Positions 1 to 64,000 of a DNA stretch of 64,000 bases are shown here, one piece after another. The position numbers and the translations under genes were made by a program. Origin of the DNA: a virus; the IMG/VR virus record IMGVR_UViG_3300027659_000010; one strand, given 5' to 3'. The notes below the pieces were generated by a model, which saw only the letters and a program-made list of their open reading frames with translations, was not told where the DNA came from and searched no databases. Position 1 is the stretch's first letter, and each line of letters opens with the position of its first letter.

Positions 1-342
1 TGTGCCAACCCATGCTCCAGTTACAGGAATGTTACCGTCCATTTGGAATCCAGCATTGTTGTTACCGTATAACTTGAACTTCGTTCCGTCTGCGTTATCT
101 ATACGAACAGCCCAACCCTCATAGGGCGAACCTGGTGTTAGATAATCGTATGCAGAGTTAAATGTTCCAGTACCAGTGTTATCGTACTGTAGTCCTGGAT
201 TGGTGTTTCCTCCACTTCCCAGCGTACCTGTGGACTCATTCACTCCTGCTTTTATAAATTCATTTACTAATATTTCATTTCCTGCCAATGCCGACGCTGA
301 TAGCATAGCGGCAACTATTGTTGCAATTAATTGTTTTTTCAT
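1..342 (-). CDS. Secreted protein, N-terminal part only (possibly autotransporter/adhesin-like); continues off the window
   Basis: Not in ORF track. Manual translation MKKQLIATIVAAMLSASALAGNEILVNEFIKAGVNESTGTLGSGGNTNPGLQYD... has a Sec signal peptide and stays open to base 1; GGAGCGAA RBS. Confidence 0.75.
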   Translation of the reverse strand, partial: MKKQLIATIVAAMLSASALAGNEILVNEFIKAGVNESTGTLGSGGNTNPGLQYDNTGTGTFNSAYDYLTPGSPYEGWAVRIDNADGTKFKLYGNNNAGFQMDGNIPVTGAWVGT

Positions 343-422
343 TTTCGCTCCCCAACTTTATTATTGTTATAGGTGTTGGATATAATTATTTACAGCGGTA
401 TCACTGAAATAAAAATGCTGAG

Positions 423-1526
423 TTAATTCTGTGTAACGATTATTGTGCTGGTACTTCCTTTATTGACATTTTGTATTATGGTCTGGCCGTCTTGTATCAG
501 AGTAAAGGTAACATTCTTTGTGGTATCAAATGTGGCAGTGGCGTTGTGTGTTCCAGCTTTGTACAATGTGACTTTGCTTTGATCGTCATTGAAATAATAT
601 AACAGGCCCAATGACTTGTTAGATGCATACCCCGGCAACACTGGTATGTCTAGTTCATCGTTGAGCAATGATGCGTTCTGTCTGTCTAATTCGTTCAATG
701 CGTTGTAGGCCAATAGGTCAGTGTTAAGGTCGTTTCGATCCAAGGCCTTGTTGTCATCTAATTTGTTTTCTTCTAGTGCATTATATTTTAACAGGTCTAT
801 ATCTAGTAAATTGAAATCTAATAATCCTTTTTCTTTCTTGTTTATTCCTGCTCGAACATCTTCTTGTATTTCTTGTGGTTTACTTATGATCAGCATGTTG
901 TTGATATTAGCCTGATCAATTTTAATTACCACAGGGTCGCTAGGACGTTGATAGGCGCTGTTTACCAGCGTGGCCTGGAACGGCACATCTAACACCACTA
1001 CCCCTGCTAGGCTACTGACTTCGATTACTCCAGTAACACAACCTCCTCGGGCATCACAACTGGGCAGCAGCATGACCAAGCTGCGCCCTAGTTCATCTAC
1101 GGTCATAGAAAAGTCTGTACCTCGAACAGCGATGGTAGCCGTAGGAGTTTTAATTGCCACCTGCTGAGGATTATTTTTGGCGATTTGTCCACTGGCATAC
1201 CTAGCTGTGCCCAAGGCCATGTTGATGGCCAATTTGCCAGAACCTTTCTTGGGATCGTAGACAAAATCATCTATGATCATTTTTGAATGCTCTGTGAGTT
1301 TTACTTTGGTCGCGTCCTCAAAGGTCAGCTCTGCCCGGGCCTTGGCTGTGCTGACCGCATCATTCATTTTCACGGCCGTGTTAAGGCTAGAAGATATGCT
1401 CTTCTTGTCTCTTATTATCTCAGTCGGTCCGGTCTGTTCAGTAACTTTACCAACAGTAGCCCAACTGTTAATCGGACTGAGTAACGATAACGTTGTTATT
1501 AGAACCGTTGCTGGTAATAACCGCAT
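423..1526 (-). CDS. FecR-domain periplasmic protein
   Basis: Signal peptide; FecR-like motifs LTFEDATKVKLTEHS and IKTPTATIAVRGTDF. Confidence 0.8.
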   Translation of the reverse strand: MRLLPATVLITTLSLLSPINSWATVGKVTEQTGPTEIIRDKKSISSSLNTAVKMNDAVSTAKARAELTFEDATKVKLTEHSKMIIDDFVYDPKKGSGKLAINMALGTARYASGQIAKNNPQQVAIKTPTATIAVRGTDFSMTVDELGRSLVMLLPSCDARGGCVTGVIEVSSLAGVVVLDVPFQATLVNSAYQRPSDPVVIKIDQANINNMLIISKPQEIQEDVRAGINKKEKGLLDFNLLDIDLLKYNALEENKLDDNKALDRNDLNTDLLAYNALNELDRQNASLLNDELDIPVLPGYASNKSLGLLYYFNDDQSKVTLYKAGTHNATATFDTTKNVTFTLIQDGQTIIQNVNKGSTSTIIVTQN

Positions 1527-2139
1527 TTTTAGTCATCGCTCCACTTTGTGTTAGTGTCACTGCATTAGCAATACTGATAGTACCGCTGCCAGTAACAGTG
1601 ATCTCACCGTTGTGTGACCCTGCGCCACTTGCAGTATGCGTCACATTGTTGTAATTACCGGTGATAGCAATCTTACTCTGTACCACACCGCCACTGAGGG
1701 TTTGAACTGTATTGTTATTGTTACCGATAATTTCCGATCTAATAATGCTTGCATTACATGTCGAACTCAATGCTGTGCCGCAACCAACAGTTTGATTGTT
1801 GTTGCTGCCGTCTGCGGATATCACTACTGTTGAACCAGTGCCGTTAGATTCGTTGTTGATTATCATCTTTACGGTGTTACTGGCACCAATTTGATTTATG
1901 GTTACATCATTGAGGTCACCCCTAATTATAGCGGCGTCGTCTGTATTACCTGTACCATCAACATTACCGTTCACTAGATTACCAGCACCTGTTTGGGTGA
2001 TAGAAACCGTTGAATTGTCACCAATTTGTTCAACATAAACATCGTTGGCCCACGCTCCCGATGACAGCGTTCCAGCCATCATTAGACTTGCAAGTAATTT
2101 TCTCGACAACCCGCCACCGCCTGTGATTCTTTTTTTCAT
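1468..2139 (-). CDS. Curlin-like (CsgA/CsgB-type repeat) secreted protein
   Basis: Signal peptide; repeated Q-x-G-x-x-N/S beta-arc units (VEQIGDNSTVSITQTGAGN, INQIGASN); adjacent to csgG/csgF. Confidence 0.7.
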   Translation of the reverse strand: MKKRITGGGGLSRKLLASLMMAGTLSSGAWANDVYVEQIGDNSTVSITQTGAGNLVNGNVDGTGNTDDAAIIRGDLNDVTINQIGASNTVKMIINNESNGTGSTVVISADGSNNNQTVGCGTALSSTCNASIIRSEIIGNNNNTVQTLSGGVVQSKIAITGNYNNVTHTASGAGSHNGEITVTGSGTISIANAVTLTQSGAMTKNAVITSNGSNNNVIVTQSD

Positions 2140-2221
2140 TATATTCGCTCCAGATGCAAGTTAAGGTTTATAATGCATCCATATTTTTAGTGTTGTTAAA
2201 TTGTCTCCAATGCTTGACTCA

Positions 2222-3469
2222 TTATGGTTTGTGTTCTGAAAGCACGTCAGTTCGCACATACCCTTTACGCTTCTCCGCGTCCGTTACATAATGCCATCCC
2301 TCCGGTCCTGGAGAAATGATATTAAATTCTGTTCCTTTTTTCAACTGCCAAGTACGTTGGCTTTTTTCATCGGGTTCTTTATACACAAACGAATCTTGTT
2401 TTAGATATCTAGGACTCCATAATGGTGTACTAGTTTTACCACTATCTGGTTGGGTAATCACACCCGTTGGTTGATCTACTTTTTCCTCAACATCTGCTTT
2501 TTTCTCTATTACTGGAATCTGCGGAGGTTGTACAGGAACTACTCTTGAGATTTTTTCAATCGCAGTCTCAACTTTTTGTTCTGGATCTTTATTTTCTTGT
2601 TTCACAGGCTCAACAGTAATAGGTGGTTGCGGAGAGATCGGGGCCTGTGGCACAACTGCTTGATCTTTTTTCTCTTCTATGACCGCAGGTTTTTCTACCT
2701 TGTATCTCCATAGACCTTTCTTTTCACCTTCCACGATCATGTCATAGACCGCCTGTTCAATGGCCACACGCACTGCATAGGTAGTAGGTTCATTCAAGGC
2801 CTGACCATTTTCTAATTCTAATGCTTTGGTTCCTGCATCTACAAACCGTAGAACACCTACGTTATGCTGTGTACTGTAGATGGTTTTGCTCACAGCGTTG
2901 GTCAATAATACTTCTCCACTGTTCACACTGATCAATCTTAGGCTGATAACAATTTCGTCTACGCGATACTGTTGACTGCCTCCAATGCCTAGAAACCTAG
3001 CACCATTACCGCCACTGCGTATATTACTGTCGTAGCCGATGATGCCACCTTCTATCATCACCCCAGCCACCGTCATTGGTTTCAAGGCCTTGGCATCTTT
3101 GCCTTCGTAGACTTCTCGTTGGTTGCGAATCAATTGACGTTCTTTGATAAGGTTGTCTAGGCCCACACGCTCTACTACTTTAAACCAATTCTTTGAGTCT
3201 TGAAGTGATTTGATTAGGAACACTTCGGCACCCTGCGTCACGGCTTTTGAAAACACAGCCAATCTATCATTGGGCTTCATTTGGCCGGTCTTGTCTTGAA
3301 AGCCATAAACAGCAATAGCGATAGGTGGTCCATCCAACGATGGAATCTTTATGGTCAGATTTTCTCGGGGTTTCAGCGCCACAGGTTCTTCCTTGGCGGT
3401 GTCCATGTGTATGGTAGCACAGCCTGATAATGTGCTGACCATCAAGAATGATAACATCAGTCGTTTCAT
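2222..3469 (-). CDS. csgG: Curli secretion channel CsgG-family lipoprotein with Pro-rich linker and C-terminal SH3-like domain
   Basis: Lipobox LSGC; AVYGFQDKTGQ, FSKAVTQG, WFKVVERVGLDNLIKERQLIR, EGGIIGYDSN. Confidence 0.9.
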   Translation of the reverse strand: MKRLMLSFLMVSTLSGCATIHMDTAKEEPVALKPRENLTIKIPSLDGPPIAIAVYGFQDKTGQMKPNDRLAVFSKAVTQGAEVFLIKSLQDSKNWFKVVERVGLDNLIKERQLIRNQREVYEGKDAKALKPMTVAGVMIEGGIIGYDSNIRSGGNGARFLGIGGSQQYRVDEIVISLRLISVNSGEVLLTNAVSKTIYSTQHNVGVLRFVDAGTKALELENGQALNEPTTYAVRVAIEQAVYDMIVEGEKKGLWRYKVEKPAVIEEKKDQAVVPQAPISPQPPITVEPVKQENKDPEQKVETAIEKISRVVPVQPPQIPVIEKKADVEEKVDQPTGVITQPDSGKTSTPLWSPRYLKQDSFVYKEPDEKSQRTWQLKKGTEFNIISPGPEGWHYVTDAEKRKGYVRTDVLSEHKP

Positions 3470-3915
3470 TAGAATGCAAAGCTCGCTATAGGTACAGTGA
3501 TTTCAGTGCGGCTGCCATTGGCTTCGATAATGGTCAGTGTAACATCTGTTCCTGTTTTGACCCAACTTATATTCGTGCCTTGGAAATCCATTGTGCCACT
3601 AGTGGCACCACTGTCAGTGAACATCTGATCAGCTAGTTGTTTGGATAGTTGTGCGTAGATACGTGCTTCTACGTTCACTAGGAATTTTGATAAATTAGTC
3701 TGCTTGGCGGCAGTTTCTGCTTTGAGTAATGCCGCTGATTCCTCAGCTTTTATTTCTTTCTTACGATTTTCTTCTAGTTGATAGATACTTAGTACGTGTG
3801 AACTATATCCATTGCCTGGAATAAAGGCTGGACTTTGGAATTGATGCACTAACTCAGCCTGTACGTGAGCACATGCAAAGATCAGTGCTGCTGACACTAT
3901 GGCTTTCCTACACAT
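3469..3915 (-). CDS. csgF: Curli assembly protein CsgF-like
   Basis: Signal peptide then ELVHQFQSPAF; IYAQLSKQL; directly upstream of csgG. Confidence 0.8.
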   Translation of the reverse strand: MCRKAIVSAALIFACAHVQAELVHQFQSPAFIPGNGYSSHVLSIYQLEENRKKEIKAEESAALLKAETAAKQTNLSKFLVNVEARIYAQLSKQLADQMFTDSGATSGTMDFQGTNISWVKTGTDVTLTIIEANGSRTEITVPIASFAF

Positions 3916-4003
3916 GGTTCGCTCCCGGTAGTTGCTGTTAGTATTTACGTGGGGGGAGGCGGGAATTAAGTGGCGAGTTTAATCTAGATTGAAGGATAAT
4001 TGA

Positions 4004-5098
4004 TTATGGTACCTTGACCTGCATACCATTTTGAGCACCACCATTAAGTCCTATTTTTTGTATGATCATCGATTGTGCAAATTGTTCAGCAGTTTCGATA
4101 TAGATAGTGGTTCCAGAACCTGTATTTATGAACAGTATGCCCTTGAATTCGTCATGTGATTTGTAGTAATCAAATGCATACTTTTTTTGTGCAGCAATAA
4201 ATGAATCGAATAAAACCATACCTTTATTATTTACAGGTGCTACTAGCTGTTGAAGCTCTGCAGGAGTAGCATCAAGATAGATTGAATTAATAATGCCGCT
4301 TAGAGAAGTTCTAATAAATTTTACTACCCCGGCGGCCGGTGCGCCTGCAGCGATTAGTGATGGGCCGAAATTGGTCCAAAAATCTGAAGTTTTGCCAACG
4401 TTTACATTCGATGGTGCAGTTATCGCTGTTTTTAATTTGAGTTTCTTGGGAAGTGCTGCGGCCGCAGTTTTTACCGCGGTTAGAGTAGAGGAACTGTTTC
4501 CATATCCTCTGACTCCTTTTATCCTTCCGCCATTGCCTTTCACCTCGATTAATTTTCCATTTATTACTAAATCACCTGCATCTTTGCTTAACATAATATT
4601 AGGACTACAGATAGCCAAAAACATTTCGCCTGGACCCTTTTGTGTTTTTGTTTTACCTGTTTTAAATAGTCCTTGAATGGCAATCAGCTCTGGAGCAACT
4701 TGTTGATACACATTAGGAAATTGTGTTTGAATTATAGATTCAAGATTTAGTGAAACACCCGGGGATAACAATTTTTTAATATTGATAATTCCTTTTGTTG
4801 CCAGTTCCATAGCAAACCCTTCTTTTTCTTCGTAGGGTGCTTTGGCATCGATTATCGCTCTGGATACAACCGTATGAACTTGTCGCAGATCTTCATCTTT
4901 TTGTAGAATAGTATCTACACCACCACCAATATCTATTTTACGGACATAAGAATAAATCTGATGCAGTTCGTCTATATCGGTTACTGTATCAATTTTAGTA
5001 ATAATTGCTTGTTTGACATTTGACAATGCACTAGGATCTCCAGAATTACTAGCCGCATTAGCACTGATTTTTTCTGATATAAATTCATATTTTCTCAT
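4004..5098 (-). CDS. Hypothetical protein with PD-(D/E)xK-like nuclease motif; candidate internal virion protein
   Basis: GPGE...GDLVINGKLIEVKG; start moved to MRKYEFISE, just after TAAATA. Confidence 0.5.
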   Translation of the reverse strand: MRKYEFISEKISANAASNSGDPSALSNVKQAIITKIDTVTDIDELHQIYSYVRKIDIGGGVDTILQKDEDLRQVHTVVSRAIIDAKAPYEEKEGFAMELATKGIINIKKLLSPGVSLNLESIIQTQFPNVYQQVAPELIAIQGLFKTGKTKTQKGPGEMFLAICSPNIMLSKDAGDLVINGKLIEVKGNGGRIKGVRGYGNSSSTLTAVKTAAAALPKKLKLKTAITAPSNVNVGKTSDFWTNFGPSLIAAGAPAAGVVKFIRTSLSGIINSIYLDATPAELQQLVAPVNNKGMVLFDSFIAAQKKYAFDYYKSHDEFKGILFINTGSGTTIYIETAEQFAQSMIIQKIGLNGGAQNGMQVKVP

Positions 5099-5106
5099 AC
5101 GATTAT

Positions 5107-5787
5107 TTATCGTATTTCTGGGAACAGGCAATCCTGTATAAAATGCTGCACATCGTCCTCACTCAGCCCTAAACTCACCATTACACGCGGTGTATGCGGG
5201 TTTTGCTTCTGATTCTGTGCGTAATAATTCTGTGCTGCCGTGGTGTTTTCAGCCTGACCTAATGTTTCTCCTACCGTGCTGAGATAGTGTTCTATGGTGT
5301 CCTTGGCCATGGCTATGATCTGAGCTAGTTCTTCCTCATTTTGCACATTACCCGCTGCCACCATGCTGGGGCTGAAAATGTTGGTAGCCCACTCGGGTAG
5401 TTCTCGGACTCTTCGCCATTCCAATTGGCTCACATAGTCTGCGAACCACTGCATCATAGGATGATGAGGATCCCCTGCTTTGGAGTAATCGTGAAAACAG
5501 CCTGTGATCTTGTTTTTTCCTGCTATAACATCAAATCCATAGATAGGGCTAGGATCTGTAATGTGTGGAAAAATGCAGCAGTGCATCATCCACAAACTTT
5601 TGGTATCTCTGGCATCTACTACATCTACGTGAGCTCTGCGGTATCGATCGCTGCGCCATACACGGTTTACCCAACCAGGTTGGTTGAACCTTTCCATGCC
5701 AGGTTCATGAACTTCTACTCCGGTTTGATTGAATTTAGTTTCTAGTAGCTGCTGAATTTCAATCAGCGTGTTCCACACTTGGCTCAT
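5107..5787 (-). CDS. Ferredoxin-dependent bilin reductase (PcyX/PcyA-like)
   Basis: RRAHVDVVDARDTKSLWMMHCCIFP, PIYGFDVIAGKNKITGCFHDYS, QKQNPHT; follows heme oxygenase. Confidence 0.85.
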   Translation of the reverse strand: MSQVWNTLIEIQQLLETKFNQTGVEVHEPGMERFNQPGWVNRVWRSDRYRRAHVDVVDARDTKSLWMMHCCIFPHITDPSPIYGFDVIAGKNKITGCFHDYSKAGDPHHPMMQWFADYVSQLEWRRVRELPEWATNIFSPSMVAAGNVQNEEELAQIIAMAKDTIEHYLSTVGETLGQAENTTAAQNYYAQNQKQNPHTPRVMVSLGLSEDDVQHFIQDCLFPEIR

Positions 5788-6319
5788 TGTTGAGATCTCG
5801 CATTATTTTTATGGCCCATTCAAAGGCCACACGAGCTTCATCTCCTAGATCGTCTGTGAGCTCTGCACGAATCTGTTCTTTGAGTCGTTCTGGATCTTTA
5901 AATTTATAAAATCTACCCTGACCCGGCACACGTTTGGCCAAAATCTGTCCACCATAAAGATCGCCCATGTGTCGGCAGTATAAATGTGCTTTGATTAGAT
6001 GCTTACGGGCAGGATCGTGTAACAGTTCTAGAAGATAATGGTGATAGGCCACTGTGCTAGGCAACCATGTGTAACTGTGATCCTTGCCTGCTAGTTCAAC
6101 GAAATCCTGATAGATAGCCCAGGTTCTTTCTATGTCAGGAAGGTTAGCAAAATTACCTTGCAATCTATTACCCATCTCAATAGGATTATAGATCAACACC
6201 ATCTGATATAGGTAGTTGGCATAATCTTCTACAGCAATATTACCGCTGAGTAATTTCTTGGCAAACTCTGAGCGTTCTGCATCTGTGTGCAGGTCTTTGG
6301 TGATGTCTCTTAGGCTCAT
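5759..6319 (-). CDS. hemO: Heme oxygenase (HemO/HO1-like)
   Basis: LRDITKDLHTDAE (proximal His); HLYCRHMGDLYGGQIL signature. Confidence 0.9.
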   Translation of the reverse strand: MSLRDITKDLHTDAERSEFAKKLLSGNIAVEDYANYLYQMVLIYNPIEMGNRLQGNFANLPDIERTWAIYQDFVELAGKDHSYTWLPSTVAYHHYLLELLHDPARKHLIKAHLYCRHMGDLYGGQILAKRVPGQGRFYKFKDPERLKEQIRAELTDDLGDEARVAFEWAIKIMRDLNNEPSVEHAD

Positions 6320-6615
6320 TCCTGCTCCACGGTGATTCGCAATGGCGAACCATTTTGTCTTGCAACGGTAGTGGCTTCAATACCTTTTTGTTCTGCGATT
6401 TCAAAAGGATATATGCCTACTACACAGCTACCAGTTTCGTGTATCTCCAGAGTGATGTCTTTGGCTTTGGATTCTGTGTGTTTGAAAATGCCTGTGAGCA
6501 GTTCTATAACTAATTCCATGGGTGTTTGATCATCATTGAGAAATATCACCTTCCACAAAGCTGGGGGAGCTAATTGAACTGAGGTTTTTTCTTTTACTTC
6601 GATTTCTGTAGACAT
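6316..6615 (-). CDS. clpS: ATP-dependent Clp protease adaptor ClpS
   Basis: WKVIFLNDDQTPMELV, IHETG, EIAEQK. Confidence 0.92.
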   Translation of the reverse strand: MSTEIEVKEKTSVQLAPPALWKVIFLNDDQTPMELVIELLTGIFKHTESKAKDITLEIHETGSCVVGIYPFEIAEQKGIEATTVARQNGSPLRITVEQE

Positions 6616-6643
6616 TTCGAATCCTAGTTTATATCTGTATTTA

Positions 6644-6667
6644 ACAAGAGAGGTTGCCCTCTCTTGT
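6644..6667. terminator. Hairpin between hsp20 and clpS
   Basis: ACAAGAGAGG-TTGC-CCTCTCTTGT perfect 10-bp stem. Confidence 0.55.
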
Positions 6668-6673
6668 ATTATA

Positions 6674-7108
6674 CTACTTCACATCAACAATGTCAATGAC
6701 CTTGGGTTTAGCTGATTCTGGAATGTCTCTGATCAACTTCACAGTCAGCATGCCATTCTTGGTTTCCGCACCCACAACTTCAATGTGTTCGGCCAAAGGA
6801 AATTCTTTGATAAAATCACGAGTTGCAAGGCTGCGATGCAGATACTGCTCTGCCGCATAATCTGTGGTCTGGCTTTCACCCTTGACGATCAGCACATTGT
6901 TTTCAACAGTCACTGAGATCTCGGTCTTATCGAAACCAGTCACTGCCAATTGAATGGCGTATTCGTTTTCGTCTAGTTTAATGATGTTGTGTGGCGGATA
7001 GTTGTTTGATACACTGTTGGCAAATCTGCGTTCCATTTGATCAAACATGGTATCAAATCCCACAAGTGCTCTGCTTAGAGCGTCTATTCTAGCTAATTGA
7101 TTGTTCAT
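6674..7108 (-). CDS. Small heat shock protein (Hsp20/IbpA)
   Basis: NYPPHNIIK, LAVTGF, YLHRSLATRDF, NGML; start set at MNNQL after AGGAGA. Confidence 0.92.
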   Translation of the reverse strand: MNNQLARIDALSRALVGFDTMFDQMERRFANSVSNNYPPHNIIKLDENEYAIQLAVTGFDKTEISVTVENNVLIVKGESQTTDYAAEQYLHRSLATRDFIKEFPLAEHIEVVGAETKNGMLTVKLIRDIPESAKPKVIDIVDVK

Positions 7109-7164
7109 AATAGTCTCCTTATAAAGTAAGAACAATTAGAGGCCTCGAAAGTACCCCTATATGA

Positions 7165-9069
7165 TTAGTCTGCTTTCTTCTCTGTGAAGGTAGCATCAAC
7201 TACATCATCTTGGCCAGGCATCGATCCTGCATCAGCTTGTGCTTGTGCTTGATCTTTGGCCTGCCTTTTTTCCAGCAATGTTTTCATTGCAGGGAAAACT
7301 TTGTTGAGTGCTTCGGTGATTTTTTCTTTGTCATCACCTTTGACTGCTTCTTCTACTTCTTTGATCACAGTTTCAAGTTCTGTAATTTCCGCATCAGTGA
7401 GGTCACTGCGGAATTCTTCGAGATCTTTTTTCACTTCATGGATCTGTGCTTCTGCAGAATTTTTCACATCGATCAATTCACGAGCTTTCTTGTCTGCTTC
7501 AGCATTGAGTTCTGCATCTTTGATCATGGCCTGTATTTCTGCATCGCTGAGCCCACTGTTGGATTTGATAGTGATTTTATTTTCTTTGCCTGTGCTTTTG
7601 TCTTTGGCAGAGATATGCATGATACCATTAGCATCAATATCAAATGTGACTTCGATCTGGGGCTGGCCTCTGCGAGCAGGTGCGATACCTTCTAGATTAA
7701 ATTCACCTAGCAATTTGTTATGCTGCACCAGTTCACGCTCACCTTGGAACACCTTGATGGTCACTGCAGGTTGATTGTCGTCTGCTGTGGAGAATGTCTG
7801 TTGTCCTTTGGTAGGGATAGTGGTGTTTTTCTGTATGATTTTCGTCATCACACCGCCCAGTGTTTCAATACCAAGGCTCAACGGAGTCACGTCCAATAAC
7901 AATACATCTTTACGATCACCACCCAACACTGCACCCTGTATGGCAGCACCTACAGCCACTGCTTCGTCTGGGTTCACATCTCTGCGAGGTGCTTTACCAA
8001 ACAGTGCTTCCACAGCTTCTTGCACCTTAGGCATACGTGTCATTCCACCCACTAGGATAACTTCATCTATGTCAGCAGCAGTGACCCCTGCATCTTTCAT
8101 AGCAGTCTTGCAGGGTTCTATAGAGCGTGTTATCAATTCAGCAACCAAACTTTCTAGTTTGCTGCGAGTGATCTTGATGTTCATGTGACGTGGACCGCTG
8201 GCATCTGCAGTGATATAAGGCAGATTCACATCAGTCTGTGCAGAACTTGAAAGTTCAATCTTGGCTTTTTCTGCTGATTCTTTAAGTCTCTGTAACGCCA
8301 ACATATCTTTAGTCAGATCCACACCCTGATCTTTCTTGAACTCTTCTACCAAATAGTCCATGATGCGTTGATCAAAGTCTTCACCGCCTAAGAATGTATC
8401 TCCATTGGTACTCAATACTTCAATCTGCTTTTCTCCGTCAACGTTAGCAATTTCGATTATAGACACATCAAAGGTACCACCACCTAGATCGTAGACAGCA
8501 ATTTTTCTGTCTGCCTTGTCCTGTTTGTCTACACCATAGCTCAGTGCAGCCGCGGTAGGTTCGTTGATAATACGTAGAACTTCTAGCCCAGCGATCTTGC
8601 CAGCATCCTTGGTAGCTTGTCTTTGGCTGTCATTGAAATAGGCCGGTACAGTGATCACTGCCTGCGTGACTGTGGTTCCAAGATAATCTTCTGCGGTCTT
8701 TTTCATTTTACGCAGAACTTCTGCGGAAATCTGTGGGGGTGCTAGTTCTTTGCCTGCGGCTCGTACCCATGCATCACCATTACTGGCTTCCATGATTTCA
8801 TATGGCATCAAGTCAAGATCTTTTTGTATGGCCTGTTCTTTGAACTTGCGACCAATCAATCTCTTGCTGGCGTAGATTGTGTTTTTTGGATTAGTTACTG
8901 CCTGACGCTTGGCTGATGCACCGACTAACACTTCGTCGTTGGCATATGCCACGATACTAGGTGTAGTTCTAGCACCTTCGTTGTTTTCAATAACTTTGGG
9001 AATTCCGTTCTCGATAACAGCCACGCATGAGTTGGTGGTGCCGAGGTCAATACCGATGATCTTAGACAT
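7165..9069 (-). CDS. dnaK: Chaperone DnaK (Hsp70)
   Basis: [22 protein letters not shown], full-length 634 aa. Confidence 0.98.
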
Positions 9070-9146
9070 GTTCTATCTCCTTTAAAGTAAGATCTATTTG
9101 AGCACTATGCTCTATGAACTGCCCTTAACGGTACAATTCACAATTT

Positions 9147-9154
9147 TATTTATA
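9147..9154 (-). promoter_or_regulatory. T4-type late promoter upstream of dnaK
   Basis: Exact TATAAATA on minus strand, about 80 nt upstream of dnaK. Confidence 0.6.
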
Positions 9155-9439
9155 TCAGATATTCTCTAAATTCTGAATATTTGACCATTTTTTAAGTTTT
9201 TCGATTTTAGCAGCCTGGGCTCGCTCAATATTGGTATATGACACAATATCCATGCTGTGCAGAATATCGATCATAGCCATCATATCGCCTAGCTCTTCTT
9301 CCAAGTGTTGCCTGTTAGTTTTAGGTTTACCTGGCTTGAAATTATCCAAACCGAAGCGGCTGATTTTGCTTACTGCTTGAATTACTTCTGCACATTCTTC
9401 TTGTAGAATGTCCATTACTTCTTTTGTCTGACTGTCCAT
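9155..9439 (-). CDS. MazG-like NTP pyrophosphohydrolase
   Basis: LQEECAEVIQA...LEEELGD acidic helices. Confidence 0.75.
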   Translation of the reverse strand: MDSQTKEVMDILQEECAEVIQAVSKISRFGLDNFKPGKPKTNRQHLEEELGDMMAMIDILHSMDIVSYTNIERAQAAKIEKLKKWSNIQNLENI

Positions 9440-9442
9440 ATA

Positions 9443-10024
9443 TTACCTTTGATTTGCAAATGGTGCAATATAATTACCGTTGCTCATTGTACTGGTACGC
9501 AGAGCTTTATAGACATTTTGTACTCCTACTGCTTGATTCCAAGCGTCTTCTAAGGCATGATGTTTCAGCACAGGAGGACGATTGGGATTGATACCTATGT
9601 CAAAGATAGTACGTGTGTCGCGAACTTCCCAGAACTGCCAAGGAATAGCTTTGCCGATTTTACGGAAGTACCATTCTAGAATAGTAACGTCAAATCCTGC
9701 ACCATGACTCCATACACGTTTAGCACCCCAGCAAAATTTGTAAAGTTGTGCTATTGCATCTTCTACTGGGATTCTATTTGCGGGATCAAAGGCTTCGTCT
9801 TGCGCACTCTGACTTTGCGAAGCCCACCAATCTAAGGTAGCCTGTGAAACTGTGGCTCCGATACGATCACAACTATCAACATCAACACGGACATAAAATT
9901 TCTCACATTTCTTTTCGTTCACGTCGTCACCGAACGGATCAAATTTGACTGCTCCGATGGTAAGGATTGTGGCTGAAGGGAGAACGTCAAGTGTTTCCAA
10001 GTCTATCATAATATCTGTTTGCAT
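9443..10024 (-). CDS. 3'-5' exonuclease (DEDDh, Rv2179c-like)
   Basis: MIDLETL, WSHGAGFD, RDTRT, HHALEDA. Confidence 0.85.
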   Translation of the reverse strand: MQTDIMIDLETLDVLPSATILTIGAVKFDPFGDDVNEKKCEKFYVRVDVDSCDRIGATVSQATLDWWASQSQSAQDEAFDPANRIPVEDAIAQLYKFCWGAKRVWSHGAGFDVTILEWYFRKIGKAIPWQFWEVRDTRTIFDIGINPNRPPVLKHHALEDAWNQAVGVQNVYKALRTSTMSNGNYIAPFANQR

Positions 10025-10030
10025 ACAGTT

Positions 10031-10059
10031 ATTATACTACCTTTCTGACTCTAGGTCAA
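10031..10059 (-). promoter_or_regulatory. Sigma70-type promoter; probable leaderless mRNA
   Basis: TTGACC-17nt-TATAAT, ATG 6 nt downstream. Confidence 0.7.
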
Positions 10060-10062
10060 TGA

Positions 10063-10302
10063 TTAAAACAGTTTAGGAGGAAGTTGTTGATCGCGGAGTT
10101 TTTTACGCCAACGTGCTTTGGCAGCACCTTTTTTGCGTTTGCGTTCAGTGGTTGGTTTTTCGTAGAATTCTTTAGCACGTAGAGTATCTAGTGTTCCTGC
10201 TTCATCTATTTTCTTTTTGAATCGGCGCAGAGCCTGATTTATATTCTCATTTTCTTTGACAGTAACACTGTTGCCTTTGAATGTGTTGTAGATTTTAGCC
10301 AT
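10063..10302 (-). CDS. rpsU: Ribosomal protein bS21
   Basis: [19 protein letters not shown]...[14 protein letters not shown]. Confidence 0.9.
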
Positions 10303-10684
10303 GTGGTTTTGCAGTCTTCTCCAGTAATTTTAAAATGTCATCACTATTATATAGCACACGATCATTAACGATGTTTAAATCACGAAGATCGCCAAAATAA
10401 TACGATCTCGGATCAGCACTTATCCAACCGATTAACATTGAAGATTCTATATCGCAGTCAGCATTAAACAGTATTAAATCTGTCTTTGAAATCTTATCAA
10501 ATAACCACAGTTTAGAATCTCCCTGATTCCACACGTAGTTGATTATAGTGTGGGGCAGTATGCTCTGCATCAGTGCCTGTGAAATTGTCTGAGACTGTGG
10601 CTGAGTGAGATTAATGTGTGCAATTCTAATACCGCTCTGCAGTATGTCGTCTGGAGCAGTTACTACCAGGATTTTATCTGTCAT
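10295..10684 (-). CDS. Hypothetical protein
   Basis: ORF in operon; start chosen at ATGA overlap. Confidence 0.6.
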
Positions 10685-12177
10685 TTTTTGATTTCTTGTA
10701 TTCTCTGCCAAAGAGTGCGCTCATTCTGTTCGGCGTTTTGTGTGTAGGTTTCTTTGATTTTTTTAATCTGATTACCCTGTTCGTCGTGTTCCATCCAGCT
10801 CACAGACGTATCTGGGTCGGCCTTTTCTTCAGCCCATTCTTTGGCCTTGGCTGATTCTTCTAGGTTGGGGTTTTCTTCTGCCCATTTTTTAGCTTCTGAG
10901 ACTGCGTCTTGAAAGTCTGCCCGAGGTTTGAGATAGTCTTCCCATGGTAGATGATCTATGACTCCTTTTTCTAATAGGCGTCTTTGTAATTTAAGACTCA
11001 TGTCAGGATGATCATGTTTCCAGGCAGTCATAGCCTGCTTTTCATTCTGAGGAGCAGATTCTAATAATTTTTGATCTTCTTGTTCACGTTCTTCTGCTAC
11101 AGCTCGCTCTGCTTCGGCGATCATTTGGTTCCATTCGTCAATGGGCTTCTTTTTGTCCGTATCAGCATCATCTTTCACATACGAAGCTTCTTGGACCTTG
11201 TCTTGATATTTTATGTTTTCGAATAAATCCATTTGATTAGGATCAGTTCTCACAGGAAACGGCCAATATGGACTGGCCATTAGATGTGGGGGATCTATTC
11301 TTTCTGTCTCTTCCTCCTCTGAGTCAGATGAAAGTCGTGTATGGTCAATGTCTTCCCATACAACCTTTTCTTCTGGGAGGTTAGGCTCTTCCTCCTCTTG
11401 TTTACGGAACCATTGGAAACTGTATTGGCTGGCTAATAGTAAAATCACAGCCAACGGATCAAATACCACTACGATGATAATTATCACCCAAGTAACTGCT
11501 TTTTCTAATACATTGGCATCCGGGTTATCACCGTAGATAAATGCCGCAATGTATTTTATTGGCCCAACCTCTGCTTCAACTTTTCTGACTTCAGCCGCGA
11601 TGGGCGCACGTTCTTGGCTAAGGGTGGCAATAGTTTTCTGTTCGGACGCAATCTCAGATTGAAGGCGGATGCGTTCTTTTTGCTGTGCTCTTCGGATCGC
11701 AACAGCCTTATCCGCACCTTTTTCATCACTGCTTCGACCCATAACTTGGTCCACAGCTTCATCCATCTGTCTAAGCGCCTTGCGGTTCGCATCTATATTA
11801 TCCTTTGCTGTTCGAATCTTTTCATCGTAGATAGCAATCCTGCTCTGTACATCACCCGATACCAGACTTTGATCACTGTGGGCTTTTGATAAGAATCCAA
11901 AGATACCCATTGATGTAATCAACATCAGAATGGCAATGGCGGCTAACAGATAGGCTCGAATAAAATACGGTGCTCGAGTCCAATTTTGTTTGAGCCAAAC
12001 AGTGCCTGCTAGTTTGCTGATTTCTAGAGCCACGCCCATCACGATGATTGGGATAACTGCCGCAGAGAATATAGCTACTAGTCCAGCTACACTGTACCAA
12101 ATAGCCACAGCAGACACAGTTAAACCGCTGAGTAAGGCCGACCAGGCAATGAATTTGTCGCTTGTATGTATTCTCAT
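10681..12177 (-). CDS. Membrane protein with coiled coil and acidic tail
   Basis: Several N-terminal TM segments, coiled coil, EVGPIKYIA...FDPLA TM segment. Confidence 0.7.
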   Translation of the reverse strand: MRIHTSDKFIAWSALLSGLTVSAVAIWYSVAGLVAIFSAAVIPIIVMGVALEISKLAGTVWLKQNWTRAPYFIRAYLLAAIAILMLITSMGIFGFLSKAHSDQSLVSGDVQSRIAIYDEKIRTAKDNIDANRKALRQMDEAVDQVMGRSSDEKGADKAVAIRRAQQKERIRLQSEIASEQKTIATLSQERAPIAAEVRKVEAEVGPIKYIAAFIYGDNPDANVLEKAVTWVIIIIVVVFDPLAVILLLASQYSFQWFRKQEEEEPNLPEEKVVWEDIDHTRLSSDSEEEETERIDPPHLMASPYWPFPVRTDPNQMDLFENIKYQDKVQEASYVKDDADTDKKKPIDEWNQMIAEAERAVAEEREQEDQKLLESAPQNEKQAMTAWKHDHPDMSLKLQRRLLEKGVIDHLPWEDYLKPRADFQDAVSEAKKWAEENPNLEESAKAKEWAEEKADPDTSVSWMEHDEQGNQIKKIKETYTQNAEQNERTLWQRIQEIKK

Positions 12178-12187
12178 GAACTAGTAT

Positions 12188-12580
12188 TTAGTTGGACCAT
12201 GTCCAGCGATTATCTACGTCGTTAAAACACGCAGTGGCTCGCATGGTTTTTTCTACATTGTAGGCAATGGCCTGTACGTGCAATCTACGGCAGTAACCTG
12301 CACCGCTGGGCCATGTAGCAGATGTCATAGCCATACCGCTGGCATCTTTCTTGTACCAACGCACTACTTCACCATTGTCTGCATACATCACTGCATGATG
12401 TATGGCCTGATTGTAAGCGGTCTTTTGTTCATCATCCAGAGTCTTGAACCAACCAAAAGTAAGGTCTGCCAATCTATTAGACCAAGCGGCAGAACTGTAG
12501 TTAAAGAATCTGGGATTCTCTAGATCATTGGCCAGTGACGGACTACTGGCCGTGAGTATCAACAATTTCCCAACTACCAT
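12188..12580 (-). CDS. Surface-antigen-like (17 kDa/RT0821-type) exported protein
   Basis: NGEVVRW...GYCRR...ATAC...W C-terminal pattern; start uncertain. Confidence 0.55.
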   Translation of the reverse strand: MVVGKLLILTASSPSLANDLENPRFFNYSSAAWSNRLADLTFGWFKTLDDEQKTAYNQAIHHAVMYADNGEVVRWYKKDASGMAMTSATWPSGAGYCRRLHVQAIAYNVEKTMRATACFNDVDNRWTWSN

Positions 12581-12866
12581 CAGGCAGCTGGCAACTGAGC
12601 GCACGGTATTGAACATCGGTTCCACCTTTCTTCATCCATCCATTAAAGTATCCACAGTTAGAACCTATTCCAACTCTGGCCACTGTGAGTCGTTTGACTT
12701 GATCGTCTGAGCATTCCACAGTGGTACGACTGTTCACCCGATCTCCATTTTGTGTGACAATGGTTTGATTAGTGTAACAGTACTGTGGTTTCTGTGCCTG
12801 TGTTTTTGGCACAGAACCACAGCCTGCAAGTAGAGCCACTGCGGTGACAGCTATGATCAGTTTCAT
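12543..12866 (-). CDS. Cys-rich lipoprotein
   Basis: Lipobox LAGC; C-terminal CQLPDGSW. Confidence 0.7.
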   Translation of the reverse strand: MKLIIAVTAVALLAGCGSVPKTQAQKPQYCYTNQTIVTQNGDRVNSRTTVECSDDQVKRLTVARVGIGSNCGYFNGWMKKGGTDVQYRALSCQLPDGSWEIVDTHGQ

Positions 12867-13348
12867 TGGCGTGCCAATTTCTGCTCTTTGGCTTCAGCAA
12901 TCAACTGATCAAATACAGGCTTAGGCATTTTCAACCTTACAAAGGTGTAGTGACGACCCTGCATAGTGAAATGTCCCACTTCACGCTGTAGGTGCTCACG
13001 AATAGCAGTATCGCGTACTACATATGAGATCTTGGTGTAAGTGGATTTCTTGTCGTCTTTGAACTCAATTCGTGTTTCAGAATTCACTTCTGAATTAATG
13101 CGTTTGGCAAAGTTATTCATCGCAATGGCATACATCTGTTCTTCAGCGGCCTGTGCATGCATTGATTCACCTGCACCGCATGAATAAGCCATTTCTTTTG
13201 ACCACCAAAACAATCCTTCAGTGCCGGCCTGAGCACAACTCTGGTACCAACTGGGTTGAGCATAGGTCTTGCGATCCTCAATGCTCTTCATTGACGAACA
13301 ACCAGAAATGGCTGCTGTTATCAAACCAATTGCGAGTGCTTTTTTCAT
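12863..13348 (-). CDS. Lipoprotein (LPP20-like)
   Basis: Lipobox ISGC; QPSWY motif. Confidence 0.65.
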   Translation of the reverse strand: MKKALAIGLITAAISGCSSMKSIEDRKTYAQPSWYQSCAQAGTEGLFWWSKEMAYSCGAGESMHAQAAEEQMYAIAMNNFAKRINSEVNSETRIEFKDDKKSTYTKISYVVRDTAIREHLQREVGHFTMQGRHYTFVRLKMPKPVFDQLIAEAKEQKLARQ

Positions 13349-13382
13349 AAAAACCTTTCTGTGTGTGAATTAAAACAGTACA

Positions 13383-13411
13383 AGTATAGCACCATGGCTG
13401 ATCAAAGTCAA
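13383..13411 (-). promoter_or_regulatory. Sigma70-type promoter for lipoprotein operon
   Basis: TTGACT-17nt-TATACT with extended -10 TG. Confidence 0.65.
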
Positions 13412-13428
13412 CCACGGTGTTTACCAAA

Positions 13429-13731
13429 TTACTTGAAGAAGATCAATGCCATCATCGCGGCCTGTACGATGAATCCCACTCCGATGGTCACGATATTCAG
13501 CATGTCTTTTTGGATAGCTGCTTTAACAAATAGCAGTGTGAGACCTGTCCAAACTAACAGCACCAAATCTACACCCGGTAATCTGTCTGTGAGCCCTGCC
13601 ATCACTGCCAGCAGACTGGGTATCGTTGAGGCATGCAATACTATTGCTGCCAACCATCCAAATGTTTCTGCTGAAATCACAGAAATTTTAGTTTGAATGA
13701 ATTCTTTCAGTTGATTGATATCTGTCATCAT
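13429..13731 (-). CDS. Small 3-TM membrane protein
   Basis: Three hydrophobic helices; coupled to the hydrolase gene. Confidence 0.65.
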   Translation of the reverse strand: MMTDINQLKEFIQTKISVISAETFGWLAAIVLHASTIPSLLAVMAGLTDRLPGVDLVLLVWTGLTLLFVKAAIQKDMLNIVTIGVGFIVQAAMMALIFFK

Positions 13732-14282
13732 AGTTTAGCTTCCTTTGCTCGATAAAAAATGTGTTGACCTATTTGTCCAACTTTTGGTAAATTCCATCTT
13801 GGGTTAACATAGGTGGCATGATAATACAAAGCATCTTTGAGAACAGATAATCTAAATCCTTCCAAAAGAACTTTCTTGGCGACTTCATAGCTTTCATTGT
13901 AGGCCTCCTTGTTTATGGGACGATTTTTGTGTGTGGAATCGCAGTACCATGAGAACTGGCACACGACTCTTTCCATAACAACATTTTTTTGATACACGAC
14001 TCCGCAGACATCCTTGCCAAATACACCAGCTTGAACACGGTTAAGAGTCACCTGAGCCACTGCTACTTTACCTTCGAACGGCTCATACCCTGCTTCTCGA
14101 TAAATGTTAATAGCTAGACAATCCAATTGTTGCTCTCGGGTTTTAATTGAAACTACATCTCGACTGTAAAATCCATTTTTCTCTTTGAGATTTGCAAATT
14201 TAGTCGAGGTCAAAGTTTGAACCAACACAACTACTAGAATAAATCCTACAATGTAGGATATGGTACGAATTGACTTTTCCAT
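13728..14282 (-). CDS. SleB-like cell wall hydrolase (Hydrolase_2) with N-terminal anchor
   Basis: CLAINIYREAGYE, VAVAQVTLNRV, CQFSWYC, YYHATYVNPRW, IGQHIFY. Confidence 0.9.
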   Translation of the reverse strand: MEKSIRTISYIVGFILVVVLVQTLTSTKFANLKEKNGFYSRDVVSIKTREQQLDCLAINIYREAGYEPFEGKVAVAQVTLNRVQAGVFGKDVCGVVYQKNVVMERVVCQFSWYCDSTHKNRPINKEAYNESYEVAKKVLLEGFRLSVLKDALYYHATYVNPRWNLPKVGQIGQHIFYRAKEAKL

Positions 14283-14530
14283 AAGTCCTCCTTTCATTTG
14301 GTGTGCGATATTCTGCACATTACATTAAGGGAGTTAACTTCACGAGGCTCTGAAAGAACCCTACTTTCGTGTAGTTGTCTCCATTGGACGCATGATCTCA
14401 TAACTCATGTGCCTTTGGCGACCCTTGGCGTCCCGAAAATACGGGTTTCTCATTGGCCAAGACCCGCGGATCTGTTTCAGCTTTTGGCATACTTTGGATC
14501 TACTATCTCAGTTTCTTTGCGAAACGTTTA
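14283..14530 (-). ncRNA. Candidate structured 5' leader / cis-regulatory RNA of the hydrolase
   Basis: About 250 nt with no convincing ORF, several hairpins, and an anti-SD segment. Confidence 0.45.
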
Positions 14531-14572
14531 ATATATAGTCGATATCGTGAATTCATATACAAAAACCGGTGA

Positions 14573-14962
14573 TTATCGACGCATTTTGGATATATCCACA
14601 GCTTCTTCGTCTGAAAACACAGGTACCGCATTTGACTTGTGCATGGTAGCGATACCCTTGACCATTGTGCCAGTATATACTTTTGGTGCAGGCATTGTAC
14701 AAGCACCTCCGGAAAATGGAAGGCTGGGTATTTTGGCAGCACTCGAACCTCGATATGATGCAGGCGGGGGGTTCCAGACTTCGCTGCTCATAGCACGTTT
14801 TCGCTTGCCTTCTGTCTGCTCTATACCCTGCCTTCTCAGAAGATCTTTCCAAGATTCGTCTAATTCACGGGCTTTTCTAGCATGTTCTGCCGATGCAAAT
14901 TTTTTCTTGCCTCGTTTCTTGCCCGTGGTAGATAACCACGGACCTTCTAAGTGCATACTCAA
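14573..14962 (-). CDS. Basic hypothetical protein of a type common in T4-like phages
   Basis: KVYTG...GIATMHKSNAVPVF motif. Confidence 0.7.
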   Translation of the reverse strand: MSMHLEGPWLSTTGKKRGKKKFASAEHARKARELDESWKDLLRRQGIEQTEGKRKRAMSSEVWNPPPASYRGSSAAKIPSLPFSGGACTMPAPKVYTGTMVKGIATMHKSNAVPVFSDEEAVDISKMRR

Positions 14963-15063
14963 AATTTATCTCCAAAAAAATTAAACTACTCTATGAGTTT
15001 AACACCTCTACAAAAAAAGTCAAGAAAAATCCCACCAAAGTGGGATAAAATCAAAAAGGATTG

Positions 15064-15897
15064 TTAAAGACCCATTTCTTTTCGAATTTTTGTTGCCGAA
15101 ATATCAGTGATTGACAAATCAAATGTTTCTTGTTCGATTTTATAACCAACATCACGACCATAAGTGATATTGACGATATTAGGAACAACCTGTATTTCAT
15201 ATTGTCCTTGATAAATGGGGTCTAGATCTCTTTTTATGTATTGCATTACCTGATCCAGAGCAAAAGGATTAGTGCCTTGCCAGCCCTGGCAATCACGTAT
15301 TTGTATAACAACTTGTCCTGTTTTCGCTATAGCACGTTCAAACAGCGCCCGATGGCCTGCATGCCAAGGTTGCCATCTACCTAGCATTTGAACAGTTTCT
15401 TGCCGCCAATTAAACACAGGTCTTCGACGATTTTCTAAAATATGTTCGCCTACAAACTCTGCCCACTTCTCACTATTTTGTTCTGTAATGCGGAAGTCAT
15501 AAACTTCGGGTGGCACAAACATTTTATTTGTGTCTTCAAAACGCCCTTTATCTATAGTATCCATCCAAATAGTCCAATCCGCTTTGTAGTTGTTTCGCAT
15601 TTCTACCAATGGGGCCACGAAATCCACAATACAATAATCAGTATCGGCTTTGTCTGCCAAATCTCTCATGCGTTGGCTTTGTCTAATCCGGCCATCTAAA
15701 CTGAAGTCCCAGTCATTGAACTGTCTGCGAACTTCATCAGCATTTAGCCATCTCACTGTAACCATCGAGTCATTTAAGGGGCGTAATGAATTTTCATTTA
15801 TAGGTTTAAAATTATTTTCTAAATATTTTTTTAGTTGCTTGGCAAGATATGTTTTCCCTGAACCAGGTAATCCCATTATCAAAATTCTTTTAGTCAT
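15064..15897 (-). CDS. Adenylylsulfate-kinase-like domain fused to HxGH nucleotidyltransferase domain
   Basis: P-loop GLPGSGKT, NADEVR, DFVAP; C-terminal GRWQPWHAGH...ISATKIR. Confidence 0.8.
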   Translation of the reverse strand: MTKRILIMGLPGSGKTYLAKQLKKYLENNFKPINENSLRPLNDSMVTVRWLNADEVRRQFNDWDFSLDGRIRQSQRMRDLADKADTDYCIVDFVAPLVEMRNNYKADWTIWMDTIDKGRFEDTNKMFVPPEVYDFRITEQNSEKWAEFVGEHILENRRRPVFNWRQETVQMLGRWQPWHAGHRALFERAIAKTGQVVIQIRDCQGWQGTNPFALDQVMQYIKRDLDPIYQGQYEIQVVPNIVNITYGRDVGYKIEQETFDLSITDISATKIRKEMGL

Positions 15898-16475
15898 AAT
15901 TTATATTTTTCCTTTTCTGTAGTGAACCGATAATTGATTTGCAGTTCTTGTACCCAATCTAACACTTCTTTTTTGTTAATGACTTTGTCCCAGACCGGTC
16001 CGTATCCAATGTAATGCTTATCAGAATCAGATGCCCAATCATCGAATCCTAAGATCTGTCCGGTTCCGTGCCAATCAGTAATTATATCTTCGTAGATTAA
16101 CCAATGTATATTTTTAAATTTCGGCCATTCTTTGATATTAAAAATTCTTTCATGGAAAAATAAAATACCATGTGCAAACGTAAAGAAATATGTTCTTGGA
16201 ATAACAAATGGTTCTAGAGCGATATCTTTAAATTTATGGGTTTGTTTAGTAAGCATTATTGTGTAGAAACTCAATACCTGCGCTAACATGTCTTTTCTCG
16301 TACAAATTACCACAGTCCACTGTTCTGGCTGTTCTTGAATTTCGGGCCATATCATAGGCATTTCTAAATTTTCTACGATTCTCGGTGTGCCTAATTTATC
16401 TAATGAGTTTTCAATATGAGCTTTCAGACTATTGCTGGCTGATCTTCCAGGGCTAACTACAATATATTTTTGCAT
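15894..16475 (-). CDS. Sulfotransferase-like (Stf0-type) protein
   Basis: SPGRSASNSL, RKDMLAQVLS, YED motifs. Confidence 0.55.
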   Translation of the reverse strand: MQKYIVVSPGRSASNSLKAHIENSLDKLGTPRIVENLEMPMIWPEIQEQPEQWTVVICTRKDMLAQVLSFYTIMLTKQTHKFKDIALEPFVIPRTYFFTFAHGILFFHERIFNIKEWPKFKNIHWLIYEDIITDWHGTGQILGFDDWASDSDKHYIGYGPVWDKVINKKEVLDWVQELQINYRFTTEKEKYKL

Positions 16476-16553
16476 ATAAATTCCAAAATAGAAACAATAA
16501 TAGGTAAGTCTTATCTTGTCTAATATATATACCGAAAAGATAAGATAGGTAAG

Positions 16554-16578
16554 AAAAAGCGGCTTATCGCCGCTTTTT
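16554..16578. terminator. Intrinsic terminator downstream of pqqA
   Basis: AAAAAGCGGC-TTATC-GCCGCTTTTT. Confidence 0.8.
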
Positions 16579-16591
16579 CAATGTTACAAAA

Positions 16592-16663
16592 TTATCTATT
16601 CATAACATACATAGTGATTTCAAAACCAAAACGCATGTCAGTTGCTGTTGGTGTGGTCCACAT
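16592..16663 (-). CDS. pqqA: PQQ precursor peptide PqqA (23 aa)
   Basis: Not in ORF track. MWTTPTATDMRFGFEITMYVMNR with W-x-x-P and GFE-x-x-x-Y; SD AAGGAGG; own terminator. Confidence 0.92.
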   Translation of the reverse strand: MWTTPTATDMRFGFEITMYVMNR

Positions 16664-16787
16664 AATATCCTCCTTTGTTGATAAATTACATACTGTATTG
16701 TGCTAGTATGTATCACTATTATATGACAGATTCGCCACAGAACACATAGTTAATATCATTAAATAACCGTAGCAAATATCATTATGG

Positions 16788-17201
16788 TCATTTGGTTTTC
16801 TCAGCCAACTCTCGATATCCGCGACCTGTGGGATGTATGCCGTCGGCGCTCATGTGTGCTTTTGGTCTTGACAAAATCGTATCACCGTATTCTTTGGCCA
16901 ACATAACTATAGCATCATGTACCAGAGGTTTTCTATCACGACCAGGATCGATCCAAAATACCCTATCAGCGGCAATATTTTTACGCATGTTCTGCAATTC
17001 CCAAATACTTCTCACACCAGCATGATCATTAGCACCTAGGCTGATAATCACGGTCTTGGCAGGACTCTTGCTGACTTTGGCAAGATAATCTCTGTTCCAC
17101 TGCTGAGAGTTCCAACCTCCTCGGGCATAGCTCACACACTCAGGCCTTGCCTGTGCTGTTCCAACTGCGATGCTGTCTCCAATAATCAAGCACTCTAGCA
17201 T
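16788..17201 (-). CDS. SGNH/GDSL hydrolase-like protein
   Basis: GDSIA, SLGAND, DGIHP. Confidence 0.8.
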   Translation of the reverse strand: MLECLIIGDSIAVGTAQARPECVSYARGGWNSQQWNRDYLAKVSKSPAKTVIISLGANDHAGVRSIWELQNMRKNIAADRVFWIDPGRDRKPLVHDAIVMLAKEYGDTILSRPKAHMSADGIHPTGRGYRELAEKTK

Positions 17202-17204
17202 AGG

Positions 17205-17642
17205 TTATTGATTGGCTTTATGTGCCTGCAGGGCTTTGGTGAAACGGTTAGCATGACTGCGTTCTGCTTTGGCCAAGGTCTCAAACCAATCAGCGATTTC
17301 GTCCAGTCCTTCATCACGAGCAGTTTTAGCCATACCTGGGTACATGTCTGTGTATTCGTGTGTTTCACCATGTATAGCTGATTCTAGTGCTTCTGCTGTG
17401 GTTTTGGCTGCCATGCCTGTGGCAGGATCTCCCGAACCACCATCGATCAGGTATTCCATATGACCATGTGCATGGCCTGTTTCACCTTCGGCTGTGCTAC
17501 GGAACAGTGCAGAGATATCGTTGTCTCCGGCCACATCAGCCATGTTTGCGAAATATAGATATCGGCGATTGGCCTGTGACTCGCCCGCGAAAGCTGCTTT
17601 TAGATTTTCTTCGGTACGTGTACCTTTTACAGTTTGTGACAT
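17205..17642 (-). CDS. Rubrerythrin (short, di-iron)
   Basis: [41 protein letters not shown]. Confidence 0.92.
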
Positions 17643-17761
17643 AGGGTCTCCTTGTTTGTCAATGTATGTGTATATTATATATCCTATTGAAATAGGCAAT
17701 CAATAGTTTTTTTGTGAATATTTTTTTATGAAGCTAATAGATTTTTTCAATATCAAAAAAG

Positions 17762-17783
17762 AAAGGAGCCGAAGCTCCTTTTT
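17762..17783 (-). terminator. Intrinsic terminator after OMP gene
   Basis: AAAGGAGC-CGAA-GCTCCTTT; UUCG loop on minus strand. Confidence 0.8.
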
Positions 17784-17800
17784 ATGTGCTAATCTCTAGA

Positions 17801-18358
17801 TTAGAACTTGAAACCAACGCTGATATTAGTAGCATTGTAATCGCTGTCACCACGAACACTGTCGTAGCCTAGGCCAACGAAATAATTCTTACTTAGAGCG
17901 TGCTCTGCACTCAGGCGATATGTGCGTGTGGTGTCAGCATTGACGCTGTCCATTGCTGCACGATAACGGTAACCTGCTTTAACTGAAAGCGATGGAGTTA
18001 CAGCATACTTGATGCCTGGCTCTACACTGTAGTAGCTGTAGTTAGTTGCAGTCTTGAACTTCTCACCAACACCTGCACGACCGTACACGCTGAGACCAGT
18101 TGCACCGACTGGCTGTGTAGCTGTTAGACCGGCTTCTAAACGTGTGTCGCTGAGATTGTTACTGTTGTCAGTCTTTTGACGCAAGCTGAAATCAGCTTTG
18201 AACATTTGGTTAATGTCTGTGCCCATGGTAACTTTAGTTGCGCGAGCATCTGCGGTACTATCTACCCCATCACGGCTGCTATACTCAACAGCACCAAACC
18301 CGCCAGCAAAGGCAGTACTTGCGGCGCTCAAAGCGGCCACTACGATAAACTTCTTCAT
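17801..18358 (-). CDS. Outer-membrane beta-barrel protein
   Basis: Signal peptide, alternating beta strands, terminal Phe (VGFKF). Confidence 0.8.
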   Translation of the reverse strand: MKKFIVVAALSAASTAFAGGFGAVEYSSRDGVDSTADARATKVTMGTDINQMFKADFSLRQKTDNSNNLSDTRLEAGLTATQPVGATGLSVYGRAGVGEKFKTATNYSYYSVEPGIKYAVTPSLSVKAGYRYRAAMDSVNADTTRTYRLSAEHALSKNYFVGLGYDSVRGDSDYNATNISVGFKF

Positions 18359-18401
18359 TGATATTTCCTTTTAAAAGTAAATGACTTGTATGTCAATGTT
18401 T

Positions 18402-18431
18402 AGTATATAGTATTTCTGCTATGCATGTCAA
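18402..18431 (-). promoter_or_regulatory. Sigma70-type promoter of OMP gene
   Basis: TTGACA-18nt-TATACT. Confidence 0.55.
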
Positions 18432-18432
18432 G

Positions 18433-18459
18433 AAAAAGCGGCTACGAATAGCCGCTTTT
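18433..18459 (-). terminator. Terminator of tmRNA gene
   Basis: AAAAGCGGCTA-CGAA-TAGCCGCTTTT. Confidence 0.8.
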
Positions 18460-18810
18460 GGTGGTTTAGGTTACAAGGTATGTCCTACCCCGGACCGCTG
18501 TTTTTTAGGCAGCTAGGGCAAATCTGCTTTCATTAGCAGCACCGCGAACGGTGTTACCAGTGAAGCTCATTGCACTGAAGTCAAATGTATCTGCGTTTGC
18601 ATTTACGTTTATTTGCTTGATTAACGGTCATCGCCTACCGTGTTGCCGTCTCTATTATCTCACCCTGTCGAAACCATGGCTCGCCCAACTAAGCACACTC
18701 GGCACTAAAGCCTTGCTACCAGAATACTCGGTTCGGAGTATGCTTAGGTGGACGAGGCGGGAGTCGAACCCGCGTCCAGAATGCCTTCACTTTGAAGGGA
18801 TTACAACAAT
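18460..18810 (-). ncRNA. ssrA: Circularly permuted (two-piece) tmRNA
   Basis: T-arm/acceptor 3' part (GCGGGTTCGACTCCCGCCTCGTCCACC, to 18747) precedes the 5' part (GGGCGAG...TTCGAC, from 18686). G3.U wobble in acceptor stem. Tag frame 18600-18505 ends FALAA*. Outer ends approximate. Confidence 0.88.
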
Positions 18811-18813
18811 TCC

Positions 18814-18882
18814 TTACATGAAAACTTCAATCAATACAAATACAACAATAAGAATTGCTACAATGAATTGATAGGCTTTCAT
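18814..18882 (-). CDS. 22-aa hydrophobic single-TM peptide
   Basis: MKAYQFIVAILIVVFVLIEVFM*; fills the gap between csp and ssrA; not in ORF track. Confidence 0.45.
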   Translation of the reverse strand: MKAYQFIVAILIVVFVLIEVFM

Positions 18883-18884
18883 AT

Positions 18885-19088
18885 TTATGCAGGCTGAATG
18901 TTGCTGGCCTGCTGTCCTTTCTGACCCTGAGTTACTTCAAACCTTACACTCTGTCCTTCTTGTAGGCTCTTGAAGCCACTCGAATTAATCTGTGAAAAGT
19001 GAGCAAATAAGTCTGCGCCACCATCGTCCGGCGTAATAAAGCCAAAACCTTTGGCGTCGTTAAACCATTTTACTTTTCCTGTTACCAT
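18885..19088 (-). CDS. cspA: Cold-shock protein
   Basis: [21 protein letters not shown]. Confidence 0.95.
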
Positions 19089-19131
19089 TTTACTTGATTT
19101 CCTTGTTGTTAAAAGACTCTGTCTCTGTATG

Positions 19132-19542
19132 TTATTTAATCCAACCTATGCGTTTTCCCGCAGCTATTCGCCGATCATATTCCTCGACCGAGCTAGGGAA
19201 TCTCCAGGCCCAAACTGCCACGCACAACATAAACAGTGCTGTATATATTATACCACGAACAGGTATCGCAGTCAACCACATGATCGCCAAACTGGTTGAC
19301 ATCATGAACAGCATAAAGTATTTCATTTTCTGAGGGAACACACGCCTAGTATTCCAATTATGTAGGAACGGTCCAAACAACCGGTGATTGTAGATCCAAC
19401 GATGCATGCGCTCTGAACCTTTACTAAAACAATAGGCAGCAAACACCACAAATATACTGTATGGGATGCCCGGAGTGATAACTCCTATATAGGCCATGCC
19501 AAGACTTAGAAAACCCAATGTGTTCCAAAATAATTTTTTCAT
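19132..19542 (-). CDS. YbaN/DUF454 inner membrane protein
   Basis: GVITPGIP...[24 protein letters not shown]. Confidence 0.85.
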
Positions 19543-20510
19543 TAGGCAGCCACTACTCTGTTAGGTACTGCAGCCACTATGATGTCTTGATGCAGATTAG
19601 GAGTAAATTTTCCACCTGCAGCACCATTTAGTGTGGCTAGTTTATTAATGGGTTTCGAAACCCTCACAGATTGACCACCATAAGGTAAGTTTGGAATAGC
19701 ATAACTGATATGTATCCACACAGTTTTGCTTGGTAGATATTCCAGCAGCAATTGATCATAAGGAATGTTTTTATTAATCCACTGTGCTATCTCGAAATAG
19801 TCATGTGCTCCTACACCACGGAACTGCAGATCAGCTGCTTGACCTGTGCCGTGTTGTGCCTGACCCTTTCCTTCTCTATAAGTGTTGGTAATCAACATAC
19901 TAGGATATTTGGCCTTTATGGGTTCTAGAATATTGAGAGCTAGGGCGGCCAAATTATTCACGATGTTTTGAGGCGGTAGTCCCTTGACATTGTCAGCTAA
20001 CTGAGCTATAGTTCTGGGAAAGGTAACATTTTTTATCGCTTGTCCTAGGGTAAATCCCGACGGTGTTAATTTAGTAGCAAATGTAATGTCACCTGAAACA
20101 GCTGCGCTAGGTCTGTCTGCTGGTCTGTCTTTACTGGGCGCCACGCCTGGTCCTTTTGGAGTAGGTGTTGTGGTTAATGTTTTATGTTCTACAGCAGTGA
20201 TGCGCCCTTCGGCGAGGAATCTATCAGCTTCTCTTTTACCTGCGGTGTTGTCTTCATCGCCTTCCACGTTTTTTACAGCAGCTACCACAGTCACCTTTGG
20301 CACTGCTGCAGAGGCGAATGTTCCTGGTGTTGTGGCTGCATTGTACAGCGCAATTTCCACACCATTGGCAAACACGTTGAACGGATTGTATAGAGGTTCC
20401 TGTCGGCTTAAGGTGCCTGCTGCGTGATTGTGCGGTACAAGATAGTGTCCACCAGCACTGCTCGATCCAGCGCCGGGAGTAGTCGATTGAGGTGTTGGAG
20501 TAGTTGCCAT
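19542..20510 (-). CDS. Peptidase M15-like peptidoglycan hydrolase
   Basis: YR...QHGTGQAAD...WIHIS zinc motifs. Confidence 0.75.
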   Translation of the reverse strand: MATTPTPQSTTPGAGSSSAGGHYLVPHNHAAGTLSRQEPLYNPFNVFANGVEIALYNAATTPGTFASAAVPKVTVVAAVKNVEGDEDNTAGKREADRFLAEGRITAVEHKTLTTTPTPKGPGVAPSKDRPADRPSAAVSGDITFATKLTPSGFTLGQAIKNVTFPRTIAQLADNVKGLPPQNIVNNLAALALNILEPIKAKYPSMLITNTYREGKGQAQHGTGQAADLQFRGVGAHDYFEIAQWINKNIPYDQLLLEYLPSKTVWIHISYAIPNLPYGGQSVRVSKPINKLATLNGAAGGKFTPNLHQDIIVAAVPNRVVAA

Positions 20511-20513
20511 TTA

Positions 20514-21137
20514 CTAAAATTCCTTTGGAAGGGCATCAATTTTAGCTTTAAATGCTATAAGTCCTGCAAGAGTAATGTTTTCAGGCCCTACATTTTCAAC
20601 GTACAATTTATAAGTCGAAACTAGTCCTACCCAATCCAACGGTCCTTTCATATGTATGCCGGCGCCCTTGGATCGATCATAAATTCCTGCAAGGGATACT
20701 GCAGAATTTTCCGACGCCTGAGCAATATCCGATAATATTGCTCCGATGGTGGTTGACCCAGGAGTTACAGCAGCCGTCATCGATTCAGTTGCTCTTGCGG
20801 TATCTTCAGATGCTTGAGCAATATCCGATAATATTGCTCCGATGGTGGTTGACCCAGGAGTTATAGCAGCATACATCGATGATAGTATTGAATTTTGAAT
20901 AGATGACTGAGTCGCTAGATCGGTTAATTTATCAGACACATTATCTATTTTATCAGCTATAAATGCCATACTCAATGACACCTGTTCCAACGCTGTTACA
21001 ATTCTAATTAAATGAGGACTATAATCATAAGCAATTGCATTATTAGCAGTTGCTCCTGTACCTGCAGAAGAGGTAGTGAGCACTGCTGCTGCTGGGGCAG
21101 TTGGTGTTGTAGGTAATAATGAACTGTCGTTGGCCAT
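20514..21137 (-). CDS. Hypothetical protein with 32-aa internal duplication
   Basis: TPGSTTIGAILSDIAQASE occurs twice. Confidence 0.65.
   Translation of the reverse strand: MANDSSLLPTTPTAPAAAVLTTSSAGTGATANNAIAYDYSPHLIRIVTALEQVSLSMAFIADKIDNVSDKLTDLATQSSIQNSILSSMYAAITPGSTTIGAILSDIAQASEDTARATESMTAAVTPGSTTIGAILSDIAQASENSAVSLAGIYDRSKGAGIHMKGPLDWVGLVSTYKLYVENVGPENITLAGLIAFKAKIDALPKEF
20719..20863. repeat. 49-nt exact direct repeat, 96-nt period
   Basis: tgagcaatatccgataatattgctccgatggtggttgacccaggagtta at 20719 and 20815. Confidence 0.9.
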
Positions 21138-21158
21138 AGTACTTTCCTAAACTAGTAT

Positions 21159-21452
21159 TTAAGCCAGTGCAATCCCTGTGGTCTGTTGTATAAACTGATC
21201 TGCAAATGATTTATCTGTGGCTTCTGCCACAGCTACTACAGCTTTGGCTAATCTAATTTCTTTGTTGGGATCTACTGTGAATAAGTAGGGCATTAACGCT
21301 GGTCCTTTTGGACTCATAGCTATGACCATAGGATGCGCTAATTTGTAGTGCATGACTTGATCTTCCGCTAGTTTTGCTACTAGTTCTTCACCGCTAGTGA
21401 GTTTTAACGTAACTACTTCTCCTACTGCAACACCTTTGTCTATTAACATCAT
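21159..21452 (-). CDS. Small beta-rich (Sm-like) phage protein
   Basis: VVTLKLTSGEELVAK; Y/F-x-Q-x-T-x-G-I C-terminus. Confidence 0.55.
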   Translation of the reverse strand: MMLIDKGVAVGEVVTLKLTSGEELVAKLAEDQVMHYKLAHPMVIAMSPKGPALMPYLFTVDPNKEIRLAKAVVAVAEATDKSFADQFIQQTTGIALA

Positions 21453-21703
21453 AATTTTCCCTTGCCGAATCCACCGGCTGTTTGTTCTATGTGGTCACGT
21501 AGTTCTGTGAAACCACCTATAAGTGTGTTATTGATAAAGATCTGTGGAACTGTTCTTGCATTTGGTACAGCCTCCAATAGTTCTTCTTTGGTATATCCAT
21601 CACCGATCTTGCGTTCTTCAAACTCTATGCCTCTTTGCGTGAGCAGTGCCTTGGCCTGATCACAGTAGGGACAATTATATTTGCTCCATACAACAGCTTT
21701 CAT
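21449..21703 (-). CDS. Glutaredoxin
   Basis: CPYC, TVPQIF, IGGF. Confidence 0.95.
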   Translation of the reverse strand: MKAVVWSKYNCPYCDQAKALLTQRGIEFEERKIGDGYTKEELLEAVPNARTVPQIFINNTLIGGFTELRDHIEQTAGGFGKGKL

Positions 21704-21723
21704 TTTATTTTCCTTTTGATAAT

Positions 21724-22293
21724 TTATCTTTCAAGCAAGTGTTGATAATCATTTACCATTTTATCCCAAGTAGTTAAATGCACGGGAGATCTTGCACTTA
21801 TAGTCCATCGATAAGAAAATCTATTAATCATTGCATGGGGATGATCAACACGTATGAGTATTAATTGATTTTTCTCCATAACACATCTATCTATTTCTTG
21901 TAGTTGACTTATAGGCCAAGACAAGTAACTCTCCCCATCCGAATTAATAGGCATAAATGCGCCAGACTGTTGTGGTTTATCGTACCAAATCATTTCGCCG
22001 GCTTCACCACTTATAACCCAATTAAATCCGCAGTTCACAATTTCAGCAGGGTTACCTGCAAGATCTATATGTGCAAAATCATCAACGATACATGGTCGTC
22101 TATAAAAAAGTATTCCTATTGCTATAGGAATACCTATAGTCTCCATGGTCTCTAACCATTCTTTACTGAAAATATTTTCTCTTTCGATAGGCCAAACTTG
22201 TCTGTCGTCTATATCATTTGGAGTGGGAAATTTCCAATCGTTTAATATTGCCTTTGAAACATCTATGTTAAGTCGATACCAGCATTTTTTCAT
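21724..22293 (-). CDS. Hypothetical protein, possibly cupin/2OG-oxygenase-like
   Basis: HID...PH...R pattern. Confidence 0.45.
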   Translation of the reverse strand: MKKCWYRLNIDVSKAILNDWKFPTPNDIDDRQVWPIERENIFSKEWLETMETIGIPIAIGILFYRRPCIVDDFAHIDLAGNPAEIVNCGFNWVISGEAGEMIWYDKPQQSGAFMPINSDGESYLSWPISQLQEIDRCVMEKNQLILIRVDHPHAMINRFSYRWTISARSPVHLTTWDKMVNDYQHLLER

Positions 22294-22294
22294 G

Positions 22295-23806
22295 TTACAT
22301 ATTCAACTTACTACGTTTGTAATTCTCAATCATTTCGTAATTAAGATTGAGCTTTGGCGAACCTTTTTTGTAGTCGTAAGATAATAGCTCACGTATTGAC
22401 TTATCAGGAGCCGTGTAAAAAAACTTTTGAATAGGATACCTAATATCGTTTTGAGGAAATTTATAATACATCAATTCTACCCATTCTGCCATTCTTCCCC
22501 AATTTGTGTGTTTGTTTTTCCATATTACATTATCCGGGCGGAATCCAGTTATGTGATTATAATTGTCATACACTTCAAGACTTTTTAGATACTCTTTTTG
22601 CTCTTCTTGAGTAGCAGGTTCATAACCGTATTTGGCATAGTCCATGGTCATCTTTGAATTTTGGTTTAAATGGTCAAAGGCATTTTTCTTTGGGATATCA
22701 AGTACATTTGCTACCACATTCTCTCCCTGCCAATTGTCAAGACACCATTGAAAATTAGCTTCTACATCTGCCTCGGTATCATGAGGAAGCCCTGCAATCA
22801 AAGTGATTGTGGCTCTGTATAACCCATCATTTTGTTTGTGAAAATAATTTTTTGCATCTATCAACCCTTGTTGTAATATTTCCGGATTCATTCCTTTACC
22901 AATGACCTTTCCCGATTCGTGGTTAAAAGTTTCAATGCCGTACAGATGAGAGACAACCTGCATTCTTATCAGTTCATCCCATTCCTTTTGACCACGTTTT
23001 ACTAACAGGTCAGGACGAATAAACGCCCAGAAAAAAGGTTGGAAGTCCAGCTGTTGTACAACGTCAGCAAATTTTGTAATTTTTTCAGTGCGGTCGTTGA
23101 ATGTTTCGTCGCTGATCATATATCTGGTGATACCGAATCGATCATAAGCATCTTTGATCTGTCTTTCAAAACTGTCAGTATCTCTAGTCCAATCTCCCTT
23201 GACTCCGATCATTGGATGATTACAGTAGTCGCAGACAAACTTACAACCCCTGCTGAATTCTATTGAAATCCATTCATATGATTGAAGGAAATCTCGATCC
23301 TCATATATAATAACAGGATCTCTCCAAGGAGCAGCATCCCATCCGCCTTGTGCAACTTTTCTACCTTTTACAGTTGTAAACTCTACGGCGTCGCCGGCAT
23401 TAAACAAATACTTTAATAGTTTTATAAAGATTGTTTCTGCGTACCCAGTTATTTGATAGTCAATATGCTTTGTGTTGATTTCTGCAAAAGTTTGAGATCC
23501 GTAGATGATTAGAATATTCGGATAGTTTTCTTTTAGCCAGGCAGCAGTTTGTTCAGCTAACTCAGGCCATTGCAGGAATAACGATCCGAACCCTATGAAC
23601 TTGTAATCACTATCAAGTCTAGTTATCAGTAACTGTTTTATTTCTTCAAACGTCCAGAAACGGAAAAAATCTATTACTTCTACATCCCATCCATGCTTAC
23701 GTATTTCTGTAGCTATTCGATGACCACCACCTGATCTACCTGCCTCATCTTCTCTGGCAATAAGAAATAACAGAGCTTTATACTTACTTTTTTCAATAAT
23801 TTTCAT
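22295..23806 (-). CDS. B12-binding-type radical SAM protein
   Basis: SRGCKFVCDYC, ISDETFN, YGIETF, LIAGLPHD. Confidence 0.85.
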   Translation of the reverse strand: MKIIEKSKYKALLFLIAREDEAGRSGGGHRIATEIRKHGWDVEVIDFFRFWTFEEIKQLLITRLDSDYKFIGFGSLFLQWPELAEQTAAWLKENYPNILIIYGSQTFAEINTKHIDYQITGYAETIFIKLLKYLFNAGDAVEFTTVKGRKVAQGGWDAAPWRDPVIIYEDRDFLQSYEWISIEFSRGCKFVCDYCNHPMIGVKGDWTRDTDSFERQIKDAYDRFGITRYMISDETFNDRTEKITKFADVVQQLDFQPFFWAFIRPDLLVKRGQKEWDELIRMQVVSHLYGIETFNHESGKVIGKGMNPEILQQGLIDAKNYFHKQNDGLYRATITLIAGLPHDTEADVEANFQWCLDNWQGENVVANVLDIPKKNAFDHLNQNSKMTMDYAKYGYEPATQEEQKEYLKSLEVYDNYNHITGFRPDNVIWKNKHTNWGRMAEWVELMYYKFPQNDIRYPIQKFFYTAPDKSIRELLSYDYKKGSPKLNLNYEMIENYKRSKLNM

Positions 23807-23816
23807 GGTCCATTAT

Positions 23817-23984
23817 TTAATTTGAATATATCACAGCACCTTTTTTGTCAGTGACTCTAACCAATAACATGCCTTTGTTTTTATAGCTCAAGGCTGCGGA
23901 TATGGCTGCTTGTTCGCTGCCGTAACTGCCAATCGTGGTCCATGACTCATATGGGTTTGTTCTTTTGAATTGTGCTTTGTACAT
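23817..23984 (-). CDS. 55-aa hypothetical protein
   Basis: Not in ORF track: MYKAQFKRTNPYESWTTIGSYGSEQAAISAALSYKNKGMLLVRVTDKKGAVIYSN; fills the gap exactly. Confidence 0.65.
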   Translation of the reverse strand: MYKAQFKRTNPYESWTTIGSYGSEQAAISAALSYKNKGMLLVRVTDKKGAVIYSN

Positions 23985-23990
23985 GATTTA

Positions 23991-25091
23991 TTATATAGCC
24001 GGAAGAGCATCATAGTCAAGATTTTCACCCATGACGCCTATCACATAGTTGGTGCTTTCGGTTTCTTGCAGAGCACTCTGTTTCTTCGAAGTGTCCGTGT
24101 GCTTATTGAACCAAGGAATTGGAGTTGATCTCGGAGCAGTGGCCTGATACTTGATACCTATGTCTTTGAGCGCACCTACAGCAGTATAGTCTACGAAATC
24201 TTTGAGTATGGCTGCATTGAGTCCAATCACGGGACCCAGTTTAAACAGATAGTCAGCCCAGGCCTTTTCTTCAGAGATGACATCCAGATACAGCTGATAT
24301 ACTTCTGCTTCACATTCTAGTTTGGCTGCCGCAAATCTCGGATCTTCCTTGACTACCTGATTGATCAACCATGCAGTCCAACCTTTGTGTAGCAGTTCGT
24401 CTTGTAGGATTAGGCTGATAATATTGCCATTGCCAATGAAGATGCGATTCTCTACCATGGCCAATGATGTGGCAAAACTTACCATAAAGCGGAATGCTTC
24501 TAGAGCATATGAAGCATGCAGGGCCATGTATATGGCTCTGACATGATCTTTTTCAGAGATTGCCTCACCTATCTCTTTTCTACAGTTGATTTCATGTAGT
24601 TGATCATAGTATCGACCCACGCTGGCAGCCATGTCTACGATCTCTTTGGTATCGTGGATTGTATTGAACACATCCTTGGGCACGTTGTAGATGTTGCGAA
24701 TGATATGGCTGTATGAACGACTGTGTATGTTGGTTTCAAAGAATGTCCAATTGTAGATCAGTGCTTCCAGTTCTGGTAGGCTGATCACAGGCATAAACAC
24801 CTGGCTGGGAGCTCGGCCTTGCAGACTGTCTAGAGCTGTTTGACGCAGAAGGTTTGAAGTGAATATGTGCTTGACCGCGGCACTGGCATCTTTGAAATCG
24901 TTGGCATCCTTTGTGAGATTGATTTCTTCTGGCACCCAAAAGAATCCTCGAGCTGTTTTTTCGTAGTCAACTATCTTGTTGTATTTGACTTCTTCGAATC
25001 GCTGTATGGTTACCGGACCGGCTGGGTCAAGAAACATCTTACGATTCACATAATCAGTTTTGTTGGTTAGATTGTATTGTCTTTTGCTCAT
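23991..25091 (-). CDS. nrdB: Ribonucleotide reductase class Ia beta subunit
   Basis: FFWVPEEI, QTALDSLQ, ETNIHSRSY (radical Tyr), LEAFRF, DELLH. Confidence 0.95.
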   Translation of the reverse strand: MSKRQYNLTNKTDYVNRKMFLDPAGPVTIQRFEEVKYNKIVDYEKTARGFFWVPEEINLTKDANDFKDASAAVKHIFTSNLLRQTALDSLQGRAPSQVFMPVISLPELEALIYNWTFFETNIHSRSYSHIIRNIYNVPKDVFNTIHDTKEIVDMAASVGRYYDQLHEINCRKEIGEAISEKDHVRAIYMALHASYALEAFRFMVSFATSLAMVENRIFIGNGNIISLILQDELLHKGWTAWLINQVVKEDPRFAAAKLECEAEVYQLYLDVISEEKAWADYLFKLGPVIGLNAAILKDFVDYTAVGALKDIGIKYQATAPRSTPIPWFNKHTDTSKKQSALQETESTNYVIGVMGENLDYDALPAI

Positions 25092-25127
25092 TTGTATTTT
25101 CCTCGTTTGTACGCATCTACTAATATA

Positions 25128-25679
25128 TCACAACAGGTTTCTAGCATTAATAAAATCCCAATTAATAATTTTCCATTGATTTTCTAGATATTTTGATTTG
25201 TCTGATTGATAGTCTAAGGCCCATGCATGTTCCCACCAATCTATCAATACCACTATGTCATTCTTGATCTCATGATTGACAATGGTTTTTATCTTGCCGT
25301 CCTTGGCCAAGTAGGCCCACCCACTGCCTTGTATGCTCATGGCCGTTTTCTCAAACTGTTGCTTGAACTGATCAAAGGTTTTATAGTGTTCTTCAATGAA
25401 ACTCAGTATAGGTCCTGTCGGCGTGTTGTTTCTACCGGGTGCTTGATATTGTTGGAACAGAGTATTGTGCAGGAATGCGCCAGCTTCATTGAACTCAGCA
25501 TCACCTTCATTGCTGTTATAGCGTTTGGCATAGCCCTGTGCCAGTTCGCCGTAGTGATAGTTGATGGTATCTTCGCTGATGCTGGGAGCCAGTTCATCAC
25601 GCTCATAAGGCAATGGCAGTATTTCTAATCGATGCGGCCTACCTTCGTTGAGCACGTTGCGTATGAAACTATAGGGCAT
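25128..25679 (-). CDS. Fe/Mn superoxide dismutase-like protein
   Basis: LPYERDELAP, YHYG, LHN, GSGWAYL, DWWEHA. Confidence 0.85.
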   Translation of the reverse strand: MPYSFIRNVLNEGRPHRLEILPLPYERDELAPSISEDTINYHYGELAQGYAKRYNSNEGDAEFNEAGAFLHNTLFQQYQAPGRNNTPTGPILSFIEEHYKTFDQFKQQFEKTAMSIQGSGWAYLAKDGKIKTIVNHEIKNDIVVLIDWWEHAWALDYQSDKSKYLENQWKIINWDFINARNLL

Positions 25680-25684
25680 CGTGT

Positions 25685-26014
25685 CTATACTCTAAAACTT
25701 TCGCCACACCCACAGCGATCTCGTTCGTTGGGATTGACAAAATCAAATCCTTCGTTGAGTCCTTTCTTGGTCCAATCCATTTCTATACCTTCTAGATAAA
25801 CCAAACTCTTGGGATCTACAAACACATGCACCCCATGACTGACAAAACCAACATCATCTGTGCGAGGACCGTGCGGTGCGTCTACATATTCCAGCACATA
25901 GGCCAAGCCACTACAGCCTGTGGTTTTAACTCCAACACGGATGCCAATCCCTGTGGGTCTTTGAGCCAGTTGTGTTTTAACCTTGTCAGCAGCGGTTTCA
26001 GTAAGAGAGATCAT
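25685..26014 (-). CDS. iscA: Fe-S cluster assembly protein IscA
   Basis: [19 protein letters not shown]. Confidence 0.92.
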
Positions 26015-26384
26015 GTTTCTTTTTATAGTCCTCTACTGCGGCTTTGATAGCATCTTCTGCAAGTATGCTACAATGTATTTTAACCGGTGGTAGGGCAAGT
26101 TCTTCAGCAATTGTGCTATTAGTAATCGTTCGTGCCTGGTCAAGCGTTTTTCCCTTGACCCATTCTGTGACGAGGCTTGAGCTGGCGATTGCTGATCCAC
26201 ACCCGTATGTTTTGAATTTTGCATCTGTAATAATCCCATCTGTTACTTTGATCTGTAGTTTCATTACATCCCCGCAGGCAGGAGCACCCACCATGCCAGT
26301 GCCCACATCTGTATCAGCTTTATCGAAACTACCTACGTTACGTGGGTTTTCATAATGATCAATTACTTTGTCGCTGTATGCCAT
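25998..26384 (-). CDS. iscU: Fe-S scaffold IscU
   Basis: [39 protein letters not shown]. Confidence 0.96.
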
Positions 26385-26393
26385 ATTGTATCC

Positions 26394-26717
26394 TTATACG
26401 CTAAAACTGCTGCCACATCCACAAGTGCTTTGAGCATTGGGATTAGTGATTACAAATTGGCTGCCTGAAATATCCTCTTTATAGTCTATACTAGCACCTT
26501 GTAGATACTGCATGCTCATTGAGTCCACCAATACCTTGAACTTTTCTAATGGTATTTCAAAGTCATCTTCGTTGGTTATTTCGTCGAATGTGAAGCCGTA
26601 GCTGAATCCGCTACAGCCACCTCCCTGCACAAAGGTTCTCAGTGCAAGATTGGGATTGCCTTCTTCTAAAAGCAGATCCAAGATTTTGATCTTGGCTGAT
26701 TCGGTTATGGTCATCAT
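26394..26717 (-). CDS. erpA: A-type Fe-S carrier ErpA
   Basis: [30 protein letters not shown]. Confidence 0.9.
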
Positions 26718-29056
26718 AGTTTGCATGCTTCGCAGTCCTCTTCTTCGATGCTGGTTTCAACCTCACGTTCGTTGTAGAAACCATTGTAATGTACTTCTGG
26801 TGTGGCTTCTGCCACTGCCTTAGAACCTGCTTTGTTGATCAAGCTGTAGTAAAAGGTCTTGAGTCCCCATACATGCGCCTGCATGAGGTTCTTAGCGATC
26901 AGCGTTGTAGGCACCTTGCGGTCTGGAAAGTGTGCAGGATTGTAGAATGTGTTGGTAGATATTGATTGATCAACATACGCAGCTAAAACTGCGGCAGTTT
27001 TAAGATATCCATCACAGTCTCGTTGATCCCACATTAGTTGATACTTATTTTTTAATCTATTGTATTCTGGTACTACCTGAGTCAATGATCCTGCTTTAGA
27101 TTCTTTGGTAGATATCAAGCTCATAGGCATTTCTATCCCATTAGTTGAATTTATAACCACTGAGCTTGACTCTACCGGAGCAATGGCCATCAATGTGGCG
27201 TTTCTCACGCCGTGTAGTTTCATTTCTTGTCTGAGATTCTCCCAGTCAAGTTCTGGAGCAAAGTTGGTGAGGTCGTTAACTCCTTGGGCTCTTCTTTCCC
27301 AGGGGAATTCACCTTTGCCGTATCTGGTTCTGTCTGAATCTTTGCATCTGCCTCTTTCTTTGGCCAGTTCAACGGTGGATTCTGTAAGGTAAAAGGCTTG
27401 ATGCTCCATCCAAACTTTAACTTCTGCCAATGCGTCGTTGTCGCCATATCTGTAGCTCCTTTTTGCATGCCAATAGGCAAGATTAGTGACGCCTATACCC
27501 AGGGGTTGGAGTTCATCATTACTGAGTTTGCTTTGTATACTCAGGAAGTCTTGATAATCCAATATGTTACATAGGCTTCTTTGTAGAATGCGACAGGCTC
27601 TACGCATGTCTTCTGGGTTACGGAACGCACCCCAGTTAATGGATCCCAGTGTGCATAACGCTATGCGTCCCTGCTCGTCGTCAAGTCTTTTAAATGAACG
27701 AGTTGGCAATAAGATCTCACAGCACAGGTTACTTTGATAAATGGTATGATACTCTGGATCAAACGGTCCTTGATTCATAACATTATCAATAAACACCAAA
27801 TAGATGCGACCCGTGTCTGTACGCTCCTTCAAAATGCCAGACTTGAATACTTCTTCAGCTGACATTGTTTTTTTGCGTAGGTCTTTACGCTTTTCATATT
27901 TCAAATACAGTTGTTCAAACAACTCTGTGTTTCTGTAAAATGCTTCATACAAGTCTGGTACTTCGTTGGGATCAAAGAAAGTTATGTTTTCTCGGTTCTT
28001 GAATCGTCTCCAGAAGAAAGCACTAAGCACAACCCCATAATCCATATGACGGACTCGGGTTTCTTCTGTTCCTTGGTTGTTCTTAAGCACAATAAGATCA
28101 TCAAACTGAAGATGCCAAATAGGATAGAATACAGTAGCACTAGCATTACGAATACCTCCTTGACTGCAACTACGAAGATCGCCAAACCATTTCTTTAAGA
28201 ATGGGATCATACCAGTGTGCATGATCTCTCCACCTCTAATGGGACTACCTAATGATCTAAGACGACCGATCTCTAAACCAATGCCGGCACGTTTGCTGGC
28301 ATACTTGGCCATCATCTCACCAGAAGCAAATATGCTATCCAGATCGTCGTCACTGCGGATAAGCACACAACTAGAAAACTGTTTAGTTTGAGTGCCAAGG
28401 CCAGCCAGCACAGGTGTAGCAAGAGTAAATAGGCCATCGCTCGCACAGTTGTAGTACTCTTTGATGTAACGCATACGGGACGATTGAGGTTCTTCCTTAT
28501 GAAAGACCGTAGCGGCCGCGACCATATATCTAACCTGTGGCGTCTCATAGATCTCTTTCGTAGCGCGATTGCGTACAAGATACTTCTCAATAAGTTGTTC
28601 AATGGCTGCATATGAGTACTGTTCATCCTTTTCGTGATCAATGAAATCATTCATGCGATTCCATTCTTCTTCTGAATACCACTCCAAGAGTTCAGCGGTG
28701 TAAAGGCCCACTGAAACATTTTTCTTTATGATGTCATAGAGATGGGGAGGTTCGTATTGGCCATATACATCCTTGCGCAGCATGCTGAGTCTCTGCTTGC
28801 CTGCCACATATTGGTAGTTGACATGTCCTACATCTGGATTATGTTCTATGTCTATGAGATTAACTATAGCTCTAAGAGTGGTACCGTCAATTTCTTCTGT
28901 GGTGATGCCATCATAGAAATGCGGTTGTGCTTTGATTTCTATCATTGATTGACTTACGTCTGCTATGCCTTTACAGACTTTGGCAACCTGCGCCTGCCAT
29001 TTTTCTACTGCTAATGGTTCTTTACTACCGTTTCTTTTAATAACCGTGATGCTCAT
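26714..29056 (-). CDS. nrdA: Ribonucleotide reductase class Ia alpha subunit
   Basis: ATP cone, FSSCV, SNLCCEI, GLKTFYY, C-terminal CEAC. Confidence 0.96.
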
Positions 29057-29096
29057 ATTCTGTCTCTATTAGTATTTTATGTATTTATTACTGAGG

Positions 29097-29510
29097 TTAC
29101 TGCTGCCATATCATGCTGGCATCAAGGTGTTTGATTTCTTTAATGTCACTGACTGTTCTGCAGGCATGATTCAACACATGCGAGTCATCCACTATCAATA
29201 TGTATTCTGCTTCGCTTTTTCCTGGGATCATTAACTTATGTATCTCGCATTTGATTTTGATAAACCGCTGTGTTAATTTAATAGTGTACAACATTCCCAG
29301 AGCGATTGCAAGATCGTCCAGTCGAAGATCTAGAATCAATTGCCAGGGATCAGGCCATTGTTGGGGTGAGTAGGGATCGAGATACGCACTTACAAACGGA
29401 GCATGGCTCCAAAGTTCAGCAACATCTTCCAGCGGGTGATCACTGGTTTCTAGTGTGTCTCTGAACTGTTTCCAAGCTGCGATTCGATCTGTGCCGTACC
29501 GGTCAAACAC
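29097..29510 (-). CDS. Hypothetical protein
   Basis: WPDPW motif; overlaps upstream gene. Confidence 0.6.
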   Translation of the reverse strand: MFDRYGTDRIAAWKQFRDTLETSDHPLEDVAELWSHAPFVSAYLDPYSPQQWPDPWQLILDLRLDDLAIALGMLYTIKLTQRFIKIKCEIHKLMIPGKSEAEYILIVDDSHVLNHACRTVSDIKEIKHLDASMIWQQ

Positions 29511-31092
29511 CGTAGGCTACATCAAAAGAGATGCTGCCTGTTAGGCCTGTGGCCAGAGGATTCTTATATGATAATACCACAGTTTCAATACCGCTGTCAC
29601 CAGCGTTGCCTTTGAGTGTGGCGTTGAATTCAAAATTAGTCATGGTAGGTCCTCCTAGAGCTGTGACAAGGTTTGGTGAATAGGTATAGTTGTCAGTGAA
29701 ACTGATATTAGTAATGTCATCAATCCCTGCGAGGTCATCACCGATGGCCATTTGCAGAATGCCAAATCTGATGTGTCCGCCTAGTCGCAGGCAGTAATTG
29801 ATCACTGTGAATTTGCTCAGTGCAGAAAACACAGCCAGAGGTTGGAAGCTGTCGCTGAGATAGATCAGTGCGTAATTTCTATCTACAAAACTAACGTTGG
29901 CTGCATTATAAACTTCTACGAAAGAACCTTTGGTATCCACTGAGGTCATACCTGCAGCCTGTTGGCGATCACTAGAACAGTTGAGCACCACATTGCCTAT
30001 CTGCTCGCCAAAATACACCATCACGTCATCTGGATTGGCAGCGGTGTTGGTGCCGTTGGCTACGTTTTTAAATTTTGATCGATTGATAGTAGTACCTTGA
30101 CCGTTGGTGGATCTAAATGCTTGGCGATCAATTTCTTCAAACACACAATCATATATGGTCCAATTGTTGCCCTGTGTGGCTAATCCATCGATGTATATGG
30201 CAGTGTCATTGACAAAGAAACGTGAATTTTCAAATTTGATGTCTGTGTCGAACACGGCAGTCTGGCGGCATTTTACAGCTAGACTTACACCTTCGAATGT
30301 GCAGTCTCTAAATAGGATATTATCAGTCCTGGTACCTATCAATGTGTTTTCCCAAAATACCGCAGCAGGTTCAGAGCCCAATGATGCCACTGCTGTGCCT
30401 AATACGTAGGTGCCAAGAAAATTTAATTTTGATAATACAGAATTAGCAACTCCCGACAACACGATCTGTCCTGTGGTTCTCGATATGGTGAGGTTTGAGA
30501 TATCTATATTCTGAGGTCTATTGGTGCTGTTGAAGTCTAGGAGTTCTAGTCCTGTGCTGGTGATGAAACGAATATTATTTGCGCCTATGTTTAACACCAC
30601 ACCATGCCGAGTTTCACCTTGCAGAATTACTCCTGAAGGCAATGCGAGATCACTGGTGAATAGATATTCGCCGTTGGGTACTACTAGAACTTTTTTATAA
30701 TTGGTGTTGGCGTTACGGAACAACTGTGTGGCTGCTGTTTCAAAGGCCGCGACACAGTCTGTGGAACCGTCACCTATGGCTCCAAAATCTCTTACACTGA
30801 CATGAGTTTCATCTATTTTATTCTGTAAAGACCTCGGAACGCTGAGAGTAATTGATGTATTATCGTTGGCAAATCTATAGCTGGCCGCAAGATCCAAGAT
30901 GTTGTCGTGTTCTGTAAGGATCTTGGTGTTGCCTACATAAGGTGCACCTTCCAGCACACTGCCGTTGCCTATGAATAATTCTTGTGAATCTATAGCCCAC
31001 GCAAACTCAGCTGAACTCAGTTGAGGTATTCCACTGTTTGAGTTTTTTTGCCCTCTGCGGACTTGAATTTTCGATATTTGGACAACGGCCAC
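29503..31092 (-). CDS. Virion protein with pectate-lyase-like beta-helix
   Basis: N-terminal IQVRRG...PQL...ELFIGNG module; VSVRDFGAIGDG. Confidence 0.7.
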   Translation of the reverse strand: MAVVQISKIQVRRGQKNSNSGIPQLSSAEFAWAIDSQELFIGNGSVLEGAPYVGNTKILTEHDNILDLAASYRFANDNTSITLSVPRSLQNKIDETHVSVRDFGAIGDGSTDCVAAFETAATQLFRNANTNYKKVLVVPNGEYLFTSDLALPSGVILQGETRHGVVLNIGANNIRFITSTGLELLDFNSTNRPQNIDISNLTISRTTGQIVLSGVANSVLSKLNFLGTYVLGTAVASLGSEPAAVFWENTLIGTRTDNILFRDCTFEGVSLAVKCRQTAVFDTDIKFENSRFFVNDTAIYIDGLATQGNNWTIYDCVFEEIDRQAFRSTNGQGTTINRSKFKNVANGTNTAANPDDVMVYFGEQIGNVVLNCSSDRQQAAGMTSVDTKGSFVEVYNAANVSFVDRNYALIYLSDSFQPLAVFSALSKFTVINYCLRLGGHIRFGILQMAIGDDLAGIDDITNISFTDNYTYSPNLVTALGGPTMTNFEFNATLKGNAGDSGIETVVLSYKNPLATGLTGSISFDVAYGV

Positions 31093-31129
31093 GGTATTCT
31101 CCTAGAAACTTCTATTCCTAGTATTTAGC

Positions 31130-31828
31130 TTATCGTAGGCTGTAATACTCTTCTACTTTGTTCAACCAGGCGTCCTGCCACTTATTAAAGTCTTTGGGTT
31201 CTAATGTGAACTGTTGATATTCAAAAGCACGGCTGCACATAAAAATAACGCCCTTGCGTATGTCTGTGCCGTAGACTTCATTATGTGCTAGTATATAGGC
31301 CATCAGTTGTAGATAATAATCTTCTACCCATTCTGCTTTTTTTGGCTTGTTGGTCTGCTTGTGATCCATTACTGCAGGTTCGCCATCATGCACACCTACA
31401 AGATCAGTGGTGCCTGAGAACAATCCCGGAAAGTATAGACTCTGCTCCATGGCCCACACTTCGTTGACTTTGCTGAGACCGTTTTCAATTATTACATCAG
31501 CCATTTTGTTGGCCTGCACATGCACAGGATTGTTACCGGGTTGCCGCTGTTCGCCAACGATAAATCGTTCGAGGTTAGCATGCATGGCTGTGCCCACGCC
31601 AGCAGCTTCTGTGGTTATCTGCTGAGCCTTGGCATGACCTATGCGATTTTTCCATTCATTGAGATGCGTCATGTCTTTGGTAGCACTCAATATAGTTGTC
31701 ACTGACGGAAGGCTTTCTCCATCAGGAGTTAGATACACACGTTTCCGTGTAATAGGATCATTGACCTGGATACAGTTTTTATATTGATATCGTTCGACGA
31801 ACGGTGGTGGTGTGTAAGATGTAGTCAT
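31130..31828 (-). CDS. PD-(D/E)xK exonuclease
   Basis: LPSVTTIL, GTAMH, GTTDLVG, DHKQT, YYLQLMAY. Confidence 0.85.
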   Translation of the reverse strand: MTTSYTPPPFVERYQYKNCIQVNDPITRKRVYLTPDGESLPSVTTILSATKDMTHLNEWKNRIGHAKAQQITTEAAGVGTAMHANLERFIVGEQRQPGNNPVHVQANKMADVIIENGLSKVNEVWAMEQSLYFPGLFSGTTDLVGVHDGEPAVMDHKQTNKPKKAEWVEDYYLQLMAYILAHNEVYGTDIRKGVIFMCSRAFEYQQFTLEPKDFNKWQDAWLNKVEEYYSLR

Positions 31829-31857
31829 ATCCTGTATATATTAACAGAATACGTTGA

Positions 31858-32229
31858 TTATGTCAAACTTTGCGTTAGATTTTGAGCAGCCGCACCCGCT
31901 GCGATCTTATCTACAGCGTCCTGACTGGTTTGTCCTTGACTCACTGGAGTTTCGGTATCCTTGTCAGTACCTGGTACATTGAGTTCTATGCCGTCGGCAT
32001 TGAAGTTCTTTACCAAACCCTGTATCACTGGACTAGAATCATACATGCTCTTAAAAGTTTCGTAGTCTGCGCCCATTTCAAATCCGCTGTCTGTGGCGAT
32101 TTTCTGCAGAGCTGACCAATTCAATTTGGCAGCTTGTTTTTTGCTGGCGGCACGACCGATGAAGTTTTTTAGGATCATGACAAATTTGTCTAGTCCTAGG
32201 TCAGTGTCTACGAATTCAAAGAATCTCAT
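31858..32229 (-). CDS. Hypothetical protein (candidate head/internal protein)
   Basis: MRFFEF N-terminus. Confidence 0.6.
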   Translation of the reverse strand: MRFFEFVDTDLGLDKFVMILKNFIGRAASKKQAAKLNWSALQKIATDSGFEMGADYETFKSMYDSSPVIQGLVKNFNADGIELNVPGTDKDTETPVSQGQTSQDAVDKIAAGAAAQNLTQSLT

Positions 32230-32669
32230 TTTATTTGTGTTAGCTGTTGTTGTAGAGCCTGTAGCTCTGCCTGTTTCTGTTTGATCTGATCCTGGACTTC
32301 TTTCTTGGCAACGGCCACTTGTTGAGCCTGTGCTGCAGGATCCGTAGCGCCACCTTCTAATCCGCCTAAATTTGCTGCTCTTCCTATTTGTCCTGCTACA
32401 TTTGCTGCTCTTCCTATTTGTCCTGCTACATTTGCACCTTTTGAAACGACATTGCCTACAGCCTTGGCTCCTTGCGATGCTACATTGCTCACAGCTTTTG
32501 CACCTTGAGACACTGCACTGCCAACACCTTTGGCAAGAGCGGCACCACCCCTTACAGCCGCATTACCCAATGCAGCTGCACCTCGCGCCACACCTCCCGC
32601 GACTGCGCCCAGTGCAGGCAAGATTTCGTCTAGCTGTTTGTCGTTGCTGGCTATTTCGTTGAGTCTCAT
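32226..32669 (-). CDS. Ala/Gly-rich protein with C-terminal coiled coil (candidate internal protein)
   Basis: MRLNEI...LDE; low complexity; 30-nt tandem duplication at 32371-32430. Confidence 0.6.
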   Translation of the reverse strand: MRLNEIASNDKQLDEILPALGAVAGGVARGAAALGNAAVRGGAALAKGVGSAVSQGAKAVSNVASQGAKAVGNVVSKGANVAGQIGRAANVAGQIGRAANLGGLEGGATDPAAQAQQVAVAKKEVQDQIKQKQAELQALQQQLTQIK

Positions 32670-34105
32670 TATCCTGCCAACACTCTTAGTAGGTTGCTGC
32701 TGCGGTCAATGCTTTCACGCTGTTCACGACCTGCATCGCCCATACCGGCTGCTGGTTCTGCGGCAGCAAACTCATCATCACCACCTAGTTCTTCACCACC
32801 TGCATTCATTGCGTCTGGTTCAACCGGTCCCATTTCGTCACTACCAGCCATGTCTGCGCCTGGTTCCATACCCAGCATTTCTGCACCTTGTTCTTCGCCA
32901 GTGAGCATACGCACACCTGTGGCTAGAGTTTCACGTGTGGTCTTGAGATTTTCTAAGGCCTGTTGAATAGCTGGTGCCACTGAACTGATAAATGTCTTGG
33001 CCTGTTCTTGACTCATCTCATCACGGATTGAATCACCTAGTTGCAGCAGTGTGTCGTTTTCCATGCCTGATAGTTCTTCAATCCAACGGCTCACTCTGTC
33101 AACCATGGTCTTTGCTGTAACGATAGCGGAAGCTTGTTGTACTTCGCCTTCTCTTAAATTACTCATACTTTCTCCTTGTGTTCTTTGTATGCTTTCTGTG
33201 GCAGGTGCCCCAGTTACATTTACTTCCCATTTCTTGCCAGTGGACTCGCTCTTTTTAGCCGCCCAGTCCTTGAGTTGGTAATAATGTTTTCTTTCAGCTG
33301 AGTCGTCGGCATACTGGCCGCGACCCTTGAATACTTTCCACTGCTTGCCGTTGATACTAACAGCAAAGTTGTTTGGTGGTTCTGTGTTGCCTTCGTCGTT
33401 TTCTCTTTCTCTGCGGCCCATGCCACTGACACTGCTGTCATAATCTCGTTGGTAGGCATCTCGTCCACCTTCGTTATTAACACTTTCGTAGTCTTCATCG
33501 CTACCAAAGCCAGCTGATGAAAGAGCGTAGGCATCATCAGTTTCGCCACCTTCGTCATCGTCCCCGCCTTGGGCAAGTTCTTGAAACTCTGCCTCTAGAT
33601 CATCCATGTAGTCGTCCATGTTACGGAGTTCGCCACCGTCTTGATCAGAGTATGAACCATATACCTCATCTAATGCACCTTCCACATCACCCTGTCGCAG
33701 CAATGACGCAATACCTTCTATGTCTGGATCTCCGTAGCCGCCAATTTCAAGCATGTCTTCGTCGAACTGTTTCATAATTTTTACGACTTCTTCTTCGATC
33801 GACCCAAACCCCTCTTCAACTTCTGCAGGACCTGCATCTGCTATGAATTCCTCACGTTCTGCGATTTCAGCATTGATAGCATCCAACATCCACTGTGCCT
33901 TAGTCATTGCTTCGTTTTCGATGTTTTCATTGAATCCGCTTTGGCTGCGGGCATCGTGAATCTGTGTACGCAGTTTGTTGCGGGCATCTTCCAGCTTGGG
34001 TAGATCAAAAGATTCAAGATTTAATCTTTGGCCAAAGGTCTTTTCAATGCTTTCATTGATGCGTTCAGCTGATCTATTGAATCTAAAAAGGTCTGTGGTT
34101 TTCAT
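32669..34105 (-). CDS. Acidic protein, candidate prohead core/scaffold
   Basis: Very acidic; many x-x-E/ES motifs; helical C-terminal domain. Confidence 0.5.
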   Translation of the reverse strand: MKTTDLFRFNRSAERINESIEKTFGQRLNLESFDLPKLEDARNKLRTQIHDARSQSGFNENIENEAMTKAQWMLDAINAEIAEREEFIADAGPAEVEEGFGSIEEEVVKIMKQFDEDMLEIGGYGDPDIEGIASLLRQGDVEGALDEVYGSYSDQDGGELRNMDDYMDDLEAEFQELAQGGDDDEGGETDDAYALSSAGFGSDEDYESVNNEGGRDAYQRDYDSSVSGMGRRERENDEGNTEPPNNFAVSINGKQWKVFKGRGQYADDSAERKHYYQLKDWAAKKSESTGKKWEVNVTGAPATESIQRTQGESMSNLREGEVQQASAIVTAKTMVDRVSRWIEELSGMENDTLLQLGDSIRDEMSQEQAKTFISSVAPAIQQALENLKTTRETLATGVRMLTGEEQGAEMLGMEPGADMAGSDEMGPVEPDAMNAGGEELGGDDEFAAAEPAAGMGDAGREQRESIDRSSNLLRVLAG

Positions 34106-34139
34106 AGTTTTAAGGGTCCAGATTTTATAGTGTATTTAT

Positions 34140-34565
34140 TCAGAATTTGGTCAAAGAGTCTGCGAGATTTTTAGCAGCCACGGTGCGATCTCGACTTGCT
34201 GTGTACCGAGCCCACAGTATGTCTGCACGGTCATGATCTCCGGAATCTTTGGCCTTTTGATATTGGCTACGCAGCAGTTGGCTGTCCACAAACCAACGAC
34301 CGTAGTCTTGATCTGCGGCATAGATGCGATCTATAATCAGAGAGCTTTGTCGCAGGCACAAGAGATTGGCCATGCGAATAGCCACTGCATTGAGGTGTAT
34401 TTCTCTGTAGACGATCTCTCCACCACGCAGGAGATTTTTCATATGACCCTGACTCTGTATCAGTATATCACCTACGAGAATGCCTTCCGTGGTTCGAACT
34501 GGTATGGGATTTTGCAGCAGCTCTTTGCGGACTATGTGTTCTAGCCGCTGGCTTATTCTTGTCAT
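34140..34565 (-). CDS. Hypothetical protein
   Basis: ORF with TAAATA upstream. Confidence 0.6.
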   Translation of the reverse strand: MTRISQRLEHIVRKELLQNPIPVRTTEGILVGDILIQSQGHMKNLLRGGEIVYREIHLNAVAIRMANLLCLRQSSLIIDRIYAADQDYGRWFVDSQLLRSQYQKAKDSGDHDRADILWARYTASRDRTVAAKNLADSLTKF

Positions 34566-34602
34566 AAAAGGACCTCTGGTCCTTTATTTAAATGCTGTTA
34601 TT

Positions 34603-34923
34603 TCATGCTCCGAAGAACTTGAGTATGGTCTGTAGATTCAGCTGTCCAGTCCAACCTAGCCCAGCTATAAACGCCATGCCTACCATGCCATACATCATCA
34701 TCTTGTTCTTGCTTTTTTCTAGCTCGTTGAGTTTTTTGCCTAGTTCTGCATGCTGTGTGCAAGAGGCGTCGTACATGTGATTTAATTTCTCAGTGAGTCC
34801 GTCACGAGTTTTATCCAGACAGTCGTGGAGATCTTTGACATCAACTTTTAGTTCATCTAGTTTTTCGTCAAGATTCGCAACCTGCGTTTCTACTATTCCA
34901 ACACGTTCTGCTACCGTAGGCAT
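34603..34923 (-). CDS. Coiled-coil protein with C-terminal TM helix (holin/XhlA-like architecture)
   Basis: Heptads followed by MMMYGMVGMAFIAGLGW; start MPTVAER after GGAGA. Confidence 0.55.
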   Translation of the reverse strand: MPTVAERVGIVETQVANLDEKLDELKVDVKDLHDCLDKTRDGLTEKLNHMYDASCTQHAELGKKLNELEKSKNKMMMYGMVGMAFIAGLGWTGQLNLQTILKFFGA

Positions 34924-35023
34924 TAGGGCCGTCTCCAATGTAATAAGTCAAGTGCTCGCTCCGAGCCATGTGCCTATGATATGATTGAATGCCTAATGGT
35001 TTGCCTTGATAATATATTTATGT

Positions 35024-35419
35024 TCAGGGGCTAATTTTAGTTACCCAAATATTAGTGTTATCACCTCGGCTTCTAAACACAGCAGGGGTTAGTTCCACGG
35101 TGTTATTTAGCTGATCAACTATGGGCACACCATCAAGATCATCAACTAACAGAGCTACAGGATCGCCTTGGGCTAGAAACACGTCTTCACGTTCTGCGTC
35201 GAACTGCCAGATCCAATGTGTGGCCTTGCCTGGTCCTATAGGCAGCCTACCGTCATGCAGTTCAGGGTCTCGGAGCCAAGTGACATTCGAGCGCATGCCG
35301 ATGGCCTGCACGAGACTATTAAAATTAGCCTGTTGTCCTAGTTTGACTCGGTCAGTTTCATCTCGTACTGGATTAGTTCGAGTTATATCGACCACTGTAA
35401 TGATTTGATAGCGTGCCAT
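35024..35419 (-). CDS. Hypothetical protein
   Basis: TVVDITRT...QQANFNSL; TAAATA upstream. Confidence 0.6.
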   Translation of the reverse strand: MARYQIITVVDITRTNPVRDETDRVKLGQQANFNSLVQAIGMRSNVTWLRDPELHDGRLPIGPGKATHWIWQFDAEREDVFLAQGDPVALLVDDLDGVPIVDQLNNTVELTPAVFRSRGDNTNIWVTKISP

Positions 35420-35456
35420 AATATGCTAGTATTTACATTCTAAATCTCCAGCCAAC

Positions 35457-35480
35457 AAAAAAGGACCTTTCGGTCCTTTT
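35457..35480 (-). terminator. Intrinsic terminator
   Basis: AAAAGGACC-TTTC-GGTCCTTTT. Confidence 0.75.
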
Positions 35481-35508
35481 ATGCTTCCCATCCCTGAGAA
35501 TTAACTAA

Positions 35509-35925
35509 TTACAGTGCTGGTGCAAAGTGTGCTTCAACAGATACAGTAAATGTACCTGAACCACCGCCTGTAGCACCTTCTGCTGCTGACTTGATATCAG
35601 CTACTGTAAGGTTACCAGTACCTTGGCAACGTAGGAATACTGTTGCTGTTGTACCGCTAACAAAAGCTGCACCTGCTGCTGTTCCAACTGCTGCTACTGT
35701 GAAAGCAGAATCACCTGTACCAGCAGAACCTTGACTTCTTGTGATTTCGCTGATAGCTGCACTTAATTCTGCATCGTTAATTGTACTGTCTGATGCAATT
35801 TTAACAATCAGCTCACGTCCAGCATCGGACTGGCTGATTCTGTGTTTATATGCGTTTGCACCAAATGTTGCTACTGTTGCACCTGCGTTGTCGACTGTTT
35901 CTACTCTACTTAATACGTCTGCCAT
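35509..35925 (-). CDS. Probable abundant small structural protein
   Basis: Ala/Thr/Gly-rich; own TAAATA, strong SD and terminator. Confidence 0.5.
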   Translation of the reverse strand: MADVLSRVETVDNAGATVATFGANAYKHRISQSDAGRELIVKIASDSTINDAELSAAISEITRSQGSAGTGDSAFTVAAVGTAAGAAFVSGTTATVFLRCQGTGNLTVADIKSAAEGATGGGSGTFTVSVEAHFAPAL

Positions 35926-36025
35926 GATATGTTCTCCTTAATCAATGACCTCGCTCAGAGGCCGGCAATAATAAAGAATCACCTGATTCTTGTATAGTAT
36001 TTAGTCATTTTGGCAAAAACCGTGG

Positions 36026-37123
36026 TTAATCGGCTCTAAACGGAGTCCAACGATCTCTAGGCACTAGTTTTGAACCGCCTGCCACATAGCCTTCACCGCC
36101 TGGTTTGCCGCCTGTGGTGGCTGTGATTTCACCTTCGGCAGCATCCAGCTCACGGATCACTTCATCTTTGGCTGACATGATTTCTCTCACTAACTGGAAC
36201 AGCAGATCCATGACTCCTGGATGACGTTCGCTGTGCGCTGCGATCTTCTGAGCTTTGGCAGGAGTTTTACCCACAAAGTTCATGAACGCTTCTGTGTTTA
36301 TGTTGTCTAACTGTTTGGCCTTGCTCTGAGTATTCACGAAAGTATAGATTTCTGACTGTAGATAGCCCATGCCTGTGACAGGAGCCAGGAGGCTGTTGAT
36401 CTTTGGTTGGTTCTTGGCCAAAGCTTCTATCTTGGCTAGATTAGCTGCACCTACAGCTGGTCTATGGCTGACTGCTGTGAGTCCAAACACCTGCAGTGCA
36501 GGAGTGTTATTAAACAGTTCTGCATCATCAAAGTCTTCACCACTCTTGTCTCCGAAATAACTGAATACCTTATGTGCGGCCACAGCCACCTTGGCATCTG
36601 CCAGTGCTCGCCCTGTGTCGCTGTTGATCATAACAGAGTAAGTGGTTTGATTAGGAGTAAATGAAATGCGACCATCTGCACCTGTGTAGGACTTGCCTGG
36701 GTGGAACAGGATGTCTCCGTAGACATAACCACGCCAATCTTGAGGAGTTGCTGCTTCAAATATGGGCCACAGTGCTGCCATGTCTGAGGCAAATCGTTCA
36801 CGCCAGTCTTCACCCTTGCCGCGACTCATGATAAACTGTTTGAGTTCTTCTGGACTCGAGCTCTTGCCTTCTTCACGACCCCAGTTGTTTTTACCTACCA
36901 ACCTAAATTCACCATCGTCTTCACGACCCCAATACACTGTGGGATTACCGTCCCATTTAATGGTGATGCTGGTTTCGGGTTTAGCTAGATCTTTCAGTAT
37001 CTGTATGGCCTTGACTGCGCCATTGGATTCAGTGAACACCAGATCCTCAAGGTGGTTGAATTCTCTGCCCACCTTTTTAGGAGCAGGTGCTTCATCTTCT
37101 AATAAAAGTTCCCAGAATCTCAT
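36026..37123 (-). CDS. ATP-dependent ligase/RNA-ligase-like nucleotidyltransferase
   Basis: HLED, TIKWDG (motif I), YGDILF, EGYV (IV), SKLV (V). Confidence 0.55.
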   Translation of the reverse strand: MRFWELLLEDEAPAPKKVGREFNHLEDLVFTESNGAVKAIQILKDLAKPETSITIKWDGNPTVYWGREDDGEFRLVGKNNWGREEGKSSSPEELKQFIMSRGKGEDWRERFASDMAALWPIFEAATPQDWRGYVYGDILFHPGKSYTGADGRISFTPNQTTYSVMINSDTGRALADAKVAVAAHKVFSYFGDKSGEDFDDAELFNNTPALQVFGLTAVSHRPAVGAANLAKIEALAKNQPKINSLLAPVTGMGYLQSEIYTFVNTQSKAKQLDNINTEAFMNFVGKTPAKAQKIAAHSERHPGVMDLLFQLVREIMSAKDEVIRELDAAEGEITATTGGKPGGEGYVAGGSKLVPRDRWTPFRAD

Positions 37124-37929
37124 CGTACTATGTCAATCATTCTGCGCATCCAACCAATTGTTCCTGGTTGATAGCTTTCTACCGCGGCTTTGGCAGGTAG
37201 CTCAATGCCCTGTTTGCCCAAGGTTTCTCTGGCACCTGAGACCAATTCATCGTAGTTCGGTAGTTTGATTATGTAGTCTAGAATGTTGTCCACACTGCGT
37301 ATATCTTTGACTGTGGCTGTCTGCCCTAGCAACTGTTTGGCTATAGTATTCCAATCATCCCCGCCTGGTAGAGGTTCGTTAGTGTCCGCGTGTAATAGTC
37401 CAAACTTAGGTGAGTATTTTAGATCTCTGGCTCGGGCAATAGAACTCAGCACAATATGCCGATGCTCGCCCTTATACTGTCCTCGACCGCCTATCAACGA
37501 TCCCTGTTGGAACTTAGGATTTACACTAAACATAAAGTCTGACTGTACAAAGCCGTTGACCTGATCACCTGCGATAGGAGTTTTTAAATGCACACTATCT
37601 CCGCTGAGTTTGACATTTTCTTTGCCAAACTGTGCTATTAATTTAGCTGCGAATTCTTTTTTGTCCACTTCATTAGCATCCACTGATAGATCTAGATCAC
37701 CCGAGCTGTTTAGCTCAAAGGTACCATCTGGATCTTCTTTGCGACCTGTGGTGCCCAGCCATTTCACTGGCTTTTTGTCATCTGGGTCTAATTCTTTGGT
37801 GAAATCTAGACCAGTGATCTTTTCTATGTAGTCTATGGTAGCAGGCACATCTTTGGTAGCGATACGCTGGGTCAGTGATTGTTTGTTGGCATCTTTGAAT
37901 ACGTTGCCACCTTCAAATAGTTTATTCAT
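37120..37929 (-). CDS. Pol-beta-superfamily nucleotidyltransferase
   Basis: LGTTG...SGDLDL and a third Asp in VQSDFM. Confidence 0.6.
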   Translation of the reverse strand: MNKLFEGGNVFKDANKQSLTQRIATKDVPATIDYIEKITGLDFTKELDPDDKKPVKWLGTTGRKEDPDGTFELNSSGDLDLSVDANEVDKKEFAAKLIAQFGKENVKLSGDSVHLKTPIAGDQVNGFVQSDFMFSVNPKFQQGSLIGGRGQYKGEHRHIVLSSIARARDLKYSPKFGLLHADTNEPLPGGDDWNTIAKQLLGQTATVKDIRSVDNILDYIIKLPNYDELVSGARETLGKQGIELPAKAAVESYQPGTIGWMRRMIDIVR

Positions 37930-38197
37930 CGTTGATAATTCTCTGAGCTCTACGAGATTCTGTTATTTTACGGATACCACGGGTAAATTTAGCAGCGTCC
38001 TGTCCGCGGATAGCATTGACAAATCTGCGCTCAAGCTCATCTGCCTGGTCTGGTGTATACTGCTTGTGCAGGCTTTCCAGTAGATTTATGGCTGAATTGA
38101 TGATGTTAGTGGCTCTGCTTTCAAACAGCGCATCCTTGTTGCGTACTTCAGCTATTTCATTCAGCTCTTGTAGTATTGAACGAGTTCTAAGTTTCAT
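37922..38197 (-). CDS. Small helical hypothetical protein
   Basis: TRSILQELN...ESRA; first gene of a late operon. Confidence 0.6.
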   Translation of the reverse strand: MKLRTRSILQELNEIAEVRNKDALFESRATNIINSAINLLESLHKQYTPDQADELERRFVNAIRGQDAAKFTRGIRKITESRRAQRIINDE

Positions 38198-38341
38198 GAG
38201 TGGTTCCGTTGATATTATATTTAACCTAAACTCGAGATTGTTAAAATGATATTATTCAGCAGAAATAGTGCAGTCGCACATAAGTGGACTAAATAACTCA
38301 GTAGAAACCATAAGAACCTGCACACACTTACAGAGGAAAAA

Positions 38342-38518
38342 ATGAAATACCTATCAAACAAGATGCTGATGATCTTGGAACGCTTGAGTGAGATGTTTCC
38401 GGACAGCACGTATCAAACTCGTTTAGAGCAGTATCTAAACTCCAAAGGCATCACTGATGCCGCACAATTAGAAAATTACATCAAAGAATTCAACTACAAC
38501 AAGGAAAAATACATATGA
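38342..38518 (+). CDS. 58-aa protein (DUF3563-like)
   Basis: Not in ORF track: MKYLSNKMLMILERLSEMFPDSTYQTRLEQYLNSKGITDAAQLENYIKEF...; SD GAGG. Confidence 0.6.
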   Translation: MKYLSNKMLMILERLSEMFPDSTYQTRLEQYLNSKGITDAAQLENYIKEFNYNKEKYI

Positions 38519-38634
38519 AAACTATTTTTAACTACATTTGGTCAGTGTTTGATTCATTTGGCCGAGCTCGTGCCGCCAGTCATTTGGCTCGTATCGGACA
38601 GTACGAAGCGGCCAAGCGTGTGATGGCAGAATAA
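38515..38634 (+). CDS. 39-aa hypothetical peptide
   Basis: ATGA overlap; MKTIFNYIWSVFDSFGRARAASHLARIGQYEAAKRVMAE. Confidence 0.55.
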   Translation: MKTIFNYIWSVFDSFGRARAASHLARIGQYEAAKRVMAE

Positions 38635-38653
38635 TTTTCTATGTAAATAAACC

Positions 38654-39229
38654 ATGCAGTTGGTTTATATACACGGTGCAAATGCCACCAGCGAAAGTTT
38701 TAATCATATCAGAACTAGGTTAGGCACAGGTCTGGACCTAAACTACGACAGTCGTGATGGGTTTGAACATAATCTTGATGTTATGCGGCAGAGTTTGGCT
38801 AATGTTAATAAGTGTTTTTTCATAGCGCACAGTCTAGGTGGTATATATGCTCTTCATCTCAGCCATCATTTGCCCATGCATATACTTGGAGCTGTCACAC
38901 TGAGTACACCTTATGGTGGAGCAGAAGTAGCAGACTATGCACAGTATTTCTTACCATTCAGCAGGCTCATGCGTGATATTGGACCCAGCAGCTGGGCCAT
39001 GCGTGAAGCTGCTAAGATTAAAATACAGCACCCGTGGACTAACATAGTCACGATACAAGGGCGCAGTCCTTTTTTAGCCGTACCCAATGATGGAGTGGTT
39101 AGTATTCAAAGCCAGCGGCACCATGCAGATATGGAACTGATTGATGTCAACTATAACCACTATGAAGTGGTGTTGGCAGAACCTGTGATAGAGATTATTC
39201 GTGAACGGATAAACAAAATCACAAAATAG
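38654..39229 (+). CDS. Alpha/beta hydrolase
   Basis: YIHG, AHSLGG, NDGVV, NHYE. Confidence 0.85.
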   Translation: MQLVYIHGANATSESFNHIRTRLGTGLDLNYDSRDGFEHNLDVMRQSLANVNKCFFIAHSLGGIYALHLSHHLPMHILGAVTLSTPYGGAEVADYAQYFLPFSRLMRDIGPSSWAMREAAKIKIQHPWTNIVTIQGRSPFLAVPNDGVVSIQSQRHHADMELIDVNYNHYEVVLAEPVIEIIRERINKITK

Positions 39230-39318
39230 CTTGTTTTTTTAAATTGAGGCTATATAATACACTAACAGCGAAATAGAAGTAGCTGTTAGACACAGACATT
39301 ACACACAGGAGATACAAA

Positions 39319-39591
39319 ATGTCAGACACTTTTACAGCACCAAAACTACCAGAAGTAAAATTCAGCAAAAACGGCTACGAAATCCGTACAGACATCTTGG
39401 ACATGGCCAAGGGCTTGGTAAGCGAAGACTTTCACGCTAAATTCCGTGGTTGGGAAATGACCGCTGCTCGCGATGAAAAGACTGGTCAGTTTATAACCAA
39501 AGTTGGTATGCCTGAGTTTCCAGGCTTAGACAAAGTGCTAGAAACCGCCGAAAAAATGTATTCATTTGTTAACAGCGGCGTGAAGAAATAA
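39319..39591 (+). CDS. Phage hypothetical protein
   Basis: KNGYEIRTDIL...AEKMYSFV; strong SD. Confidence 0.7.
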   Translation: MSDTFTAPKLPEVKFSKNGYEIRTDILDMAKGLVSEDFHAKFRGWEMTAARDEKTGQFITKVGMPEFPGLDKVLETAEKMYSFVNSGVKK

Positions 39592-39635
39592 TATTACGCT
39601 CATAGAGCAATATATCAATATATATAGCAGTAAAT

Positions 39636-39657
39636 GAAACCCCCTTTCGGGGGTTTC
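39636..39657 (+). terminator. Terminator hairpin
   Basis: GAAACCCCC-TTTC-GGGGGTTTC-like stem. Confidence 0.7.
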
Positions 39658-39674
39658 TATTGAATAGATACACT

Positions 39675-40385
39675 ATGCTTGAACTAATTAAAAATTTTTT
39701 CACAGAAGAAGAATGTGCAGATGCCCTAAAAGAAATAAATCTTTCTCAACCTCTGTGGAAAAAATGTGTAGATACTGACATGTATGTGTTAGGCAACAGT
39801 TTTTTAAGAAACCAAACACAGGAATATTTCAACAAACATACTGTAGATTCTGCAACTGTGGAATTATTTCGTAAAAAAATAAGTAGTTTATTCCAACAAG
39901 AAGTAAAATTTTGTCAAACTTTATCTAGACCTGGATTTCAAATTATAAAACGCAATGAGTCTAATAAACCATGTGTTTGGCATTACGATACTATATTAGT
40001 TCGATTTCCGTATAACCGTGATTTTTTAGACTATGAGAATTTTGACAATTATTTCGAAAATTATTATGTGTTCGGGCTGATGTTGTCCACAGGATTATCT
40101 AGTTTCGATTATTTTCCAGAAACTCAATCAAACTTCAGTTCTATTAAAAGTGGAACGCCCTTGTGTGAAAATCATCATGACTTAGTAGGTGATGAATGTG
40201 GAAATCCTAACTGCAAACTTATAAAGTTTAACACCGTAGAATACACTCAAGGATCGTTATTGATTCAGAGTAAGAAGATACTGCATAGAGTGGGTATTAA
40301 AGATATCGACGGTACAAAAGAACAAAGGATGACTCTACAAGCATATGGGGTTGTTAAGAATGATATAATGTATCTGATTTGGTAG
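39675..40385 (+). CDS. 2OG-Fe(II) oxygenase-like protein
   Basis: WHYD...LHRV...RMTLQ. Confidence 0.55.
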   Translation: MLELIKNFFTEEECADALKEINLSQPLWKKCVDTDMYVLGNSFLRNQTQEYFNKHTVDSATVELFRKKISSLFQQEVKFCQTLSRPGFQIIKRNESNKPCVWHYDTILVRFPYNRDFLDYENFDNYFENYYVFGLMLSTGLSSFDYFPETQSNFSSIKSGTPLCENHHDLVGDECGNPNCKLIKFNTVEYTQGSLLIQSKKILHRVGIKDIDGTKEQRMTLQAYGVVKNDIMYLIW

Positions 40386-40989
40386 CTACGGTGAATTTAC
40401 TAAATCCATGTCCCAGCAATTTCGTTGATATACGGTAATTGTAGTTTTTAATTTGATCTTTAACCTCTTCTATTGTGTAAGCGGAACGAAATGAATTTAT
40501 AGCATCAGTTGTTAGAGATATATGTGTAAAATTAGTATCGTTAGGTCTAGACAAATCGCATACCAAAATATTGTTGCTCAATGTTTCTATAATGTTCCAA
40601 AATTTTACAGTATTGCTGACATGATGTAAAACTCTGTTTGCTATAACCAAATCAAATTTACCAGTGGCGTTTAAAAAATCATCTTGTATGATCTCAATCC
40701 TATTATTGAGATTTTCTTTGATTATATTTTTTTTAGAAATTTTAATCATTTCTTCGCTGAGCTCATAGCAGGTAAATTTTAATCTTGGATATTTTTTACA
40801 CAATGCTATTACAAAATTACATGATCCTGACCCTAGATCGACAACAGTTCCTTCGGTCAACCCGCAAAATTCAGTGTAGGTGTCCATAAAATCTAAAATT
40901 ATGTCGGGACAATCAAGAAATTCCTGATTATAAAGCTCACACTGATCTTTATTTTGCATTATTTCTGGTTCAGGTATTCTTTCAAACAT
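40354..40989 (-). CDS. Class I SAM methyltransferase
   Basis: VDLGSGSC, FDLVIANRVLHH. Confidence 0.85.
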   Translation of the reverse strand: MFERIPEPEIMQNKDQCELYNQEFLDCPDIILDFMDTYTEFCGLTEGTVVDLGSGSCNFVIALCKKYPRLKFTCYELSEEMIKISKKNIIKENLNNRIEIIQDDFLNATGKFDLVIANRVLHHVSNTVKFWNIIETLSNNILVCDLSRPNDTNFTHISLTTDAINSFRSAYTIEEVKDQIKNYNYRISTKLLGHGFSKFTVATKSDTLYHS

Positions 40990-40995
40990 GAGGTA

Positions 40996-41697
40996 TTATC
41001 TAACTGTGGCTAACTTAAAGAACCGCAGTATTGAAATATACATCCATCCTATATCAAACTCCCACCAACGTTGACTGAATTTCGCCGATGCTCCGTTGTC
41101 GTGGTGATTGGCATGTAATTCCTCGCCGCCGATCCAGATTGCCCACGGTACGAGATTACGGCTGGTATCCTCAGCGGGTCTGTTGCGATAGCCCCACCAG
41201 TGGCATAGACCGTTAATCACTCCTGCGGCAAAAAATGGTATCCAAAGCATCTGTACACCCCATACCAGTAGTCCCCACGGGCCAAAAAGCCAAAGGTCTA
41301 TGACCAACAATATAAGAATCCCCAAGCGACTGTGCGGGGTGTACAGATTTTCTTCTATCCAATCGTTAGGGGTGCCTTGACCCAGCTGTTCTACCATCAG
41401 TTTGTTCTTGCTGGCAGTGTTATATAACAGTGCGCCTCCGAACAGCACACGCCAAATGCCATATACTTTGGGACTGTGTGGATCTGCGGCTTTGTCAGCA
41501 GCTTGATGATGTTTGCGATGTATGGCCACCCACTGCTTGGTTACCATTCCTGTGGTCATCCACAACCAAAATCTCATAAAATGATTGACCACAGGGTGAA
41601 ACGACACGGCTCTGTGTGTTTGACTACGATGTAGGTACAGTGTTACACACATAATAGTGATTTGCACCATCACCAAGGTATAGATTATTATATTCAT
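40996..41697 (-). CDS. Fatty acid (delta-9-type) desaturase
   Basis: His boxes HRSQTH, HRKHH, HANHH. Confidence 0.9.
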   Translation of the reverse strand: MNIIIYTLVMVQITIMCVTLYLHRSQTHRAVSFHPVVNHFMRFWLWMTTGMVTKQWVAIHRKHHQAADKAADPHSPKVYGIWRVLFGGALLYNTASKNKLMVEQLGQGTPNDWIEENLYTPHSRLGILILLVIDLWLFGPWGLLVWGVQMLWIPFFAAGVINGLCHWWGYRNRPAEDTSRNLVPWAIWIGGEELHANHHDNGASAKFSQRWWEFDIGWMYISILRFFKLATVR

Positions 41698-41700
41698 CTT

Positions 41701-44700
41701 TTACTTATGTTTTTTAAAATAATAATCTCCATCTGGTCCGTTGGTGCTAAACATACCCATGTTCTGGAATCCTAGATTCTGCATGTATTCTATCACGGTA
41801 TCCTGCAGTGGAGCTCCTTTGTTATATTCTACACTTTGTAATTCCAGTATCACATGATCACACTGTGACAGTGTATCATGAGCTCCCTTTAGCACATCTA
41901 GTTCGGCGCCTTGTACGTCCATTTTAATCAAATCAGGCATGGGTAATTTTTTTAGATTAACCACGGCATCCAAAGTCACTGTGGTGTACGATTTTCGGTG
42001 ACTGTCATTGAAATACTCATGCGCTTGGGCATTGACTTCTATGTTTTCACGGTAATAGCTGTTGCCGCCAGGATGATAGGTGTTCTGATAAAAATCCACG
42101 GTTTTACCAGTGGCGTCGCTGAGCACACCAATGTGATATTGTAAGTTCTGTTCTTGATAAAGAAATTCACATTCTGGCATGGCTTCAAATACCACATACT
42201 CTGATGCAGGCCAGATGCGTTTGGCTTCATTGGTCCAATGCAACACACAGGCTCCTATGTCATAGATCACCCTAGGCATAATTCCTAATTTTGCTATGTA
42301 ATCCACATGCTGTTGTGGTATTAACCGCTGACTGCCTAGTTCTCGCAACCGTTGAGAAAAATCTGATAGATCAATGGTTGGGGCTATTTCGGGATGAATA
42401 ACAAATTCTGTAGATCCTATGTGTTTGCAAAGGATCGTGGCATCTGCAAAAATTTTAAATCCGTGATTCCTAGCCTTGGTGCAGAAGTCTATGTCTTCAC
42501 TGACAGTGTTGTTGTGATTCAATGCAGAATGATATTGAAACTGAGGATATCCTATGCTTTTCAATACCTGAGATTTGACCAACACACAACCAAACCCACA
42601 ACCTGCTATTTCTAATAACCGTTGATTCTGTAGTTTCCAGTAAGGCATGTGACTGACACCGCCCCTGTCTGTGTGTTCGTAGATTTCTATTATCTGCTGC
42701 TGTTTGCGCTGTCTATACACTGCAGAAACTATGTCAACATCGTGCGCCAGTAATTTACTTAATGTGTCTGTGGCGAATACCATATCGGAATCCACAGCCC
42801 ATAGATAATCATAGCCATTCACGGCCCAATCTGCTATGAGATTACGCACCTGATCTACATTATATCCATAAAAGTATTGAAATGTGGTCTGGTATCCCTC
42901 GGGTATGATCTGATCGTAGATGCTCTTGAAGGTCTCCGCTTCTATGTTGCGAGCTGTGGGAATTGCTATGAGTATCTTTTTTTTTATCATTGTGGATTTA
43001 CCTATTATCTGTCTTGCTGTGGCATTTTGTTCAACAGCATTGACCTTGTAGTCGTTTAATGGATTTATATCATTGTAATTGTATACCACATCTTGCACAC
43101 ACAGAACTTTTTGATGATCAGCCTGCTCGATCAACGCATAGAATACAGCACCATCGCCTCCGGCTTTGTACCATTCATGATTCTCGTTTTGAAATAAACT
43201 GTCATCACAGCCGTTGATAAGGTATTTCTTGAATGTTCTAAGATGTGTGTAAGGCAGTATCCAATTGAAATGATGTTGTCTATAGCTGCGATCTTGTCGT
43301 ACCTGCAAGGGATATGGTTGGCTGATTAATGGTATTTTATCAGCCATGCTCCAACAACTACCATAGGTGAATTCCACACTGTTACTGTAAATGCCGTTGA
43401 AATAGGCCAACACTGTGTTGTCATTGATCAGGCTGTCATCACCATCTAAAATCATTACAATGCTGTGATCATCAAATGTTCTAAACATATCCACTTGATT
43501 TTTTACAGCCCCTTGGTTGGCTGTGTTCTGTATTAGGGTGAATTTGGATCTTAGAGTTTCGGGCAGTGCCTCTAACTCAGTGTTGATGATCTCTACAGTG
43601 TTGTCTGTGCTGGCATCATCAATCAACCAATGATGATAATTGTCGTAGTCTTGACTGGCAACACTTTTTACACAGTCGGCGATATAGTCTGCACAGTTAT
43701 AGAAAGTTGAAACTATATTGATGGTAGATTCTTGATTGACTCGGTGATTTTCTAATTCCACAAGATTATGGTATCTTCTACGCCATATTTTGTGTATGCG
43801 ATGATTGATCTCAGTTACTCTGCGATATTCATCTAGTGCCAGATAGCGGCCACAGGTTCGATAAAAGTGCTGTTTCCATTGCAGGGCCACAGAATCCCAA
43901 CCGGCCACTGTTTTGACTATGTTACAATAGTACTGTTTCTGTTGATGCAGATATCTGTTGTTAAAAGCACTTACTGTGAGATCAACAAATTTATTCACCT
44001 GATTTTGAGTGTTGATATCAGGGAACAGCACATTGGGCTCTATGGCATAATCCATGAGATAGCAGGCACCTTCTAGAGCGATTTCTTCCAGTGCGCCAAA
44101 TCTACAGGTTATTACAGGGGTATTATAGCACAGACTTTCTAGAGTGCTGATACCAAATGTTTCTGGAAAAGCTGCAGGATATATCATGAAATTGGCTTTC
44201 ACCAATCTATCTGCTATTTCACTCTGAGGTATCACCCCAGTGAATTCTATATCCAATTGCTGATTTACCGGATCGTTGGCCATTCTACGCCAATCTTGTT
44301 CTTGTTGATCTGGCTGACCATTCACGGTGAATCTGTAATAACCGCCTATGACCGTGAGTTTGGCCTGAGGAATCTGCTGTTTGATCCTAGGCCAAATCTG
44401 TTGAACCAAGGGTATCATGCCTTTGGTTACAGATGCATTATAGACGAATCGATTGGGGTCTTTGGCAGCAATATCCACTTCGGCATGATAGAGTCTAACA
44501 CCATTGCGGGTGATAAACATCTTGCGTTTCAAAACTTCAAAATTACGTCTGCGGCCATGATGACAGTTGGTGACATAGGACAAGTGCCAATCGCTAAGTG
44601 TGAATATGTCTGTGATATGATCAGTGACAGCCAGCTCTTCTATGAGATTATCACCTAGACAGAAAGTGTCATGCATCCAAAGCACTCGCTGTTTGGCTTT

Positions 44701-45051
44701 GCTGAGTATCCTCGCATAGAGATTCATACTGGCAAATGGCTGTGCTCTAGTATCACCAACTTTGTTGAATTGATCGCCCTCTAGAAAAGGTATAATGGTT
44801 CTACTGCTGATCACGATATCAAATTCGTGATCATCTGCGAGATCACGCAGAGGACGATAGGTCACTGAGTCATAGACTCCTGGCCTAGCATGATCTAGAT
44901 CACAGTTGTTGAACACAGTGACTTGGAAATTTAAACGAGATAATTCCAATGATATCAGTGTCACAGCACTTTCCGAACCACCTAGACCTTGTTTGAACAC
45001 AGTGGTTCCATCATATGGTATGCCTATGATGTCTATAATAGCTATTTTCAT
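41701..45051 (-). CDS. Multidomain glycosyltransferase (GT4 + two GT2-like) fused to FkbM methyltransferase
   Basis: GGSESA...ETFGISTLE; DDASTD...LDGDD; VDSDM...SEDIDF; DIGAC...KMDVQGAE. Confidence 0.85.
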   Translation of the reverse strand: MKIAIIDIIGIPYDGTTVFKQGLGGSESAVTLISLELSRLNFQVTVFNNCDLDHARPGVYDSVTYRPLRDLADDHEFDIVISSRTIIPFLEGDQFNKVGDTRAQPFASMNLYARILSKAKQRVLWMHDTFCLGDNLIEELAVTDHITDIFTLSDWHLSYVTNCHHGRRRNFEVLKRKMFITRNGVRLYHAEVDIAAKDPNRFVYNASVTKGMIPLVQQIWPRIKQQIPQAKLTVIGGYYRFTVNGQPDQQEQDWRRMANDPVNQQLDIEFTGVIPQSEIADRLVKANFMIYPAAFPETFGISTLESLCYNTPVITCRFGALEEIALEGACYLMDYAIEPNVLFPDINTQNQVNKFVDLTVSAFNNRYLHQQKQYYCNIVKTVAGWDSVALQWKQHFYRTCGRYLALDEYRRVTEINHRIHKIWRRRYHNLVELENHRVNQESTINIVSTFYNCADYIADCVKSVASQDYDNYHHWLIDDASTDNTVEIINTELEALPETLRSKFTLIQNTANQGAVKNQVDMFRTFDDHSIVMILDGDDSLINDNTVLAYFNGIYSNSVEFTYGSCWSMADKIPLISQPYPLQVRQDRSYRQHHFNWILPYTHLRTFKKYLINGCDDSLFQNENHEWYKAGGDGAVFYALIEQADHQKVLCVQDVVYNYNDINPLNDYKVNAVEQNATARQIIGKSTMIKKKILIAIPTARNIEAETFKSIYDQIIPEGYQTTFQYFYGYNVDQVRNLIADWAVNGYDYLWAVDSDMVFATDTLSKLLAHDVDIVSAVYRQRKQQQIIEIYEHTDRGGVSHMPYWKLQNQRLLEIAGCGFGCVLVKSQVLKSIGYPQFQYHSALNHNNTVSEDIDFCTKARNHGFKIFADATILCKHIGSTEFVIHPEIAPTIDLSDFSQRLRELGSQRLIPQQHVDYIAKLGIMPRVIYDIGACVLHWTNEAKRIWPASEYVVFEAMPECEFLYQEQNLQYHIGVLSDATGKTVDFYQNTYHPGGNSYYRENIEVNAQAHEYFNDSHRKSYTTVTLDAVVNLKKLPMPDLIKMDVQGAELDVLKGAHDTLSQCDHVILELQSVEYNKGAPLQDTVIEYMQNLGFQNMGMFSTNGPDGDYYFKKHK

Positions 45052-45098
45052 GTTTTTATATATCGTTTAATCTTGAATTTGTATGTGGTCATGACAGG

Positions 45099-45659
45099 TT
45101 AAACAAACCAAGTAATGATTGAATACCTATTACCCGATATTACCGGCATCACTTCGTGCGGATACATAAAATTGCTTGGAAACATCAGCGCGGATCCCGC
45201 TGATGGTTTTATTTGTATATCACGATTAAAAAAAGCAAATTCGCCCCCCTCGTAATCATCATTGAGAATAAAACTGCAGCTGACCGTTCTTGGCCTTTGT
45301 AAAAAACTATCAACGTGCTCTCTATAAAAACAACCTTGGGAATACCTAAGCAAATCGTAGCCAGTGTCATTGCTGATTTCTAACTGTTTAAAATTTGATT
45401 TATAGTGTTTGATAGCAGATAAACTGCATTTGAATAATTCTTCATCTAACTCTTTTAATATCGGATGTTGATTCTGTAACTGTTTTTTTGAAATAGATAT
45501 AATATCTACGTTACGCACAGATTTATCTATGATTCCTCTTTTTCCCACGACTGTAGGAGTCCATATCTTACTGTTCTTCGTGGTAGATATTATCTTGTCA
45601 CAGAGTTTTTTTGGGATAACGTTATCAAAAACTTTGATATAATCTTGCAAGGTATTCAT
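45099..45659 (-). CDS. Prolyl-4-hydroxylase-like 2OG-Fe(II) oxygenase
   Basis: HVD, LNDDYEGGEF, FPSNFMYPHEV, RYSIITW. Confidence 0.85.
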   Translation of the reverse strand: MNTLQDYIKVFDNVIPKKLCDKIISTTKNSKIWTPTVVGKRGIIDKSVRNVDIISISKKQLQNQHPILKELDEELFKCSLSAIKHYKSNFKQLEISNDTGYDLLRYSQGCFYREHVDSFLQRPRTVSCSFILNDDYEGGEFAFFNRDIQIKPSAGSALMFPSNFMYPHEVMPVISGNRYSIITWFV

Positions 45660-46214
45660 CTAAAATCTTTTTCTTTTGTCAAACACTGCCCAAGAGTTTG
45701 GTCCTCTGGATCTCACGTAATGTAAGAAGACCTGTCCGTATTTTTCACCGCTGAACTTAGGCCTCCAATGCTCTGCTCTGCAGCCCAGGTAGATGACAGC
45801 CTGACCAGGCTCTAACCATAGTTCTCGGGTCTCACCTTGGCTGGTTTTTATACAAAACGGCCATGCTTTGTCTCCCCATAAATGTATGCTTGCACTAATT
45901 TCGCAGGCTTCTCGGTCAGTGTGTATCTTTAATTCTTCTTGTTTCTGATAAACTCTGCCATAACAATAGGTAGGAAACACTGTTTCGTGACACTGCTCCT
46001 TGATCGTTGGGATCTTATCAACTAATATTTCTAGAAACGGAAGATAATTATAGATAAACGGGCTGTTTGGAGCCTGGCTATCCCCTGGCATGTTATATAG
46101 TAAGCCTGAACAAAACTTATTAAATTCTTTATAGAGAGAAAGTGCTGTTTCTTTTGCTATGAAGTTTTCTACTAATAAGTAATTGTCTTCTAATAGTTTA
46201 GGATTGAGAGGCAT
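45660..46214 (-). CDS. 2OG-Fe(II) oxygenase
   Basis: HTDREACEIS, HWR, QVFLHY. Confidence 0.75.
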   Translation of the reverse strand: MPLNPKLLEDNYLLVENFIAKETALSLYKEFNKFCSGLLYNMPGDSQAPNSPFIYNYLPFLEILVDKIPTIKEQCHETVFPTYCYGRVYQKQEELKIHTDREACEISASIHLWGDKAWPFCIKTSQGETRELWLEPGQAVIYLGCRAEHWRPKFSGEKYGQVFLHYVRSRGPNSWAVFDKRKRF

Positions 46215-46407
46215 TTAGATCGATTGAGTGATCTCCTTCGGTGTCCTGTTTTAATTCCATACTGAGAAAATCAATGATTCCCTGCAGTTTCAGCGCAGTT
46301 TCTTTGAGCTGCATGACTTCTCTTTCTTTGTTTGATAACGCTTTGAGCGTTTCATCTTGCTGTAGTTGCATGTTTGTTAGACGACTTTGCATTTGGTGTT
46401 GATTCAT
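46198..46407 (-). CDS. Small coiled-coil protein
   Basis: Heptad pattern. Confidence 0.55.
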   Translation of the reverse strand: MNQHQMQSRLTNMQLQQDETLKALSNKEREVMQLKETALKLQGIIDFLSMELKQDTEGDHSIDLNASQS

Positions 46408-46455
46408 ATAAAATCTCCTGTGTAACTAATTTATTTCAAATAGATTAGACTACCA

Positions 46456-46791
46456 TCAGTTCTGAAATGAAAAAGTCCTAGGACCAGCAGAGTCAATCAT
46501 ATTTTGAATCCTTGTCTCTAACAACTGTTTCCAACCATTTTTGACCAGAGAATCTCTCAACATCGTGTCAATCTGCGATTCTGTAAAGTTTTCAAAAAGA
46601 ACAAATGGCTCAGCATCGTTGTATTCTCTATCGATATCTAACCGATATGTTCTCACTACTCCTGCTGATATACCGCTGTCGGAATCTGTTGCGATCACTG
46701 TAAATGTGATTTCTTTCAATACATCCTGGCGACCTTTGTATTCTGACAGAACCACCGGTTTTATTTCATTTAACTCATAGCTTATGTTCAT
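46456..46791 (-). CDS. Tail-fibre-associated small protein
   Basis: Directly follows the fibre gene; FVLFENFTESQI. Confidence 0.5.
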   Translation of the reverse strand: MNISYELNEIKPVVLSEYKGRQDVLKEITFTVIATDSDSGISAGVVRTYRLDIDREYNDAEPFVLFENFTESQIDTMLRDSLVKNGWKQLLETRIQNMIDSAGPRTFSFQN

Positions 46792-46806
46792 AGTATTTCT
46801 CCTTGA

Positions 46807-49716
46807 CTATTTATTTTCTAGGACAGATAACCTAGCAGTTATCTGCTGTATGGCCTTGATCAATGGTGCTACTATTTTAGGATAATCTAGGCTCTTGGTT
46901 CCATCTTTGTTGATAGACACTAGCTCTGGCATAATCAATTCAACATCATTGGCTATTAGTCCTATTTCATCCTGGCTGCCGAGGCGCTCTACATCTATCC
47001 AATTGTATATCACAGGCACTAACTGTAATATTTCTTCTAGTCCATAGGTGACAGATCTAATATTAGTTTTCACAGTTCTATCAGACGACGAATTAGTTAA
47101 TACTCCGCTGGCGTCACTGTATACTGCTCTGTTGCCAACACCACCCAATGGAGCTACCGTACCGAACCCTCTGAGGAAGATTCGTGAGTTGTTGCTGCCA
47201 CCACCTATGTAGATATTGGCCTGGGCAGCTCCAGGACCACTGAGATTCATGTTATCGCCGATCCACATATTGGCTGCAGTACTAGGGCTGGGTGCAAATC
47301 CAGCTCCAAAGTATAGGTTACCACTAGTGGCACCAAAATTGCTTTCGAACACACCACTGGCATCACAGAACGTGGATCTGTAGGCACCTGGATATGAAGC
47401 AGGTGCGGCTTCGTTGGGGAAATTAGTAATTCCCCTGAGATAGATCTGTGAGTCGTTGTTGGCGCCACCTATATAGATATTGGCCTGTCTGCCGCCAGGA
47501 ACATTATAGTTCATTGCATCGCCGATATACATGTTGGCTACAGTACCAGGGCTGGATCCAAATCCAGCTCCAAAGTATAGGGTACCTCCAGTGGCACCGA
47601 AGATGCTTTCTGCTACTCCATCAGTTCCGGAGGCATGCATGGACTTCCAAATGCCTGGGTAAGAGGCACTGACTTCGTTGGGGAAGTAGATATTGCCCCT
47701 GAGATAGATCAGTGAGTTGTTGCTGGCACCACCTATGTAGATATTGGCTTGAACACCATTAGGATGAAGGTTCATTTCTGAACCTAGATAGATCGAAGAA
47801 GCAGCACTTGGTCCTGGAGCAAATCCTTGGGCAATATAAAAGTTTTGGCTGTTCGCAGCACTGAAGAAAGATTGCAAAGTGCCATCTGAGTAAAATGCCC
47901 CGGCTCGATATGTGGCTCCGGTATAACCAGTAGGGGCGCCGGTAACAGCTGGATTATAAGTCATCACGTTTTGTAGATAACTTCTTCCCCTGAGATAGAT
48001 CAGTGAGTTGTTGCTGGCACCACCTATGTAGATATTGGCCTGGGCAACTCCAGGACCACTGAGATTCATGTTATCGCCGATATACATATTGGCTGCAGTA
48101 CTAGGGCCGGGTGCAAATCCAGCTCCAAAATATAGGGTACCACCAGCGGCACCAAATGTGCTTTCAAATACACCAGTTGAATCAAAGAACGTGGATCTGT
48201 AGGCACCCGGATATGCAGGATTGGCTTCGTTGGGGAAATTAGTAATTCCCCTGAGATAGATCTGTGAGTTGTTGCTGGCACCACCTATGTAGATATTGGC
48301 CAGGCCAGCTCCAGGAGGACTGAGATTCATGTTATCGCCGATATACATGTTGGCTGCAGTACTAGTAGGGCTAGGTGCAAATCCAGCTCCAAAGTATAGG
48401 GTACCTCCAGTGGCACCAAAATTGCTTTCGAACACACCACTGGCATCAAAGAACGTGGATCTGTAGACACCTAGATATGAAGCAGGTGCGGCTTCGTTGG
48501 GGAAATTAGTAGTTCCCCTGAGATAGATCTGTGAGTTGTTGCTGGCACCACCTATGTAGATATTGGCCAGGCCAGCTCCAGGAGGACTGAGATTCATGTT
48601 ATCGCCGATATACATGTTGGCCGCAGTACTAGTAGGGCTAGGTGCAAATCCAGCTCCAAAATATAGGGTACCACCAGCGGCACCAAATGTGCTTTCAAAT
48701 ACACCAGTTGAATCAAAGAACGTGGATCTGTAGGCACCCGGATATGCAGGATTGGCTTCGTTGGGGAAATTAGTAATTCCCCTGAGATAGATCTGTGAGT
48801 TGTTGCTGGCACCACCTATGTAGATATTGGCCAGGCCAGCTCCAGGAGGACTGAGATTCATGTTATCGCCGATATACATGTTGGCTGCAGTACTAGTAGG
48901 GCTAGGTGCAAATCCAGCACCAAAGTATAGGTTACCTCCAGTGGCAGTGAAGTTGCTTTCTAGGAACCCATCACTGAGGGTGAATGCGGACTTGTACCCA
49001 CCTGGATACGAAGCACTGGCTTCGTTGGGAAAGTAGATATTTCCAGTTACAGTCAAGGTAGTCGTAGGTTGGCTCCAGGTTAGATTGGCGCTGCCACCGA
49101 ACACACCGTTGTTGTTGTACTGTATCTGTGTGTTTGATCCGCCCGCAGACGACCCACTGCCTGTATAACCCTGACTACCTGTAAATCCTGCACTACCTGT
49201 AAATCCTCCGGCAGGTCCTTGACTACCTACGAATCCAGTACTTCCAGCACTACCTGTGTACCCAAAGTCTCCTTTACTACCTGTGAATCCTACGGCGGCA
49301 AATGCTCCGGAACTACCTGTGAATCCTTGGCTACCTGTATAACCTATTTCTCCCACAGCTCCTTCGAGATTAACAATCCAGGAGGAGTATGCACCTGATC
49401 CTACAGAACTTAGTACATCGGCCTGCATCACTCCAGTGTTAGAATTGTAGGAGGTTATATTCATGATCATATAATTGCCAGTGTCATAACTGACTTTTAT
49501 AGTTTGATTAATACTATAACCTAACTCGGTTTCTATAGTAAAGGTCTTAGTGCCGGAAGAAGAGATAGTAAGTGTAGTAGAACTGGTAGTTTTATATCTA
49601 TCTCCTTTTTCACCTTGACTACCGGTGAATCCCTGACTACCAGTGTAGCCTATACTACCAGTAAATCCTAGGGGAAGATTACTTGATAAAAGGGTTTGTA
49701 TATCAACAGTAGCCAT
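46807..49716 (-). CDS. Tail fibre: short collagen, seven ~88-aa repeats, C-terminal S74 intramolecular chaperone
   Basis: GFTGS repeats; repeat ...NIYIGGASNNSQIYLRG x7; SSDRTVKTNI...IGLIANDV...LIKAIQ. Confidence 0.85.
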   Translation of the reverse strand: MATVDIQTLLSSNLPLGFTGSIGYTGSQGFTGSQGEKGDRYKTTSSTTLTISSSGTKTFTIETELGYSINQTIKVSYDTGNYMIMNITSYNSNTGVMQADVLSSVGSGAYSSWIVNLEGAVGEIGYTGSQGFTGSSGAFAAVGFTGSKGDFGYTGSAGSTGFVGSQGPAGGFTGSAGFTGSQGYTGSGSSAGGSNTQIQYNNNGVFGGSANLTWSQPTTTLTVTGNIYFPNEASASYPGGYKSAFTLSDGFLESNFTATGGNLYFGAGFAPSPTSTAANMYIGDNMNLSPPGAGLANIYIGGASNNSQIYLRGITNFPNEANPAYPGAYRSTFFDSTGVFESTFGAAGGTLYFGAGFAPSPTSTAANMYIGDNMNLSPPGAGLANIYIGGASNNSQIYLRGTTNFPNEAAPASYLGVYRSTFFDASGVFESNFGATGGTLYFGAGFAPSPTSTAANMYIGDNMNLSPPGAGLANIYIGGASNNSQIYLRGITNFPNEANPAYPGAYRSTFFDSTGVFESTFGAAGGTLYFGAGFAPGPSTAANMYIGDNMNLSGPGVAQANIYIGGASNNSLIYLRGRSYLQNVMTYNPAVTGAPTGYTGATYRAGAFYSDGTLQSFFSAANSQNFYIAQGFAPGPSAASSIYLGSEMNLHPNGVQANIYIGGASNNSLIYLRGNIYFPNEVSASYPGIWKSMHASGTDGVAESIFGATGGTLYFGAGFGSSPGTVANMYIGDAMNYNVPGGRQANIYIGGANNDSQIYLRGITNFPNEAAPASYPGAYRSTFCDASGVFESNFGATSGNLYFGAGFAPSPSTAANMWIGDNMNLSGPGAAQANIYIGGGSNNSRIFLRGFGTVAPLGGVGNRAVYSDASGVLTNSSSDRTVKTNIRSVTYGLEEILQLVPVIYNWIDVERLGSQDEIGLIANDVELIMPELVSINKDGTKSLDYPKIVAPLIKAIQQITARLSVLENK
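47170..49045. repeat. Intragenic tandem repeats of about 260-290 nt (7 units)
   Basis: Recurrent gagttgttgctggcaccacctatgtagatattggc; units 2 and 4 nearly identical. Confidence 0.9.
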
Positions 49717-49738
49717 ATGAAATATCCTGTTTTAGAAA

Positions 49739-50338
49739 CTATTTAACCTGGGGGTCTTTGTCGTAAACAACGTTAAAACTAATACTAATTCTCTGAGACT
49801 TAGCAGGCAGGGTTCGATGCATAAGATGACTCATAAAAACATAACATCTACCAGGCAGAGAGCAATACTCTACATTGTGACAATTTGTTGTATTAGGTTC
49901 TGTAACTTCTGCCTCAATAGATTGGAAAAAATGCCAAGGAGCTTGAAAAATGAGATCTTTGTTTCCATCACTGTCTAAATAATAAACTCCACTCATAGTG
50001 CTGTGGGAATGATGATGAAGATCTTGATAGCCACCTATATCATAGAAATTAAGCCAAGATCCAGTAAATTTTAAAGATTTTCTACTTAACTTAGTAGATT
50101 CACAAAATGCTCCAATCGTTTCTACTATTTGAGATCTTATTTCAGAAAATTCCGCCATATCCAATATATCAACCTTAGTGTTTACTGTAGTAGAACAAGA
50201 ACTGTAAAAAGACAATCTTCCGTGTTCTTCTATTATTTTTTTTGATAGGTCAATGAGAACAGATTTATTCTCGATTTCGTGATCTTTGTACACCACCGTG
50301 CTAGGAAATAACGTGTCATAATAATAATGTTCAGTCAT
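49739..50338 (-). CDS. Putative 2OG-Fe(II) oxygenase (TIGR02466-like)
   Basis: SWLN, HHH, SGVYY, HLMH, RISISFN. Confidence 0.8.
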   Translation of the reverse strand: MTEHYYYDTLFPSTVVYKDHEIENKSVLIDLSKKIIEEHGRLSFYSSCSTTVNTKVDILDMAEFSEIRSQIVETIGAFCESTKLSRKSLKFTGSWLNFYDIGGYQDLHHHSHSTMSGVYYLDSDGNKDLIFQAPWHFFQSIEAEVTEPNTTNCHNVEYCSLPGRCYVFMSHLMHRTLPAKSQRISISFNVVYDKDPQVK

Positions 50339-50362
50339 ACTTTATAATCTTTTCTAAAAATA

Positions 50363-50692
50363 TCAATCTATTATTGTAGGTTTTGGAAACTGATCTTTGA
50401 CCGCTTGTATCTTAGCAGCCATTTCTACAGGAAATGCTCCTGAATGAAATAAGGCATCCAGTTGATCTCCTATTGACGGATAAGCATCAGCTCGATCTAC
50501 GCGGTACTGTGTATTGTTCTTTAATTCCCAAAGTCTAAACATTTCTTCTTGACATTCTTGTTCTGTGGGTTTGGTTTGATTTTCGTCCTTCCAGATTATT
50601 TTATCGTAGGTATCACCTTCTAATACCCAACTAGCTCCTGGACGGAGATTTACCAATGCGGCAGGAAGATCAAATAATATATTATTGGTCAT
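50363..50692 (-). CDS. XkdW-like tail fibre assembly protein
   Basis: LRPGASW...W...KPTE...YPSIGDQLD...VKDQFPK. Confidence 0.65.
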   Translation of the reverse strand: MTNNILFDLPAALVNLRPGASWVLEGDTYDKIIWKDENQTKPTEQECQEEMFRLWELKNNTQYRVDRADAYPSIGDQLDALFHSGAFPVEMAAKIQAVKDQFPKPTIID

Positions 50693-51252
50693 TGTGCTAC
50701 CTCCATAAGGGTAAGTGTGCTGGCTGATCTTGCGCCGTCCGTAGTATTATCAGTGTCATTTATAGTCCTGTTTACTACCACTGAGCCAGACGCCGTTTGT
50801 GTACCTATATAGACATTATATGTTGTTGTTGAGATAGTAGCAGGCGAGTCTAAAAAAGTCATGTTGATCATCCCAGATACATTATTATCTGCAAGATAAA
50901 ATCTACCTCCTACAGTCACCCTACTTCCAGCAGCAGCTCCAACTCCTATCTTGGTAGATCCTCGGGCCAGCCACGAGTAAACCTGTGTCGTGGTGCTGGT
51001 TCCGGCGACATTTACCATGGCCATGACTAGAATTTTACTGGTAGTTTTTTTTGGAGTTATTGAAGCACTGAGTCCTGTGACCACGACTCCTCCTGATGCT
51101 GCCGTGGTAGTAGTAGTGAACGTGTCAGTTTTAACAACACTTACTACCTGTACGATGGATCCCGGTGAGTAGATGACATGTCCGGCAGTTAAAGAAACCA
51201 CGTTACTGTTTTCTGCAAATCCTTCTATTGTTTTAACGGTTAATGTGCTCAT
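50689..51252 (-). CDS. Short tail-fibre-tip-like protein
   Basis: GSIVQVV...SITP...KILV...LMEVA family. Confidence 0.6.
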   Translation of the reverse strand: MSTLTVKTIEGFAENSNVVSLTAGHVIYSPGSIVQVVSVVKTDTFTTTTTAASGGVVVTGLSASITPKKTTSKILVMAMVNVAGTSTTTQVYSWLARGSTKIGVGAAAGSRVTVGGRFYLADNNVSGMINMTFLDSPATISTTTYNVYIGTQTASGSVVVNRTINDTDNTTDGARSASTLTLMEVAQ

Positions 51253-51842
51253 TTTATCGCGATAATAGTTAGTACAGGCATGCTAAATTGTGCCGAGTCA
51301 GCTCCATTCCAATATCTAGTACCATGTATATTCACTGGATTGCTCGCGCCGTAGAATCTAGCCTGTAATTTTAAAGTTTTAGCTGCGGTCCATACCGCCT
51401 GTCTTCCGGTATTCGCATCTGCGCTGCCTCCGATGGCTATTACCCATTCGAACGACGTCCTCCCTTCGGGATAATAACCAGATGTGTTAAATCTTGCTCT
51501 AACAACTTCTGAACTATCTATATAAAAATTATAGTGTGCTATACAGTGCGTGCCTGAAGGCCAGTAATATGCCCAATTAAAAATATATTTGACTCTAGTG
51601 GTTCCCGTCGGAGGAGTATATGAAATAGAAGACCCATTGACATCAGCATAGGTCGCAGTCAAAGTCTGGACAGCTGTGACATTTTGGAATGTGTATGTTC
51701 CTGAGCGAACAGACACAGAACTTCCGTCGCACGGCCCTGAGACATATTCTAAAACGGATCCAGCAGTCCCAATATTTGCAACATCGAACGAACTTGTTCC
51801 TGCTAGATTCTGTATCTGGTCAACTATCAGTACTCCTGGCAC
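51249..51842 (-). CDS. Short tail-fibre-tip-like protein
   Basis: LIVDQIQ...GSVLE; divergent paralog. Confidence 0.55.
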   Translation of the reverse strand: MPGVLIVDQIQNLAGTSSFDVANIGTAGSVLEYVSGPCDGSSVSVRSGTYTFQNVTAVQTLTATYADVNGSSISYTPPTGTTRVKYIFNWAYYWPSGTHCIAHYNFYIDSSEVVRARFNTSGYYPEGRTSFEWVIAIGGSADANTGRQAVWTAAKTLKLQARFYGASNPVNIHGTRYWNGADSAQFSMPVLTIIAIK

Positions 51843-52174
51843 TATTCGGTCTCCGGTTTAGGATATTGCAATTTAACAGCCATTATATTCTCCTTCCAAC
51901 CGTCTATTCCTTGATGATAGATTTGATCTAGTTGATCTTCTATGTCGGGATACGCGGCCATACGTTGTCTTTGATAGCTTGTAGAATCCCATTGGGTCTG
52001 TAATCTCTGTATCTCATCGTTAATTTCTTCTTCAGTGGGTAGAGGTATAGACTGATCTTGCCATCTAATATCGTCGTAGGTACCTGAACTACCTAGCCCC
52101 CAAGATGCCTGGGGGCATAAGGAAACGAGTGCATCTGCAACTCCAAAAACTTTTTCTCTTATGATTTTAGGCAT
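51842..52174 (-). CDS. XkdW-like tail fibre assembly protein
   Basis: LCPQASW...PTEEEI...YPDIEDQLD...YPKP. Confidence 0.65.
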   Translation of the reverse strand: MPKIIREKVFGVADALVSLCPQASWGLGSSGTYDDIRWQDQSIPLPTEEEINDEIQRLQTQWDSTSYQRQRMAAYPDIEDQLDQIYHQGIDGWKENIMAVKLQYPKPETE

Positions 52175-53694
52175 TATTGTTTAATTTCCATTAATATAAC
52201 TGTGCTTACTGCAAATTCATAATTAGTACCTGCATTTACAGTGTACGCTCTATTTAGTGTAAAGGTTCCTGCCGAGGTTGTAGAACTTCTTATAGCGAGA
52301 CCTATGTCCATTCGAGCACACTGTCCAACAGGTACATGATATTCTATGAAATAATTACTTGGTGTACTATTAATATCATTGTCATAGAATGCAGCTACGT
52401 ATCCTACCCAATTACTACTTCCTACTGTATTTTTTCCTTCGTATCCTACATCTGACGCTAATGTTAGAGAATTTTGACTATATGATGCAGGAGTTGCGGA
52501 ACCAGATATCAAGATTTTTCCGGATGTGCCTGCGGCCGCGGCCTCTGTGGTTCCTACTCCAGGATTTCCAGCAGTTCCTCGCGCCGCGTCGCCAGAATTT
52601 CCTGGTACTTCATAATTTCCTTGATATAAAGTCGCACTGCTTACCAAACTTGAATCAAAGTATCCGGAACCGCCACCACCACCGAATCCGCCGGCGTCGC
52701 CTCCACCTTCTGCTCCACCCCAATATCCAGCACCACCACCACCAGAACCTGCGTCACCTCCATTAAATGCACCGGCACCACCTGTACCAAATCCTGTGGC
52801 TGTTCTCGTGGCTGCACTGCCCGTTCCTAATTGTCCACCATTTCTGCCACTACCGCTAGCACCTGTTCGTCTTCCACCAGATAATCCAACACCCGCCGCA
52901 GATTGTGTTCCACCTGGACCACCTGCTGCGCCATCACCTGCTTGACCGGTGGTTCCGCCACCTGCGCCCCCTCGACGACCTGTAGTACTATAACTACCGC
53001 CGCCACCACCGGCGACTAAAATTGGATTAGAGTTAGATGTAAACTGTATTCCTGTACCTCCAGCGCCACCACCGGCATTTCTATTGGAAGCGACACCGCC
53101 TCCTCCCTGCCCTACGATCAAATCATAGCTAGTGCCAGAAGAAAACGATATTGTCCCGGTCGCTGCACCGCCTGCGCCACCATAGGCCGTTGCACTAATC
53201 GTTGTAACACCGCCGCCGCCACCCCACATTTTCACTGTGGTACTGAAATTATTAGTTGGAGTCATAGTCCAAGTGCCAGCTGACGATAAAATCAAAGATC
53301 CGTCAACTTCAGTGTCCCAAGAGGTTTTTCCATCTACTGCTGGAGAAATACTAAAAGTTTTAACTCCTGCTGTACCACCACCACTCACAGCTGGGGTGAA
53401 GGTTTGCCTTGCAAGATGCACAAGAAATACACAGTCTTGTTGGGATTCTCCGTTCATCATAAATTTAGCCACAATAAGATTATTTGGATCTGTAGGAAAT
53501 ATAGATGTAGTCAAGAGATCAATTAATGTACCGTTACCTGTAGTAGGAGCAGAATAGCTAGCATCTGTATCAACTCTTTTAGTTACTACTTGTACAATTT
53601 TTCCTGAATATTGTAACTTAGAACCCGATGCTATTTCTATAGTAGCAGCATCTTTAGAACAATGGTTAATCGTATTAACTACAATTTTACTCAC
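52174..53694 (-). CDS. Fibre-tip-like protein with inserted glycine-rich domain
   Basis: GTG start overlapping the previous stop; MWGGGGG...AGGGGG; paralog domain split around the insert. Confidence 0.65.
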   Translation of the reverse strand: MSKIVVNTINHCSKDAATIEIASGSKLQYSGKIVQVVTKRVDTDASYSAPTTGNGTLIDLLTTSIFPTDPNNLIVAKFMMNGESQQDCVFLVHLARQTFTPAVSGGGTAGVKTFSISPAVDGKTSWDTEVDGSLILSSAGTWTMTPTNNFSTTVKMWGGGGGVTTISATAYGGAGGAATGTISFSSGTSYDLIVGQGGGGVASNRNAGGGAGGTGIQFTSNSNPILVAGGGGGSYSTTGRRGGAGGGTTGQAGDGAAGGPGGTQSAAGVGLSGGRRTGASGSGRNGGQLGTGSAATRTATGFGTGGAGAFNGGDAGSGGGGAGYWGGAEGGGDAGGFGGGGGSGYFDSSLVSSATLYQGNYEVPGNSGDAARGTAGNPGVGTTEAAAAGTSGKILISGSATPASYSQNSLTLASDVGYEGKNTVGSSNWVGYVAAFYDNDINSTPSNYFIEYHVPVGQCARMDIGLAIRSSTTSAGTFTLNRAYTVNAGTNYEFAVSTVILMEIKQ

Positions 53695-54262
53695 TACCGA
53701 TCTCCATGATTTTACCTGTACTGACCATATTTTCAAATGTACTGGCGCCTGCACTACTAAAGCTTCTATTAAGAAACAAAGTAGAAGCACTCGCAGATGA
53801 TGATCTAGTTGCTGGTGCAAAAGTCTGTTGGCTAGTTGATCCGGCTGGTATTGCATACTGTATAAAATAACAGGCAGGAGTGCTGTCAGTATTGGCTTCA
53901 TAGTTAGCAGGAACATATCCCACCCACTGATTGTTTCCTATGTTATTCCTTCCTTCATATCCAACATCAGTTATCAAAGATCCGTTTTTATGTATGAGAA
54001 AAACAGTATCGTGATTTACTTCACAATTCAACATCCATTGCATGACTAACATGCTATTTGCTTTTTTAGGCGTAATTACGAGGTTAAGATCAGTGATAGT
54101 GGTTCCGTTGCCTGTAGTTGGAGAACTATATGAGGTAAAAGCATTGGTTCTAACAACCAATAATTGTGCGACTGATCCTGGATTGATAACTGACGTACCT
54201 GGAGAAATTATAATCGATCCTGCTGATCTAGATTTGATCGATCTACAACTGATTTGGCTCAT
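53687..54262 (-). CDS. Short tail-fibre-tip-like protein
   Basis: GSVAQ...ITPKKANSML...IMEIG. Confidence 0.6.
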   Translation of the reverse strand: MSQISCRSIKSRSAGSIIISPGTSVINPGSVAQLLVVRTNAFTSYSSPTTGNGTTITDLNLVITPKKANSMLVMQWMLNCEVNHDTVFLIHKNGSLITDVGYEGRNNIGNNQWVGYVPANYEANTDSTPACYFIQYAIPAGSTSQQTFAPATRSSSASASTLFLNRSFSSAGASTFENMVSTGKIMEIGSE

Positions 54263-54834
54263 TGTTTAATTTCCATAATTAAAACACTGCTGACCAAATT
54301 TTCGTAACTAGCTGCTCCTGCACTGCCAAAGGTTCTGTTTAGCCAAAAAGTTGTAGCAGAGGATGTAGCTCTCACAGCAATATTGTAACTCCGAGATTGA
54401 GTAGAACCCGATATCGTGTTATATTGTAGATAATAGTTCATAGGTGTGCTGCTATTCTCGTTAGCTCCATCATATCTACCTACAACGTAATTGTATTTTG
54501 TAGAATTTAAATCCGTATTGTTCTGCCCTTGGTATCCGGTAGTGGTTATAGGTAACTCGTTTTGATAGATAAGAAATCCAAAATCATGGTAAGTTTCACC
54601 ATTGATCATCCATTCTATCGTCAATAAACTATTACTGTATTTAGGCGTGATATCAATGCTAAGAGGAGTTACCACAGTGCCTGCAACTGAGAGTGGACAA
54701 CTCCAACTAGACATGTTGTCCGTGCGTGAATATCTAGTTTGTATTATTGATCCTGTTTCGTGAAATGGTTTTTGAAAAGTCAATAAGCCACTGAGACTCT
54801 GGATCTCATCTACAATTAATTCTCCTGAACTCAT
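54259..54834 (-). CDS. Short tail-fibre-tip-like protein
   Basis: GSIIQ...ITPKYSNSLL...IMEIKQ. Confidence 0.6.
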   Translation of the reverse strand: MSSGELIVDEIQSLSGLLTFQKPFHETGSIIQTRYSRTDNMSSWSCPLSVAGTVVTPLSIDITPKYSNSLLTIEWMINGETYHDFGFLIYQNELPITTTGYQGQNNTDLNSTKYNYVVGRYDGANENSSTPMNYYLQYNTISGSTQSRSYNIAVRATSSATTFWLNRTFGSAGAASYENLVSSVLIMEIKQ

Positions 54835-57401
54835 ATTATGGTCAAAGCTCCTCCGTCCTGTACGGTCACAGTATATCCGTCACCGATAGTTACAGGCCCT
54901 GATGCCCAAGCGTTCTGAGAGCCGGTTATTGTAAGATTTTCGTTAATGGTTTTACCGTTATATTGTAAGACTGCTGGATCTTGGGTTCCTAAAAATTGAT
55001 GACCACCTTTGCTGCCGGTAAATCCAACACTTCCTGTGTACCCAACACTTCCTGTGTACCCAACACTTCCTGTAAAGCCTGCGCCTTGACTACCTGTATA
55101 ACCTCTAGCACCAGTAGTGGCAGTAACTTCCCAAGTTGTTGCTCCATATATGAATTCTATTGTAACTCCTTTTAGAGTAACAAGAACGTCATCGCCTAAA
55201 GTTTCTATCGTGCTGCCATTTCTCAATACAGTTAAATTGTTTATGCTAAAGTTACTGCCGTCGGTTATCTGAACATAGGTTCCTGTAGTTGGACTAATAG
55301 GCAATGTTATTGAAAAAGATCCGGAAGATGTATCTGCGATTATTCGATCTCCATCAACAGCAGTATAATTTGAAACTTTCCTTTCCCATCTTTGTAATGC
55401 ACCTTTAGAACCAGTATACCCTTCAGTACCTGCTGAACCAGTATATCCTCCAGCTGGACCTTGACTACCTGTATAACCTCTCACTTGACCGGCGTTTGCC
55501 CAAGAAGATCCAGTCCAAGTCCATAAATTGCCTGTATCTGCCGTGATATATCCGTCGCCTATATCACCGTTATAACTACTTGGATAACCAGGCAAATTAG
55601 CACTGGTCGCAACGGTTCCAAGGATTTTAACACTGGTTCCATCAGCTCCTTCACTACCTGTATATCCTTGGCTACCAGTGAAACCTAAATCACCGACACT
55701 GCCAGTAAAACCTGCACCTTGACTACCAGTGAAACCTAAATCACCTTTACTACCTGTATAACCAATAGCTGCTGCTTCTCCAGCAATACCTTGACTACCT
55801 GTAAATCCGATATCTCCTTTGCTGCCAACAAATCCAGTATCTCCAGTCCTTGAAAAAGTAAGAAACATGTCTTCATTATTTGCATATGCAACAGTGTCTC
55901 CTGCTACATAGGTAATTGTCAAGTTTACCCACGAAGAATTATCTACAACAGATCCTGTGATTGCATAAAACGTGAAATTTTCTGGACTTGCTTGACTAGT
56001 GAATTTCAAATAGCCTTTGATTGTAGAAGTGCTATCCGCTATTGTTAGTAGATATGGCTTGATATCATTTGTATAGTAATCAAATTGGCTTATAGCTATA
56101 ATTGTAGCTGATGATAAATTAGAATTATTGACTGCAAACTTACCCGACCCTGGACTAACATTGAGTATCGTCGTTGTATTAAAGGTATATCCAAAAGTGG
56201 CGCCACCGAAGTTACCTGCTAATCCTTTTGAACCAGTATAACCAATACTACCAGTATAACCAATTTCTGTACTTGCCGATCCGGTATAACCGATGTCTCC
56301 TTGCGATCCAGTATAACCAATATCACCTTTACTACCTATGAACCCAGTATCTCCTCGTGAGCCAGTGAATCCGAAACTTCCTGTATAACCGATATCTCCT
56401 TGGCTTCCGGTGAAACCAGTGCTACCTACGAAACCAATATCTCCCTGTGAGCCAGTGAAGCCGGTATCGCCTTGACTGCCTGTATAACCAATATCTCCCT
56501 GTGAGCCAGTGAAGCCGATATCGCCTTGACTGCCTGTATAACCAATATCACCTTTGCTGCCGGTGAAACCAGGTGTACCGTTAGTGCCTGAGGTACCGTC
56601 TGCTCCTTGGCTGCCTGTATAACCAATATCCCCTTTACTACCAGTGAATCCGAAACTTCCTGTATAACCGATATCTCCTTGGCTTCCGGTGAATCCAAAA
56701 CTTCCCGTATAACCGATATCTCCTTTACTACCAGTGAATCCGATATCACCTTTATCTCCTGTGCGAGCAAAGGTAATAATGATATCTTCATTGTTTGAAA
56801 AACCATTAGCAGTGCCAGAAATATAACTCACTGGTACAGAAAAGTATGTGCCATTATTTGTGCTATTATTAGTGATAGCAAAGATTGCAAAATCGTCACT
56901 GTTAGACTTATTACTGATTCTTATATGACCTTTTAACTGACTAGTGCTTGCGTCAATTGTGGTTAGATAAGAATCTAAATTAGCATTGTTATCGTCTGTG
57001 TCTTGAATGTAAAGAACACTGGCTGTAGATATATTGTTCTGATTAAGTTTTAATTTACCTGTTCCTGGAGCCGAATCAGTTATGGCACTATCGAAGGTAT
57101 AGTCAAAAGTTACTCCACCAAAATTTCCTTGAGGTCCTTGACTTCCAACAAATCCCACTTCACCTCGACTTCCAACAAATCCTTGACTACCTGTGTATCC
57201 TTTGAAATCATTAGCGTAGGTAGTGATATTCACCCATGCTCTGGTACCGTCAGTGTCGCCAATCAACACACTGTCATCGACTGGGGGGATCCCTAGATCT
57301 GGTTCTGCATTACTGACATCTAGGTAGTCGTAGCGATCTTGATCAAGACCAGCTCCTGATTTTTTTTTCTGTTTGCCGCTGATTAACCGACTTTTACTCA
57401 T
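54831..57401 (-). CDS. Collagen-like tail fibre protein
   Basis: G-[FY]-T-G-S-x triplets; duplicated globular domain (PGTGKLKLN / PGSGKFAVN); YTAVDGDRIIADT module. Confidence 0.8.
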   Translation of the reverse strand: MSKSRLISGKQKKKSGAGLDQDRYDYLDVSNAEPDLGIPPVDDSVLIGDTDGTRAWVNITTYANDFKGYTGSQGFVGSRGEVGFVGSQGPQGNFGGVTFDYTFDSAITDSAPGTGKLKLNQNNISTASVLYIQDTDDNNANLDSYLTTIDASTSQLKGHIRISNKSNSDDFAIFAITNNSTNNGTYFSVPVSYISGTANGFSNNEDIIITFARTGDKGDIGFTGSKGDIGYTGSFGFTGSQGDIGYTGSFGFTGSKGDIGYTGSQGADGTSGTNGTPGFTGSKGDIGYTGSQGDIGFTGSQGDIGYTGSQGDTGFTGSQGDIGFVGSTGFTGSQGDIGYTGSFGFTGSRGDTGFIGSKGDIGYTGSQGDIGYTGSASTEIGYTGSIGYTGSKGLAGNFGGATFGYTFNTTTILNVSPGSGKFAVNNSNLSSATIIAISQFDYYTNDIKPYLLTIADSTSTIKGYLKFTSQASPENFTFYAITGSVVDNSSWVNLTITYVAGDTVAYANNEDMFLTFSRTGDTGFVGSKGDIGFTGSQGIAGEAAAIGYTGSKGDLGFTGSQGAGFTGSVGDLGFTGSQGYTGSEGADGTSVKILGTVATSANLPGYPSSYNGDIGDGYITADTGNLWTWTGSSWANAGQVRGYTGSQGPAGGYTGSAGTEGYTGSKGALQRWERKVSNYTAVDGDRIIADTSSGSFSITLPISPTTGTYVQITDGSNFSINNLTVLRNGSTIETLGDDVLVTLKGVTIEFIYGATTWEVTATTGARGYTGSQGAGFTGSVGYTGSVGYTGSVGFTGSKGGHQFLGTQDPAVLQYNGKTINENLTITGSQNAWASGPVTIGDGYTVTVQDGGALTII

Positions 57402-57729
57402 TTGAAGTTTCTAATATACTTAAGATTAAATTTATGCTGCTGTTAGCACTAACTACAGCTTTAACGCTACTGCCTTCTTCTATAACTAATTTTCCTGTGG
57501 TTACTTCTGCAGAATCATTAGGTGGAATTTCAAATGCGTTCAGCATCACGTAATCAACACTGTTTTTTCGCAGAGTAAAAGTTATAGTGGCTGCTGTGTT
57601 ACTGATATTGCTGGCCTGCGCTCCTAACACGATTGTTGTTAGTCCTGCAGGTGTGGTGTAAATAGTCTGTGATGCTGTGGTCAGTTCAAATGCTTTGGTT
57701 CTAAATGTATTTAGAGGCAGTGTTGCCAT
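57394..57729 (-). CDS. Small virion protein
   Basis: IYTTPAG...GKLVIEEG...SILE. Confidence 0.55.
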   Translation of the reverse strand: MATLPLNTFRTKAFELTTASQTIYTTPAGLTTIVLGAQASNISNTAATITFTLRKNSVDYVMLNAFEIPPNDSAEVTTGKLVIEEGSSVKAVVSANSSINLILSILETSNE

Positions 57730-57730
57730 G

Positions 57731-59986
57731 TTAATCTCCGATCGCTAGTATATAAGGTGTCATAACAGCAAATAAACTTTTGGTAAATGTTCTGCCGGTG
57801 ATGGTACCTGTGTTTCTGTTGATTATAAAATCATTACCGATTCTAAAATCGCCTTGTTGGTCAGTAGCAGTGTAGTATATTCTACCTTGATTTATAGTTA
57901 CCACTTGGTTTTCTGATAAAGGAATACCTCCAAGATAAGGCAGTGCAGTATTAACGTTTGTACCTGAACCGACCCATTCAAAAGTGTGACCTGATGCTGT
58001 AATTAAACTGAATTGATGAAAGGTTACTGAGGTATTATCTGCTATTTGAGTTACAACAGTTTCCTCTAATGTTACGGTACTAGAGTATGCATTGTCTATG
58101 AGGTTTATCACGATATCAAATAGCCCGTTTACAACTGTTACTTCAGTTGCGCTAGCTGGAGGATTAGCTGTGTTTTGAGCTACAGCTCCATTTAAAGCAT
58201 TGATTGCGGTGTTGGTTAAACAACTGGCAGCTGCGGTTTTTAAATATGTAAAAGTAGCTATAGTGGCTGCTTTAGTTCCGGCAGGAACCTGCAGCGTGCC
58301 TGTGCTATAATATTCATCAGCCGCATCTGCGGTTTGACTATTACCTCCGTACAAAATATCATACGATACAGCATCAACGATGTATCCTATATCTCTTTTG
58401 CAGGTTTCAGCACTGTAGTTTAAATTTGGATAATTTGCTGTTATGTAAGCAATTCCTTCTTCCCGAAGAAAATTTCTGTTAGCCTGTAATATGGTTTTGC
58501 TTCTGGATCGATTGACATCTACACCGGTAGGGTCAGGATATGAATAACCTGGAGCTGAATTAATTCCTGAATTAATAATGGTTGTAATGGTATTGAAGTT
58601 GGTTTCAACTCGAGTATATTCTGGACCTTGTGTGCTGTCATTCGATAATATTGCTAACACCGCGGCTTTGGCAAAATTAATACCTGCGATAGTTTCAGTT
58701 TTTTGATTGGCAACAACATTATTCGCAGTTGCTCTATAATAGCTGATACCGGCCTGCACACTTTTGTAGTTGGTATTAAAAACCATATCATCTACCACAG
58801 CATCTATTATTAAACCAACATCTCTGCTGCATTTAAATTGATTAAAATCCAAGTTGGGATACGTCTCATTTAGGTAATCAATAACATCGACTTGTATTTT
58901 ACTCTTACCATCTAAGACGTTCTGTCTAAGGTTCCTAGCGTCTGCTGGCTCAGCTGCATAGCTTGGTGCTGATATCACTGTACTGCCGCTAGAAAACACT
59001 GTGCTAGCTGATACGGTATAATATGTACTGTCACTGCTAAATTTCACAGCATCGCCTACATTTGGTCTGGTAGTGAGATTATCTATGATAAAAGTTGATC
59101 CAGAAGCTGCTCCGTTTATGTTACCTGAATAAAGAGAACTGCTGACCCCGTCGGCTTTCAATCCGTAATTACCAAAACTACTGTTGCTGTTAGTGATGCT
59201 ACAGAATCCTCCACTTTCACATAAAATTGCCACATCACAACAAATAGTAAAGACAGACACCAGCTGTGAATTTCCTCTGTTCAAGTGGTGGATGCCAATG
59301 CCTCCTTGATTGTACTGTGTGTAAGCATCGACAACCATGCTGCGCAATCCGTAGGCATGAGCTCCATCGACTCTCATACCCGTACCAGTAGTCGTCATAC
59401 TGGTACAGTTCTGGACATATGGACTGGTGTGGATCACTCCTGCAGATCCGTTAGGATTGAACGCTACCGCAGCACTAGGACTTTCGTGGTCTTTGAAGGT
59501 CATGTTAGCTATATAAACAGCACTGTTTACATAAAATAAATCCTGTGTTTTATTTTGCGGTCTCACAGTTACAGTACGAAGATTATCTCCTACGATAGCT
59601 ACACCTTCTGGAACTGTCAAAGGATTAACTTCTGTATAGTCTCCGCTCTTAACGAAGATAGTTGTGCCTAGAGTCGCAATCTGTAGGGCTGATTTAATTG
59701 TTAATTTGCTGGTATTTAATGAATTTCCTGAGTAGCTGTCGTTGCCACTCTTGCTAACATATAATACATTTTGCACTGCTGTATTGCCAACACTACCAGT
59801 GAACCCGCTGGACCCAGAAAATCCACGCAATCCACCATAGGCTAAACTTGTCCAAGTGCTGTTGCCGTTGCCGATTTTAAACAAATTGGTATCGGTTTCA
59901 ATACCCATTTCTCCTTCCGCGAGGATGGGATTCACCGAAGTCCATTCTTGGGCAGTGCCCCGTCTAAATTGTATTTGTATAGCCAT
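57731..59986 (-). CDS. Virion fibre/tailspike-like protein
   Basis: IQFRRGT...LAEGEMGIETDT module; YVSKSGND; SPYVQNCT beta-helix; KCxRD repeats. Confidence 0.7.
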   Translation of the reverse strand: MAIQIQFRRGTAQEWTSVNPILAEGEMGIETDTNLFKIGNGNSTWTSLAYGGLRGFSGSSGFTGSVGNTAVQNVLYVSKSGNDSYSGNSLNTSKLTIKSALQIATLGTTIFVKSGDYTEVNPLTVPEGVAIVGDNLRTVTVRPQNKTQDLFYVNSAVYIANMTFKDHESPSAAVAFNPNGSAGVIHTSPYVQNCTSMTTTGTGMRVDGAHAYGLRSMVVDAYTQYNQGGIGIHHLNRGNSQLVSVFTICCDVAILCESGGFCSITNSNSSFGNYGLKADGVSSSLYSGNINGAASGSTFIIDNLTTRPNVGDAVKFSSDSTYYTVSASTVFSSGSTVISAPSYAAEPADARNLRQNVLDGKSKIQVDVIDYLNETYPNLDFNQFKCSRDVGLIIDAVVDDMVFNTNYKSVQAGISYYRATANNVVANQKTETIAGINFAKAAVLAILSNDSTQGPEYTRVETNFNTITTIINSGINSAPGYSYPDPTGVDVNRSRSKTILQANRNFLREEGIAYITANYPNLNYSAETCKRDIGYIVDAVSYDILYGGNSQTADAADEYYSTGTLQVPAGTKAATIATFTYLKTAAASCLTNTAINALNGAVAQNTANPPASATEVTVVNGLFDIVINLIDNAYSSTVTLEETVVTQIADNTSVTFHQFSLITASGHTFEWVGSGTNVNTALPYLGGIPLSENQVVTINQGRIYYTATDQQGDFRIGNDFIINRNTGTITGRTFTKSLFAVMTPYILAIGD

Positions 59987-60003
59987 AATATTATTTTATA
60001 TAT

Positions 60004-63000
60004 TTATGCGGTTACGCCACCGGCATCTATACTCGATATTCCACCATAATTACTGTCGGGTTGTCCACCGTCAAAATTTCCAAACGCACCACCTGCGCCG
60101 CCGCCACCACTTCCGGTGTACCCAACAAGTCCTCGACTTCCGGTAAATCCCGCACCAGCACTACCAGTGTATCCCACACCCTCACTACCAGTGTATCCTG
60201 TATTGCCTGCAATACCTCTACTTCCAGTGAATCCTGCTCCTTGACTACCTGTGAAACCCTGTGATCCAGTGTAACCATCTGCTCCTATTACACCGTCAAT
60301 ACCTCTGCTACCAGTAAACCCTGCACCTTGACTACCCGTAAACCCTGTTGATCCTGCAGTTCCTTGGCTACCAGTAAATCCCGCTCCTTGACTACCGGTG
60401 AAACCCCGTGATCCAGTGTAACCATCTCCTCCTAATATACCGTCACTACCTCTGCTACCAGTAAAACCAACTGCAGCAAATTCACCTGGTATTCCCTGAC
60501 TACCCGTGAACCCTGTTGATCCTGCAATTCCTTGGCTACCAGTAAAACCAACTGCAGCAAATTCACCTGGTACTCCTTGACTGCCGGTGTAACCAATTAC
60601 TGTACTAGCCGATCCGGTGTATCCTGTTATACCTTGGCTACCTGTAAAGCCGATGCTACCAGTAAAACCAAGGTTACCAGTGTCGCCTTTGCTACCAGTG
60701 AACCCTGCTCCTTGACTACCGGTGTACCCCTGTGATCCAGTGTAACCATCTCCTCCTAATATACCGTCAATACCTCTGCTACCAGTAAAGCCGATACTTC
60801 CAGTAAATCCTACTCCTTGACTACCGGTGTACCCCTGTGATCCAGTGTAACCATCTACTCCTATAATACCGTCAATACCTCTGCTACCAGTAAAGCCGGC
60901 ACTACCAGTGAATCCTGCACCTTGGCTACCTGTGTACCCAATATTTCCCTGTGATCCTGCGTAACCATCTGCTCCTATTACACCGTCAATACCTCTGCTA
61001 CCGGTAAAGCCGATGCTACCAGTAAAACCAAGATTACCAGTGTCGCCTTTACTACCAGTAAATCCCGCTCCTTGACTACCTGTAAATCCTAAACTACCTG
61101 TATAGCCGATGCTACCGGCAAAACCAACATCACCAATGTCGCCTTTACTACCAGTAAATCCCGCTCCTTGACTACCTGTAAATCCTAAACTACCTGTATA
61201 GCCTATCACTGTGCTTGCAGATCCAGTATAACCAATACTACCAGTGTAGCCTATATCGCCTTGACTACCTACAAAGCCAGTTTCCCCTTGAATACCTTGA
61301 TCACCTTTACTGCCAGTAAATCCTCTGCTGCCAGAAAATCCTTTTAAGCCTTGATTTCCTGTAAAACCTTGACTACCTGTAAATCCTCTAGAGCCGCTGA
61401 AACCTTGATCACCTTGATCACCTTGATTTCCAGTGTCGCCTTTGCTACCGGTAAATCCTCTGAACCCCTGTTCACCTTGAACTCCTGTTATACCCTGACT
61501 TCCTGTATATCCTTTCCTGTCATCGATTTTGATAATACCAATCATTCCGCTGTGATTCACGCACTGATAAACAATTTGACTAGGTGCATCATACGGAACC
61601 CTGTAACTGATCAACGTAGATGTGGAATAATTGCCTGCTGTGGTGTTATTATTAAACATTCCTGGAACAGCGTCGGTGTTCCCAGAACTTAACCTAAATG
61701 CTAAAGGATGAGAATTAGTGATATTTTGTAAGTCAAAATATACCAAGTCTCCTTTGAAAACAGTAATAGTAGGATAATTTTCATTGTAACCATCTACAGT
61801 ATAAACAAAGGCGCCATCAGGATTATTAAATTTAAATAATTGTCCTCCTTGGCTACCAGTAAACCCAACTGCAGCATACTCACCTGAAATACCTTGACTA
61901 CCTGTAAATCCAGTGCTTCCTGTAAATCCAGATTGACCTCTGCTTCCGACAAAACCAGTGTTACCGTTATCACCTTTACTGCCAGTAAATCCACGACTAC
62001 CAGTATAACCTAAGTCTCCACTACTACCAACGAACCCAATATCTCCTTTGCTACCGGTATATCCGAAGTCTCCTTTACTGCCTGTGTAACCTAGAGATCC
62101 TGTATATCCAAAATCTCCTCGACTGCCTACAAAACCAGTGACACCTTGACTACCTTGATCGCCTTGACTGCCTGTGTAACCCAAATCACCTTGACTGCCA
62201 GTAAATCCTAGCGCAGCAAATTCTCCTGGAATACCTTGACTACCTGTGAATCCTCTAGAACCGGTTACTCCAATCGATCCAGTAAATCCAGTATTACCTT
62301 GTATTCCTTGACTACCTATAAATCCTCTGCTACCAGTGTATCCCAAGTTTCCTTGCGGTCCTTGTACGCCTTGTATGCCTTGACTGCCTGTGAAGCCTCT
62401 GAATCCCTGTTCTCCTATATCGCCTTGACTGCCTACAAAACCAGTATCGCCACGACTGCCAGTAAATCCTAGTGCGGCGAATTCTCCTGGAATACCTTGA
62501 CTACCTGTGAATCCAGTTACACCTTGACTACCTGTGAATCCAGTACTACCAACAAACCCAATATCGCCTCGTGAGCCAGTAAATCCAAAACTACCAGTGA
62601 AACCAGCACTGCCTACAAAACCAGTACTACCAACAAACCCAATATCGCCTCGTGAGCCAGTAAATCCAAAACTACCAGTGAAACCAGCACTGCCTACAAA
62701 ACCAGTATTGCCACGACTGCCAGTAAATCCTAGTGCAGCAAATTCTCCTGGAATACCTTGACTACCTGTGAATCCTTTTGATCCTGTATATCCAATACTT
62801 CCAGTAAAACCAAGGTCCCCCTGAATACCTTGATCACCTTGATCACCTTGACTACCAGTGTAACCAAGAGGGCCTATTTCTCCTTGATCTCCTATATCGC
62901 CTTTACTGCCTGTAAATCCAATTGATCCAGTAAATCCAATATTTCCCTGTAGGCCTTGACTGCCTACAAAACCTAATGTTCCTTGACTGCCTGTGAACCC

Positions 63001-64000
63001 TTGACTACCCGTAACACCTTGACTACCTGTGTAACCAGAACTTCCAATGTAGCCCTGACTACCAGTGAACCCTAACCCAGCATATTCACCTGCAATACCT
63101 TGACTACCGGTAAAACCTTGGTCACCTTGGTCACCTTGATTACCTTGGTTACCTTTACTGCCGGTGAAACCTTGTAGCCCATCTGTGCCTTTACTACCAG
63201 TGAAACCAAAACTACCAATAAATCCCGTGCTGCCAGTGAATCCAATATCGCCCTGTGACCCCACGTAACCTATTTCGCCCTGTGACCCTACAAAGCCCAC
63301 ACTGCCAGTAAATCCACGACTGCCAGTAAACCCTAAAGCTGCATATTCTCCTGGAATACCTTGACTACCACTGTAACCAATACTACCTACAAATCCTCTA
63401 CTACCAGTAAATCCTTTATCACCTCGATCACCTTGATCACCTTGATTACCTTGGTCACCTTGCAAGCCCTGACTACCAGTAAATCCAACGTTACCTTGAT
63501 CTCCTTGATCTCCTATATCACCTTTACTGCCTGTAAATCCTCGACTACCAGTAAATCCAATATCTCCTTCTACACCTTCTTGACCTCTTAGACCTTGACT
63601 GCCCACAAATCCAGTAATACCTTGTGATCCCACAAATCCAGTAATACCTTGTGATCCCACAAAGCCCACACTGCCAGTAAATCCACGACTACCAGTAAAT
63701 CCACGACTACCGGTAAATCCTAAAGCTGCATATTCCCCTGAAATACCTTGTGATCCCACATAACCTATGTCGCCTTGTGATCCCACAAAACCTCTACTGC
63801 CAGTGAAGCCAATGACGCCCTGTGATCCCACATAACCTATGTCGCCTTGTGATCCCACAAAACCTCTACTGCCAGTGAAGCCAATGACGCCCTGTGATCC
63901 CACATAACCTATGTCGCCTTGTGATCCCACAAAGCCTCTACTGCCAGTGAATCCAATAACGCCCTGTGATCCCACATAACCTATGTCACCCTGTGATCCC
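60004..64000 (-). CDS. Very long collagen-like fibre with cupredoxin-like domain; 5' end outside window
   Basis: Over 1300 aa of G-x-y; frame open to window edge; H...C-x-x-H-x-x-M domain. Confidence 0.85.
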   Translation of the reverse strand, partial: GSQGDIGYVGSQGVIGFTGSRGFVGSQGDIGYVGSQGVIGFTGSRGFVGSQGDIGYVGSQGVIGFTGSRGFVGSQGDIGYVGSQGISGEYAALGFTGSRGFTGSRGFTGSVGFVGSQGITGFVGSQGITGFVGSQGLRGQEGVEGDIGFTGSRGFTGSKGDIGDQGDQGNVGFTGSQGLQGDQGNQGDQGDRGDKGFTGSRGFVGSIGYSGSQGIPGEYAALGFTGSRGFTGSVGFVGSQGEIGYVGSQGDIGFTGSTGFIGSFGFTGSKGTDGLQGFTGSKGNQGNQGDQGDQGFTGSQGIAGEYAGLGFTGSQGYIGSSGYTGSQGVTGSQGFTGSQGTLGFVGSQGLQGNIGFTGSIGFTGSKGDIGDQGEIGPLGYTGSQGDQGDQGIQGDLGFTGSIGYTGSKGFTGSQGIPGEFAALGFTGSRGNTGFVGSAGFTGSFGFTGSRGDIGFVGSTGFVGSAGFTGSFGFTGSRGDIGFVGSTGFTGSQGVTGFTGSQGIPGEFAALGFTGSRGDTGFVGSQGDIGEQGFRGFTGSQGIQGVQGPQGNLGYTGSRGFIGSQGIQGNTGFTGSIGVTGSRGFTGSQGIPGEFAALGFTGSQGDLGYTGSQGDQGSQGVTGFVGSRGDFGYTGSLGYTGSKGDFGYTGSKGDIGFVGSSGDLGYTGSRGFTGSKGDNGNTGFVGSRGQSGFTGSTGFTGSQGISGEYAAVGFTGSQGGQLFKFNNPDGAFVYTVDGYNENYPTITVFKGDLVYFDLQNITNSHPLAFRLSSGNTDAVPGMFNNNTTAGNYSTSTLISYRVPYDAPSQIVYQCVNHSGMIGIIKIDDRKGYTGSQGITGVQGEQGFRGFTGSKGDTGNQGDQGDQGFSGSRGFTGSQGFTGNQGLKGFSGSRGFTGSKGDQGIQGETGFVGSQGDIGYTGSIGYTGSASTVIGYTGSLGFTGSQGAGFTGSKGDIGDVGFAGSIGYTGSLGFTGSQGAGFTGSKGDTGNLGFTGSIGFTGSRGIDGVIGADGYAGSQGNIGYTGSQGAGFTGSAGFTGSRGIDGIIGVDGYTGSQGYTGSQGVGFTGSIGFTGSRGIDGILGGDGYTGSQGYTGSQGAGFTGSKGDTGNLGFTGSIGFTGSQGITGYTGSASTVIGYTGSQGVPGEFAAVGFTGSQGIAGSTGFTGSQGIPGEFAAVGFTGSRGSDGILGGDGYTGSRGFTGSQGAGFTGSQGTAGSTGFTGSQGAGFTGSRGIDGVIGADGYTGSQGFTGSQGAGFTGSRGIAGNTGYTGSEGVGYTGSAGAGFTGSRGLVGYTGSGGGGAGGAFGNFDGGQPDSNYGGISSIDAGGVTA
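63751..64000. repeat. 72-nt tandem repeat (about 3.5 copies)
   Basis: Unit begins tgatcccacataacctatgtc at 63751, 63823, 63895, 63967. Confidence 0.9.

Follow-up and report, generated by a model that had tools for sequence, protein, structure and literature searches.

The locus described here raises the question of why a phage would encode PqqA, the peptide precursor of PQQ, and none of the enzymes that convert it. PQQ is made when the Glu and Tyr of PqqA's E-x3-Y motif are cross-linked and excised, and one peptide is spent per PQQ. We analyzed a 64-kb stretch of viral DNA (IMG/VR record IMGVR_UViG_3300027659_000010), hereafter the window. Our reading, to which we assign a probability of roughly 0.8, is that it holds a self-contained functional pqqA cassette, consisting of a Shine–Dalgarno (SD) sequence, an ORF and a terminator, that belongs to a large phage of a Methylophilaceae-like host and feeds host PQQ synthesis.

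The window is phage DNA. Almost all of its ORFs share one strand; large ORFs at 46–64 kb encode tail fibres, the ribonucleotide reductase (RNR) genes nrdA and nrdB lie at 24–29 kb, and a CsgG curli pore gene lies at 2–4 kb. The tail-fibre, RNR and curli-pore genes flank pqqA on both sides and on the same strand, placing it within the viral genome rather than in a host flank. The GC content is approximately 42%. Further genes encode a bilin reductase, DnaK, Hsp20, IscU/IscA, superoxide dismutase, rubrerythrin and CspA, and pqqA is embedded in a series of such host-like genes (Table 1). At least 10 IMG/VR loci likewise have a homologue of this Hsp20 gene in the vicinity of pqqA. Downstream of pqqA, a fusion of a kinase and an NMN-adenylyltransferase-like domain may represent a second cofactor-related auxiliary gene, and homologues of it occur near pqqA in two other viral loci (L048 and L117). 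The tmRNA of the window has a long predicted tag with the C-terminal end ANESRFALAA.

The ORF reported in the preliminary description was recovered as an exact 23-residue translation, MWTTPTATDMRFGFEITMYVMNR, and its claimed Glu/Tyr pair was present, E15-x3-Y19, within FEITMY and in the same register as in PqqA of Acinetobacter and Methylophilaceae. PqqE is established to cross-link this Glu/Tyr pair (Barr et al. 2016, as cited in PMC7678222). The TIGR02107 profile (PqqA equivalog), which had been proposed as a check, scored 37.7 bits against a curated cut-off of 20 and covered model positions 1–21 of 21, while PF08042 scored 38.7 bits against a cut-off of 21.1 over positions 1–19 of 19. A short stand-alone pqqA with translation signals is expected to span ~20–40 codons, and the window gene has 23. 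This length lies under gene-caller cut-offs, which is the one point in favor of a chance ORF or a non-coding element that merely resembles PqqA. However, both profile matches were full-length with E-values of ~1e-9, a degenerate PqqA pattern matched once in the window against 0.00 matches expected from 100 shuffles, and the viral copies described below are intact and conserved codon by codon. Chance resemblance is effectively refuted by these results, with a probability that is practically negligible, and the window ORF is a bona fide, intact PqqA gene.

Table 1. Features of the window around pqqA and elsewhere, and pqqA positions in phage record loci.
Feature	Position	Strand	Details
pqqA CDS	16592..16663	-	23 codons + TAA; cross-link residues Glu15, Tyr19
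Shine–Dalgarno AAGGAGG	16669..16675	-	5-nt spacer to ATG
Intrinsic terminator hairpin, then T run	16554..16578	-	11-bp stem, -18.4 kcal/mol, 13 nt past stop
Predicted 8-bp hairpin in pqqA 5' leader, between TATAAT and SD	16688..16714	-	Fold of upstream 75 nt, -13.4 kcal/mol overall
TATAAT hexamer, possible -10 box	16718..16723	-	Sequence match; significance doubtful, not above chance
277-aa fusion, P-loop kinase + NMN-adenylyltransferase-like domain	15064-15897	-	Two genes downstream of pqqA
GDSL hydrolase	16788-17201	-	
Rubrerythrin	17205-17699	-	
Outer-membrane beta-barrel	17801-18358	-	
Circularly permuted two-piece tmRNA, betaproteobacterial type	18414-18859	-	RF01850 138.8 bits (gathering score 84), RF04321 134.5 bits
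CspA-type cold-shock protein	18885-19088	-	
DUF454 membrane protein	19132-19542	-	
Hsp20	6674-7135	-	
DnaK/Hsp70, full-length	7165-9069	-	852 bits
IscA-like, IscU, IscA-like, Fe/Mn superoxide dismutase between nrdA and nrdB	23991-29056	-	
Radical SAM gene, B12-binding class	22295-23806		Just downstream of the 23991-29056 cluster
Phage pqqA, L001	4001-4066		
Phage pqqA, L002-L005	2001-2069		
Phage pqqA, L006	621-689		

Around the gene, the SD sequence AAGGAGG and a terminator belonging to pqqA itself, both claimed from the start, were confirmed, the latter as a perfect hairpin of the AAAAAGCGGCG-ATAAG-CGCCGCTTTTT type. Given that the hairpin is symmetric, it could act in both directions. A generic terminator scan missed it because the flanking A/T runs pair and thereby consume the T tail. 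The upstream TATAAT that had been offered as a promoter element is indeed there, but promoter function found no support: neither a usable -35 box nor a TG extension accompanies the hexamer, and neither of two promoter scans called it. An own promoter for the window pqqA is thus unproven, and the transcript may arise by read-through from the GDSL-hydrolase gene that lies upstream. At the same place as the leader hairpin of the window, pqqA of the LD28 phage P19250A has a similar inverted repeat.

The viral-database search suggested in the preliminary description placed this gene in a much larger set: of 50,697 phage records, 10 that are genuinely phage carry it, as do at least 120 IMG/VR contigs. 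In tblastn searches of the phage records, the window peptide had only 12 matches. Ten were genuine phages, namely nine cultured Methylophilales/Methylophilaceae phages (LD28 phage P19250A and the OM43 phages Venkman, MEP301, MEP401, MEP402 and four Melnitz) and one uncultured podovirus. The other two, labelled 'Acinetobacter phage MD-2021a', were rejected as phage, as they are bacterial chromosome with fur, ppk and a full pqqABCDE operon; one such locus (L007, CAKLQF020000010.1 102210-114275) also contains entB. Before MEP401/402, the OM43 phage isolates were solely Venkman, MEP301 and Melnitz (PMC10580990); because these and MEP401/402 are the isolates in that paper, every cultured OM43 phage named there has pqqA, and with the LD28 phage P19250A this extends to all cultured Methylophilales phages that the 2023 literature names. 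All isolate copies had an SD sequence and most had a downstream hairpin. None of the GenBank records for the cultured Methylophilales phages found calls pqqA correctly: it is unannotated in those of P19250A, Venkman, MEP301 and MEP401/402, and a 'hypothetical protein' is called over it on the wrong strand in Melnitz (locus tag _151), as also in the podovirus MW202481. Neither the Melnitz paper nor the MEP401/402 paper mentions pqqA.

Scanning IMG/VR with the degenerate pattern W-x2-P-x5-R-h-G-h-E-[VI]-T-h-Y yielded at least 120 contigs with pqqA. All listed matches were intact ORFs of 23–25 codons, with an ATG 1–3 codons ahead of the Trp and a stop 4–6 codons past the Tyr, and ATG, SD and stop were all outside the search pattern. 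Across the listed matches, the isolates and the window, an SD-like motif was present in 124 of 126 viral copies, 5–8 nt upstream in 119 of them. Terminator-like hairpins within 90 nt downstream were found for 55/125 viral copies, versus 7/123 upstream controls and 5/625 shuffles. Sigma-70-like promoters upstream of viral pqqA were not enriched (21/123 versus 148/1230 shuffles). In six of ten randomly chosen listed contigs, the longest ORF encoded a portal, a terminase (twice), a major head, a lysin/structural or a primase-helicase protein.

The genomic backgrounds of these copies were many, and the listed contigs had few genes in common with the window. Nearest to it, among the matches listed, was a 148-kb contig in which a rubrerythrin gene with 87.6% identity adjoins pqqA. 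A second contig (G308) had only the rubrerythrin gene beside pqqA in common with the window, and at the ends of a 356-kb contig (G306) nothing but pqqA was common, with a structural protein 36–38% identical. These two contigs were rejected as stand-ins for the rest of the phage genome, the relationship being too distant. One locus (L106) encodes a peptide identical to that of the window, although 7 of 66 nucleotides differ, all silent in effect. Variation across the pqqA set was concentrated at third codon positions, and the pN/pS of the set was 0.23, a value biased by the search pattern, in which several codons are fixed, and hence circular in part.

These patterns bear on the possibility that pqqA is a passenger, that is, a host cassette caught by illegitimate recombination without benefit to the phage, or the remnant of an attachment site in a host pqqA. 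Host pqqA genes are small, dispersed and self-contained, so that they would be easily captured, and the window copy lacks an evident promoter. However, the viral copies, at least 120 in number, are all intact with start, SD and stop, and silent substitutions preserve the peptide, whereas conservation at an attachment site would act on nucleotides and not on codons. Additionally, at least five lineages of lytic phages, unrelated to one another, have pqqA, in differing genomic contexts. Given that the copies are complete and their differences silent, we rejected the passenger, attachment-site and gene-fragment readings, and consider capture without benefit unlikely.

The PqqA enzymes did not accompany the peptide. 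As initially claimed, pqqB-E are absent from the window: when authentic PqqB–E sequences from the mislabelled Acinetobacter locus were used as tblastn queries, the best E-value in the 64 kb was 0.34. The same queries recovered pqqB-E in none of 120 listed viral loci versus 39 of 120 bacterial loci, which served as positive control. PqqC and PqqE above cut-off were likewise absent from two pqqA-bearing viral contigs of 356 kb (CheckV 96% complete) and 66 kb (100% complete), and PqqC/PqqE queries against the 50,697 phage records recovered only the two mislabelled Acinetobacter records. In all complete or near-complete pqqA-bearing phage genomes that were searched, pqqA was a stand-alone gene. 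The lack of linkage between pqqA and pqqBCDE in the window is not diagnostic for this clade, as the host copies in Ca. Methylopumilus are also unlinked.

The only radical SAM gene of the window was considered as a PqqE candidate and rejected, given that it belongs to the B12-binding class and falls far below every curated cut-off, including that of PqqE. Its presence could still suggest that the phage modifies the peptide with its own radical SAM enzymes into a product other than PQQ. The enzyme, however, also scores far below the cut-offs of the RiPP families, and tblastn found no PqqD-like partner in the window. Moreover, phages of 35–44 kb carry the same peptide, and no genuine phage record contains a PqqE-like radical SAM enzyme. 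Since small phages without such an enzyme in their records carry pqqA, chemistry of the phage's own is extremely unlikely, and processing by host enzymes is the reading that we retain.

For the host side, we scanned 185,579 species-representative genomes for peptides of the MRFGFE[VI]TMY type and found at least 120 loci. Most of the listed bacterial loci belonged to Methylophilaceae (Methylotenera, Methylophilus, Methylobacillus, Methylovorus and Ca. Methylopumilus), and the remainder included some Methylophaga, Burkholderiaceae, Limnobacter, Rhodoferax and methanotrophs. Among the listed matches, the two commonest viral peptides were identical to PqqA of Methylotenera, Methylophilus and Ca. 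Methylopumilus, and the bacterial peptide closest to that of the window came from a Methylotenera MAG (L209; 20 of 23 residues identical). In blastn searches of the window tmRNA against 300 host-class genomes, matches were confined to the conserved T-arm region of ~30 nt and were uninformative for host assignment. From its peptide and tmRNA types, the window phage is predicted to infect a Methylophilaceae-like betaproteobacterial methylotroph. Approximately 16% of the listed IMG/VR matches had another peptide type, [IVL]R[LF]GFE[VI]T[ML]Y, most ending in MYFK (loci with this type include L011, L019, L021, L027, L034, L038, L045, L053 and L062), and the phages carrying it probably infect other PQQ users, perhaps gammaproteobacterial ones.

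The candidate hosts possess the pathway that the phage lacks. All five Methylophilaceae-type genomes inspected (1.1–2.0 Mb) encoded PqqC and PqqE over curated cut-offs, part of the host check proposed at the outset, and had 3–4 pqqA copies each. Together with the betaproteobacterial type of the tmRNA and the Methylophilaceae peptide type, this agrees with the PQQ-using betaproteobacterial host group named in the preliminary description. The predicted hosts accordingly hold both a homologue of the phage gene and the remaining pathway, as an auxiliary metabolic gene (AMG) calls for. In the streamlined 1.27-Mb genome of Ca. Methylopumilus universalis (G001, NZ_CP040953), three pqqA genes at 416138, 457444 and 1186267 are all unlinked to pqqC/pqqE at 577431-579528. 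Methylophilaceae genomes have been described with 3–12 pqqA copies and a single pqqBCDEFG (PMC4109929), which argues that these hosts scale up peptide supply. Given that the host copies are dispersed, a stand-alone cassette is the normal host arrangement, and only pqqA is amplified by the hosts.

The same peptide comparison allowed us to weigh whether the phage product could act as a decoy or regulator that binds PqqD/PqqE unproductively or serves as a signal, throttling or re-timing PQQ synthesis. Inhibition by small substrate-mimicking peptides is possible, and 4 of the 23 residues in the window variant are not those of the commonest host peptide. Against this, most listed viral peptides are identical to host PqqA, so that they equal the host substrate, and all of them, including that of the window, retain the cross-link residues and the leader motif W-x2-P...R-x-G. 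Furthermore, a PQQ-dependent dehydrogenase is encoded on one of the viral contigs, and such an enzyme would call for more PQQ rather than less. That 72-kb contig (G309, IMGVR_UViG_3300025120_009955) encodes a XoxF/MxaF-type PQQ alcohol dehydrogenase at 34049-35731, ~6 kb from pqqA (locus L060), with a TIGR03075 score of 608 bits versus a cut-off of 480. We therefore regard a decoy as very unlikely and a role as substrate as the favored one. The contig is also a second case of pqqA paired with a dehydrogenase, after that from Lake Baikal.

Comparative evidence thus supports the reading of phage pqqA as an AMG. In the mechanism that we propose, the phage-made peptide would enter the host pathway of PqqD/PqqE, peptidase, PqqB and PqqC during infection, where cross-linking and excision of Glu15 and Tyr19 would yield one PQQ from each peptide. 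The enzymes turn over, and PqqA is the sole component consumed stoichiometrically; additional peptide would thus maintain or increase the supply of PQQ for periplasmic XoxF/MxaF-type methanol dehydrogenases. Sustained methanol dehydrogenase activity could in turn support phage replication through energy and C1 flux. From sequence comparison we infer that the phage gene is expressed during infection, that its product is processed to PQQ and that the phage benefits, with compensation for host shut-off as a possible rationale. Since PQQ bound in existing holo-enzymes is stable, the need for fresh PQQ within a lytic cycle is an assumption of this mechanism. An OM43 transcriptome paper contained nothing on pqqA expression.

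Beyond the window, we lean towards the view that pqqA is a hallmark AMG across unrelated phages of PQQ-dependent methylotrophs, always found without pqqB-E and overlooked through its size of 23 codons. This view draws on the presence of pqqA in each of the five Methylophilales phage lineages in culture and in 120 or more uncultured contigs. Methylophilaceae, including OM43, LD28 and Methylotenera, are major methanol oxidizers of the sea and of lakes, and the sharing of one gene by their unrelated phages suggests that PQQ supply becomes a bottleneck during infection. If the hallmark view is correct, the supply of a sacrificial peptide rather than an enzyme would limit the energy metabolism of infected cells, and the hosts of uncultured viral contigs could be predicted simply from the PqqA peptide type. 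PqqA would rank among the smallest AMGs known, and its logic is distinct in that the phage brings the consumable substrate of a cofactor pathway while the host keeps the enzymes. Cultured phage–host pairs exist, among them Melnitz and Venkman with Methylophilales H5P1, MEP301 with HTCC2181 and P19250A with IMCC19250, allowing a direct test of this idea.

Viral PqqA is already known as an AMG of Methylophilaceae phages, and the window gene is not the first of its kind. In Lake Baikal, the viral population VP_266 encodes a PqqA gene that was read as an AMG boosting methanol oxidation (Coutinho et al. 2020, Microbiome, PMC7678222), and a 2026 survey includes pqqA among its listed viral genes (PMC13188868). 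We found no report in the searchable literature of an unannotated pqqA across every cultured Methylophilales phage lineage and at least 120 viral contigs, nor one that viral pqqA always comes without pqqB-E. Like the window, VP_266 encodes the PqqA precursor, on a large, T4-like contig with a predicted Methylophilaceae host (PMC7678222). However, that contig encodes a methanol dehydrogenase, none of which was seen in the window, and the pqqA neighborhood of the window, with rubrerythrin, GDSL hydrolase and tmRNA, differs from that of VP_266. Additionally, VP_266 is a single contig of ~35% GC, compared with ~42% in the window, and the spread of the gene was unreported (PMC7678222).

The cultured Methylophilales phages resemble the window in their stand-alone pqqA of 23–24 codons with an SD sequence, with peptide identities of 68–83%, but they represent other lineages (35–44-kb phages and a 141-kb myophage) with marine or LD28 hosts. 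In Melnitz, a tRNA-Leu lies directly downstream of pqqA in place of a window-like terminator, and its tmRNA was reported as the alphaproteobacterial type, in contrast to the betaproteobacterial type of the window. The orphan pqqA genes of Methylophilaceae resemble the window gene in peptide family and in forming single-gene cassettes without linkage to pqqBCDE, but are chromosomal and under host regulation. The canonical pqqABCDE(F) operon of Acinetobacter (L007) and Klebsiella has a precursor of the same kind, length and Glu/Tyr register, and co-transcribes it with the processing enzymes, which the window and every examined phage lack. A further parallel is the cyanophage AMG psbA, with which the phage re-supplies the fastest-depleted component of the host's energy-generating system. 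Phage pqqA would be alike in re-supplying such a component; while psbA encodes a turnover-prone protein subunit, pqqA encodes the sacrificial substrate of a cofactor and is far smaller, so small that gene callers miss it.
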